NCBI RefSeq assembly: GCF_964213995.1
Contig: NC_135824.1
Location: 7,378,001-7,442,000, forward strand
DNA from: Mustelus asterias
Taxonomy: Eukaryota
Direction of reading: 5' to 3'
DNA: 64,000 nucleotides
Each line of letters begins with the position of its first letter. Position 1 is the stretch's first letter. The notes beneath the pieces are model-generated. The model searched no databases and was not told the DNA's origin. It saw nothing but the letters and a program-made list of their open reading frames with translations. Shown here piece after piece: positions 1 to 64,000 of the stretch. Made by a program: the position numbers and the translations under genes.

Positions 1-125
1 GGTCCTGTCCAGCAGAGCTGGGTTTGAGTGGTTAGCACCTTGATGCTGGGCATGTTGGGTTGGGAGAAGGCGCTGCTGTTGGACCAGCCTTCTTGCCACT
101 GGATTTGAAGGATCTTGCAGAGGTC
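1..125 (-). mobile_element. RTE-clade LINE fragment
   Basis: Minus strand reads LCKILQIQWQEGWSNSSAFSQPNMPSIKVLTTQTQLCWTG, like the RTE post-RT motif LRxILxIxWQD...QLRWAGH. Similar to the copy near 63245. Confidence 0.65.
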
Positions 126-129
126 CCAC

Positions 130-240
130 ATGAAAATGCAAATGGGGCCTCGGATTAAAATGTCTCATCTCAAGGATTACACGGTGGACACTGCAGCACT
201 GAATGCAAGTGTCAGTGAGATTACGTGCTCAAGTCTCTGA
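130..240 (-). mobile_element. DeuSINE (SacSINE1-like) fragment
   Basis: Reverse complement resembles the Deu-core at 38640-38730. Confidence 0.45.
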
Positions 241-609
241 GAACAAAAACAAACGAGAATAAACCAAATACAGCAATCAAAATGTAATAAAACAACAATC
301 TCAAACAGACAATTATCTCAAACATTGCCACAAACTTGCACCGTTCGTCTTGAAGTTACTCACTCTCAGTGGCAAAGAAGTATCGTCTATTTATTCATTT
401 TATTGAGGCTTGAATCAATGTCTGCAAACTTCTGGGGCAGTATGTAAGAAATAACAGCTAACAGTTATTCCACATAGAACAAAGAACTGTACGGCACAGG
501 AACAGGTTCTTCGGCCCACCAAGCCGACACATGACACCTTTCTAAACTAAAGGCTTTTTGCCTCTACGTGATCTGTATCCCTCTACTCCCTGCCCATTCA
601 TGTATTTCC

Positions 610-1095
610 AGTAAGAAGTCTCACAACACCAGGTTAAAGTCCAACAGGTTTATTTGGTAGCACAAGCCACTAGCTTTCGGAGCGTCGCTCCTTCATCAGG
701 TAAGTGGGAGTTCTGTTCACAAACAGGGCATATAAAGACACAAACTCAATTGACAAAATAATGGTTGGAATGCGAGTCTTTACAGGTAATCAAGTCTTAA
801 AGTTACAGACAATGTGAGTGGAGAGAGGGTTAAGCACAGGTTAAAGAGACGTGTATTGTCTCCAGCCAGGACAGTTAGTGAGATTTTGCAAGCCCAGGCA
901 AGTCATGGGGGTTACAGATAGTGTGACATGAACCCAAGATCCCGGTTGAGGCCGTCCTCATGTGTGCGGAACTTGGCTATCAGACTCTGCTCAGCGACTC
1001 TGCGCTGTCGTGTGTCATGAAGGCCGCCTTGGAGAACACTTACCCAAAGATCAGAGGCCGAATGCCCGTGACCGCTGAATTGTTCCCCAACAGGA
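610..1095 (-). mobile_element. Penelope-like element family A, 3' fragment (GIY-YIG C-terminus plus terminal repeat)
   Basis: PVGEQFSGHGHSASDL...RRVAEQSLIAKFRTHEDGLNRDLGFMSHY; nearly identical to 9569-10050. Confidence 0.85.
668..702 (-). ncRNA. Minimal type-I hammerhead ribozyme motif (Penelope family A)
   Basis: Minus strand: UAC CUGAUGA A GGAGC-GAC-GCUCC GAAA GC UA GUG. Intact core, 5-bp stem II, palindromic AGCU in place of stem III. Confidence 0.7.
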
Positions 1096-1737
1096 ATGTA
1101 TCTGTCAAGATGCCTCTTAAACGTTGCTATTGTATCTGCTTTTACCACATCCTCTGTCAACACATTCCAGGCACTTACCACCCTCTGTGTAAAAAACTTG
1201 CCTCTCACATCTCCTTTAAACTTTCCCCCTTTTACCCGAAAATTATGTCCTCTAGTAATTGATATTTCTATCCTATTCAAACTAATTCTTAAAACCTGTT
1301 TTGTTTTGTGTGTAACAAGCTCAATGCCTCGTCACCTGAACCTTCCCTTATGGCTCCCACTATTTTCACTGGTGAATGACTGAATCTCATTGGCTAAGTA
1401 AAAATGACCTTGTAGCTATTGAATTGTCATGAAAATCTAAGTGAATAAATCGTTCCCTGTCGATTAAGAAACCCACTGTCTTTTGCCAGTTTGCTGTAAA
1501 CGTAACTCTAGACCCACACCAAAACTGTTGACTTTTAACTAATTCCTGAAGTGACCCAGCGAATCATTCAGTCGTACCAAACTGCTACAAAGAATCAAAC
1601 TGCAATAAGAAGTAAGTCCACTGCCACCTCCTCAGGGCACGGAGGAATGGGCAATAACTGCCGGCCTTTCCAACAACCTTGAGTACATTTTTAACATCCA
1701 AAATTCCTACCGATGGCTCTGTGCTGAAATGAAAGGA

Positions 1738-1965
1738 ATCTGAAATAACTCCTCAGAGACCGGTGTCCCTTCACCAAATTCCCTTTATTTACAAAACTCT
1801 AATGCACTCTTTGAATGTTTCAGGTACAAAGTCAAAATCAGGAGTACTAGTAGCCCTGACACGTCCATATTTATGTACAGGTGAGGATCCCTGATTGGGC
1901 AGGCAATTATGACCTCAATCAAGGAGCTCATACTCCAAGAGGCCAACCTCATTGAAGTCATTACA
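1738..1965 (-). mobile_element. Solo-LTR-like repeat (paralog at 20886-21122)
   Basis: Shares atctgaaataa..cccttcacca(a/g)attccc..ggagctcata..ggccaacctc..attgaagtcattaca with the second copy. Minus strand starts TGTAATG and contains AATAAA. Confidence 0.5.
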
Positions 1966-2905
1966 GAACCTAGGCCAGGGGATATCAGGATAAACCAAAT
2001 TTGAAAATATAATGTTGGCTCGATATGTTGAGTTGCATTTAGTGATTTCACCAAGCTGTGCAAACAACCATATTGGAATGCAAAACATTTGATCCAAAGT
2101 AGCTGCAAATCCTTCACAAATTTTTCTCCCTCATCTCCGGAAGGCAGTGACTCATGCTGTAAGAATTCCACAGGCATCTGCAAAGTTCTGATATTGGGTT
2201 TTGTTGGCCTTAAACAAGCTCTGATTATGTGTTGGTTGAGTAACTGTGTCGGGTGGTTACATCCTGATTCAATTCTACCCTCGCTCACCATCTGCACCCT
2301 CCAGTAAGGATTCAGAAACTAGTGGCCAGGGATAGGAAACTTGGTTTGTACTTTCCGCTGCCTAGTCCCCAGAGACCAAAGGTGGGCACTCCCTGCTGAG
2401 ATCATTGAACTCACCACAAGCTGAGGATCTTCCTGGCATCAACCACTCATTCACCACTCCCTTTCCCCAGCCTACTTTCAGTGTCCATTTACATCATTTT
2501 GATGAGTGAATCTATTCGTTACTCAAATGCTCAACTTTTAAGTTACCAATGCAGCTGGTGAGGCGAAACCTCAAGAATGAATGAACAGAAGTTGAAAAAT
2601 TGTCCAGGATCCAGCTCCTGAGTGTCTGTCAGGTGTCTGCGTGCTTTTATGAACCTTCTGAATGTTCTTAGCTTCAGTTTGCAGGCTTTAAAAATTGGAC
2701 CCTCGACACTTAACCTCCATCACACTCTGCTAAAGATCCCCTCTGAAGTCTGCAACTTTAGTTGTGTCAAGATCACTGTGTAGAATATTGATAGACTGAC
2801 TTGAATTCATTGATCCATATCGTAGAATTCTTGACTTAATTAAATGTTTAGAAGCTTTTAGCTAATTAATCTTTAACTCTTGCGTAACCTCCATGCAGAA
2901 TATAT

Positions 2906-3012
2906 ATGGACCGGAATCCTCCGATCTCGTTCGCCCTATCACCACTGCCAGCGAGAATGGAGAATTTGGAGCTGGGCCATTCACTGCAGCGGGACTGGAG
3001 AATTCCAGCCAT
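2906..3012. mobile_element. ~105-bp MITE-like element
   Basis: Imperfect terminal inverted repeats atggaccggaatcctcc ... ggagaattccagccat. Confidence 0.5.
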
Positions 3013-3821
3013 GGTCAAAGAAAGAAACTGGAAAGGTCAGCCTTGAAAGGAAAGACTGCAAAGGTTCAAGCCAATAATGGATAGCAGCTGTCCACCTAAC
3101 TATGGAAACCATCATGATGTCGATAATCCTGGTCTCACCAGCCAACCTTAAAATGGACACTTTGCATATAAGGGTGGGGTCACTAACTGGAAATCCAAGG
3201 GCAATTAGGGATGGGCAATAAATGCTGGCCCAGCCAGCGACAGCCGCATCCCATAAAAATGTAATAAAAATTAAGAGAGGGAATACTGGGTGGTTCTCTT
3301 TCCCCCTTTCAAAGGCACTGAGGCTAATTGCAGAATTTCTGCATCTACCTGTCCCCAGTTGAGATCACCAAACTCAGCCAAGGTTCCCAACAATGTTCCC
3401 TCTAAGCTTCCTGGTCATGTGGCTCCACAACAACCCAAAAGCCCCCATGCGGGTCACACAAAAGTCCTCCCCCCCCCCCCCCCCCCCCCCCCACCCCGGC
3501 CCCCGCCACCCTGTATATAACCACGCCTCAGTAGCACACAAAAATATTAAAGAAACTGCACAAATTGGCCACATGTTACAAAAAAAGGGGTCATATTAGT
3601 TGCAGACTTTAATTCCTGAAGTTTCCAGGGATTGCCCCAGAGCATTCAGCAATTAAATACAAAAGCAAAACTCAAGCGAAAAACGAAAGAAGAAATAATA
3701 CAATTGTATTTTTTTTATTCAATAAAGAATTTCTTTGAACATTTTCATTATTAGTAATAATAATATCCAGAATAGAAGATAAAGACTGTTGGACTGACAG
3801 TCAAATTAATCCAGTCAAATT

Positions 3822-4132
3822 GGGGGCGGCACAGTGGCACAGCGGTTAGCACTGCTGCCCCACAGCGCAAGGGACCCGGGTTCAATTCCCAGCTTGGGTC
3901 ACTGTCTCTGTGGAGTTTGCACATTCTCCCGTGGGTTTCCTCCGGGTGATCCGGTTTCCTCCCAGTCCAAAGATGTGTGGGTTAGGTGGATTGGCCATGC
4001 TAAATTGCCCCTTAGTGTCAGGGGGACTAGCTAGGGTAAATGTAGGGTTATGGGGATAGGACCTGGTTGGGATTGTGGTCGGTGCAGACTCGATGGACCG
4101 AATGCCCTCCTTCTGCACTGTAAGATTCTATG
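3822..4132 (+). mobile_element. HE1-like V-SINE with CR1/HER1-type tail
   Basis: tRNA-like A/B boxes (TGGCACAGCGG, GGTTCAATTCC), V-core gtgggtttcctccgggtg, tail ...ccttctgcactgtaagattctatga. Confidence 0.9.
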
Positions 4133-5724
4133 AATCAGGTAATGACGGGCCTACTCACTTTCTGATTGGCATGGAAACCAGTGTGTCATGAGGATGGAAA
4201 TGTTGGATGGTTAGAACCAGGAAGTTCTGTGATGACATGTCCAGGAATATATCCAACATGAGTTCCTAACCCTAATCGCGACTCAGGCCAGGAATTCAAT
4301 GGGTAACCTCCCTGTCTGGCATTATGACACAGTACCTTATTAGGTGGCATCATTGGAGGCCCAGTTAGTGAATCTCATGTGGTGGAGTCTTATTGTGCCA
4401 ACTAATCAAAAAATCCCATTGCCTTTGCCGCTGAAAGGAGGCTCCCTCCAGAGCAGCTGAATCCTGATACTCATCAAACTTTCCAAAAAAAAGATCAATA
4501 TTATGCTTGGATCGCAATATGAAGTGCAGATGTGAAATGAATCAACACTCTTTGTACCTGCAGATCCCTGTTTATCCTGCAACAGAATCTAAATTAAAGC
4601 AGCATGCTGCACACACTCATTGTTCCACAAGATGTTCAGAATCTTCGTCTCTGATGTACTGCTGATCTCATGCGCCAGTTTGACTTGAAATGTGCGGTGG
4701 TATCCTTAGGTGACAGATTGACAATACAGCAAGTGTTGAAATGTGAAGGATTGGGAGGTAAGTACATCAGGATTATCCATTTGCGTTATATTTGAATCAG
4801 GGTGTCTATATAACTGGAATTAGTAGGAAGTGATTTGGTGGATTGGAATTCTGTACTTGGATCGGAGCTATGCTTGGCCTGGGCACATCAATATGGAATC
4901 AATAGGGTTCCAGCTACAGTTCAAAGTGATTTATTAAAACAATACCCTCATGAACTTAAATTTGAGAAGCATTGTGTTTTTGACAGTGGATCAAAGAGAA
5001 ACGGAAAGAAAGATTTTTGTGTATTTTTCTATCCCACTGCTTTGGCTCCAGGGAATGCTGCCTCCTGCTGGTGTAAGGTTCCACAGTGCCAGCAGTTCCA
5101 CAATACCTCACCCAATGGCCTGTCTCCATGTGTGAGCACCGACAGTGAATCTCAGTATTTTATTCAGTGGAATGGGTCCACATTACTGACGCAAGTGGTC
5201 AGGGCCGGGGAGGTGGAAGGGAGTGTGGATCTTGACAAGGTCTTGAGGTCGAAGGAAGGAAGCCTGGAGCATGAGTTGCCCAAGGTTTCCCTGTGATTTG
5301 TTAATTGGGGAGTTGGTCATGGATGGGGGACATCTTTTAAAAAAAAAATAACTCCTCTCTTCAAGTTACAAAGCCAATGCACAGACTGGACTGGGCAAGA
5401 TCTTAATCCTTCACCTTGCTTGCTCCAAAAACCAATTCAAATTAAAATTGAGTCCAATTCATCGTCTCCACAAGAGAGACATACAAGATCCAAGCTGACA
5501 AGACAAGGGATTGCACCTCATCTTGGTTCTTGAACTGACGCCTGATCTGAGCCAAACTGCCCCAACTCCTCCCATCCCTCCAGGGAACTAAAAACTCCAA
5601 AAAGATCCACTTGCCTTTCTGGGCCTTTCCTGCTCCAGCTCCACTGTTTAGCAGCTAGGCTGTGCCTGAAAACTTCAATGACTGTCGGTGAAAAATTACA
5701 GTCAGGAGTGACATGGTTACTGAG

Positions 5725-6050
5725 TGGGGTGACACAGTAGCACAGTGGTTAGCACTGCTGCCTCACAACGCCAGGGACCGGGGTTCGATTCCTGGCTTGG
5801 GTTACTGTCTGTGTGGATTTTGCACATTTTCCCTGTGTCTGTGTGGGTTTTCTTTGGGTGCTCCAGTTACCTCCCACAGTCCAAAAATGTGCGGGTTAGG
5901 TGGATTAGCCATGCTAAATTGCCCCTTGGTGTCAGGGGGGCTAGCAAGGGTAACTGCATGGGGTTATGAGGATAGGGCCTGGGTGGGATTGTGGTTGGTG
6001 CAGATTCGATAGGCCAAATGACCTCCTTCTGCACTGTAGGATTCTATGGT
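5725..6050 (+). mobile_element. HE1-like V-SINE with CR1/HER1-type tail
   Basis: Same head, core and tail as 3822-4132. Confidence 0.9.
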
Positions 6051-6673
6051 TGTGAGGTAACACAAGAGCCTGATAACCCTCGACAGCAAGAGCAGACGCA
6101 TTTTCCAGTCATGTGGGTCAGTGTTCAGGACTAGGTGCAATATTTAATGTGTAGCCTGACTGGAAGATTCCAAAGTTTGATAGCTACCCATTCTATGATT
6201 CCGACTTGACATTCAAAAAATACTCTTGAATCAGGAAAACTGAAGCGTTAAAAAACTATGTGGCGAGATAAATTGATAAATTCCCTTTTTATTTACTTTC
6301 TCCCGTCTTCTCCTCATCTTTAATAAGGCTGCAGGCATGTCCCTGGATAAAGTTCCATCGACATCATGTCCAAATGACCATTTTCATCTGTGCAGCACAG
6401 AATAGTTTAGCCACGTTTCAGTTATCGAGTGCAGACCTGGGTTCAATCCTCTGGGATTACAATCAGCATCGGCATCCCAAATTAGGAAGTGGAAACTTGG
6501 CTCGGATTCTCACTCCTAACCTCCGTGCAGTGAACCCTTGTATATGGAGACAGAACGGGCTTGGCTATAATGCACTCATTCTCATGATAGAATAGATTGC
6601 TGACTCACTTGCTTCAGCGCAGCAGGAAGGGCATTGAAGTCAGGTCACACTCTGTTCTCTTCCAGACTTCAAT

Positions 6674-6975
6674 GGGCATGGTGGCACAGTGGTTGGCACT
6701 GCTGCCTCACAGCGCCAGGGACCCAGGTTCGATTCCCAGCTTGGATCACTGTCTGTGCGGAATCTGCACTTTCTCCCCGTGTCTGCATGGGTTTCCTCCA
6801 GCTGCTCCTCCCACAGTCTGAAAGACGTGCTGGTTAGGTGCATTGACCATGCTAAATTCTCCCTCAGTGTACCCGAACAGGTGCCGGAGTGTGGTGACGA
6901 GGGGATTTTCACAGTAACTTCATTGCAGTGTTAATGTAAGCCTACTTGTGACTAATAAATAAACTTTACTTTACT
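6674..6975 (+). mobile_element. V-SINE with alternative tail (type B)
   Basis: HE1-like head and core, then ctaaattctccctcagtgtacccgaacagg...gtaagcctacttgtgactaataaataaac. Confidence 0.85.
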
Positions 6976-6984
6976 GTACTTTTA

Positions 6985-7258
6985 CCTGGTTTCGATTCCA
7001 GCCTTGAGTGACAGTCTGTGTGGAGTTTGCACATTTTCCTCGTGATGTGTGGGTTTCCTCCGGGCGCTCTGGTTTCCTCCCACAGTCCAAAGATGTGCGG
7101 GTTAGGTGGATTGGCCATGCTAAATTGCCCAAGATGTGTAGGCTAGGGGGGATTAATGGGGTTATGGGGATAGTGCCTGGGTGAGATGCTCTTCTGGAGA
7201 GTCAGTACAGACTTGACGGGCTGAAAGGCCTCATTCTGCACTGTGGAGATTCTATGAT
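6985..7258 (+). mobile_element. 5'-truncated HE1-like V-SINE
   Basis: Starts at the B box; has V-core and CR1-type tail. Confidence 0.8.
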
Positions 7259-8126
7259 AGTTGCTGTTCCTGAATGAGTTCAGAGACACTGAGGTGAATT
7301 GTAACATTTCTACCGACAACCCAGCTATGGACAGTGAAGTCTTTGTGAATCGCGGATCATGATCTTTACCCAATAAACCATCAGAGAAAATTCCAATGAA
7401 CTGGGACTCTTCTGGTATCTGTGTGTTTCAGTTGCACGCAAGGCAGGAAATTTACAAAATAAAATTTTAGGGAACTTAGGGCCTTTACCGGTATGACAAC
7501 TGATCTGAAATTGTAGGGACTGAGTTATAATGAAGCTTCCGGCAGATATTTGAGAAATTTTAGGAACCAAATAGTCTAGATAATGAAATGTGTATGTTAC
7601 AAGAACAATACAGCCATAAACTCAGCTTTGAACACGACAGATTAGGAACTAGTGCGGAGGGGTAATAGCAGTGCTGGAAATAGCTGCTGCTCTGGGTTAG
7701 GGAGGGGATAATCAGCCAGTGTAATGATCATTAAGTAGGGACTCCTGTTAGAAAGTGTGTGTGAACATGGGTTCATGGGATTGAGCTCAGCTGCAAGGGC
7801 CTTCATTAAAATAATGAGCAGGGGATTATTGTATGCAACACATTTGTCTGCTCCCATCACTGGGAGCCTGTACATGCAAGTTTAGAGCAATGATGCCCAG
7901 AGTGTGGTCCACAGCGATCTCCAGGTGGTTCGCAGGCTGGTCCAAAATGCAAATCATTGAGATGCAGCCATGTGAGAGAACTGGGCAGATCCCTCATCCC
8001 CGCCACTCATGTAACATCAGAGAACCAGACTGGCTCCTGTGTGTGTGGCATGAGTCATGATCAGTGTGAGCGACAGCAATGGATTTTTATAAGCAAGGTT
8101 TATGTTATTATTATAAAACACAGCTG

Positions 8127-8425
8127 TGCGGGAGGATTTTCAATCCCTTTGGGTCCTGAAACATAGAAGAGAAACGGACTGAATGCGAAACCTGACATGA
8201 TACTGAAGATCGCAGCTTGGAACCAGACATTGGCCATTCGTTGGCGGACTCTCTGGTCCCGCTGGCGGTGCACCCTATGCCATGGGTCCCCAGCAGTGTG
8301 GGTGGCTTCAATGGAAATTTCAGTTGACAGTGGTGAGAGCAAAGGATTCCCCGCCAGCGAATCGCAGACGTACTGCCTCCCACAACCAAGAAAAGTGCTG
8401 AGGGGTGGCCAGAGAATCTCATCCA
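8127..8425. mobile_element. Non-autonomous DNA-transposon/MITE-like element
   Basis: GC-richer block with ends gggaggattttc ... gagaatctcatcc, resembling the termini at 34360 and 41620-41633. Confidence 0.4.
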
Positions 8426-9087
8426 TCATCTCATTGGTATCTCATCAAAAGCAGCACCAGTCTCTCCATTAATTGCATTGAGTTATTTGCAGTGGCAAAT
8501 GTCTACAAATAAAGACCATTGGCATCTCTCTCCAGGAGAGAGAGAGTGAGGCAAGAGGTGAGCGTGCTACTGAATGAGTCACAGCTGACACTATCAATGA
8601 TACTCCCAATCTAGCAGCGCAAAGGAAAGCTGATGTTGTGATTTAACGGTAAATTGTTGTGTTTCATTGTGTTGTTAGAGCCTCATAATTTCACTTTGGA
8701 TTACGCTTTTTTTTAGTCCTTTATTCCAAAGGCTCGCGGTCTCATTTGGAATTCTCCCTTGAGGTTGTTCCATGTTTGGGGAAATCTTCTAAAATGTTTT
8801 TCTTTATGGGGATTCCCCTCTTTATTGGAGGAGGAAGCAACTTGAGAAGCCAGGCACAGCTGGAGATCCAGACCGATGGCATCCAGTGTGTGGTCTCCTA
8901 AAAAGCCTTCCTTAATGTGGGCTTGAAAATTACATATAGGAAAACCTCTGTGTTCCAGGGAATATGTGGAGAAGTTCCTGGAGCAGCTACTCACTGCAGA
9001 TTGCTTTTCATTGGAGAGAAGCCCTTTCTGATCATGCTGGATTTTGATTTGATTTGATTTGATTTATTATTGTCACATGTATTAACA

Positions 9088-9265
9088 TGATGTGGAGATG
9101 CCGGCGTTGGACTGGGGTAAATACAGTAAGGAGTCTAACAACACCAGGTTAAAGTCCAACAGGTTTATTTGGTAGAAAACGCCACTAGCTTTCTATGGTG
9201 TTTGCTAATGGCGTTTGCTACCAAATAAACCTGTTGGACTTTAACCTGGTGTTGTTAGACTCCTT
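9088..9265. mobile_element. Hairpin mini-element made of two inverted Penelope-A termini
   Basis: 64-bp arms at 9126-9189 and 9204-9267 (2 mismatches); ACATGTATTAACA duplicated at 9075-9087 and 9266-9278. Confidence 0.8.
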
Positions 9266-9568
9266 ACATGTATTAACAAACAGTGAAAAGTATTGTTTCT
9301 TGCGCACTATACAGACAAAGCATACCGTTCATAGAGAAGGAAACGAGAGAGTGCAGAATGTAGTGTTACAGTCATAGCTAAGATGTAGAGAAAGATCAAC
9401 TTAAAGCAAGGTAGGTTCATTCAAAAGTCTCATGGCAGCAGGGAAGAAGCTGTTCTTGAGTTGGTTGGTACGTGACCTCAGACTTTTGTGGCTTTTCCCC
9501 GACAGAAGAAGGTGGAAGAGAGAATGTCCCGGATGCGTGGGGTCCTTAATTATGCTGGCTGCTTTGCC

Positions 9569-10400
9569 AAGTAAGAAATCTCACAACACCAGGTTAAAGT
9601 TCAACAGGTTTATTTGGCAGCACTAGCTTTCGGAGTCTCAAGCTCCTTCATCAGTTGAGTGAGGAGTTGTGTTCACAAACAGGGCATGTAAAGACACAAT
9701 TTACAAGATAATGGTTGGAATGCGAGTCTTCACAGGTAATCAAGTCTTAAAGGTACAGACAATGTGAGTGGAGAGAGGGCTAAGCACAGGTTAAAGAGGT
9801 GTGTATTGTCTCCAGCCAGGACAGTTAGTGAGATTTTGCAAGCGCAGGCAAGTCGTGGGGGTTACAGATAGTGTGACATGAACCCAAGATCCCGGTTGAG
9901 GCTGTCCTCATGTGTGCGGAACTTGGCTATCAGTTTCTGCTCAGTGATTCTGCGTTGTCGTGTGTCATGGAGGCCGCCTTGGAGAATGCTTACCCGAAGA
10001 TCAGAGGCTGAATGCCCGTGACTGCTGAAGTGTTCCCCGACTGGAAGGGAACACTCCTGCCTGGTGATTGTCGAGCGGTATTCATTCATTCTTGTCGTAG
10101 CGTCTGCATGGTCTCCCCAATGTACCATGTCTCGGGACATCCTTTCCTGCAGCGAACTAGCTAGACAACATTGGCCGAATCGCAAGAGTATGTACCGTAT
10201 ACCTGGTGGATGGTGTTCTCACATGAGATGATGGCATCCGTGTCGATGATCCGGCACATCTTGCAGAGGTTGCTGTGGCAGGGTTGTGTGATGTCATGGT
10301 CACTGTTCTCCTGAAGGCTGGGTAGTTTGCTGCGGAAAATGGTCTGTTTGATGTTGTGTGGTTATTTGAAGGCAAGAAGTGGGGGTGTGGGGATGGCCTG
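9569..10400 (-). mobile_element. Penelope-like element family A, degenerate GIY-YIG endonuclease region plus terminus
   Basis: Minus strand reads NLCKMCRI ... VV*LVRCRKGCPETWYIGET ... PVGEHFSSHGH ... RRITEQKLIAKFRTHEDSLNRD, with stops and frameshifts. Confidence 0.88.
9621..9657 (-). ncRNA. Minimal hammerhead motif (Penelope family A)
   Basis: Minus strand: CAA CUGAUGA A GGAG-cuugaga-CUCC GAAA GC UA GUG. Core intact; stem I has a mismatch. Confidence 0.6.
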
Positions 10401-10579
10401 TTTTGCCGAGGCAGAGGGAATTGTAGACAGTGTCAATGGATGGGAGGCTGGTTTGCGTGATGGATTGGGCTACATTCACAACTTTTGTAGAGTGGCATTC
10501 TACTCTGTCATCATTGCTGCTCCTGGTGCAGACCGACTGAGAGTCTTTCTAGGTCATTAATGTGCTTTACATATTTATT

Positions 10580-10885
10580 GTAAAGTTTATTTATTTATTA
10601 GTCACAAGTAGGCTTACGTCCACAATGTAATGAAGCTGCTGTGACAATCCCCTAGTCGCCACACTCCGACAGCTGTTCGGCTACACTGAGGGAGAATTTA
10701 GTAAAGCCAATGCACCTAACCAGCACATCTTTGGACTGTGGGAGGAAATCGGAGCACCCGGAGGAAACCCATGCAGACACAGGGAGAATGTACAAATGCC
10801 ACACAGGCTGTGACCCAAGCTGGGAATCGAACCCAGGTCCCTTGCGCTGTGAGGCAACAGTGCTAACCACTGTGCTACCGTGCTG
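10580..10885 (-). mobile_element. V-SINE type B
   Basis: Reverse complement of the 6674-6975 type. Confidence 0.85.
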
Positions 10886-11689
10886 CCATCTGCCATCTTT
10901 GCCTGGTCTGGCCTACACATGACTCTGGAGCCACAGCAATGTGGTTGACTTAAAATGCATCCTCAACGGCAATTAGGAATGGGCAATAAATGCCATCCAT
11001 GAAAGAATTTAAAAAAGGTTGAAGATTCTGGGACTATGGTGTCTGGCAGAGGAGTGTACTGCAATAATCTCAATTCCAGGTTTTCTGCATATTAGATAGA
11101 TGCTTCAGAGTCCCTTCCCCAGTTACCGCCAGCTGCTATGTTTGAGTACTGAACTCAACTGAATATTAGAAGAAGGCCTTTGAAATTTTAACATTCGAAA
11201 GTCAGAGATGAGTGCCATCCCTTGCTACTGTCAACCCATTCATCAACAGTTTATGAAACTGGTATATTTTAATGGAATGGTGTGTCAAAACGATTGCTCA
11301 ATTAGGATAGTCACTGCATTTCTGCCCTCTTATCCCCAAATGTATAATGGGTAAAATGGTTTCGAACCAACGATAGTTATCATGTCCTGTGCCAACCAAT
11401 AAATCCTGACAGTTAACTTATTGTTTCAGATGTTTCAGTGAGGGCCTCCTTATCCTGTAACCTGCTTTAACTCAGTACAGCTATATATGGTTTTGATGAT
11501 CTGACTTGTCTTTCTGGATAGTAGCTAAAGCCCCATACCATTTTCTCTGAGAATCCAGTCCTTCCGAGATGTCATTATAATAGTCTGTAGATTGACTGTC
11601 AGGCAAACTATGCTCATAATTACATCCATGAGAATGGGACAGGTTTTAGTGTCCCAAGGTGTCCTTCTATCATTGATTAATGCTGGTCT

Positions 11690-12320
11690 TCAAAGCAAGA
11701 GGATTTGAGTATAGCAGTAGGGATGTCTTACTGCAGTTATTCAGGGCTTTGGTGAGGCCACACCTTGAGTATTGTGTGCAGTTTTGGCCTCTTAGTCTGA
11801 GGAAGGACATTCTTGCTATTGAGGGAGTCCAGCGAAGGTTCACCAGACTGATTCCTGGAATGGCAGGACTGACATATGAAGAGAGACTGGATCGACTGGG
11901 CTTGTACTCACTGGAATTTAGAAGAATGAGAGGGGAATCTCAGAGAAACATATAAAATCCTGATGGGACTGGACAGGCGAGATGCGGGAAGAACGTTCCC
12001 AATGTTGGAGAAGCCCAGAACTAGGGTTCACAGTCTAAGAATAAGGGGTAAGCCATTCAGGACTGAGATGAAGAAGAACTTCTTCACTCAGAGAGTTGTG
12101 AATCTGCGCAATTCTCTACCACAGAAAGCTGTTGGGGCCAGTTCATTAGATATGTCCAAGAGGGAGCTGTGTGTGACCCTTTTGGCTAAAGGGATCAAGG
12201 GGTATGGAGAGAAAGAGGGAGCGGGATACTGAAAGTGCATGGTCAGCCATGATCATATTGAATGCTGATACAGGCTTGAAGGCCCGAATGATCTACTCTT
12301 GTACCTATTTTTTATGTATC
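11690..12320 (+). mobile_element. CR1-like LINE 3' fragment
   Basis: RGFEYSSRDVLLQLFRALVRPHLEYCVQFW...VQRRFTRLIPG...FFTQRVVNL. Confidence 0.9.
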
Positions 12321-13096
12321 TCTGTTAAATATGGCACCCCCTTCAATTCTCAAGTTACCAACTATTTAGTCTCTCCATTCTTAAGCCTTCTGACTGAATC
12401 TCATTTTTGTGATTTTTGTTGTGCAGTGTCACTTGTCATGGCTTGATTATCCTGTGGTCTGTGAACCTTCCGTTATCCTTAGCTTTAAGTGGCTAAGAGA
12501 ACGAGTGTTTTCCGCTGACGCCCAGATACTCCCACTGCATCCTTCATTCTTTATTTAGATCAGCTTCCTGCTCCAATCCTCTTTGCTTCCTTCCTCTGCT
12601 AACTTACCATTTTTTTCTCTCTCTCTTTAACTCAAAATATCGCTCACTTGTTCTTGGTTGCAGCTCAGAACGTATCATTTTCATGACCAGGTCACTTTTA
12701 TATCTGCAGGTCGCCAGCACATTCCCCAACAGTGCCTGCAGACTGAGTTTTTTTGGTGTACATCTCCCATCCAAAACACTAGCTTCAGAGTTTTTAATTA
12801 AGCCTCTTGGATTTGTTACTAAGTCTCAGCCTGGGCATGTTGAGCTTCCATTTGAGGTTATTGAATTTGTTGCCTTGTTTCCAGCCGGCCTTACTGATCA
12901 CTTGCTGGTGCTTGTTTTATTTTGCTGCTGAGTTATCGGACTGAGATATCCTCGGGCCTGGGGATGTTGTGCTCTCTTCCTGAAACCTACTTGTAAATGA
13001 GTGGTGGTGGGTCGAGTTCCTCTCTGCATTGCAAGGATATGCTTTGTGTTGATGTATCGCCCACAGATCAATTTAATCCCTTTGCTGCCTGGAAAT

Positions 13097-13460
13097 AGGG
13101 GGAATTGATGGCCTAGTGGTATCATCGCTAATTTATTAATCCAGAAACTCAACTAATGTTCTGGGGACCTAGGTTCAAATCCTGCTGCGGCAGAGGGTGG
13201 ATTTTGAAATCAATTTTTAAAAATCTGGAATTAAGAATCTGCTGATGACCATGAAACCATTGTCAATTGTCGGGAAAAAACCCATCTGGTTCACTAATGT
13301 CCTTTAGAGAAGGAAATCTGCTGTCCTTACCTGGTCTGGCCTACATGTGACTATAGCAATGTGGTTGATTCTCAATTGACTCACCAAGGGCAACTAGGGA
13401 TGGGCAATAAATGCTGGCCCAGCCAGTGATGCCCATATCCCATGAATGAATTTTAAAAAT
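13097..13460 (+). mobile_element. tRNA-derived SINE family C (other copies/fragments at 3195-3270, 10890-11015, 13920-14165 -, 23650-24020 -, 57735-58050)
   Basis: A/B-box-like head (tggcctagtgg, ggttcaaatcc); recurring ccatctggttcactaatgtcctttag...ggcctacatgtgact...agggatgggcaataaatgctggcc. Confidence 0.75.
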
Positions 13461-14189
13461 CTCACTATTTTAGCTAACAACAACATTGTATTTAGCTGAG
13501 AAACAAGTTGACCCTTTAATCTGGTTAAATATTCCACAGCACTTGACAGGAGCATTATCAAACAAAATTTGCCAAAGCCACGTACAGAGGTATTAGCACA
13601 AATGACCAAAATCTTGATCAAAGAAGTAGATATTAAGGAGCATCTTAAAGAGAGGTAGGGGGACAGAAAACTTTAGGGAGGAATCTCCCACTCTGGGAGC
13701 TGAAGACGTGGCTGCCAATGGTGAAATGGCGAGATGTTCAAGAGGCCAGAATTAAATAAGCGCATTTTACAGCTGGAGGAGGTTACATAAACAGGGAGGA
13801 GTGAGGGGATGGGAAAGAAAGAATGGGAATTTCAAAATTTTACATTGTCAACCAGACCAGCAGCAAGTTAGGGCACTGGCAGCAGAGATTTGGATGCCTC
13901 AAGTCTAGGAAGGTGTTTTTTTAGTCATTTATGGGATGTGGGCGTCACTGGCTAGGCCAACATTTATTACCCATCCCTAATTGCCCTTGAACTGAGTGGC
14001 TTTCAGAGGGTTGTGGATCCAGTACCGCATGTAGGGACATTAGTGAACCAGATGGTCATCAGATCTTTTTATTGAATTCAAATTTCACCACCTACCATGG
14101 TGAGATTCGTACCTGGGTCTCTTGATTACTAGCCCAGTGACAATAGCACTTCACCACTGCCTTCTTGGTAAAAAAATGTTTAAAACATT

Positions 14190-14495
14190 TTTTAAAGTTT
14201 ATTTATTTGTGTCACAAGTAGGCTTATATTAACACTGCAATGAAGTTACTATGAAAATCCCCTAGTCGCCACATCCCAGCGCCTGTTTGAGTACACTGAG
14301 GGAGAATTTAGCATGGTCATTGCACCTGACCAGCATGTCTTTTGGACCGTGGGAGGAAACTGGAGCATTCAGAGGAAGCCTATGCAGACATGGGGAGAAC
14401 GTGCAGATTCCACACAGACAGTCACCCAAGCCGGGAATCAAACCCATGTTCCTGGCTCTGTGAGGCAGCAGTGCTAACCACTGTTCCACTGTGTG
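14190..14495 (-). mobile_element. V-SINE type B
   Basis: Homology to 6674-6975. Confidence 0.85.
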
Positions 14496-15324
14496 TCAAT
14501 TCTGGTATGTAAACTAAGACAACAAGTACCTTTGGGACATTGAGTATATTGTAATTTTGACCCCAGGTCTGTGTCTGATTTCAATCCAGGCAGCGCTGAT
14601 GTCTCTACAGTTGGATTCATCAGCTGAGACTAGGAAGAGAAAATGCAATTAGGGTTATCATTGCTGCCTGGTATTATCATTGCGGCCTGATGTCCAGTGA
14701 TTCCTAGTACCCAACAAGGACAAACATCAACTTGAATGTCAAATATACTGCAAATATAGCAAATATAATTACTTTATAGAAAAATTATAGACCGGGGATT
14801 TTGGTCACAACAGAATGACCAATAACTTTAGGATAGATCAATAGGAATTGATCGGTATACATCTGATTACTTACTCTACATAACATACATTAATTAGACA
14901 TATCTATGACACATTTCCCTGATTTGCAAATGCATTAAATTGCATGATTTAGTACTGAGCTATATCCACTAGGAAGTCTGCAATTTGATCCACAATTTGT
15001 GTTGAGTTCATTGAACTCATCTTGGCAGCAGCTAAGATATTGTAATGAACTTCCATGGCCACAGCTAGAGATGATCCAAATCACCTTGAGTTCCTGTGCC
15101 TGAACGCCACATTGACTGTGTACGTATGTATATGGATTTTGTATCAATATAGGGCCAGGCTCAGCATCCCCATAGCCAAATAGGCTGACAATGCACTCCA
15201 GTCAAGGCCATACATGCAAATTGGTCACTCGTTTGAGGTATTAAAGGGCTGTTGAAACTGGGGCAATTATTACCAAATGATTGATTGCCTCCTGGAATGG
15301 CAGGGAGAAAGCATGAAGAGATAT

Positions 15325-15890
15325 ACATACAGATAGGAGCAGGAGGAGGCCATTTGGCCCTTCGAGCCTGCTCCACCATTCATCCCGATCATGGCTGATC
15401 GTCCAACTCAATAGCCTAATCTTGCTTTCTCCCCATAACTTTTGATCCCCATTCGCCGCAAATGTTATATCTAACCGCCCCTTGAATACATTCAATGTTT
15501 TGGCATCAACTACTTCCTGTGGTAATGAATTCCACAGGCTCACAACTCTTTGGGCGAAGAAATGTCTCCTCACCGCTGTCCTAAATGGTCTACCCCGAAT
15601 CCTCAGACTGTGACCCCTGGTTCTGGACTCCCCCACCATTGGGAACATCCTCCCTGCATCTACCCTGTCTGGTCCTTTTAGAATTTTATAAGTCTCTATG
15701 AGATGCGCCCCCCCCCCCCCCCACCCCTCATTCATCTGAACTCTAGCAAAAACAATCCTAACCTAGTCAATCTCTCCTCATACATTAGTCCCACCATCCC
15801 CGGAATCAGCCTGGTAAACCTTCGCTGCAGTCCCTCGAGAGCAAGAACATCCTTTTTCAGAAAAGGAGACCAAAACTGCACACAATACTC
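15325..15890 (-). mobile_element. CR1-like LINE 3' fragment
   Basis: LIETYKILKGPDRVDAGRMFPMVGESRTRGHSLRIRG...FFAQRVVSLWNSLPQ. Confidence 0.9.
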
Positions 15891-17329
15891 TGCAAGAATC
15901 TACTGTCCTCAGCTCTGCAATGTGAAATGCATTATCTAATCACAGCTACATGTTTGCTGTCACATAGCAGCAGAGTTGGCAACATTTGTGATGCTGTTAG
16001 TAATTTAGCCCTATTGCTTTAATAGTGCACCAATAAACTGCATTAAAGATATTGTGCAAAATCAAGAAATTGTTATTACACGCATGCAATGTGTCAAATT
16101 TCATTCATTAATCAAACTGCCTTGGCTTAGTTCCAACCTATTGCGCTCTTGTGTAACTATTATTGCTTAAGTACTTGGAAAGATATCCATGAGGAGCAGT
16201 GTTGCATTACAAGCCCATGATTACCCATTAGGTTCCTGCAGGAGCATTGCTGAACCAAAGGAATAGAGAACAAGGTACAGAGAATCACAACCAAGCCTGT
16301 TTCTGGCCTCAGCCACCTGCAGTATATCTGCAGGAGTCAGTGGGGAGTAATGCAGGATGGGACCGCTTGCCCCAGTTGGAGGTAACACTCCTATTGCTCC
16401 AGTCACACTACTTTACAAAGAATTAGGGCTGCCTTTTACACGCCTGCTGGGAGTATTTTCGGCAGGGGGTTGGGGAGGTGGGTGCGTAAAATAATCCGAA
16501 TGTCCAACCCACCACCTCTGAGCTCACCCCCTAACACTGGGGGTGGGTGAGTGCGCCCTGAAATTGGCCACCCTTTATCATATTTAAATAGCTAATCAAA
16601 GGTCGATTAGGCTTGTTACCGAGCCAATTGACCCAGATAATGCCCATGCCATTAAACACTTGGGATGGGCAGTCACTGGGATTGGGCAGCCTGATTTTTA
16701 AAAATAATCTTTTCAAAAGGTGGGAAAAAAAGGTGAGGTTCTAACTTTGGGGGTCACTCTTTGATGATTGGGTGTTGCCCCCTATCCCCACCAACCCCCA
16801 AATCCCCCAACCCATAGCCATATGATGGCACCCTCCTTTTCTTCCCATGGGCCTGCAGTTTTAAACCCACAACCCCACCCTTCTCTCTGACCTGCCCAAA
16901 CCCTCCCTTCCCAAGATTCCAGACTTACCTCTCTCTGAGGATCCATGGCCATCCTTCCTCCTCCTCGTGGATTGGCCAGCAGCTCCTGAATTTGGGACTT
17001 CCTCCACAGTGAGGGGCGGAAGTCCCACTCGGCCCCTGTTTAGGCTGTCTGCAGCACTGTATGGCTGCATAGGGGGGTTGGCATGGAGTGGGTTGGCCTT
17101 ACACCGATTTTGCTTCACCGAAAAGCCACCTCTCCACCCAAGTAAACCATGAAATAAACATTTCTAATACACACTGACTAGTGGTTGCAATCACATTTGT
17201 ACCTATTCAGACCAAATTGATCGATCTAATTCTTACCTGTCTTCTACCTGATGGCCGGGGCTTTCCAAATCATGTGCTTACCTGTCTGTGATTTCTGTTC
17301 CTTAGCAGGGATATTTAGAAAATCATAAT

Positions 17330-18540
17330 CAAGCATAATCAATATGGTTTTATGGGAGGAAATTGTATTTGGCAACATTTATTGGAGTTCTTTGAGGATG
17401 TAACAAGCAGGATGGGTAAAGGGGAACAAATAGATGTAATGTATTTGGCTTTCAAGAAGGTGCCACAGGTTGCTGCACAAAAATAAGTGATCACGATGGG
17501 GCAATATACTAGCATGGGTTGAGAATGGGTTAACTAACAGGAGACAGAGACATGGGAAAAATGGGCTATTTTCAGGTTGGCAAACTGAAACCAATGGGAT
17601 ATCACAGGGATCAGTTCTGGGGCTTCAGATAATTACAATCCATACTAATGGCTTGGACGAAATGTTTTGCAGCCAAATTTGCTGACAGTTGGAAAAGCAA
17701 GCTGTGAGGATGTCACAAAGTGTCTGCAAAGATAGGTTAAGTGAATGGGCAAAAATTGGACAGATGGGGTATAATGTGGGAAAATGTGTGGTAATGTACT
17801 TTGGTAGGAAGAACAGAAAAATAGCATGTTATTGAATTGGAGAGAGACTTCAGAATGCTATAGGACAATGTGATCTGGGTGTCTTTCTATATGAATCACA
17901 AGAAGTTAGTATGCAGGTACAAGTAATTAGAAAGGCAAGTGGAATGTTAGCCTTTATTGCAAGATGGTTGGAGTACAAGAGTAGATAGGTCTTACTCCAA
18001 CTGTACAGGGTGTGAGTAAAATTGCCCTGAAGTACAGTTTTTGGGTCTCCTTGTTTAAGGAAGGATATACTTGCCTTGGAGACCAAAACATCTACTGTTA
18101 GTTCTGATTCCACAAATGGACAGCAATTGTTGAACAATCCTGAGTGTGCTAATAGCTACACTAACAACCAATTTAAGATAATCAGTCGAGCTCATATTGT
18201 GGCTCATTTGGGTAGGTTCACTCGGTTGATTCCTGTTGTCTTATGAAGAAATATTGAACAGGTTTGACCTTTACTCATTGAATTGGGAAGAGTGAGTAGT
18301 AATCTGACTAAAACACAGAAGATTCTAAGGGGGCTTGACATGGTAAAGGCTGGGAAGACGCTCCAACATCCATCGTATTTTACTTTTATTTTAGTAAATG
18401 CTAAGAGGATGTTTTCCCTCATGGGGGAATCTAGAACTAGAGAGCACAAGGGTCTAAGACTGAGATGACGTGGGACTTCTCTCTGAGGCTCATTTGTCTG
18501 GAATTCTCTACTCCAGGGATCAATGGAGGTGTGTATTGAA
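17330..18540 (+). mobile_element. Old, degenerate CR1-like RT fragment
   Basis: Remnants of QHGF/CLTNLLEFFE/DVMYL/QGSVLG motifs with many indels. Confidence 0.75.
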
Positions 18541-19019
18541 GATATTTCAATCTCTTTAATCTGGGATTTTTCTGTGAAACAATTAATAAACTAAAGTTTA
18601 AATCTATCTTTAGAGCCCTTTAAGGGTTAATATGTGTGTAATATTCCAGGTATGTGTCCCACTTATTACATGTATCATCCTGTGCATACGTTATGCAGCA
18701 GTCTGGACTTGCTAAGGATATTTCTCAAATTCCGTCACTAAACAGAGCCATATCTACCTGTAACAGTCTGTTATTTTCAGAAAGAATGTATATATTTTGC
18801 TCTAGTTTTCTCCTCTCATTTCAACCCGATTTTTCTTTTTTATTTTCTATTTTGTTTTCTCTTTTCCAATGCTAACAGTTGCATAATTCCAAAATGTTTT
18901 TGTTCTTTTTAATTTCAGCTTTTTAGCTTTTGGAAACAAACTCTGTCCACATGGCAGGGAATACCTACCAATGATACAGGGCTCGAAAGAGATTGGAGTG
19001 TTGTGATATCAGCCATCTT

Positions 19020-20330
19020 CATGTTCTGCTCCCTGTACTCACTCAAACCTATCTCGCTCTAAACTTGCTGCACTCCATTCTCTCAGGTCTAAGCCTGATG
19101 TTGTTATGAAACTTGCTGCCAAGGGAGGGGCCGTCGTTGTCTGGCATGCCAACCTCTACCCTGCAGAGGCTGAGTGCCAATACTCAGCCATTTCTTTGAT
19201 TCGATTTGATTTGATTTGATTTATTATTGTCACATGTATTGACACACAGTGAAAAGTATTGTTTCTTATGCGCTATACAGACAAAACATACTGTTCATAG
19301 AGAAGGAAACGAGAGAGTGCAGAATGTAGTGTTAGTCATAGCTAGGCTCTAGAGAAAGATCAACTTAATCTGTGCCAAATCTGTAAGAAATTGCATTCAA
19401 GCATTGTTAGAGAGTTTAAAAGAGTTAGAATGACGTTTTAGAAGCATAGAACGAGAATAAAAGATAGAATTAGAAGGTATGCTGGGCACAGCTTGCAAGA
19501 AGTCACCTCGCTCTGGTGCCACCTTGGAATGGAATCATCTTCCTCCCTCCCCCAAGTCCACGAGCCCACCACCAAACACCAAGCCATTGTTTCCAAGACT
19601 GTCACTGACTTCACTTCATCTGGAGATCCTGTCTCCTCAACTTCTTACCTTATGATACCCCAATTCTGAATATCTATCTTCCATCTACTTCCCAAAATCC
19701 ATTAGCAGGACTGTCCTGGTAAGCCCATCATTTCAGCCTGTGGCTCCCCAACTGAGCTTATTTCTTCCAATCTTGACTCTTTCTTCCCTTGTCCATTCTC
19801 CTTTCACTTACATTTGTGGTTCTTCTAATGCCCAAAGTCACCTCAACAATTTCCAGTTTCCTGGCCCTAACCACATCCTTCTCACCGAGGACGTCAAATC
19901 TCTCTACTCCTCTACTCCCCCATCAGGATTATCTGAGGGCACTCTGCTTTTTCCCAGCTACAACCAGCCACCTCCAGGGCCAGGAAGATAGATCACCTAC
20001 CCTGATGCTTCTCCTGTTTCTGGGCCCCTTATTCCCAACCCCCAATGGAACTTTAACCCTCCACCAACCCTGCCAATCATGTATGATATAATTTTATTTC
20101 CTCTTTCAAGATTCACCAATCAAATCACCAAACAATCCAGAAAGGGCCAAGTAAGATGATAACGCCCATTATTGGCACTTGGTTACAAATATCACCATTG
20201 ACAAATGGTCATCTGGATTCGAAACGTCAGCTCTTTTCTCTCCTTACAGATGCTGCTAGACCTGCTGAGATTTTCCAACATTTTCTCTTTTGGTTTCAGA
20301 TTCCAGCATCCGCAGTCATTTGCTTCTTTA
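19020..20330 (+). mobile_element. Penelope-like element family B, degenerate and interrupted, with terminal segment at ~20195-20330
   Basis: LAALHSLRSKPDVVMKLAAKGGAVVVWHANLY (PLE KPADKG motif), PKIH..PG.PIIS and DVKSLYS motifs. A Rex-like tail is inserted at 19195-19368. Confidence 0.75.
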
Positions 20331-20885
20331 CAAACATCACCTGATATATATTCAGTACAGGCCATTGATATTAAGAGCGGCAACAATATAATGCAGTGTT
20401 AGTTTGGGTGCGTCTTATAGGTGTGATCTCATCGCAACTATTAAACAGGGCAGAGAGTACAAATTTAACTTTAACAGCATCGTGCAATGTTGTTAATTTG
20501 ACGGGAAAATATCCCATTAGTTATTTATAACACTGTGCAAATGGTAACACTGATTTGGGTGAATACCTCATTAACATTCAGCTCATTGCTCCATATGGAC
20601 AGAGTGACAGTAAATTCACATTTCGGGAATGATTCAGTTCTTGCAACCTAGCTAAACTTCCAGCAGCAACAATGATTCAGCTATGATTCCACCTCTGTTC
20701 GCAAGATAAATATGGACGGCAAAGGCATTTGGGCCAGCTCATCTCATCCATCCAGAAGGACATGTAAACATACATATGAGGAGGAGTAGGCCATTCAGCC
20801 CATCAAGTCTGCTCCTCCATTCGATGAGATTGTCGACATTGCACCAGTGATTATAACTCTAATTGGCTGCAAAATGATTGATGGC

Positions 20886-21122
20886 ATCTGAAATAAATCA
20901 GCAGAGGCAGTATCCCTTCACCAGATTCCCTTTTATTCACAAGCTCTATCAAAGTTCATAGAGTGTTACAAGTTCTGAGTCAGCATCCAGAGCGCTAGGA
21001 GACCTGACACTTCCAGTTATATATACAACAAAGGTCACCTGGTAGGATAAGGAATAAAGAACTCAATCAGGGAGCTCATATTCTAAGAGGCCAACCTCGA
21101 AGACCTCATTGAAGTCATTACA
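20886..21122 (-). mobile_element. Solo-LTR-like repeat (paralog of 1738-1965)
   Basis: Shared blocks with 1738-1965; TATATA and AATAAA on the minus strand; TG start. Confidence 0.5.
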
Positions 21123-21191
21123 ACGTCGTGAATATTATTGTAGCTTTTGTTTTTCCTTCATTACATTTTTTCCTTCATTTCCTTCATTACA

Positions 21192-22602
21192 AGCCGGATG
21201 ATTGGAGGGTGGCTCATGTTGTTCCGTTGTTTAAAAAAGGTTCCAAAAGAAATCCGGGAAATTATAGGCCAGTAAGTTTGACGTCGGTGGTGGGCAAGTT
21301 ATTGGAAGGTGTGATAAAGGATAGGATCTACAAATATTTGGATAGACAGGGACTTATTAGGGAGAGTCAACATGGCTTTGTGCGTGGTAGGTCATGTTTG
21401 ACCAATCTATTAGAGTTTTTTGAGGAGGTTACCAGGAAAGTGGATGAAGGGAAGGCGGTGGATGTTGTCTACCTGAATTTCAGCAAGGCCTTTGACAAGG
21501 TCCCTCATGGGAGGTTAGTTAGGAAGGTTCAGTCACTAGGTATACATGGGGAGGTAGTAAATTGGATTAGACACTGGCTCAATGGAAGAAGCCAGAGAGT
21601 GGTTGTGGAGGAGTGCTTCTCTGAGTGGAGGCCTGTGACTAGTGGTGTGCCGCAGGGATCGGTGTTGGGTCCATTGTCGTTTGTCAACTATATCAATGAT
21701 CTGGATGATAATGCGGTAAATTGGATCAGCAGGTTTGCTGATGATACAAAGATTGGTGGTGTAGTGGACAGTAAGGAAGGTTTTCAAAGCTTGCAGAGGG
21801 ATTTGGACCAACTAGAAAAATGGGCTAAATAATGGCAAATGTAATTTAACGCAGACAAGTGTGAGATATTGCACATTGGAAGGACAAACCAAAGTAGAAC
21901 GTACAGGGTAAATGGTAGGACTCTGAAGAGTGCAGTTGAACAGAGGGATCTGGGAATACAGGTACAGAATTCCCTAAAAGTGACGTCACAGGTGGATAGG
22001 GTCGTAAAGAGTGCCTTTGGTACATTGGCCTTTATAAATCGGAGTATCGAGTATAAAAGTTGGAGTGTTATGGTAAGGTTATATAAGGCATTGGTGGGGC
22101 CGAATTTGGAGTATTGTGTACAGTTTTGGTCACCTATTTACAGGAAGGATGTAAATAAGGTTGAAAGAGTGCAGAGAAGGTTCACAAGGATGTTGCCGGG
22201 ACTTGAGAAGCTGAGGGGAGATTTGATAGAGGTGTACAAGATTTTGATGGGTATAGATAGATAGAGTGAATGCAAGCAGGCTTTTTCCGCTGAGGCTAGG
22301 GGAGAAGAAAACCAGAGGGCATGGGTTAAGGGTGAAAGGAGAAAAGTTTAAAGGGAATATTAGGGGGGGCTTCTTCACGCAGAGAGTGGTGGGAGTGTGG
22401 AATGCGCTGCTGGATAAAGTGGTAAATGCGGGGTCACTTTTAACATTTAAGAAAAACTTGGACGGGTTCATGGATGAGAGGGGTGTGGAGGGATATGGTC
22501 CAAGTGCAGGTCAGTGGGACTAGGCAAAAAATGGTTCTGCACAGACAAGTCGGGCCAAAAGGCCTGTTTCTGAGCTGTAATTTTCTATGGTTCTATGGTT
22601 CT
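21192..22602 (+). mobile_element. CR1/HER1-like LINE, 5'-truncated, RT domain largely readable
   Basis: PDDWRVAHVVPLFKKG..NYRPVSLTS..QHGF..FSKAFDKV..SGVPQGSVLGP..FADD; stops at ~21830; (TTCTATGG)n tail. Confidence 0.95.
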
Positions 22603-23249
22603 ACATCTGCCAGCAGTAGTTAGAGTGACTGTAGTGATGGTGAAATTGGAGGCCCAATGCTGAATCTTTAAGGATAATTACTCACGTTAGGAAAGTGGCT
22701 ACAAAGAAATCACCATATTTTCTGTAGCTAATACAACCGTACCATTCTGAATTCTTTGGGGCCAGTCCACAGTTGTACAGTTCTGTTGTACACTGTCCAC
22801 AGATTTCATATGATGTTGCATTACATTTGAATGAGATAAATGTGTAAATAGTACTTGAAAAAACATCTAATTGCTGTTGAGGTGTGAGAGAATCAAACAA
22901 ATTAAATGGAAAAATGTAATTATAAATAAGAAACTCCAACAGCAAAAAATGTGTGACAGCAAAATTCTAAGAGAAGTACTCAAATCATAGAATTGTGTTT
23001 CTATGAAGGCCCTTTGTGGGAAAAGCCCTTTATGGCATTTCTCTGGGATTTCAATTGATTTTCTTTGTCAAAGTCACAGTGGATAATCAGGAATCCTCAT
23101 CTCCAGAGAAAGTTTAATCCCACAGTGTGACCACATTCTGCTAGATTTTAAATAGGATGGTGCAGAGTTGGGTGAACCGAGGATAGAGTAGAGATTCGTG
23201 AAACATTTCTTTAGCAATCTCTTAGTGACAAATGTGGATTTCAGGCTTT

Positions 23250-23552
23250 TTAAGATTTACTTATTATTTATTCGTCGCAAGTAGGCTTACATTCACAGTT
23301 GCTGTGAAAATCCCCTAGTCGTCACAGTCCGGCGCCTGTTCGGGTACACTGAGCGGGAATGTATCATGACCAATTCACCTAACCTGCACATCTTTGGACT
23401 GTGGGGGGAAACCGGAGCTCCCGGAGGAAACCCGCACTGACAAAGGGAGAATGTGCAAACTCCACACAGACAGTGACCCAAGCCGGGAATCGAACCTGGG
23501 TCCCTGGCGTTGTGAGGCAGCAGTGCCTCAGCATTGTGCCACCATGTCGCCC
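23250..23552 (-). mobile_element. V-SINE type B
   Basis: Homology to 6674-6975. Confidence 0.85.
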
Positions 23553-24084
23553 ATCGTACTAAAGTATTGAAATGGATGATAGTGAGTCAACACCCTGTTT
23601 ACATCATTCACAGTTTCTAATTTCTTACGTTTATTTTGATGAGGACAAGATTTTTAAAAATTCATTCGTGGGACACGGGCGTCACTGGCTGGCCAGCATT
23701 TATTGCCCATCCCTAGTTTCCCAAAATCTGTTGAGAATCAACCACATTGCTGTGGCTCTGGAGTCACATGTAGGCCAGACCAGGTAAGAACAGCAGATTT
23801 CCTTCCCTAAAGGACATTAATGAACCAGATGGATTTTTCCGACAATCGACAATGGTTTCATGGTCGTCAGTAGATTCTTAATTCCAGACTTTGTTTTATT
23901 GAACTCAAATTCCACCATCTGCCATGGCAGGATTTGAACCCGGGTCCCCAGAACATTAGTTGAGTTTCTGGATTAATAGTCTAGCAATAATACCATAATC
24001 TCACTAAGCCATTGCCTCTCCTTGAATGGAAAAGATTCTCAAAACATCAACACAAAATTTAATCAGAATTGTGTCTATGTTACG

Positions 24085-24250
24085 GCACAATGAATATTTA
24101 GATTGCTAGGGAATTAAGGGTTATGGGGAGCGGGCAGGTAAGTGGAACTAAACCACTATCAGATCAGCCATGATCTTATTGAATGGCGGGGCAGGCTCGA
24201 GGGGCTCGATGACCTACTCCTGCTCCTATTTCTTATGTTCTTATGTTCTT
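24085..24250 (+). mobile_element. CR1-like LINE 3' tail
   Basis: gatcagccatgatcttattgaatggcggggcaggctcgagggg...(ttcttatg)n. Confidence 0.75.
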
Positions 24251-24641
24251 AATTATGTATGTGTTTAAATTCAAAACAGAATTTTGAGAAGTGTATAGTT
24301 TTTAATTTTGTGGTACTGGATCTTAAAAGTCACCCCTTCTCCAACCCCACACCCCCTCCACCCGACCGCCAACCCCATAACCAACCTCCCCACAAACAGC
24401 CCATCTCCCCCTCCAGTTCCCCTACAATCTTCCCCAATCCTCCCTCTAACCTCCCCCCCCCCCCCCCCCCCCCCCCACCAACTCTCCCTCCATCTTCCTT
24501 CCAACTCTCCCCAACCTCCCTATCAAGTTCCAGTCCTACTCAGGACCCTCCCACAACTCTTTTTCCAGCACATCGATGGCTATTGGTGCTGCTCCCTACT
24601 CACAGCCAGTGTGGGAGAAATCCATCAATTTTGCTTCCAAT

Positions 24642-24922
24642 GGGCAGCACGGTGGCACTGCTGCCCCACAGCAGTGGGTTTGATTCCTGGCTTGGGTCAC
24701 TGTCTGGGGTCTGCACGTTTTCCCCGTGTCTGCATGGATTTCCTCCGGCTGCTCCGGTTTCCTCCCACAGCCTGAGAGATGTGCTGGTTAGATGCATTGG
24801 CTGTGCTAAATTCTCCCTCCGTGTACCCGAACAGGCACCGGAGTGTGGTGACTAGGGAATTTTCACAGTAACTTCACTGCAGTGTTAACGTAAGCCTGCT
24901 TGTGACACTAATGAATAAACTT
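24642..24922 (+). mobile_element. V-SINE type B with internal deletions
   Basis: Homology to 6674-6975. Confidence 0.8.
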
Positions 24923-24929
24923 AAACAAT

Positions 24930-26090
24930 GTTCATCTTTCAACTTCACATGGTCCATCTCCGACACTTCCCTTTCCTTCCTTGACTTCTCTGTCTTCATT
25001 TCTGGGAATAGGCCATGTATTAATATTTATTATAATCCCACTGACTTCCATAGCTACCTCAACTATACTTCCTCACACCTTGCTTTCTGTATGAACTCCA
25101 TTCACTCAATTTCTTTATCTCCATTGCATCTGTTCTGATGATGCTAACTTCCATGGTGGCCCTTCCAACATGTCTTCCTTCATCATCCACCAAGGATTTC
25201 CCCCCCATTGTGGTTGACAAGGTTTTCAACTTTGTCTGACCCATTTCGCACACTTCTGCTCTCACCTCTCCCCCCTCCCTTCCAGAACCATAATAGGGTT
25301 CCGCTTGTCCTCACTTTCCACTCCACCAGACTTCACATTCAAAGGATCATCCTCAGCCATTTCCGTCACATCCAGTGTGAAACCACCACCATATATATCC
25401 TCTCCTCCCTGCTAACCTTCCAAAGGGAATCTTCCCTTATCTTGGACCACTCTTCTCCCACACCCACCACCTCTTCCCCTTCACACAGCACCTGCCCATG
25501 CAATTGCAGGAGGTGTAATGTTAGGAATGGGTTAACTGCAACCTTCCACTTTAGACCTAGTTTGAATGTTAATTGTTTAATTGTGCTCACCGGGATATAT
25601 AAACAGGTGGCACTGGGTGTCGGGTGTGTGTTTGTGGAGTTGTAAAAGAGAATAAAGTGAATTTGTGAAGAAGCTGGGCTTGCATCATCTTTAATTACTG
25701 GACTGCAACTGAGAGGCTAAACATGTAACACCCACCCTTTTGCCTCCTCTTTCCTCACTGTCCAAGGATCCCAACACAGGCGAAGAAGTGACTTGCTTTT
25801 ACTTCTTTCAATTTAGGATACGGTATTCACTGCTCACAGTGTGGTCTCCCCTGCATTGGCAACCAAATGATGATTTAATGGCCCCTTTGTGGAACACCTC
25901 CACACAGCCTGCAAGCATGACTCTGACCTTCGATCATGCTCCACCTTGCTGTCCTGCCATTGCAACATTGGCTTGCTGCAATGTTCCATGGAAGCCCATC
26001 ACAAACTTGAGGAATAGCATGTCATCTTCTAATTAGGCACTTCACAACCTACATTGAGTTCAACAACATTAGACTGTGAACTCCGTTCTC
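24930..26090 (+). mobile_element. Penelope-like family B, RT thumb to GIY-YIG region, degenerate
   Basis: FTWSISDTSLSFLDFSVFISG..IYYNPTDFHSYLNYTSSH; RVPLVLTFH; CPCNCRRCN zinc-finger linker. Confidence 0.8.
25519..25723 (+). mobile_element. 205-bp solo LTR inserted into the Penelope B copy
   Basis: TG...CA ends (TGTTAG/CTAAACA); 5-bp TSD TGTAA at 25514-25518 and 25724-25728; TATATAAA near 25597; AATAAA at 25651. Confidence 0.75.
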
Positions 26091-26114
26091 CATTTTGATT
26101 TTTAAAGTTGATGT

Positions 26115-26395
26115 TAAAGTTTATTTTATTAGTCACAAGTAAGGCTCACATTAACACCGCAATGAAGTTACTGTGAAATTCCCCTAGTCACCACACTCCG
26201 GCGCCTGTTCGGGTCAAAGCACCTAACCAGCACGTCTTTCAGAATGTGGGAGGAAACTGGAGTATCTGGAGGAAGCCCACGCAGATACGGGGAGAATGTG
26301 CAAACTCCACACAGACAGTGACCCAAGCCCGGAATCGGACCTGGGATCCTGACGCTGTGAGGCAGCAATGCTAAGCACTGTGCCACCGTGCCGCC
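26115..26395 (-). mobile_element. V-SINE type B
   Basis: Homology to 6674-6975. Confidence 0.85.
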
Positions 26396-26682
26396 TGCTA
26401 ATTGCCAGTTTGTATTTTGTTTTCATGTTTTTGCTTTCAGACAGAATTATCCTTTATTCTGCTGTTAAAACTTGCTTTGGACCACGCTTTGTTTCTTTAC
26501 CACAACCCTCCCTTTGCCTTTTATTCCATGACATACTTGTTATTTAAGAGGTGATTTTGATCCCGCATTCTCCATCTGCGGGAATGGTGACACACACTCA
26601 GAATCCAGAAAGTGCGATTTGTGTCAGTAAATTTCCAAGTTCCAATCTTCCTGGCCCCTCACCGGCAACGTGGCATGAAAAA

Positions 26683-27000
26683 GAATCCCTACAGTGCAGA
26701 AGGAGGCCATTCAACCCATCAAGTCTGCACTGACCACAATCCCACCAAGGCCCTATCCCTGCAACCCTATGTATTTAACCTTCTAATCCCGTGATGCTAA
26801 GGGGCAATTTAGCATAGCCAATGCACCCTAACCTGCACATCTTTGGTCTGTGGGAGGAAACTGGAGCACCTGGAGGAAACCCACGCAGACACAGGGAGAA
26901 TGTGCAGACTTCGCACAGACAGTGACCTGAGGCCGGAATTGAACCCGGGTCCCTGGCGCTGTGAGGCAGCAGTGCTAACCACTGTGCCACCCAGCTGCCC
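26683..27000 (-). mobile_element. HE1-like V-SINE
   Basis: Reverse complement of the 3822-4132 type. Confidence 0.88.
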
Positions 27001-27959
27001 CACCATGGCACTGCATTTGAATACATTAGCATGTCATTAATGAGCACTCTCTCCAGGACTTACCCCCTCACTGGATATTCAGCGGGCACTGGTGTGATGT
27101 CACACCGGCGTCACTTACAGCAGCTCCACATTAGTGTTACTGTGGGCGCTCAGGCAGTCAGCACCGTCTGCAGTGTACGCTGCTCAGGGGGCACTAGGGA
27201 CATGGATAAGGAGTGGGGGTCCCAGAATCGCCATTTTGGGCAGAGGGATGGGGAGGGGTCACTTGCAGGCCTCACCTTCCCTTCATGTCGGGTGCTCTTT
27301 GCTTTAAAGGGGTTGTGTAGGCTGGTATGCGGGCAGCACTTCCTGTGTCCTTCGTCCTGGGCGCCTGTCCATATCATAGCTGAGGGAGTGCTCTTCCTTC
27401 GTGGCGGTTGGCAAGAGGGTGGGAGGACTTGAAAACAAGATGCTCAGCACTGGAGGCAGGGGAGGCGACTGTGAGTTGCAAAGGTGGGGTCCCATGACAA
27501 GCTAGGCTGTAAAGGCAGAGCGGGGGAATCAGAAATGGGCTGCATCTCTCCTCATGCTGCCTGAAGGGCCTCACACTCAGGGGAAGGATGACTGCTGTGC
27601 GATTGGAACCCACACTCAGGCAGCAGTGTGAGGACAAAGGGGAGAAGCTGCCCGACAGTCCAAAACTAATTGTCAGCGGTGCTGGCATGTATCGGTAGAT
27701 GTCAATGGGTCATGGAAGGCTGCTCAGCTCGGCACCTCTTGTGACCTGGGGAAAACAGGGTGCCCTCTGGGAATGCACTGTACATGCTAATTGCTGGCCT
27801 CACAATTCAGCTGTGCATTGCCTGCCACAAGAGGCGCACACTTAGCTGAACAGACACCTCAGCTTTCCCTAACCAGTGGTTAAGCCAATAAATGCTCTGT
27901 AGCCAAACAGCACAGCCATTTAATGGGGGCCACTCTTTAACCTTTGCAAGTGCATCCTC

Positions 27960-28265
27960 TGGGGCAAGCACGGTGGCACTGTAGTTAGTACGCTGCCTCA
28001 CAGCGCCAGGGATCCGGGTTTGATTCCCGCTTGGGTCACTGTCTGTGTGGAGTCTGCACATTCTCCCCATGTCTGCGTGGGTTTTCTCCAGGTGCTCCGG
28101 TTTCCCCCCACAGTCCAAAGATGTGTGGGTTAAGTGGTTAAGCCATGCTAAATGCTTGGGGTTACAGGGATAGAGTGGGGCGGTGGGCCTGGGTAAGATG
28201 CTCTTTCAGAGAGTGGGTGCAGATGGGCAGAATGGCCTTCTCCTGCACTGTACTAATTCTATGAT
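27960..28265 (+). mobile_element. HE1-like V-SINE
   Basis: Head, V-core and CR1-type tail. Confidence 0.88.
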
Positions 28266-31200
28266 TTTGCTTTTATTGTAACAAAAAATGTTCTGTTCAT
28301 CTGCACTAATATTCCTCACGTGTTGAACAGAAATGGCAGTAAAATCAATTACATTCATATTGTGTCAGAAGACTGCCAAAGCATATTTGAATTACAATTG
28401 TAATATGCCATCTCTAGAAGCGTCATGTGCTATATTTTCATCTATGTACAGACCTACTGCATCCTCCAGTTATTCTCTTACTGATCCTTATTCCAATGTC
28501 TTCCATCTTCTGTCTCACACACTTGACATTACAGCAACATGATGAGCTGTTGTCTATTGCTTTGTCTGCGCACACATTCTATGTTACCAATTCCCCTTCG
28601 GTCTCCTTCACTTCTAGTTAATAAAAGCCTTGAAGCTGTTCATTTTGGATCATTTCCAAATTTATTTTAATCCTTGTTATTTGGTACTGTAACGCGCACA
28701 CAGAATATGCAGTACATGGCGCTCGGATAAAGCCAGTGCATTGAAATTGTGATGTCTTAAAATTAGATGAATCTGCAAATCTTTCTTTCTGAAGGATGAC
28801 ATTAGGTAACTTTTTTCTTTGTTTTTGTTTGTTCTGGACTGTTTCTGAGAGAGGTAATTGGCAGGTAAGCCTCCTTGAAAATTTTCCTTCGGTAGAATAC
28901 CATCTGCCAGATATCACATCTCACATTGACAGAAATTGATGAACGAAATCAGCTATTTTCTCCATGGAAGCAATTAAAATAAGGAAAACACGCGCACACA
29001 CATACATTATTGAACTAAACGAGAAATATATTTCAATTGTTCAGTTGTGTTACAGCCTCACATTTCCCTGATGATTTCAGGAACTGTATACAGATGGGAG
29101 ATGAATTTGATATAAGCAAATTAATGTGCCTATCTATCATTGTCTTTTATGAGGTGCTAATGTGTCATGTACATAAAGAAGCTTGCCATAATTTGTATCA
29201 TTTTCAGTTTTGACTTTTTTTTTCTCTCCTATTTTCTCCCCTTACCCCTCCCAAAGGTGCTGCTTTCGAGCTCATTAGGGAACGGCTCTCCTTCTGTGCC
29301 TGCGTTTTATTCGAAAGATTTAAAAGGTGAATATCCACAGGCCAGAGGGGCAGCGCTGGGGTGAGGCATGTCATCTGAGTCCAATCTGTCTTCTCCTGAT
29401 ACCCAAATTGCCCCCCACCTCCCAGTCAATGGAAAACAATGCAACCTGGGAACCCCCAGCTGACTTTTTGCCCTCCCTAACGCAGGAGGCGATGGGGTCA
29501 AATCCAGCACTGATTATGCTACTGTTACCGGTGACACAAGCTGAGAATGGAACCTAGTTGGGAGATTCCTCATTAATGAACAGGCTCAGTTCCACATGAG
29601 GTGACGTATCAGTGGAGATGGACCTTGCCGTGAATTAAATAAACAAAAGTCCACTTTAAGCTAATATGAATTGAAGGCGACTACAATATGCAAATCTGGA
29701 CTTTGTAGCGATTCTAAAGGAACAAAAACAGTGTCTGCAGGGGGGGGGGTTATTGATCTTCGTTCTGTGACTGCAGATGCAAGCTGAATTAAACATTCCA
29801 CGTCCCCTACAACCTAATTTAGGGCACTAGTAGGTGTCTTAATCTTTTTGTGCTTTGATTGCAAAGACAGTTCAAAAATCGAGGACACCCTCTTGTGACT
29901 AGTTACCAGCCAGTCAACAATGGTTCGAGCAATTGGATTTTCATTACGTGATTGAGGGTGACCTACATCTTGTAGTGACTGAATTATAGAGGTCACCCAT
30001 GCAAAAGGATTATTTTTTTTAAATTATCCATTGTATAATTTCCTAAGGCTTGTTTACGTTCATGTGAACACCAAAAATGTTTAACTTTTTTTTTCAATAT
30101 GAGAATTAGGGATAATATTGTTTCCCCTGTGAAATGTTTGATACAGACAGTAGGTGTGTCAGTAATTCCCATATTGTCATCTGATATTGCAATTTACACC
30201 ACTCCACCCAGCCGGAGGGTTCAGACTGTGTGCATCTGGTTGTCACAAGGGAAAAATCTCACAGGGTGTAGCATAAATTACAACTTTAAAAGAAAATATT
30301 AATGAGCTCCCTAGATAAACACAACACTGCTGGGTAATACAGAAGGCCCCAGGCTCAATTCCAAGCCTTTGCCGAATTAACTGGTCTCTGTTGGGGTGGC
30401 AGTAGGGGTAATATAATTGCTTTCTACATCCCTACGTTGGAGAAGATAGAATCAGGCAGAGTTCATGCTCTTGATTATTATCTGGTGCCGAAAAGTGGCT
30501 GCGTTTGGTCACTTGAGCAAGGTATGATGGTGAATCAGGTGCTCATAGAAGTATAGAATAATCAGACTCAGCCCCACTCAGGAACTGAGGAAAGAACACT
30601 GGTGGTGGTTGTTGGCTAAGGGGGAGGGATGCTATGACACAAAAATAAATCATGGGCTGCTCAATAAATACCTATTTTCACTGGAATCTTTGCTTCCCAC
30701 CTACGAAAGTATCATGGTCCAAAGCAGTCTGATTTCACTCACTTCTGAACTCAGCCATCCTTTGGGTAATTGCTGCATTTATACAGTTGCTCCAGTGCAG
30801 ACTGCGCTCCTGGGACTTCCCCTATCTACATAGCTTAGACAAACGAGCACTGAGTATTGTACTTAACCATTGCACTATCAGGGAGCATTCGGCTTCATAT
30901 ACTTACCAGCCAGACCAGAGGGATGATCATCTGTTTTCTGGAGTGTTCATATGTTTTCTAAGATTACATCTGCAATGGGCGTTACCAAGTGCAGCTCTTT
31001 ATATAAAATAAAACTTAATTTCCAATTCAGAACAGTCATTTTTAAATAGCACAAATCTGTACCATCCTTTGCTGCCTTACAATGTACTTTATTGTTTTCA
31101 TTAACACTAATGGGAGTCAGATTACAGACTTGCATTTATAATGTGTTTTCAATTAATATTGAAATGTTTTCTTCTGGATGGTGGGTATTATTCCCCGTTG

Positions 31201-31639
31201 TACACTCCAGCAATTGGTAAGGATTGAGAACTATACCTTTATCTCCCACAGGGCAGGTACAGACAGCTTAGAGCTGTCATGTGATGGCTGCTATGGGAAC
31301 AAGCAGACTGAACCATCAGGTGCAGAGCTAACGACTGTCATGCACTTAGCATGACAGGCACCTGCCGAGTGTCAGTCGTGTTGCCAGGCAACAGCTCTGA
31401 GCTACAGGTTCCTGCCCAAAACCAAATTCCACTCGATCCAATCTGGGTTACCTCTCCCCAGTCTGCTCCATCCACCTCCTATCTCCCCCCGCACTTCCTC
31501 CAATGCTGTCTGCCATCTGTGTCTGCAACATGACTAAAAGGTGAGTTATACTTGTTTTATTTTCAAAGATACTGGATGCACAAGTGTTAAAATATCAAGT
31601 ACGAATACTGGTGCATATTCAATTGTTACATTTGAAAAA

Positions 31640-31960
31640 AAGACAAACTTGTCTTTCTGTAATCCTCTCCTGATCATTGGACATTTCAAAACACTTTACA
31701 GTCAATGATGCAATCTTGGAGCGTTTTCACTGTTTTAATGTGGGAAGTGGAGCAGCCAATTTGTGCACAGTAAGCTCCCACACACAGGAATGTTATAATT
31801 ACCAGATGGGTCGAATATTGGCCAGGATACTGGATATACCTCCACTGGTCTTCTTCACATTGATGCTATGGGATCTTGTGTGTCTACCTGAGAGGGCAGG
31901 CAAGGGCCTTGGTTTAACATCTCATCTGAGATGTCGCACCTCTGACGGAGCAGCACACCC
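31640..31960 (-). mobile_element. DeuSINE (SacSINE1-like)
   Basis: Reverse complement of the Deu-core (ggtttaacatctcatctgagatgtcgcacctctgac..gcagc). Confidence 0.7.
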
Positions 31961-32029
31961 CCCCCCCCCCCCCCCCACTGAGCCACGGCTGACACTGTGA
32001 CACATTTATACAGAATCAGGTTACACAGA

Positions 32030-33125
32030 ACAGTTCCTGCAGATTGGAAAGTAGCGAATGTAACCCCACTATATAAGAAAAGTGTGAGTAATAAAATAGC
32101 AAACTACAGACCTGTTAGCCCAACGTCAGTAGTTGGGAAAATGTTACAATCTATTAGAAAGGATGTTATTACTGGACACTTAAATAATGGTAGGTTTGAG
32201 CAGAGTCAGCATGGAATTATGAAAGAGAAATCATGTTTGACAAACCTGTTAAGAGTTTTTTTGAGGATGTTACTAGCAGAATAGATAAGGGGGAAACCAG
32301 TGGGTGTGGTGTGCTTGAATTTTCAGAAGGCTTTCGATAACATCCTACACAGGAGGTTAGTAAACAAAATTTGAAAATAGAATTGGGGATAATATACTGG
32401 CATGAATTGAGAATTAGTTAGCAGACAGAAAAGAGAGTTTCAATAATTGGGTCATTATCAGGTGGCAGGCTGTGACGAGTGGGGCACTGCAAGGATCAGT
32501 GATTGTGTCCCAGCTATTACCCATCTATACAAATGATTTGAATCTGGGACCAAATGGAATTTTTCTAATTTTGTGGATGACACAACGCGAGGTGGGAATG
32601 TGACTTGTGAGGAGGAAAGAAAGAGGCTTCAAGGAGATTTAGACAGGCTGAGTAAATGGGCAAGTGCATGGCTGATGGAAAATAATGTGGAAAAATGCAA
32701 AGTTATTCACTGGGAAAAACAGAAAGGCAGAATATTTCTTAAATGGTGAGAGTTTGGGAAGTGTTGATGTCCAAACGGATCCTGGTGTCCTTGTTCATAA
32801 GACACTGAAAGCTAACATGCAGGCACAGAAAGCAATTACAGAATCACAGAACTTTTACAGTACAGAAGGAGGCCATTCGGCCCATCAAGTCTGCACTGAC
32901 TGTCTGAAAGACCATTCTATTGAGTCCCACTCCCCTACCATAGCCCCGTAAATACCTTCTTTTCAGATAGCAATCCAATTCCCTTTTGAATACCTCGATC
33001 GAACCTGTTTCCACCTCTCAGCAAGTTCATTCCAGACTTCAACCACCCTCTGAGTGAAAAAAAATCCTTCATATCACTTTTACTCCAATTGCCAATCGTT
33101 TTGAATCTGTGCCCTCTAGTTACCC
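32030..33125 (+). mobile_element. Degenerate CR1-like RT fragment (+), followed by an inverted CR1 tail (32840-33125, -)
   Basis: VPADWKVANVTPLYKK..NYRPVSPTSVVGK..QHG..SCLTNLL. Confidence 0.85.
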
Positions 33126-33809
33126 TGCCATCTTAAAAATTCAGGCCCACGTGTTAAGGCAACTATGTTGGCCTTCCTATTTAATCTTTAAATGCTGTCT
33201 TCAGACAAACACAATAACAGAAGTGGCCATGACAGCAAAACCTACGCCTTAAGAATTGGAGATTGCAGGTCTCTATGCCTGTTCATTTTCAAGTCCACCA
33301 TTACAGCAAACCAACCTCCTGATAACGAGGCTACAAGTAACTAACCTTGTGACCTGCAGTAAGTCCATTCTTCAAGAGAATTCTACAATGACTCTTGTAT
33401 ACGGAATTGGCTATTGAACCCGCTCAGACTTCAATTCAGGAGTAAAAACATCTATTTCCTCAGGACTGCAAAGTGTGCTTTCGAAGATGAGCCACTCAGG
33501 TGAGTTACAGATTATTCCTTTAGTCTATAACTTGTATTCTCTTTAACTGTATTTTCTTTGATTGTGTGTGTGACTGGGCAAGTGAGCGATTTTGCGATAG
33601 ATTTTCAGAGCAAGTTTGTGAATAAATAATCCTCTTTATTTAAACCCACGAAAAGCTTATAGCTGGTTATTCAAATTGTCCACACATGCAGCTGTTAAGA
33701 AATACATCTTACTTTTAAAGAGCAAACCGATAGGGAAGGGAACAGAGTTTTCAATAGTACTTTCCCACTCTGTAGCAGTTTGCCTTTACCTGGTTGGAAA
33801 GGCGGCAGA

Positions 33810-33942
33810 ATGACGAAGAGTCATCCAGACTCGAAACGTTGGCTCTGTTCTCTCTCCACAGATGCTGTCAGACCTGCTGAGATTTTCCAACATTTTCTGT
33901 TTTTGTATCAGATTCCTACATCTGCAGTCATTTGCTTTTATA
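33810..33942 (+). mobile_element. Penelope family B terminal segment with a hammerhead-like motif at 33811-33843
   Basis: (a)UGACGA A GAGUC-aucca-GACUC GAAA CG UU; homologous to 20195-20330 and 43161-43253. Confidence 0.7.
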
Positions 33943-35242
33943 TACAGTCAAGTTTGTACTTGGTCTGATCACTGTTTGTCTTCTTGTAATAAATGTTATC
34001 ATTTCCATTAATGGTGCCCTACCTGAAATCAGCCAATTTAGTACAGAGCTTGGATTAAATCTTGGCACCGTCTTATTTAGTTACTCAGCCAGCAATTGGA
34101 TGAACTAGTTGAACCATAGTTTTGAAATATTATTTTGTGTTAAATTTAATGTTTCTAAGGACAGAGATGAGTAACCCTACTAATTCTCATCATCAAGTTT
34201 CCGGCATGAATATTGATCATTTGGGTGAGCTGGAAGTCAGCAGCAAGAGGCCTCACCAGGGCATGGGGTCAACAGCTTCAGAGAAAGTGGGGAAGGGAGA
34301 ACATGGGAAGCCAAAGGTGTTTTGAGCAGATCCCAATTGTTCAGTGGGTAAACATATTGGGGGCGATTTTCCAGCCTCGTTATGTCTGCTGCAAATCCCG
34401 CTATGTCGGGAAAATTCAGTGAGAAGCCTAAAACGGGATTCGCGCAGGATGCAAAACAATTTGTGGTCTTGCTGAGCCCTCCAAGCAGACACACTGAGGA
34501 CATGAACCCGATTACCATGGATTTAAATACATTTAAATATGCAGAATCGACTTAACGCTGAATCTTCCAGGAACGTCATATGTTCCAACCGCTGGCATGA
34601 CATAAAGCTGGCGGCAACCAAACGGACACCAGACACGATGACCATGCCAGGAGGCTCGGAGGCCATTGTAGCCCCTGGGTAGTCGGAATCATGGCAGTTC
34701 ACTGCCCTAGCACGACCCCCTGACACTGGCAGTGCCAACCTGGTTGAGCAGCCTTTAATATTCCCATCAAAACCATGGCTTCTGCAAATACTTTTCTATT
34801 GTACTTGTCCTATTGTCTCTGCATGAACCTTTATCTGATTATGCTCCTATCAAGTACCTTGGGATATTTTGCTATGCTAACCATGTTTTATAAGTGCAAG
34901 TTGCTGTAATTGATCATTCTGTAAAGCTTTCTTCACCCCTGAGTTGGGCCAAATCTTTTACACTTCACAAGTAACACAGTTTTGAATTTGTCTGAATCAT
35001 GATTCATCATAATCTTCAGAGAAATATTGGAATATTGACACAATTCACATAGAGTTTGGGGCTTTTCAAACACTTCACCTTTAATCTTTATCTTCATCTA
35101 TTGCGATCTCTACCACGGAAAGCAGTTGAGGCCAAAACATTGTATGTTATCAAGAAGGAGTTGCTGCAGCTCGTGGGGCTAAAGGGATCAAAGGATATGG
35201 GGTTAAAACAAGAATAAGTTACTGAGTTGGATGATCAGCCGT

Positions 35243-35555
35243 GGGTGGCACGGTGGCATAGTGGTTAGCACTGCTGTCTCACAGCGCCAGGGACCCTGGT
35301 TTGATTTCGGCCTCCGGTGACTGTCTATGCGGAGTTTGCATGTTCTCCCTGTGTCTGCGTGGGTTTCCTTCGGGTGCTCTGGTTTCCTCCTACAGTGCGG
35401 GTTAGGCTGATTGGCCATGCTAGGTTGGCCCCAGTGTCAGGGGATTAGCAAGGTAAATGTGCGGAGTTGTGGGAGTGGGGCCTGGGTGGGGATTGTGGTC
35501 GGTGCGGACTCGATGGGCTGAATGGCCTCCATTTATACTGTAAGGATTCTATTCT
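35243..35555 (+). mobile_element. HE1-like V-SINE nested in a CR1 tail (35105-35630)
   Basis: The CR1 tail gatgatcagcc|...|ataatgaatggtggagcagg is split by the SINE. Confidence 0.85.
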
Positions 35556-35849
35556 ATCATAATGAATGGTGGAGCAGGTTCGAAGGGCTGAATAGCTGAA
35601 TCTTGCTCCTAATTTTTATGTTTCTATGTTATGATTTACTATTTGAAGTGAAAGATAATTCTGTGTTGAAATTCAGATCACATCAACATGCAGGCCAATT
35701 GCCCACATCTCACATTTTTGTGAAGAGGAATGTTTGCAACCAATGACACACTTTCATTGTAAACATCAGCACTGAATCGTTTGAGTCCTTCTTTCCATTA
35801 CCCACCACATCTCAGGAGGCTAAGGAAATTTGGCATGTCCATTAATATT

Positions 35850-36357
35850 CTCACCAATTCTCACAGATGCATTCTTTCTGGTTGTATCACAGCTTGGTAT
35901 GGCTCCTGCTCTGACCAAGATCGCAAGAAACTACAAGGGTCGTGAACGTAGCCCAGTCCATCACGCAAACCAGCCTCCCATCCATTGACTCCATCTACAC
36001 TTCCCGCTGCCTTTGAAAAGCAGCCAGCATAATTAAGGACCCCACGCACCCCGGACATTCTCTCTTCCACCTTCTTCTGTCGGGCAAAAGATTCAGAAGT
36101 CTGAAAATATATACCAACCGACTCAAGAACAGCTTCTTCCCTGCTACCATCAGACCTTTGAATGATCCTATCATATATTAAGATGATCTTTCTCTTCACC
36201 CTATGTGTAATTGCAACATTGTATTCTACACCCTATCCTTTCCTTCTCCCCTATGTACTCTATAAACGGTATGTTTTGTCTGTACAGCGCGCAAGAAGCA
36301 ATGCCTTTCACTGTCTCCCACTACATGTGACAATAATAAATCAAATCACATCAAATC
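35850..36357 (+). mobile_element. Rex1/Babar-like LINE 3' end
   Basis: Homologous to the reverse complement of 53290-53750; ends catgtgacaataataaatcaaatcacatcaaatc. Confidence 0.85.
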
Positions 36358-36974
36358 AGCTCAGATTAACTATAACCATGGCAGGTGAGATGTGACTCTG
36401 GGATCTTGTTGCACTTATACAGTGTGGTCCTTATTCAGCTACAAGGTCGAGGTAAAAGCATTTTCTGGACCTGAAAGTATCTGCAGAAGCCGTGGTTTTG
36501 ATGGGAATATTGTTAGTGGTGCTGCTTATGTCCCCAGAACCATTTCATTGTTGATGAGGAATGAGACAGGAAAACAAGCCAGATGGGTGTCTCCTCATTA
36601 AGTAGAGGCAGAAATAGCAACACCACCTCCTGCAGCAAAGCAGTCCCCAGCCAGAGCTAAATCCTCCCCTTTCCTTGATATGCATAGCTGCTGTCCGGGC
36701 ACAGAGTCTTCAGGGAAAGTGGGGAAGGGAAAACTTTGGAGAGCCAAAAATGTTTCAAGTGGATTCCGATGGTTTGCTGAGTAAACACATTGCATGTTAA
36801 ATAAAGTTCGAGGCACAGACTTTTCAATACAGGCATGAACAGAGAGGCAAAAGAAAGGTTTCACAATGTAGCTAATTAAGAGTCAAATTTAAAAAATTAA
36901 TTTCTGAGAGAGTGTGCTGTACTCACATAAGGTAAATCTTATGCATTCAATGTTTGTATTATACTTCAGTTTAA

Positions 36975-37225
36975 TTTTTTTTATTTATTAGTCACAAGTA
37001 GGCTTACATTAACACTGCAATGAAGTTACTGTGAAAATCCCCTGGTCGCCCACACTCCGGCACCTGTTGGGTACACTGAGGGAGAATTTAGCACGGCCAA
37101 TCCACCTAACCAGCACGTCTTTCAGACTGTGGGAGGAAACCGCAGCGCCCTGAGGAAACCCACGCAGACACGGGAAGAATGAGTAAACTCCGCACAGACA
37201 GTGACCCAAGCCAGGAATTGAACCC
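36975..37225 (-). mobile_element. V-SINE type B, 5'-truncated
   Basis: Homology to 6674-6975. Confidence 0.85.
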
Positions 37226-37319
37226 AATAAAATACATACTTTTGACTGTCCATTATCAGTTAGCAACAAGCTCTTGCTCCTTGTTTCGCTGTGTCATGGT
37301 TTATCATCATCGTCATCTC

Positions 37320-37475
37320 AGCCAATCATCTCAGTCCCAGGATATTGCAACAGGGATTCCTCGGGGTATTGTCATTGGCCCAACCATCTTCAGCTGCTTT
37401 ATCAATGACCTTCTCTCCATAATGAGATCAGAAACGGGGCTGTTCGTAGATGATTGCACTACATTTAACAGCACT
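37320..37475 (+). mobile_element. RT fragment of a second CR1/L2-like LINE family
   Basis: SQDIATGIPRGIVIGPTIFSCFINDL...LFVDDCT (G(V/I)PQG..FADD-type motifs). Confidence 0.65.
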
Positions 37476-37711
37476 TTTTTTTAGCGTATCTTCATGGACA
37501 CACCTTTTTTCCCTTTTGGGGAATAGTGGGGAAGTAGTAGATGGGTTTCCGAGCTAATTATCAGCTCATTGAACTACACTGTGAATGCTCCTTCCATGAC
37601 CAACAAGTCCTGGCTTGGTACTGGACTTGACCCAGGAGCTTCTGTCAGAGATAGGGACGCTACCCACCAAGACCTCCTACAACAAGAGTGAGAATCCTTT
37701 AAGAGCTACCT

Positions 37712-38504
37712 TCCTCCGTGCCCTTTTCCACCGCGCGGAGACGTTTCCTGTACGGGCTGCTGCTGCACACCTTTCACTACCGCGTCCTCGCCCATCGCCC
37801 GGATACACCTTGGCAGGCCTTGTTGCCGCCGGGCGGCGGAGGTCCCCAGTGGAGGTCCCTCTACGGAGGGATCTCCCCCAATTATCTCGGGGACCTGGGG
37901 TGGAGGGTGCTGCACGCAGCAGTGCCGTGCAACCGTAGGTTTTTCCGGTACACGGGCTCCCGAGACTGCCCTTTCTGTGGCCTCGTGGAATCCGTGGACC
38001 ATGTCTACGTTCTGTGTTTTAGGCTCCACACCCTTTTTGGTTTCCTCAAACACCTCTTATTGATGTTTTGTTTGCACTTCAGTCCCACGCTCCTGATCTA
38101 CGGGCACCTGGTGCGGAGAGGGGCGGGTCGGGATGCCGACCTCCTCGTGAACCTGCTCCTGGGCCTGGCGAGACGCGCCATCAATAGGTCCAGGCAGCGG
38201 GCGATCGACGGGGCCGTCCATCCCGACTGTCTGCCCCTCTACCGCGGCTACATTCGCGGCCAGGTGTCCCTGGAGAGGGAGCATGCGGTGTCCACGGGCG
38301 CGGTTGACGCCTTCCGCGACCGCTGGGCGCCGCAGGGGCTGGGGTGTATTATCGACCCCGATAATCACCTTTTGGTTTGACGTTTTAAGTTTCCTTTCGA
38401 CTTTGATTTTGGTTCGGGCTGTTCCCCCCTTCCTTTTGGGGAGCCGCCCCTTTTACTTTGTCCCTAAGTTAATTTGAGTTTGTTTACTTGATTGGTGCCG
38501 AAAA
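37712..38504 (+). mobile_element. Tx1 (L1-clade) LINE 3' end, young, CpG-rich, ORF2 C-terminus open to 38380
   Basis: DLGWRVLHAAVPCNR...CPFCGLVESVDHVYVLC (zf-RVT-like) ...LVNLLLGLARRAI..SR; T-rich 3' UTR; AGCTACCT duplicated at 37704-37711 and 38505-38512. Confidence 0.85.
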
Positions 38505-38574
38505 AGCTACCTAATTGGCCATTAGGACCCAATCTAAATCCCAGAAGAGTCTTTCTGCCCTTTATTTAGGTACC

Positions 38575-39295
38575 AGCCTTGGCTCAGTGGTTTGCATGCT
38601 TTCCTCTGAGTTAGGCAGTTGTGAGTTCAAGTCGCGCTCCAGGACTTGAACATAAAATCAAGGCTGGCACTCCATTGCAGTACTGAGGGAGCGCTGCACT
38701 GCAGAGGTGTTGTCTTTCACATGAGACGTAAACCAAAGCTTCAGGGGGATGGGTAACACAGGAGGAGGAGACAATTACTTAATTCTGTTTACACTTAAGG
38801 TTTAGGGGCAACCAGATCAGCTGTGGCTCAGTTGGTATCATCTCAGAGTCAGCAGGTTGTAGATTCAAGACTCGCCCCAGGACTTGGGGATAAAAATCTC
38901 AGGTGACGATTCATCATGGAACTGTTGGAGGCGCTGCCTTTGGGAAAGGAGCTAAACAGAGGCACCTCTGCTCTCTGGGGCTGTGTAAAAGATCCCAGGG
39001 CACTGTTTCAAAGAAGGGCAAGGGTAATTATCCCCTAGCATTTAACTCTCAACCAATATCACATAAACAAATTATCTGGTCATTATCAAGTTGCTGCTTG
39101 TGGGATCTCTCTGTGTGCAAACCTGGTGTTTTAAACACCTTTAACCTGGTGTTGTGAGACTTCTTACTGTGCAAATCAGGTGACATGTTTCTACATTGCA
39201 ACAGTGCCCTAAACATCAGAAAGGACATATTTGGCTGTAAGGTGCTTTGAGACATCCTGAGGGTCTGAAAGGCAAAATATAAATGCAGCTCTTTC
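38575..39295 (+). mobile_element. Two tandem DeuSINE (SacSINE1-like) copies
   Basis: tRNA-like heads at 38577 and 38820; Deu-core gctgcactg..gaggtg..gtcttt..atgagacgtaaacc and gtaaaagatccca.ggcact. Confidence 0.75.
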
Positions 39296-39329
39296 TTCCC
39301 CCCTGTTGCCTAACGCTAGCACATTTCAT

Positions 39330-41900
39330 AGGCATGAACGTTGTGCTGGGTGAAGTGAAGAAGGATACTAGGCTAGGGGTTAGATCAATAGAGACACAGT
39401 GGCAGACATTTAAGGACATATTTCAGAATTCCTGCTGTAAAGGGAGGAGTCACCATCCATAGTTAATTAAAGAAGTTAAGGAACCCATCAAACTTAAGGA
39501 AAAAAGCATGTAACTATGCAAAGAGGAGTGGCAAGTCAGATGATTAGTCAGAATATTTTCGATTTGATTTGATTTATTGTCACATGTATTGTGAAAAGTA
39601 TTGTTTCTTGCGAGCTATACAAACAAAACAAACCATTCATAGAGTACATTGGGGAGAAGGAAAAGAGAGAGTGCAGAATATAGTATTACAGTCATGGCTA
39701 GGGTGCGGAGAAAGATCAACTTAATATATGATAGGTCCATTCAAAAGTCTGATGGCTGCAGGGAAGAATAAAGAACAGCAGAGAATGGCGAAAAGCTTAA
39801 TCGGGAGAAAAAAATAAGAATATGAGAGGAAGCTAGCTCGGAATATAAAAACCGGTAACAAGAGTTTCTACTTTTATTTAAAGAGGAAAAGAGTAAATAA
39901 AGTGAGTGGTGGTGCTCTAGAGAGCAAGGATGGGGAGTTATTCATAGATATTAAGGAAATGGTGGATGAAATGAATAAGTTTTGCATCTGTGTTCATTAT
40001 AGAGTATACGAGAACATTCCAGTAATAGCTGTAAATTGGGAGTTGGAGGGGAGAGAGGAACTTGGTGAAACTACAATCAGCAGGAGGCGGTAGTGAGCAA
40101 CTCTTTTGGATTGACAAGTCTTCAGGTTCTGATGATCTTCATCTTAGGGTCTTAAAAGAGGAGGCTAATGAGATAGTCAATGCATTAGTATTAATTTTCC
40201 ACAAAGCGTTAGATTCCGGAAAGACTAAATCAGACTGGAAAGTAAAAAAAATGATATGAGAGGGACGGAGGCAGAAAACAGGAAATTATAGACCAGTTAC
40301 CTTGACACCTGCTGTGGGGAAAGGTGTTAGAATTGATCATCAAAAAGGTTAAAGATGGTCATTTAAACAAGCTCAAGATAATTGGGAAGATCAGCATGGA
40401 AGTGAAATCATGTCTAACCAATTTATTCGATAGAGGGAAGCCTGTAGATGCACTGTATTTAGATTTCCAGAAAGCATTTGTTAAAGTGCCACACCAAATT
40501 ATATTGCAAAAACAAAATCTCATGGGGCAACATCTTAGCCTGGGTTTAAGGTGGACTGGTTAGCAGAAAACAGAGAGTATGATTAAATGGGTCTTTGTCT
40601 GATTGGCAGGATGTGATGAGTGGAGTCCTGCAGGGGTCTGTGCTGGAGCTTTAACTTTTTACAGTTTATATCAAAGACCAAAGAACAGTACAGCACAAGA
40701 ACAGGCCCTTCGGCCCTCCAAGCCTGCACCAACCATGATGACTGCCTAAACTAAAACTGTAATGTACTTACGGATCCATATCCTTCCATTCCCATTCTAT
40801 TCATGTATTTGTCTAGATGCCCCTTAAATTCCGCTATCGTACCTGCTCCCACCACCTCCCCGGGGAGCACGTTCCAGACATTCACACCCTCTGTGTAAAA
40901 AACTTGCCTCGTATATCTCCTCTAAACTTTTCCTCACGCACCTTAAACCCTATGTCCCCTAGTATTTGACTTTTCTACCTAGGAAAGAGCATCTGACTAT
41001 CCACTATGTCCATTCCACTCAATCTTGTAAATCTCTATCAGGTCACCCCTCAAACTCCGTCGTTCCAGTGAGAACAAACCGAGTTTATCTAATCTCTCCT
41101 CATAGCTAAGACTTAGGTGAGGGGAGTGAAGGCACGGTTGCTAAATTTGCAGGTGATACAAAGATAGGTAAGAAAGTATGTTGTGAAGAAGACATAGAAT
41201 CCCTACAGTACAGAAGGAGGTCATTTGGCCCATCGAGTCTGTACCGACCACAATCCCACCCAAGCCCTATTCCTGCAACCCCATGTATTTACCCTGCTAA
41301 TCCCTCAGACACTCGGGTCAATTCAGCATGGCCAATCAACCTAACCCGCACATCTTTGGACTGTGGGAAGAAACCGGCTCACCCGGAGGAAACCCACGCA
41401 GACACGGGGAGAATGTGCAAACTCCACACAGGCAGTGACCCAAGCTGGGAATCGAACTTGGGACCCTGGCGCTGTGAGTCAGCAGTGCTAACCACTGCGC
41501 CACCACCACATAAGTGCCAGAGCTCTACCACCCCGCCCACCACGGAATCGGAGCGGGCGAGGGGCAGACAATGGAAATGTCTCGAGTGGGATTTTCCGGT
41601 GTTGGGTCGAGTGAGGTCGTAAAATCCCACCCATGAGGTTTGCAGATGGACATAGATAGGTTGAGTGAGAGAGCAATAATCTGGCAGATGGAGTGCAATG
41701 TGGGAAAGTGTTAAGTTATTCACTTTGGCAGGAGGAATAAAAGCAGAGGATCACTTAAATGGAGAATGACTGGAGAATGCTGAGATGCAGAGGGATTTAG
41801 ATGTTTATGTGGATGAGTCACAAAAAGTTAATATGTAGGTGCAGCATGTAATCATAAAAGTGAAGGTAGTAAGGAGGTTCAGAGGAGGTTTACTAGATTG
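39330..41900 (+). mobile_element. Old CR1-like LINE fragmented by insertions: Rex tail 39556-39765 (-), CR1 tail 40675-41110 (-), HE1 41174-41505 (-), MITE-like piece 41510-41633
   Basis: D.LHLRVLKE..NYRPVTLT..SCLTNL..DALYLDFQKAF..QGSVL..KFAGDTK motifs occur in order across the inserts. Confidence 0.75.
41174..41505 (-). mobile_element. HE1-like V-SINE
   Basis: Reverse complement of the 3822-4132 type. Confidence 0.88.
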
Positions 41901-41924
41901 ATAAAATGAGCGAGGTATTATAAG

Positions 41925-42858
41925 TGTGTTTTTCAGATTGGAGACCTATAGCTAGTGGTGTTCTGCAGGGATCAGTGCTGGGACCTTTGTTATTTGTAGT
42001 ATATATAAATGATCTGGAGGAAAATGTGGGGGTCTGATTAGTAAGTTTACAAATGACACGAAGATTGGCGGAGTTGCTGATAGTGCCGAGGATTGTCAGA
42101 GAATACAACAGGATATAGATAGATTGGAGACTTGGGCACAGACGTGACAGATGGAGTTTAATCCAGACAAATGCGAGGTAATGCATTTTGGAGGATCAAA
42201 TTTAGGTATGAATTATACTGTAAATGGCAGAACCTTTAGGAACATTACCATACAAAGGGATCTGGGCATGCACGTTCACAGTTCCCTAAAAGTGGCAATA
42301 CAGGTGGCCAAGGTGATTAAGAAGGTATATGGCATGCTTGCCTTCATTGGCCGGGGCACTGAGTACAAGAGTTGGGAAATCATGTTGCAGCTGTATAAAA
42401 TCTTGGTTAGGCCGCATTTGGAGGACAGCGTGCAGTTCTGGTCACCACACTACCAGAAGGATGTGAAAGGTTTGGAGAGAGTGCAAAGAAGGTTCACCAG
42501 GATGTTGCCTGGTCTCGAGGGCGTTGGCTATGAGGAGAGGTTAAATAAACTCGGATTGTTTTCACTGGAAAAACGGAGGCTGAGGGGAGACCTATTAGAG
42601 GTTTACAAAATTATGAGAGGCATAGACAGAGTGGATAGTGAGAGGCTTTTTCTAAGGGTGGAAGTAAGAATTACAAGGGGAACACATGTTCAAGGTGAGA
42701 GGGGGAAAGTTTAAGGGAGATGTGTGGTGGAAGTTTTTCATGCAGGGAATGGTCTGTGCCTGGAACGCGCTGCCAGAGCTTGTGGTGGAAGCAGGCACAT
42801 TAGCAACATTTAAGAGGCATCTGGATGGGTACATGAATAGGGAGGGAATAGAGGGATT
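41925..42858 (+). mobile_element. CR1/HER1-like LINE 3' fragment
   Basis: [17 protein letters not shown]; MEFNPDKCEVMHFG...LVRPHLE..VQFWSP...VQRRFTRMLPG. Confidence 0.92.
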
Positions 42859-42864
42859 CGGAGT

Positions 42865-42899
42865 CACCTGATGAAGGGGCAGCGCTCCGAAAGCTCGTG
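42865..42899 (+). ncRNA. Minimal hammerhead motif (Penelope family A terminus, 42862-42945)
   Basis: CAC CUGAUGA A GGGGC-agc-GCUCC GAAA GC UC GUG. Intact core, UC cleavage site, CAC/GUG stem I. Confidence 0.7.
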
Positions 42900-43129
42900 C
42901 TACCAAATAAACCTGTTGGACTTCAACCTGTTGTTGTGAAACTTATAACATTAGCTCCATTCTCTCTTCACAGATGTTGTCAGACCTGCTGAGATTTTCC
43001 AACACTTTCAGTTTTTGTTTCAGGTTCCAGCATCCACAGTAATTTGCCTTTATTATAGTTAGATTCATGTTGGGTAGGGGAATCAGAGGTTTTTAGGGTT
43101 GCAGAACCCAACACAAACAGCCATGATCT

Positions 43130-43253
43130 AAGATAAAGGCAAAGTACTGTGGATGCAGAACTCTGACGAAGGGTCATCCAGACTTGAAACATTGGCTCTA
43201 TTCTCTCTCCACAAAGACCTGCTGAGAGGTTCCAGCATTTTCTGTTTTTGCTT
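43130..43253 (+). mobile_element. Short Penelope-B terminal insertion with hammerhead-like core CUGACGA...GAAA at 43163-43193
   Basis: The 5' segment aaaggcaaagtactgtggatgc is an inverted copy of the family tail; CAGCCATGA is duplicated at 43118-43126 and 43254-43262. Confidence 0.65.
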
Positions 43254-43289
43254 CAGCCATGACCTTATTGATTGGGCAGGGAGGATGGG

Positions 43290-43455
43290 GCAGGGGGAGA
43301 AGGCCAGAGGGGCTGGATGGCCTACCTGCTACACTGTAGGGATTCTATGACAGTGGGGAGCATGTTGGAAGGGCTGAATGGCCTCCTGCTGCACTGTATG
43401 GATTGTGTGAATAGGGAGGGGAGCAGGCTGGAGGGGCTGAATGGCCTCCTGCTAT
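43290..43455 (+). repeat. Three tandem ~60-bp copies of a CR1/HE1 3'-tail unit
   Basis: ggggag...gggctg(g/a)atggcct(a)cctgct(a/g)cactgta..gatt recurs three times; the third copy is truncated. Confidence 0.65.
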
Positions 43456-43469
43456 TTGGAACGTTGGAA

Positions 43470-44320
43470 CATGGAGGGGGCGGGGCTAAGGGAAAGGCGG
43501 GAAGATTCGAATGGGCGGATGATGTCATGGCCCCGCCCCCTCTCTATCTCTCTCCTCCCACGTGACCGTCCGCGGCCGCGCCTGCGCGGAGAAGCGCGAG
43601 AAGATGGCGGACAGTGCGGAACTGAAGGTAATTTCGCAGCCGGGATTGCGGCTGGAGTGCGGGGCGGAGGAGGGAGCTGGCGCCGGCGGTGCGCTCTGAG
43701 TGTGCGGAGAGAGTCAGAGTGAGCGGGGAGAGATGGAGAGAGAAAGAGGGGGAGAGAGAGAGGAGGCGGCCGCCCCGGGGAGCGGAGAGTTAGGCCGCGC
43801 TCTCTGCAATCGCACCGAGCAACCGGGGAGCATCAGGCAGAGGGACCCGCTCCCCGGGCACAGCGTGGGCAAAAGGCGCGGAACTTTGCTGCTGAGGCTG
43901 TTGACAAGTTGTAGTTTTCTCTCTCTGCCTCTGTCTGCCTCTCCCTGTGTGTGTTGTGAAGTTAAAACAACAAACAGCAGAGAGAGGCGGGGGACAGCAG
44001 CCCTTCCTCAGGGCGAAGATGGTCAGGGGGGGCTTCTCTTTATTGCCCTGTCGCCTCTGCGACCTGATTTATTCAGTTAATAATTATGTCTCCACACCAA
44101 TTTCTCTCAAGACTAACCCCCTGATTTGTTTAATTATATACATACACATTTCTCTCACTGATTTATCATTAATAATTATATACAAACCCCCATTTCTCTC
44201 TCTCTCTGGAGATTAAACCCTCTGCCTGGGTTTTGTGTGAGACTGAGTGCTGATTTTTCTCCAGAAGGCTCTGACCCCGGGCAGCGCCGCCGCCAGTTCA
44301 ACGCAGGAGGATGATGGCGA
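43470..44320 (+). promoter_or_regulatory. CpG-island, TATA-less housekeeping-type promoter of PIAS1
   Basis: Sharp rise in GC and CpG. GC boxes at 43477-43486 and 43530-43539; CRE/ATF-like TGATGTCA 43520-43527; E-box CACGTGAC 43559-43566; NRF1-like GCGCCTGCGC 43578-43587; YY1 AAGATGGCGG 43601-43610. Confidence 0.85.
43604..43627 (+). CDS. PIAS1: First coding exon of PIAS1 (E3 SUMO-protein ligase), encoding MADSAELK; phase-0 intron follows
   Basis: aagATGGCGGACAGTGCGGAACTGAAG|gtaatt: strong Kozak context and a GT donor at 43628. The peptide matches the vertebrate PIAS1 N-terminus as I recall it. It lies in a CpG island. Exon 2 (QMVMSLRVSELQ...) is not seen in the window. Confidence 0.88.
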
Positions 44321-47300
44321 TCTGAGCGCTTTGCTTTTGTATCCTGCCATTGTTTCTCATTAACTTGCAGCCACTTTTATTTTATTTGCGCCGTCCCCTC
44401 TCAATAAAGATCACCCACCCCCCTTTTAAAAAAAAAGTGCACCCTACACTCCCTCAACTGCACGGTTTTTAATATATATATTTTTAAAAAGCTGCAGCCA
44501 ATTCTTCCCTCCAATATCTTCTCTCCTGTTTAGCGACCATCCTGGTATTAACATGTTGGGGTCTCTTCTTGCATTCGTGTCGGCGGCAGTACTTGCTGCT
44601 GTTTGTTTTTTATTTTTGGTCAAAAATAAACATTGTTGCTTCTCTGGAAACGTCGCGTTTGTAGTTTACTCTCACTTCCCACCGCGTTTTTTGTTCGTGC
44701 TTCTCGTTCCGTGGGGTTTGCCTTCTGATCAGCGGTTTAACAGCCGAGTGTTTTTCATGTGCTGTAGGCTGTTTAATGATGAGCTACAGTCAACATTTCT
44801 CCCGGCGATGTGCTGTATTGACTAAAGCGTGACCGGGTATTTGTGTGTTTTGTAAATAAGTGTCGGAAGCATTGATATGATCTGCCAAATTGCAGTTTGG
44901 AGATTCAGATCCTCCAGTGCACTGTCCGTTCTTAAATTGTGAATGTGAGAACCAGGCGGAGTATTGCTACTGTTATATGACCCCACTATTTATGTCGCTG
45001 GTACTTAAGGAAAAAATGCGGCTTGATGTTAGATACCAGAATCGATGCAATCCATAAAATAACCATTTTGATGAGTTAAATGGAATATGTGTATATCAGA
45101 GTGATTCCATTAGTTGACTTCTCGTTTATTTTTTGAGCCCCAGTAGATTGAATTTATTCTATAGCGAGTGAATCGTGGTAATGCTTTTGGGGCCAATTTT
45201 TTTTGGTATATGTACAAGTAAATGGGTCATATTCTATTTTGGGCTATCTGTCTAGATTTTCAGTGAGGATGATGGAAAGTGAGCAAAGATTGGGGTCAAG
45301 AATCTCATTTAAGAGATTCTGATTGTATCTTCAGGGACAGGAGGTAAAGGGAGAATCAGTAGCTTTTATTGGGTTTTGTGCAGCAGTGGATTTATCTCGG
45401 GTGTGAAGTTGTAAATTCACATTGAAGTAATGACTGAAACTCAGCTGTAAGCATGAAATGCAAAGTTAGTTTGGGCAGCTATAGCGATTATTGAACAGAG
45501 GATAGATAGATTGCATAACGCAAACATAACTTGATACAAAAGTTGGTGGTCTTCTGAAACTGGGCTTAATGAGACCAATAGGTTGCAAATAGGAGGACCT
45601 CTGCTCTGTATCTGATCCTTGTGTCTAAACCTGGGACTATTTGCAGATTACCGGAAAATGAAACAATTTATTTCAATACTGGTATCTTCATGTTGCTTTT
45701 CAAAATGAATTAAATAATTTCTATTCCTAGTCTTATGCCTACACATTAGCTTTTGCTTTTAAAGTCAAAATTGTGTTCAGACTTGTAAACGTGCAGTAGA
45801 ACATCTTTTTATATTTGTATATATTTAAACAAATTGTCAACATTTTTTGTAATTTTGTGATTTGTGTCTTCTAATTTCTTAAGTGGCGAAACAGAAAATA
45901 TCTAGAAATATAGGTGGAGAAAGATAGGTTAACCTTGTGTAAATCTTTAATCATACTTCCCATAACAGTCGACACTGCATTAAAGTAATAGTACTGCAGA
46001 AGGAAAGGTCTGCTGACAAGATATAATCCTGCTGTGAACTGCTTGTTGTAGTACAGCTCCTGAATAAAATGAGATTTTACAGCAAAGGTAAGTTCCTGGG
46101 ATGTTCACTTTGTGTATGGTATCTGTACAGCTGAATTTGTTGGAACTGCAGATTTAGTTGCACAAAACAATCCGTCCATTAACTGCATTGTCTTCACTCC
46201 GAAAACTGTCACAGCTCCACTGTTGAAAAATGTTTTCTTGGGTACTTCCTGTCTGTATTTACAAAAAAACTCTTGAAATTATGGTTACTGGATGTATATT
46301 TTATACTAATTTTTGTTTGTCAGAATAATGTAATATGTGCAAATTCAAATCAATAGCTCTGTGTGTTTGTTCTGAAGCTGGCAGTAGAGGCAGTACAGAA
46401 CCTACCTGTTGTATAATGATTCTACAGTGATTGAAAGAATACCCTGTTGGGAGCCAGGCAGATTATTTGTTTCCACAATATATCTGCCCAGTTACTTAGC
46501 ATAAAATGTATCTCATCAAAGGTGGTTGAGTAGGTCAGCGGCTATTCTATTCTTTTAGTGGTCAACGGATGCCAAATTCTCCCTCAAAAGTGGCTCTTTG
46601 CCTCCCATTTACCACAATTAGTGACACTTGACTGCACAAATAGTTCCCAACTCGATGCAGAGTTCCTGGCAGCTTTTCAAATATTTTAAATGGGGTTTAT
46701 ACAGTTCTACTTTGGATGATTTGGATGGGAGTTGCTGAAAAAAGTGAGTAAAAGTTACAAGTACTGTGTATGTGCTGTTTTTTTTTTCCTTGCCGCATTT
46801 GCTCAATTTAACTTTTGTTGGGGCTGACATGAAGGGTTCTGTGATGATGCACAGAAATTGGGGGCTCAAAATGCTTAGAATTTTTCTCTCAAAATGATAT
46901 TGAGAATAAAGTTGATATAGCAAGTCTTTATAATGAGCTTTAAAGTGTGCTACTAGTCAGATAGTCATGCTGGCTGTTGAAACAAAACACAAAAAGCTGG
47001 CAGAACACAGGTCAGTCACCATCTGTGGAGAGAGTTGGCAGATGACATTTTGGTCTTTGCTATTCAGCATTGAGGAAAAAAAGCACAAGCATATTGCTAG
47101 TCAGAAAAATCAGGGGCAGAGAGTGGGGATACTCTTTCATAGAGAGAATATCACGTTTACAGCACAGAAACAGACCGTTTAGCCCAGCTGGCCCATGCCT
47201 GTGTTTATGGTCCAAGACCTGCCTCCACCTTTATTCATTCCGTCAGCATATCCTTCTGTTCCGTTCTCCTTCATTTGTTCATCCAGTTTTCCCTTGACTG

Positions 47301-47689
47301 TATCTGTGCTATTTGTCTCAACTATTCTTTGTGGCTCTGAGTTCACCATTTCTTCATTTTGAGAAAAGAAGCTGCTCTTGAGTTCCTTGTTGAATTTATT
47401 AGTGACTATTTCTTAGTTTTGGCTTTCTCCTATAAGTGGAATGGCTACCTCATTAAACCTCTTAATTTTTAAGATCTTTACTGCTCAAGGCTTCTCTTCC
47501 ACGGCCTCAATAAATGTTGTGTGGGGGATGGTGGGAAAAGTGGCACAAAAACATCATTGTACTGATTATTGGATGCCTAAAAGGATCATCACGGTGAAGT
47601 CGTGGAATTCAATATTTAACACATCAAAGATGCACCTGAATAACCAAGGCATTGGGAAACAAACAATTGGAAAAAGTAGATAATTTGGA

Positions 47690-47885
47690 ATAAAAACAGA
47701 AAATGTTGGAAATAGTCAGGTATGGCAGCATCTGTGAGAGAGACAGAGTTAACTATTCAGGTTAATAACCCTTCAAGTCACTGAACTGAAATGGTAACTG
47801 TTTCTCTCTCTCAGATGCTGCCATACCTGAGTATCACAGCATTTTCTCTTCTAATTCAGACTTCCCACAACCACAGTACTTTGCT
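47690..47885. repeat. Palindromic element derived from the Penelope-B terminus
   Basis: caggtatggcagcatctg (47717-47734) is the exact reverse complement of 47812-47829; the flanking arms are imperfectly complementary. Confidence 0.65.
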
Positions 47886-49820
47886 CTTTTTTGATAACTT
47901 GGGAATTGGGTTCAGCGATTGAGTTACTGGATAGGTCAACATATTCCACAGATGTGCAATGCCAAAAGTGAGAGGATCAGACCTTTTCATGGTTTTAGTA
48001 AAAGGAAGAGGTCCTTTAGCCCCCTGAATGCATTCTGCCGTTCAGTGAGATTATGGCTGACCTGCAATTTAACTCCATTTATCCGCCTTTCATCCATATC
48101 CCTTGGATTGTTGTAATCCAAAGATATTATCAGTCTCAGATTTCAAATTTACACATAATTTGTTCCTAATCTTAGTTTGATTTGGCTGGGGGAAAGGCAG
48201 CAAACAATTGAGCAGCTTCCTGCATCTTAACACGGAGCTGGAGAATTGTACATCTGTGCCAAATATACAATTAATATCCCAGTCTGTTTAAAAAGGATAC
48301 ACTTGCACTATTTCATAGAGTTTACTTGGGAGGAAAGAGTAGGAGTAAAACTGTGGTGCCTTGCATGAAGAATTGGCTTTTTCTGTATATGGTAGGTGAA
48401 GCCAATAAATCCTTACTGAGATGTTCAAACATTGTGCTATTCTCAGGAATGCAGTTTATATGCTCATGCTGCTGACCTCTGACACGCTGTCGTATGGTTC
48501 AGTGATTGGCAGGAGCTTACAGATGAAAAGTAGAGGTTTGTGCTCAGTAAAGCAAATGTTTGTTGTGGAAACTAACCACTGCTGCAAAAACTTGTTTCAT
48601 CACTTCAGCTACAAAGATTCAGAAAAACACAATTCGGACTGAACGCTGCCTCGAGTGAGCAAGGAAAGAATACAAAGACAAATTAGGGTCTGATTTCCCC
48701 AAATGCCAATAGTCCTTCGTTCCTCACCCAGTGGTTGTTCTTCATGTGAGAGTCTAACCGGAAAGCTATTTGATTGTTGAAGTGCATCATAGCTAAGTCC
48801 GATTGTGTTCTTTCACACTATTTTCTAACTAGGTTCTGAGTATTGATTAGCAGGGGGAGCCCTGCTTGACTATTCTCTACGCTAACACCAGTTTTGCCCA
48901 CAACTGCTTGAGCCACATCAGCTAACCTCAGACCCAGGACCTTTGTGGCCTGTCTGGTCATGTTGGACAAGAATATTTCTTTCACACTTGTGTTAAGTAG
49001 GGGAAAAGTAGCAGCTGTGAGACACAGTAGCTTTATCAGCTGGGTCAGTTTTAATTGTGATGTGAATAACATCGTGGTCGTGAGGCTCATTAAATGCTGT
49101 ATATTGAGCACAATATGCTATGGCAACATAGTACATGGCTTGTTATGCTTTGATATTGGTGTGTTATGTTGTTAGAAACAGGGCAAAGGTTTGCTGACAT
49201 TAAATATATTTTAATCTCATTCACTGGTATTACACTCGACAATTACTTTATAAATATTTTTAGAAAATTATTTAATTTCCTTAAATTGGCATTGAAATTG
49301 TTCTGAAATGTTATCTATCCGACAGATGTAGAACATCTTGCTGCAAGACAGTGACTAATACAAATGCTGCAACATGGACCCTGTACCAGTTCACAGTTTT
49401 AATGTGTGCGGAATGCTGTATCATTCATGATATATGCTAGCACTACATTTAAAGATGAACTCTTCCATTTTACATAAAAAAATGTTGGATACTGGTGAGC
49501 AGTGAATGATTATTGAAGAAGAGCAGTAAAATTGAGTAAGGGATCTAAGAGTAATAGATGCCACTTTCAGCACTAGACAATGCGGTGAAAGTAATTAATG
49601 TTAATGGAATACTAGAGCATATCCCCAGAAACACAGAATGTAGTGTACCAATGTTGGGCTAAGGCTTTGTAATACACCGATCAGGCTATACTTAAAGTAC
49701 AATCTTCAATTTAGGTCAGCGCACCACAAGCAGAAGATGAAAAAATGATACAGGAAATAGCAATAAGACTGATCCCAAGTGTCAAGGAGATGAGCTGCAA
49801 ATTAAAGATTAGCAAAGATT

Positions 49821-50162
49821 GGGCGGCACGGTAGCACAGTGGTTAGCACTGCTGCTTCACAGCTCCAGGGTCCTGGGTTCGATTCCCGGCTCGGGTCACT
49901 GTCTGTGTGGAGTTTGCACATTCTCCTCGTGTCTGCGTGGGTTTCCTCCGGGTGCTCCGGTTTCCTCCCACAGTCCAAAGATGTGCGGGTTAGGTTGATT
50001 GGCCAGGTTAAAAATTGCCCCTTAGAGTCCTGTGATGCGTAGGTTAGAGGGATTAGCGGGTAAATATGTAGGGGTAGGGCCTGGGTGGGATTGTGGTCGG
50101 TGCAGACTCGATGGGCCGAATGGCCTCCTTCTGCACTGTAGGGTTTCTATGATTTCTATGAA
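49821..50162 (+). mobile_element. Young HE1-like V-SINE subfamily copy
   Basis: CpG-intact; about 4 substitutions relative to 62023-62360. Confidence 0.92.
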
Positions 50163-50397
50163 TGCTTAAGAAGTCCAGAAAGTAGGTCCATGTCTTTTTT
50201 TCTCTCCTCGTCTATCGTTGCAGGTTGAAAGGATTAGTTGCATGCTAATGAAGGTGATGTTGCTTGTACTCTTCAGCAGAAGTGAAATTGAGCAATGTAG
50301 GTAAGCAGTTCATGAAAGCAGCTCACCACCACCTTCTCAAGGGCGATAAATGCTGGCCCAGCCATTGATGTCCACATCCTGTAAACTAATACCAAAA

Positions 50398-51875
50398 CGC
50401 TTCTTGAGGCATAACTGATTAACAGTCAACCCATAGCGATAGAAGATGTATAAGGGAAACAAAATTGGTATTTCACACACTACAGATAAAAAAGGAAGCT
50501 ACAAAAATGATAAACCTGAAACAAAAAAATTAAAATGTGTGAAGTACTAGGCATGTCAGCCAGCATCTGTAGACCAAACCATTGCTAATGTCTGGTTGTA
50601 GGACACGTAAAGCTGTCTTACATATTGTGAAGTTTCAGCATTATCTGTTTTTGAAGCATTTCAAATGTTGGGTGGCAATGCCAACTCATTGCAGTTCATC
50701 AAAAATCAGTTGATAACCTGGAATTGTTTGACTTTACATCACCTATTGACGTTTTTGAGGATTTTTATTTATTAACTGTACAAAAAAAGAAATTATTTGG
50801 ATGGGTGGGTGGTTATGATAACTGATCTTTCTGCTCTGGGTGTAGATGTTGTTGTTGGAAGCCAGCAATATAGTCCTCCTGGTAACATAATCCCAATCAG
50901 TGGAGTAAGAAGCTATTTTAGTCTCAAAGCTGCCTGTGGTTTTGAATTTCCTCTTGATCAATTCAGTTTTCCTCAGGAAGGTGTAAAGGTTTCTTCAGTG
51001 AACTCCCTTTCTTATTTACAAAAATCTATACAGTACATTTGCTTAAGTGAGTCAGATAACCTACTCTTGTTCAGCTTGCAGCTTTCGAACTTTCGACTCC
51101 TTTATTTACTGTAAATTTTTGATTCAGTATTTTTCCACTTATGCAAATTTATTTGAACCATTTTTATTGAGTCTGTTTCTATTCTACACTCTTTGTGGAG
51201 TTATAGATGCCAGTAAAGAATGTAGTTAAATGCTTGTACTAATGCCCTCTTTATATTATAGAACACCTCCCATTTAAATTGTTTTATTATGCTTGAGACA
51301 TCAGGAGTATACAATCAACCTGATGTACATTCAATACGCAGAGTTATAATTACAATTTTAATTTCTTGGCTGTGAATCTTCCCTCATGTCTAGGTTAGGC
51401 CTGTATGGGCAGATTGCCTGCAGGTAGCCAGAAAATGTACTGGCCAAAACGGACGAATATTTATCTTTATCAGCTCTGTATCTTGGAGTCTGGGAAAATC
51501 ACCTACTGGGTTTGTTGATTCTGCAGGTGCTTTGCTTCATTTATATTACAATTCTGCCAGAGAAGTTAGAGTTGCTATTAGTGACCGCACTGTAATATAA
51601 ATGGTCCACAAGCATTATCCACAAACAGATAATGCTGAAACTTCACAATATGTAAGAAAGCTTTACGTGTCCTACAACCAGACATTAGCAATGGTTTGGT
51701 CTACAGATGCTGGCTGACATGCCTAGTACTTCACACATTTTAATTTTTTTGTTTCAGGTTTATCATTTTTGTAGCTTCCTTTTTTATCTGTAGTGTGTGA
51801 AATACCAATTTTGTTTCCCTTATACATCTTCTATCGCTATGGGTTGACTGTTAATCAGTTATGCCTCAAGAAGCG
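50398..51875. repeat. 253-bp inverted repeat (arms 50398-50650 and 51623-51875, 972-bp spacer)
   Basis: The arms are reverse complements, with one mismatch seen (aaagctGtcttaca vs aaagctTtcttaca). Confidence 0.92.
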
Positions 51876-52392
51876 CTTACAAGGTAGGGTAAATATCACA
51901 TAAAATGTAGTCCTTTAATTTTGTCAGTCTCCCGAATTTGGAAAATTCAATGTTCATTATATTAAGAAAACTGCACAGGGAACATTAACTTTCAATGGCT
52001 GTGATCAGTAATTTAAAAATGTCAATCTTAATCCCTTTACAGGTGTAAATGGATCCTGTGAACTGTACTTCAGGTTACAAACATATTGTTCCAATGAGCT
52101 AAATTTTATCTTGTAACTTTTTCATAAGTTAATATAGCTAACAATAGTTGCATTTGCACCTGGTAATGTATCTTGCCTTTCTGTTTCTTGGTAACTGGCA
52201 TCTCTCACTATTGGGACTGTTCTCAATTTCAGTTTCTCTTATTGGTTTTCCACAGTCAATGCCTTAAATATCACTTTCTAATTAATATTCTCAGTGGGAG
52301 CTGGACTTCTCCATATCCCGATTTGAATAACTATGTCACTGTTTCAGCATGCTTCCCACCCAACTCGGTGGTATCAACAAGCTTACAAATGC

Positions 52393-52707
52393 GATGGCAC
52401 AGTGGTTAGCACTGCTGCCTCACAGCGCCAGAGACCCGGGTTCGATTCCTGGCTTGAGTCACTGTCTGTGTGGATTCAGCACAGACAGTGACTCAAGCCG
52501 GGAATCGAACCACGTGTCTGTGTGGGTTTTCTCTGGGTGCTCTGGTTTCCTCCCACAGTTTGAAAGATGTGCTGGTTAGGTGCATTGGCCAAGCTAAATT
52601 CTCCCTCAGTATACCTGAACAGGCACTGGAATTGGTGACTTGGGGATTTTCACTGTGACTTCATTGCAGTGTTAATGTAAGCCTACTTGTGACAATAATA
52701 AAATAAA
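52393..52707 (+). mobile_element. V-SINE type B with an internal inverted duplication
   Basis: Homology to 6674-6975; 32-bp hairpin at 52439-52511. Confidence 0.85.
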
Positions 52708-53289
52708 TGATATTTAACTATCTTGTATTGTCCAGTTTTACTAAACTCCTTACCTGTGGATGCTCAATGTGCAATTCCAGGGAACTCCCAGTAGCTGATG
52801 ATTCTAGTTTGCTGTAATAATGTCTACATATAATTGCATTCCTACCATATAACATGTGATCAGTTACTGCCAATTTTCAGTTTCACACTTCAGATTTTGT
52901 CAGTAGTTATGTGTGTGATATTTGCTCACATCCTTTTTTAGACTGTGTAACTATGTTTGATCCATTAGCTTCCATGTTGAAGTATACCATCAGTCAGTAA
53001 TACACACCTACACTTTCATTAAAAGTCTAAACATTCCTGGAGGTGGTTTCTCCTGCAATTATCTGATTCTACAGATGATGGCCACCCTATTGGTACCTTG
53101 TTGTTCTTGATGTGTAGCTTAGTGAGTGTTGCTGGATTCTTTGGCCATTGGACACACAGTTGAGCCCAGTCCTGTCACTTTGCCCTTGTACTTTGTACAC
53201 TTTGTATCATGTCTGACTTGGCAGCATTCCAGTTGACTTTAACTTAACTAGAGCCCAAATTGTAGTATGCCAATTTTTGCTGCCGTTGA

Positions 53290-54425
53290 TATTTGATTTA
53301 TTATTGTCACATGTAATTAACATACAGTGAAAAGTATTGTTTCTTGCAGACAAAGCATATCGTTCATAGAGAAGGAAAGGAGAGAGTGTAGAATGTAGTG
53401 TTACAGTCGAAGCTAGGATGTAGAGAAAGATCAACTTACTGCAAGGTAGGTCCATTCAAAAGTCTGACAGCAGCAGGGAAGAAGCTGTTCTTGAGTCGAT
53501 TGGTATGTGACCTCAGACTTTTGTATCATCTTCCAGAAGGAAGGAGGTGGATGCGTGGGGTCCTTAATTATGCTGGCTGCTTTGCCGAGGCAGCGGGAAA
53601 TATAGACAGAGTCGATGGATGGGAGGCTGGTTTGCGTGATGGGTTGGGCTTCATTCACGACCTTTTGTAGTTCCTTGCGGTCTTAGGTGGAGCAGGAACC
53701 ATACCAAGCTGTGATATCACCAGAAAGAATGCTTTCTATGGTGTATCTGTAAAAGTTGGTGAGAGTCATAGCTGACATGCCAAATTTCCTTAGTCTTCTG
53801 AGAAAGTAGAGGTGTTGGTGGACTTTCTTAACTATAGTTTCGGCATGGGGGGACCAGGATAGGTTGTTGGCGATCTGGACATCTAAAAACTTGAAGCTCT
53901 TGACCCTTTTTACTTTGTCCCCGTTAATGTAGACAGGGGCATGTTCTCCTTTATGCTTCCTGAAGTCTATGAAAATCTCCTTCGTTTTGTTTACGTTGAG
54001 GGAGAGATTATTGTTGCCGCACCAGTTCACCAGATTCTCTATCTCATTCCTGTACTCTGTCTTGTCATTGTTTGAGATCCGACCCACTACGGTGGTGTCG
54101 TCAGCAAACTTGAAAATCGAATTGGAGGGGAATTTAGCCACACAGTCATAGGTGTATAAGGAGTATAGTAGGGGGCTGAGAACTCAGCCTTGTGGGGCAC
54201 CGGTGTTGAGGATGATCGTGGAGGAGGTGTTGTTGCCTATCCTTACTGATTGTGGTCTGTGAGTTAGGAAGTTCAGGATCCAGTCACAGAGGGAGGTGCT
54301 GAGGCCCAGGCCATGGCGTTTGGAGATAAGTTTTGTGGGAGTAGTAGTGTTGAAGGCTGAGCTGTAGTCAATAAATAGGAGTCTGACATAGGTGTCCTTG
54401 TTATCTAGATGTTCTAGGGTTGAGT
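53290..54425 (-). mobile_element. Rex1/Babar-clade LINE, RT C-terminal half plus 3' UTR
   Basis: [71 protein letters not shown]. Confidence 0.9.
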
Positions 54426-54877
54426 CTGAGCTCAGAGGGCTGAGATTGGCCAGCTCAGTCAGCACAATTAGGTATTGGTCCAAGGAATGTCTGGTCTATT
54501 GGTGATTTTGCTTTGTCATTTTCATTTATAGCTGCTTTTATGAGGAGATCTGCTCTCATGATATGTCATGCGCCAACCTCGCAGATCCACTATAGCTCGT
54601 CTACAACTGCACTACGGTGTCCGTTATTCAGCTACTCCTAGGTGAACCCCCCTTTCTGCTGCCCTCATATTTACCCTCGTGACCTCTGTAGTATTTCAGC
54701 TCTGATGGAATGGTTGAAATTCTGACGCATCCTTTTCTAGATCTTATTTCTGAGTTTTTCAATTTCGAAGCACCTCTGCAAAGGTCTAATGATCTATGCC
54801 TGGAATCAGATTACCAAGGCAGTTTTTGTACCTCAGTCAATCATGTTTACCCTGCAAAAAGCATTTCCATTACTCTC

Positions 54878-55220
54878 ATAGGATCCCTGTAGTGCACAAG
54901 GAGGCCATTTGACCCATCAAGTCTGCACTGACAACAATCCCAACCAGGCCCTGTCCCCATAACTTCATCTCACCCAGGCCCTATCCCCGTAACTCCGTGT
55001 ATTTACCCACTAATCGCCCTGATACTAAGGGGCAATTCAGCACTGCCAATCCACTTAACCTGCACATCTTTGGACTGTGGTAGGAAACTGGAGCATCTGG
55101 AGGAAACCCATGTAGACATGGGGAGAACATGCAAACTCCACACAGGCAGTGACCTGAGGCCGGAATTGAACCCGGGTCCCTGGTGCTGTGAGGTAGCAGT
55201 GCTAACCACTGTGCTGCCCT
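54878..55220 (-). mobile_element. HE1-like V-SINE
   Basis: Reverse complement of the 3822-4132 type, with a small internal tail duplication. Confidence 0.88.
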
Positions 55221-56459
55221 GTTATTCTGTTAGCAGAACAATAAAACCAGCATTTCATGGATATGCTATTGTATCCCCAGTGTAAGGCAACCAGTATTTA
55301 GCAATGCTAACTGTGTGGTGCTGGTACAGGGATGGTTTTCTTCTGCAGTCAAAAATAAATAAAGACGTCCTTAGTATTCCACCAGGTGATGGCTTTATGC
55401 AATAAGCATTTAGTGGGTAGCTTATGTAAATTGAGTTGATTTAAGTGAAAGCTTTTGGGTGGCCAAAAGCAGATTCTAAATGCTCATCCATTATGATCTT
55501 ATCTGTGTGCCTCTTCCTCCCCTCGAGCATTTATTTTCAACCTGATTTCAGGGGCTGTGTTTGGAAAAGTTTACTGCTTATTCACAGATCGTTGACTGGT
55601 ATAATTAGGAAACAATTAACTTTTTGACCACCTTCATAGGCAGCATTTTAATTAACATTGTGGATGCCGCTTGCACTGATTGGAAGAACTCTGACGTGAC
55701 TTCAGATGATCAAAGCAACTAAAAATAAATCAACCCAAAAATTACTCCTGGGCCTCAAATATTGATTTGATTTTTAGACATTCAAATGTTGCTCATTTAG
55801 GTTAGAAATGGATCCCATTCATCTGTGATTTATAAAATTATGTACTTAGTTAATTTTCACTGTTTCAAAGCAGTGTATGTTTTTAGTTGTTTGTGTCTCT
55901 CCCTTCCCTATTCCCCTATGTGACATCTGTAGCTTATGTTAATGGCAGCAGCTTTTAACACTCATTCAAACCACAACTATTGCAATAGAACAACAGAGTA
56001 CTTTAGAGTGCACTGGAGAGAGAGTAAAGCAAAATCTTTGCTTAAGCTGCAGACAAAGCCAGCCACTGCTGCATTGATTAATGGCTTCAATCTTTGAAGG
56101 TGAGGAGGAAGCGAACTGTATGCAAACAACAGCTTTTGTATTGAAGGTAATATGACTAAAATGGAATATGTTACTGGATTGGAATCTGTATTTATTCCTA
56201 TTAGAACCAGAAATGTTTCCTTTTTAATCGCGATAATTGGGCACCGGTCAACATTCAGTAAAATCAGAATGGAAGAGGACTTGTTTAAATTTCCAAGTGC
56301 TTGAAATTGCTTTGAAGCGGCATAACAACTCAGACTTGAATCTCAGCTAGTCCAGTCCGAGCTAGTGTGGTCTGAATGGTTACTAAGCCAATGATTTTTG
56401 TAAATGTGTGTATGTCTGTATAAAAATGCACATTTGAGTAATGTGCCTCATGTATACTC

Positions 56460-56655
56460 AAGGTTTTGTGAGAGGGAAATCATGTTTACCCAATTTATTG
56501 GTGTTGTTTGAAGAAGAAACACATACTATAGATAAAGGGGAATTGGTGGATGTGCTGTATTTAGAATTCCAGAAGACATTTGATAAGGTGCCACATCAAA
56601 GATTATTGGAGATAGGTTGCAATGCGGAGTTGAGGTTACAGTCAGATCAGCCATG
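56460..56655 (+). mobile_element. CR1-like RT fragment
   Basis: GFVRGKSCLPNLLVLFEE..DKGELVDVLYLEFQKTFDKVPHQRLL. Confidence 0.8.
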
Positions 56656-57087
56656 TTCTCATTGTTCGTGTGTATGTTTGTCATTGCTAATTTTATGCTC
56701 GTCATTGCTAAGTTTATGTCAGCTTGGGCTTTGGTGGTTTGACTTGAATGCAGCTACTGGTGAGCGTTGAATAATATAGACTGAAATATTATAGCGTGTA
56801 GTCTTGCTGGTTTGCTTTGGGTGTTAGTGAAAGATTGCACAGCATTTAATTGGAGGCTTTTCTAGATTAGTTACCTTCTTTATGATTACATTTTCTAGGG
56901 TTTGAGAATGGAGCAAATAGAAAATCAGAGTTGGAAAGAGTCTTATTTGGTCAATTGACTTACTCTTGCTCCATATTTCCCTGGATCACAAAATATTGCC
57001 ACACTATTTTGGCTACTTAGTCTTTCTTAAAGGTAGGTAACATAATGAGAGGGCAGTTGCTTTATTTTGTTTATACGTAAAAGTTTA

Positions 57088-57730
57088 GAAGCTGTGGTTC
57101 AGTTGTTTGCCATCTCATCTGAATCAGCAGGTTGTGGGTTCAAGTCCAATTCTAGGATTTGAGTGTAAAACTCTAGGCTGACAATCCAGTGCGGTAGTGA
57201 GCGATTTCTGACACTGTTGGAGGTGCTGTCTTTCAGATGAGAAATTGAACTGAGGCATCGTCCATGTTCAGATGAATGTAAACAATCCAGTGCCACTATT
57301 TTGAAGTCTCACAACACCAGGTTAAAGTCCAACAAGTTTATTTGGAAACACAAGCTTTCGGAGACTCACCCGATGAAGGAACAGGACTCCGAAGGCTCGT
57401 GGTTCCAGATAAAGCTGTTGGACTTTAACCTGGTGTTGTGAAACTTCTTACTGTGCCCACCCCAGTTCAACACTGGCATCTCCACCTTGTGACTATTTTG
57501 AAAAACAGGGGAGTTATTCCTGATGTCCTGGCCAATATTTGTCCCGCAATCAACATCAGAACAATGAATATTTAGTCATTATCACATTGCTGTTTATGGA
57601 ACATTGCTGTGCATAAGTTGGTTGTCGCATTTCCTATATTGTAAATGTGACAATACAATCAGAAGTACTTCATAGACTGTGAAGTGCTTTGGGACATTTG
57701 TTGGTTATTAAATGCATGACATAAACTGTA
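57088..57730 (+). mobile_element. DeuSINE (SacSINE1-like), interrupted by a Penelope-A hairpin element
   Basis: Head similar to 38820; Deu-core cactgttggaggtgctgtctttcagatgaga...tcctggccaatattt. Confidence 0.75.
57306..57491. mobile_element. Hairpin mini-element of inverted Penelope-A termini with a decayed hammerhead (57367-57401)
   Basis: Inverted arms ~57304-57363 and ~57387-57447; ACTATTTTGAA duplicated at 57295-57305 and 57492-57502. Confidence 0.8.
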
Positions 57731-60539
57731 TATTTGGAGGGAGATGGTGATATAGTTGTAATGTCGCTGGACTAGTAATAAGAAGCCCAGGTTAGTGCTT
57801 TGGGGACATGGGTTGAAATAATGGTGACCATGACAACTATCATTGCTTGTTAAACCTATCTGGTTCACTGATGCTGTGTAGGGAGCGAACTCTGCCATCC
57901 TTAGCTAGTCTGCCTACATGTGACTCCAGACCTATAGCAAATTTGTTGTTTGTTGTCATCTGAAATGGCCTAGCAAGCCACTCGGTTCAAGGGCATTTGG
58001 GGATAGGCAACAAATGCCGGCCTTGTGAGCGACACCCGCATCCCATGAAAGAGTAACGCAAGTGTTTTTATTAAATTAAAAACCTACTTCAGGCTAAAAC
58101 TTTATTCTCAGTTTTATTTCCTAAATAATTTGGAAACAGTCTGGAGAATTTTTAGGGGAAGTTTTTTGAGCCTCATGTGTTTTTTGTTGCATGAGAGGCA
58201 GGTAACCACAGAACTTGTCCTCTATTCTGGTTATACTGAGAATTCCGACAAATTGCTCACATTTATGCAGATGCTGTGAATAAAGGAAACTATTTTTAGG
58301 AAGTAAATAACAAAAAAATTTGAATTTAAATTTTTATGTTCGAAAGAGGGAGTGGCTGTATAACTCCTATAAATGTCTTTGCAAATTATTTCACTTGAAA
58401 TTTCAGCAAACCCCCCCTTTTCTTTTGAAACAATGAAATTCAAGCTGCCTTCCACTGAGTCTTCTCTCAATTTGGTTTCTTTTGTTAACCCTTGGACTTC
58501 TTCGACTCTGCACCAACATTCCAACTGATCTATTTAGTCTTTATTGTGTATCTTCGAAATCGACAAAGATGAGAACAACGTAGTTTATCAGAAAAGAAAC
58601 ATAATTCTGTTAATTTAACATTCATAAAAAAGGACAAGTGAGGAAAATTTTCAAGTATTATAAACTAGAATATAGAATGTTATCTATTGAGTTGTCCAAT
58701 AACCCTAATATCTTAAAAAAAATATTTGCTCGGGCTCCGTGAGCTCTGGTGTTGGATAATCATTGGATAGCTGGGCTGATTTCCTGTCTGTCATGTTATG
58801 GTACCCTATGTCACACTTCTGTTACATTTAACTGAGGGTAACATTTCTTACACCTGTTTGGCTTTCATGTAAATTTCATTCTAAACGGTTGCCTCTACAG
58901 GTGAATTCAGTTTTATAATACAGAATGGCATCACAGTTGAATGTAGAGAGCAGTAATGTCAACGCATTTATAGATAAGACGAGCATAAATCAGTGAAAAA
59001 TTAACACTAATGATTGTTATTACCCAGACCTAATCCCTCTAAAGAGACTCGTGTTATGATCGCTGTAGAGACTGATAACTTGTAAAAAGAGACTTGAACA
59101 TCCAGCTATTGACTGAAAGAATAACACACAAGATTTCACATTTTAAAATTTTTACTGCACCAAATGCCTAAAAAAATTGACTAAACGCTATTTCCTTTTT
59201 GTACGTAACATATTCCTTAAACTACAGAAAGTGACACTCCCTTTGTGCTTGTCACCCATTACATCCTCCATGAAATTACTGATCTTCTAGCAAACAGTCC
59301 ACAGTTGTTCCTAACTTCTGATTGGTTCCTGTATACTCGCTTTGCTGAGTAATAATTTAGTGACTGTTGCCATGCGCTTTCCTTAATTTTTGGAGTGTTC
59401 CTTAAATGCACCATCAGCGGTAAAGCCTGTTCTGATTCTTTCCCTTGGCCATACCGAAACAAATTCCCTGGAATCCATAGGAGGCTGCAGGATGTGTCTC
59501 TTTGATTACAAACTGTCCCCCTCCTGCATCTAGCTGTGGTAGCTTGCAAGTCAAGCAGCCTTTTCCTTTTGTTGACTATGGGTCCATCTGTGATATTTAT
59601 TGATTTGTAGGGAAGCCTGTGATTTGATCCAAAAAAAATGGCTTCCCTCTGCCCCCTTCCCAGCGCAACATGAAACTATTAACCTGTATCTGGGTAGAAC
59701 TGCTAATTTGCTACTTGAGATCCAACTGTCTTTCAGCTTCAAAATAATTGGACAGTTTACAGTGCAACTGTTTGCAACTCAATACTTTCAACACCTTTCT
59801 GGGACTTTGGGAGACTCAGAATCTACTCATTTTATTACTGCCATTGTCTCCCAAGTGTAAATACCTTGCACTGTCTTCCCAGTAAAACTTTTATTTGATC
59901 TCTCTCAATTAAACCACACCCACGCTTGCTGTCAGGTAGACTCCAGAGCAGGTCATATGGCCCCTTTCGTTTACCCTAAATTTAAAACTACTGTCCCAAC
60001 ACAGCCATCTTATAAACCTCATAATTTGAACAGTTCTGGCTACTTTGCCTTCTTTCCCTGTGGGGCTGGTCTGCAGCTGCATCACTTGCCTCCATTCCTT
60101 TCTCTCCTGTTCATTTTCCCTACTAAAGCTATAGTCAGGATGTCATTTTTTTCTCAAATCTGGTTCCTTCCTCTGTTTGATTTTATATATAACTTTCCCC
60201 AATTTGATTATCTTTGTGCTCAGCTGTGGTTGCGTGACCAACAGTCTCAGAAATCAAAATGTAATCAATGCAGAAGAGCAAGGGAGAAAAGCAATAGAAA
60301 ATTAAAGTTCTGATGAAGTAGGAAACCCATTTGTAAAATAAAATGGAAAGCACTACAAACTAAATCACTAAGAAAGCATCATGTGACTAACTCTCTGCCT
60401 AAATGGACATATCCACAATAGCAGAATAAATCTGTATGAGCTTCCTATACAGACACTCCTGTCTTTATAACAATTTAGAAATTGTGTCAAGGAATTAGAG
60501 GGTGCAGAGGGGATCGACTTAAATACTGCAAGGGAATGC

Positions 60540-60965
60540 AGTTAGTGGAGAGATTAGAGATACGTGAGATGCTTCACCTTTCAACGAAGAAAGTTAAAGA
60601 AAGGTTTAATTGAGGCTTTCAAAATTGTGATGGTTCTTGATAAAGTAAGGAGAAATTGTTCCCACTGGCAGTAGGGTTGGAAGCCAGAGGACACAGATTT
60701 ACTGTAACTGGCAAAAGAGTCAAAAGGTAAGGTGAGAACTTTATGCAGAGAGTTGTGATCTGCAATGGACCACCTGAAAGTGTGGCGGAAACCTTTGGTG
60801 GATTCAATAATAACTTTCAAAAGGGAATTGTATATTTGCTTGATGGGCAGAAAATTGCAGGGCCATAGGGAAAGAATGGGGGATTTGAACTAATTGGATA
60901 ACTCTTTCAAAGAAGCAGCATGATTAAGGTGGGTTGAATACAGCTCCAATGCTGCAAAATTCTAT
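60540..60965 (+). mobile_element. Old CR1-like 3' fragment
   Basis: Degenerate gatttaattgaggctttcaaaat..agaggacacagatt..tttatgcagagagttgt..ctttcaaaagggaatt. Confidence 0.6.
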
Positions 60966-62022
60966 AACTCCATGATTATCTGATGGTGCACTGGGCGATC
61001 CTGAATGTTTAATCTGCCAGTTGTTTGTACTGTACCTGCTGTTTATAAATACAAAATTCAAGATGAAGAGCAGCAAATCAGAACTGAACAACTTGGGGGG
61101 GGGGGGGGGGGGGGGGTATATAATTGGCAATTAGGAATGAAAACCACTGACAATCCTTTCCGCTACCAGCTTGAACTCACTAGTTGAGAAAGTTACTCCT
61201 GAAAATGAGGATTAAAATAGCATTCCAAACTTTGCAAGAAAATTATTAAAATTGCCTGTAACAAAATATTTTTCACATTTGGGATGTATAGTGGGTGAGA
61301 ACTCCTGATTTCTGGCAATTTTGCGAGCTATCTTCATTGAGACACGAGCTACAGTTCTGTGTATTTTTGTTCATAGCTGCTGGAAATTATGATTGACAGA
61401 CTGGCTGTTGGTAAGCACTAACATTGGTGAAACAATGTTAAAAATGGAATAAACAGAAAATCCTGAAAATACTCAAGTCATGTAGCATCTGTGGAGAGAA
61501 CACAGTTAACATTTCAGTGCTGTACCTTATAGTGCACCAATACCTTCCACAACTTCACCAGGAACGTAGAGAATGAGACTTGAAGGGATCCATCTGGTAC
61601 AGTTTCTATTAATCTTGGTAGTTTCATGAAACAATGATAATTGAGTTGTTCACTAATCATAGCAATCAATCTCTATCAAATAGTCTAGATAGACCGAGAC
61701 ATAGCACAAGGAGAACTCCAGTGGTATTGAGCTTTGGGAACCATAGGTCCAAAGTTGTCCCTTTCCCTCCAAACATGTTAAATTTACAATGTGTCATGCC
61801 TCAAGCTGCTCATATACTGTACCCTAAAGTATTACTCTGAATAAAATCTGTCTAAAGTGCATGAAGCAATGCAAACTCCAGGGGAATGTCTTCCATAGAT
61901 TGACCACTTGTTCATTTAAATAAATGATATGTAAATGGAAACATCAGACTACATTTGGATCGTGAAATATTTGATAAAATTAATGATTAAAATTGGATGC
62001 AGCAAAACTAAGATGCTGAATT

Positions 62023-62360
62023 GCGGCACGGTAGCACAGTGGTTAGCACTGCTGCTTCACAGCTCCAGGGTCCTGGGTTCGATTCCCGGCTCGGGTCACT
62101 GTCTGTGTGGAGTTTGCACATTCTCCTCGTGTCTGCGTGGGTTTCCTCCGGGTGCTCCGGTTTCCTCCCACAGTCCAAAGATGTGCGGGTTAGGTTGATT
62201 GGCCAGGTTAAAAATTGCCCCTTAGAGTCCTGGGATGCGTAGGTTAGAGGGATTAGCGGGTAAATATGTGGGGGTAGGGCCTGGGTGGGATTGTGGTTGG
62301 TGCAGACTCGATGGGCCAAATGGCCTCCTTCTGCACTGTAGGGTTTCTATGATTCTATGA
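62023..62360 (+). mobile_element. Young HE1-like V-SINE subfamily copy
   Basis: Near-identical to 49821-50162. Confidence 0.92.
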
Positions 62361-63239
62361 ATGATCCAGCTGCAATCCCAACCATGCACTTTAACCTTTA
62401 CAAAGTATGGGAGATACAGTAAACACGGGATGTTCAACACACCGGCTTAACTTGTGCCATTGTAATGGGTCTACCTTTAAAATAATTTTGTTACTGGATT
62501 GACGAGGTCTGGGACAAAAATAAAAGCTTAAATTTGACAACTCCTCAAATTCACATTTTCTAAAGTTTAAAATGAATAACTGAACCAGCTTCTAGGGTCA
62601 GATAGAGGCAAATGCAACATTTGTTTAAAACTCAAAAAGTCAGAAGATTGGAGACTTGGAACCTGGCAAGTTGGATGAACTCACTAAGATGATGGTAGAG
62701 GTTACCACACTGGACCTCTGTGCCTCCAGGCTAGGAAGTGGGAAAACCAGCTATGGTTCCTACTCTAATCACTATTCATTGCTGGAAGGTGTGCATCTGG
62801 CCTGCTGTTGAACTGCACCACAGCAAGAGTAGGTGTGTTCAGAAGAGAAAAAAAAGTGGAAAGTTAATATAACATTTTAACAAGGAATATTTATGAAATA
62901 TAGGTGGTCTAAATTGCAAGATAATTTGCCATGAGCCTGGGTTGGGGGGGAAGGTGGGATTATAAAAATGACTTGGTTCAGAGGATCGTCATGATTGAGT
63001 TTACTTTGAGAGGATTTGAATTTAAGCATGTATTTGGATTTGGTAAAAATGTGTTTGTGCAGTACTGCATATATTTGCCTGCCTAACTAAGTTGGACGAG
63101 GTCATGCTTTAGTGGTGTCTAGCTGTACATTTCTCATAGGATCTTGTGCTCAAGTTAAACACCTCCCTGTACTTCATAAGTTTAGGGATTTAACCATTGG
63201 ATCAACTGTGCATTTAGGGTAAAATGTGTAAGAGGTGGC

Positions 63240-63760
63240 AGAAGAAATCCTTCAAATCTGGCAGCAAGAAAGGCGTTTCAACATCAATGTTTTCCCCCCA
63301 AGTCAACATTCCCAGCATCAACACATGATGAATCATTCAAAATACGTTGTGGCATATAAATGACTGAAATCGTGAAGCAGTTGTTCTACTCGAAACTTGG
63401 TTGCAGCAGGGGACTCAGGAGGAGGACAGCGGAAACACTTTAGGCATGTCCACAAAGCATCCCCGAAGAGGTTGGACCAACTCATGGAAGTCCGTGGCAT
63501 GTGACTGACCAAAATGGTGAGTGTTCTTTTGGGAAGGCAGCAGAGCACATTAAGATACGGGAACATGCAGAGGTGAAGATGCGGTATTGAAGACAGCACA
63601 AATCTCTAAACAGCTTCATCTACTCGACTCTTTGAGCACCATCTGCCCTGCATGTGGTAGAGTCTGCAGATCGCACATTGGACTTATCAGCCAGCTCAGT
63701 ACCAGTGGACTGGAAGCAAATCAATCCTGATCTTGAGGGGCTACCTAAGAAGGAGATGGC
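63240..63760 (+). mobile_element. RTE-clade LINE 3' fragment, degenerate
   Basis: IVKQLFYSKLG...GGGQRKHFRHV (RTE KQLLYGEL..GGQ.KRFKD motif) and terminal CPACGRVCRSHIGLIS. Confidence 0.7.
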
Positions 63761-64000
63761 AACACGCATGTTAAATAGTGCTGTGGTCTCCAATGGAATT
63801 GGTAACCCTTGCCTTATGTTCCAATAGGTGTGTGGGTTTCCATTATAAATGCTGCAGTGTTGGTTATAACCTTTAAAAACAAAGCGGAAATTAGTTTTTA
63901 CCAATCTGACCTGAATGTGACTTGAGGATTAAATTAATTTTTGAGGATGTTGGCTTTTGCAGTGCATTATCACCTTTAGAATTGGGGCAAACCAATTACT

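Follow-up and report, generated by a model that had tools for sequence, protein, structure and literature searches.

A minimal type I hammerhead of an abundant, apparently Neptune-type Penelope-like element of Mustelus asterias, and truncated copies that begin at its predicted cut

Minimal hammerhead ribozymes (min-HHRs) have been reported for the Xena, Poseidon and Neptune Penelope-like elements (PLEs) of fishes (Cervera and de la Pena 2014, PMC4209133). In the accessible part of that paper the metazoan PLE motif is a type I hammerhead that lacks loop III, has a palindromic 15.2-16.2, an extra base at 9/10.1 and a G10.1-C11.1 pair, and occurs mostly as single dispersed copies that form covarying families, all of which is also true of the motif described below. 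The same pages give no activity in vitro for monomers and low activity for dimers, and dimer dependence is described both there and in the available summary of Lunse et al. in a review (PMC6765202). Animal non-LTR retrozymes likewise carry a type I hammerhead of PLE origin, and the available text of a preprint (bioRxiv 10.64898/2026.07.22.740005) reports that eight of nine Xenopus retrozyme dimers did not cleave. PAc, a Poseidon element of Anolis carolinensis (Frangieh et al. 2024, PMC11167929), has a hammerhead in its pseudo-LTR region; according to the accessible part of that study both target strands are extended, two internal reverse transcriptase (RT) start sites define the tail, the hammerhead is protein-assisted in vitro, and cleavage is dispensable for insertion in vitro. 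Neptune-clade PLEs with a C-terminal endonuclease (EN+; Craig et al. 2021, PMC8557442) are described, in the portion at hand, as having a single RT-EN ORF with a DKG motif and a CX2-5CxxC linker, pseudo-LTRs that contain a hammerhead, an inverted 5'-truncated copy and a one-sided tail of 30-40 bp. According to a 2020 review (PMC7761336, available part), whether these motifs are active in vivo and what role they have is "still a mystery". We found no earlier report of a cleavage footprint in the literature covered, most subscription papers lying outside that coverage; none is reported in the accessible part of PMC4209133, and the term shark is absent from the searched portion of its supplement.

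The DNA analysed here (the window) is a stretch of 64,000 nucleotides of the Mustelus asterias genome. A first-pass annotation of the window had recognized the minimal type I hammerhead of a PLE, whose stem III is palindromic and whose A9 is followed by an extra base, and this matches the motif in the accessible part of PMC4209133. As a ribozyme it is ordinary, in that all of its listed features were published there in 2014. Its stems I and II measure 3-4 and 5-6 bp, compared with 4-5 and 7-8 bp in Schistosoma, and the copy number exceeds 100,000, compared with 4,000-9,000 in coelacanth and Xenopus (PMC4209133, same part); a family with more than 100,000 ends makes in vivo cutting a counting problem. 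Our main reading, to which we give a probability of roughly two in three, is that this is the minimal type I hammerhead of an abundant Neptune-type PLE and that it has likely cut a minor share of this element's RNA in germ-line cells; in vivo cutting is suggested by the accumulation of 5'-truncated copies at the predicted scissile bond.

Direct inspection of the window confirmed five motif copies, three of them with the canonical core CUGANGA ... GAAA ... UH intact, at the coordinates where the first-pass annotation had placed them (Table 1). A descriptor composed from published min-HHR features after the motif had been seen (core CUGANGA, an optional extra base, stem II of at least 4 pairs, GAAA, a self-complementary dinucleotide, U-H, and stem I of at least 2 pairs) matches the window at exactly the copies that begin at 668, 9621 and 42865, that is three times versus none in 200 dinucleotide shuffles. 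The bare core is weak alone, with 13 matches versus 6.99 +/- 2.98, a number equalled by 6 of 100 shuffles. A scan of the window with Rfam returned no hammerhead family at E<=5, as expected for a motif without stem III. The base at H17 is A, A, C, C and U across the five copies, in agreement with the earlier statement that the cleavage-site base is A, C or U and never G. Loop II differs among the copies, as had also been noted, and the difference is partly inherited, since the copies belong to different subfamilies.

Table 1. Features of the PLE family in the window (positions are those of the window; numbering within the element takes +1 as the first base after H17).
Feature	Position	Strand	Remarks
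Minimal type I hammerhead, subfamily S8 (older, short-spacer)	42865..42899	+	Stem I 3 bp; extra A; palindromic stem III
84-bp 5'-truncated PLE end carrying the focal hammerhead	42864..42947	+	AATAAA inside; start at position -33
Minimal hammerhead, subfamily A1	668..702	-	H17 = A; U-G wobble in stem I
Minimal hammerhead, longer loop II	9621..9657	-	H17 = A
Decayed hammerhead, right arm of head-to-head insertion	57367..57401	+	U4C; A15.1G; two stem II mismatches
Hammerhead 3' half, left arm of the same 57303..57495 insertion	57348..57363	-	H17 = U; truncated at about -12
Whole head-to-head insertion, approximate ends	57303..57495	.	About 11-bp target-site duplication; tail on right arm
Head-to-head PLE stub pair, overlooked by the first-pass annotation	9086..9267	.	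Arms end at -8 and -4; about 13-bp target-site duplication
PLE 3' fragment: last 60 codons of the GIY-YIG domain (912-1094) and pseudo-LTR	610..1096	-	Short 3' end
Second PLE 3' fragment	9570..10046	-	90% identity to 610-1096
33-bp PLE 3' stub without ribozyme, overlooked by the first-pass annotation	39139..39171	+	

The predicted cut falls between 42896 and 42897 in the focal copy, in which stem II has 5 bp including one G-U and H17 is C, and between 671 and 670 in the copy at 668-702; in the copy at 9621-9657 the closing pair of stem I is an A.G mismatch. The PLE end that carries the focal copy begins at the stem I front edge, behind a LINE RT fragment, and a clear target-site duplication is absent from it; this window copy is a dead stub, and there is no selection on single copies. 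The idea that the copies at 9621 and 42865 are 7-nt deletions of the copy at 668 was rejected, the short spacer being that of a subfamily of its own (26 copies).

The host element is about 3.0 kb long and has one ORF, with the order DKG, YIDD, C-x4-CxxC linker and GIY-YIG-type motifs in near-full-length loci; RT followed by a C-terminal GIY-YIG endonuclease is seen in L031-L033, and a CX2-5CxxC linker between the two in L031 and L033. Pfam searches of frame fragments gave RVT_1 (E 2.9e-5) and GIY-YIG (E 0.0074), both below the curated cut-off, and the GIY-YIG part of the window fragment at 912-1094 is 88-90% identical to the near-full-length loci L032 and L033. The hammerhead at 9621, like the one at 668, follows the final codons of such a GIY-YIG domain. 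These motifs fit a Neptune-type PLE, the choice of Neptune over Nematis being made by motifs alone; the CX2-5CxxC linker is also a Nematis feature (PMC8557442, available portion). Pseudo-LTRs, an inverted truncated copy and a one-sided tail are all observed. The hammerhead lies in the pseudo-LTR, after the GIY-YIG stop codon and before the next ORF start, and the next ORF begins about 100 nt below the cut in partial tandems (L034, L018), whereas the PAc ORF starts inside the hammerhead (PMC11167929, in part). The copies have two fixed 3' ends, at about +64 and about +100, in keeping with a tail that is optional and with two sites of RT initiation, as given for PAc in the accessible part of PMC11167929. 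A 38-nt anchor downstream of the ribozyme has 133,202 exact matches in the genome, a minimum for the number of ends of this family, so the earlier remark that few copies are available does not hold. Retrozymes are tandem non-coding hammerhead units, in short arrays, whereas the window copies are single or head-to-head, two of them are joined to the ORF, and all are truncated ends of an autonomous PLE; one chondrichthyan was sampled for retrozymes in the available text of bioRxiv 10.64898/2026.07.22.740005, and it has both.

We note that every subfamily conserves an AATAAA 8-17 nt below the cut (for example at 651-657 on the reverse strand and 42905-42910 on the forward strand of the window); polyadenylation there would terminate the RNA ahead of both RT start sites. 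In L034 the PLE is interrupted by a LINE, which we take to be CR1-like, with an open frame of 1,004 codons or about 3 kb (endonuclease and RT) on the reverse strand.

For comparison among copies, we located the family by anchors outside the ribozyme in 1.6 Mb of sequence, made up of 96 arbitrary 10-kb stretches, 90 stretches at listed anchor matches or beside the window, and the window itself, a sample that is skewed to young copies. Of the 247 unique copies found, 69 were truncated or diverged and went unparsed, 178 were parsed by their flanks, and 162 were kept after 16 had been excluded for register. They form four subfamilies, A1 (37 copies), A2 (56), A3 (43) and S8 (26). At all 11 core positions the majority base is identical and canonical in four of four subfamilies, while the variable positions are N7 (C74 A49 U37 G2) and H17 (U84 A62 C15 G1), at the second of which G is in no subfamily majority; loop II also varies among subfamilies. 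The unpaired extra base after A9 is A in 157 of 162 copies, and the palindromic stem III without loop III is nearly constant (G15.2 in 159, C16.2 in 156 and U16.1 in 158 of 162). The stem II closing pair G10.1-C11.1 is G-C in 138 and G-U in 18 of the 162, and pair 10.3-11.3 is A-U in 93, G-U in 50 and G-C in 13. Covariation across copies, which had been proposed as a check, is found in stem I, where the closing pair 2.1-1.1 (C-G 95, U-A 55, U-G 4) is C-G in A1, A3 and S8 and has changed in a compensatory manner to U-A in A2, one evolutionary event spread over many copies; more generally, the subfamily variant counts mirror a few events in master elements and not independent changes.

Every canonical core base is kept in 127 of the 162 copies, and 35 have a core lesion, including G8A and G12A by CpG decay (8 each). 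Selection acts on the master elements, and single copies decay neutrally. The earlier claim that variation is confined to tolerated positions accordingly stands for the masters, whose subfamily majorities are canonical, and fails for individual copies with their 35 lesions. It had also been suggested that a core mutating as freely as its flanks would speak against the ribozyme, an argument that is invalid here, because dead copies decay neutrally and a core-versus-flank comparison within single copies is uninformative. The subfamily pattern also bears on the idea that the motif has lost catalysis and persists as a relic, or that it is retained for another reason as a site of protein binding, which we consider very improbable. 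It would suit a stem I of just 3-4 bp, the monomer inactivity and low dimer activity of min-HHRs in vitro (PMC4209133, accessible part) and the uncleaved Xenopus retrozyme dimers (bioRxiv 10.64898/2026.07.22.740005, available text), but the changes among subfamilies obey hammerhead rules (N7 and H17 are free, no majority base at H17 is G, and the stem I change is compensatory), the mutable CpG at C11.1-G12 is retained, and ends pile up at the cut.

ViennaRNA, which leaves the core unscored, does not return the hammerhead as the fold of lowest energy, either for the monomer or for the dimer. That two copies may be needed for cleavage is suggested by the literature, in the parts of PMC4209133 and PMC6765202 cited above. 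An alternative monomer register of the copy at 668, in which a second GUG is the stem I partner and stem III is a hairpin, has a similar energy (-6.7 vs -7.5 kcal/mol); it was rejected because it is conserved neither in A2, nor in A3, nor in most of A1, and because the A2 covariation suits the first site.

If cut RNA is reverse-transcribed, the resulting copies should begin at +1. Patterns for the end classes, each requiring three mismatches just upstream of the chosen first base, were counted over the whole genome for A3 at five positions or classes, S8, the subfamily of the focal copy, being left out. The first retained base is +1 in 1,329 A3 copies and -5 in 97, and 42,469 copies read through; +5 ends of A3, pooled with +3 ends of A1 and subject to a stricter filter, number 125. 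Ends at -1 number 304, which is fully explained by chance T residues after +1 ends, since 342 are expected from these. Corrected for the rate of passing the filter, there are about 3,050 ends at +1, 220 at -5 and 690 at +5 (pooled), and the +1 class makes up 6.6% of A3 copies, in agreement with 3 of 52 in an unselected local A3 sample. The position of the pile-up follows the ribozyme, since the distance from +1 to the AATAAA anchor is 15 nt for A2 copies and 17 nt for A3 copies. A2 shows a weaker peak than A3: when the first 100 of 3,379 A2-type truncations were tallied by hand, 30 fell at -2 to +1, 7 at -9 to -4 and 7 at +2 to +4 (the other 56 being 4 at -3, 31 in edge bins, 13 junction artefacts and 8 indels), and direct counts give 747 for +1/-1 versus 191 for +3, about twofold over a flat downstream background. 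The first-pass statement that activity cannot be shown from sequence was therefore too pessimistic, because truncated 5' ends give a sharp signal at the cut. The accessible part of PMC11167929 describes no RNA-seq reads that end at the cut in PAc, in contrast to the pile-up of genomic ends seen here; sequence of the present family occurs in contigs of four sequencing runs guessed to be RNA, and these contigs are uninformative on ends.

A real and conserved hammerhead could also be accompanied by a +1 pile-up that comes from junction formation (through microhomology, fold-back of the cDNA, or arrest of the RT where it meets a structure or a bound protein), which we think unlikely. Among the first 100 A3 +1 rows, 45 (counted by hand) have the flanks AAAA, AAAG or TTTG, which are typical of fold-back junctions with 1-2 nt of microhomology and leave the end uncertain by 1-2 nt; palindromes do make junction hot spots in this family, and a conserved 5-bp hairpin lies directly below the cut in the young subfamilies. 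The 5' ends also form another, wider cluster between -50 and -30, with 43 ends at 21 positions versus 24 ends at 24 positions inside the ribozyme, or about twice the rate, and in the local A3 sample -36 equals +1 with 3 ends each; the "young-type" filter behind this local profile is loose, so that S8 copies entered the 15-nt group. Pile-ups thus also arise without a cut. Against junction formation as the source of the +1 class, its upstream edge is sharp to one base, with -1 ends no more frequent than chance, and about half of the A3 +1 rows have diverse flanks. RT arrest at stem III would retain H17 and arrest at stem I would stop near +4, and in A3 the hairpin begins at +3 whereas the peak is at +1. 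A simple 64-nt insertion that starts at +1 and has a target-site duplication exists (L228), and other insertions are blunt pairs in which each arm ends at +1 or -1, some of them with unrelated filler in between (L226, L229, L238).

The pile at -50 to -30 lies at the ribozyme's front edge, with window examples at 42864 and 57364, and may represent a transcription start or palindrome-driven junctions; about 30 nt upstream of it there is a TATA-like run in A1 that is not clear in A2. The hairpin below the cut begins at +1 in A1 and A2 and at +3 in A3 (656-670 on the reverse strand of the window). Its 5-bp stem stays paired, apart from one A.C in A2 and one C-G/U-G change, while its 4-nt loop varies, and it is missing in the older S8 subfamily; it could sequester the stem I 3' strand, compete with stem I and damp cleavage.

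It is quite improbable, in our view, that +1 is instead the transcription start of a pseudo-LTR promoter that coincides with the scissile bond, with the stubs being complete copies of mRNA 5' ends. PLE pseudo-LTRs do have internal promoters (PMC2377424), A3 has a pyrimidine-purine at -1/+1, and G is fairly common at A3 -1 (G43 A42 C15 in 100 listed rows), as copying of a cap could give, but G is at -1 in only 2 of 100 listed A2 rows, so that there is no general cap signature. The start of D. virilis Penelope, 46 bp above a 75-bp intron that ends at stem I, is well upstream of the cut (PMC2377424 and PMC4209133, accessible parts), the front-edge pile is a better candidate for a start, and a start would be unlikely to fall on the scissile bond in several subfamilies whose spacing differs.

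The anatomy of the +1 loci speaks for the main reading, cutting of a minority of the RNAs. The first 20 listed A3 +1 loci have differing flanks and many have visible target-site duplications of 8-13 bp. In 17 of the 20 there is a head-to-head partner arm; none of these 17 arms reads through as far as -8, versus 5 of 13 in the -5 control class (Fisher p = 0.009); A2 is less clean, with read-through of the partner arm in 2 of 12. These partner-arm data are compatible with one cut RNA copied twice or with two cut RNAs. Among 76 typed head-to-head pairs (from 87 in unselected loci), 71 consist of one long and one short 3' end, where about half would be expected by chance. Such pairing fits two-site priming, as expected from PMC11167929 (accessible part), and it quantifies the long/short arms relative to the Neptune-clade PLEs of PMC8557442 (available portion). 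Both window pairs, 57303-57495 and 9086-9267, the second with a tail on one arm only and the ribozyme 5' half absent, agree with it.

A mechanism that would join these observations begins with the element's protein nicking both target strands and with reverse transcription starting at two fixed sites. On uncut RNA, the RT would read through the ribozyme, giving most copies; on cut RNA it would run off at +1 and leave stubs of 65-100 nt or head-to-head pairs that stop there, in which both cDNAs would have run off at +1 and then been joined. Stem III would be formed between two hammerheads through the AGCU palindrome, or be helped by the element's protein, both steps taken from the literature. 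On balance we favour the view that about 3,000 A3 insertions were copied from cut RNA and that their 5' junctions are a genome-wide, single-base record of germ-line cutting. If so, the ribozyme would be active in vivo, the sense transcript would be the template, and both strands of a two-sided insertion would have been primed on cut RNA; the share of +1 ends would be a readout of ribozyme activity for each subfamily. If the +1 pile-up is cleavage, it would also supply in vivo evidence with a rough efficiency (about 7% of A3 copies) for named natural sequences, and would count for a sense RNA template and against the antisense self-priming model of PMC3846280.

A few junctions are unusual. At the junctions of L221 and L238 (about 1500) short repeats begin anew from +1, two or three times over, as if the RT had re-primed where its template ended. 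Near position 2000 of their loci, L279 joins +1 to same-strand ORF-start sequence, L274 joins +1 to AATAAA, and in L271 a short run of A residues has been inserted at the cut, the ribozyme being otherwise full; these three single cases could be template jumps or tailing.

The window also contains a recent 259-bp inverted repeat of 98.8% identity (50395-50653 and 51620-51878), two recent SINE-like copies of 98.5% identity (49823-50164 and 62023-62363), and, about 550 bp downstream of the focal copy, a GC-rich stretch (43452-44080) that resembles a promoter or first exon.
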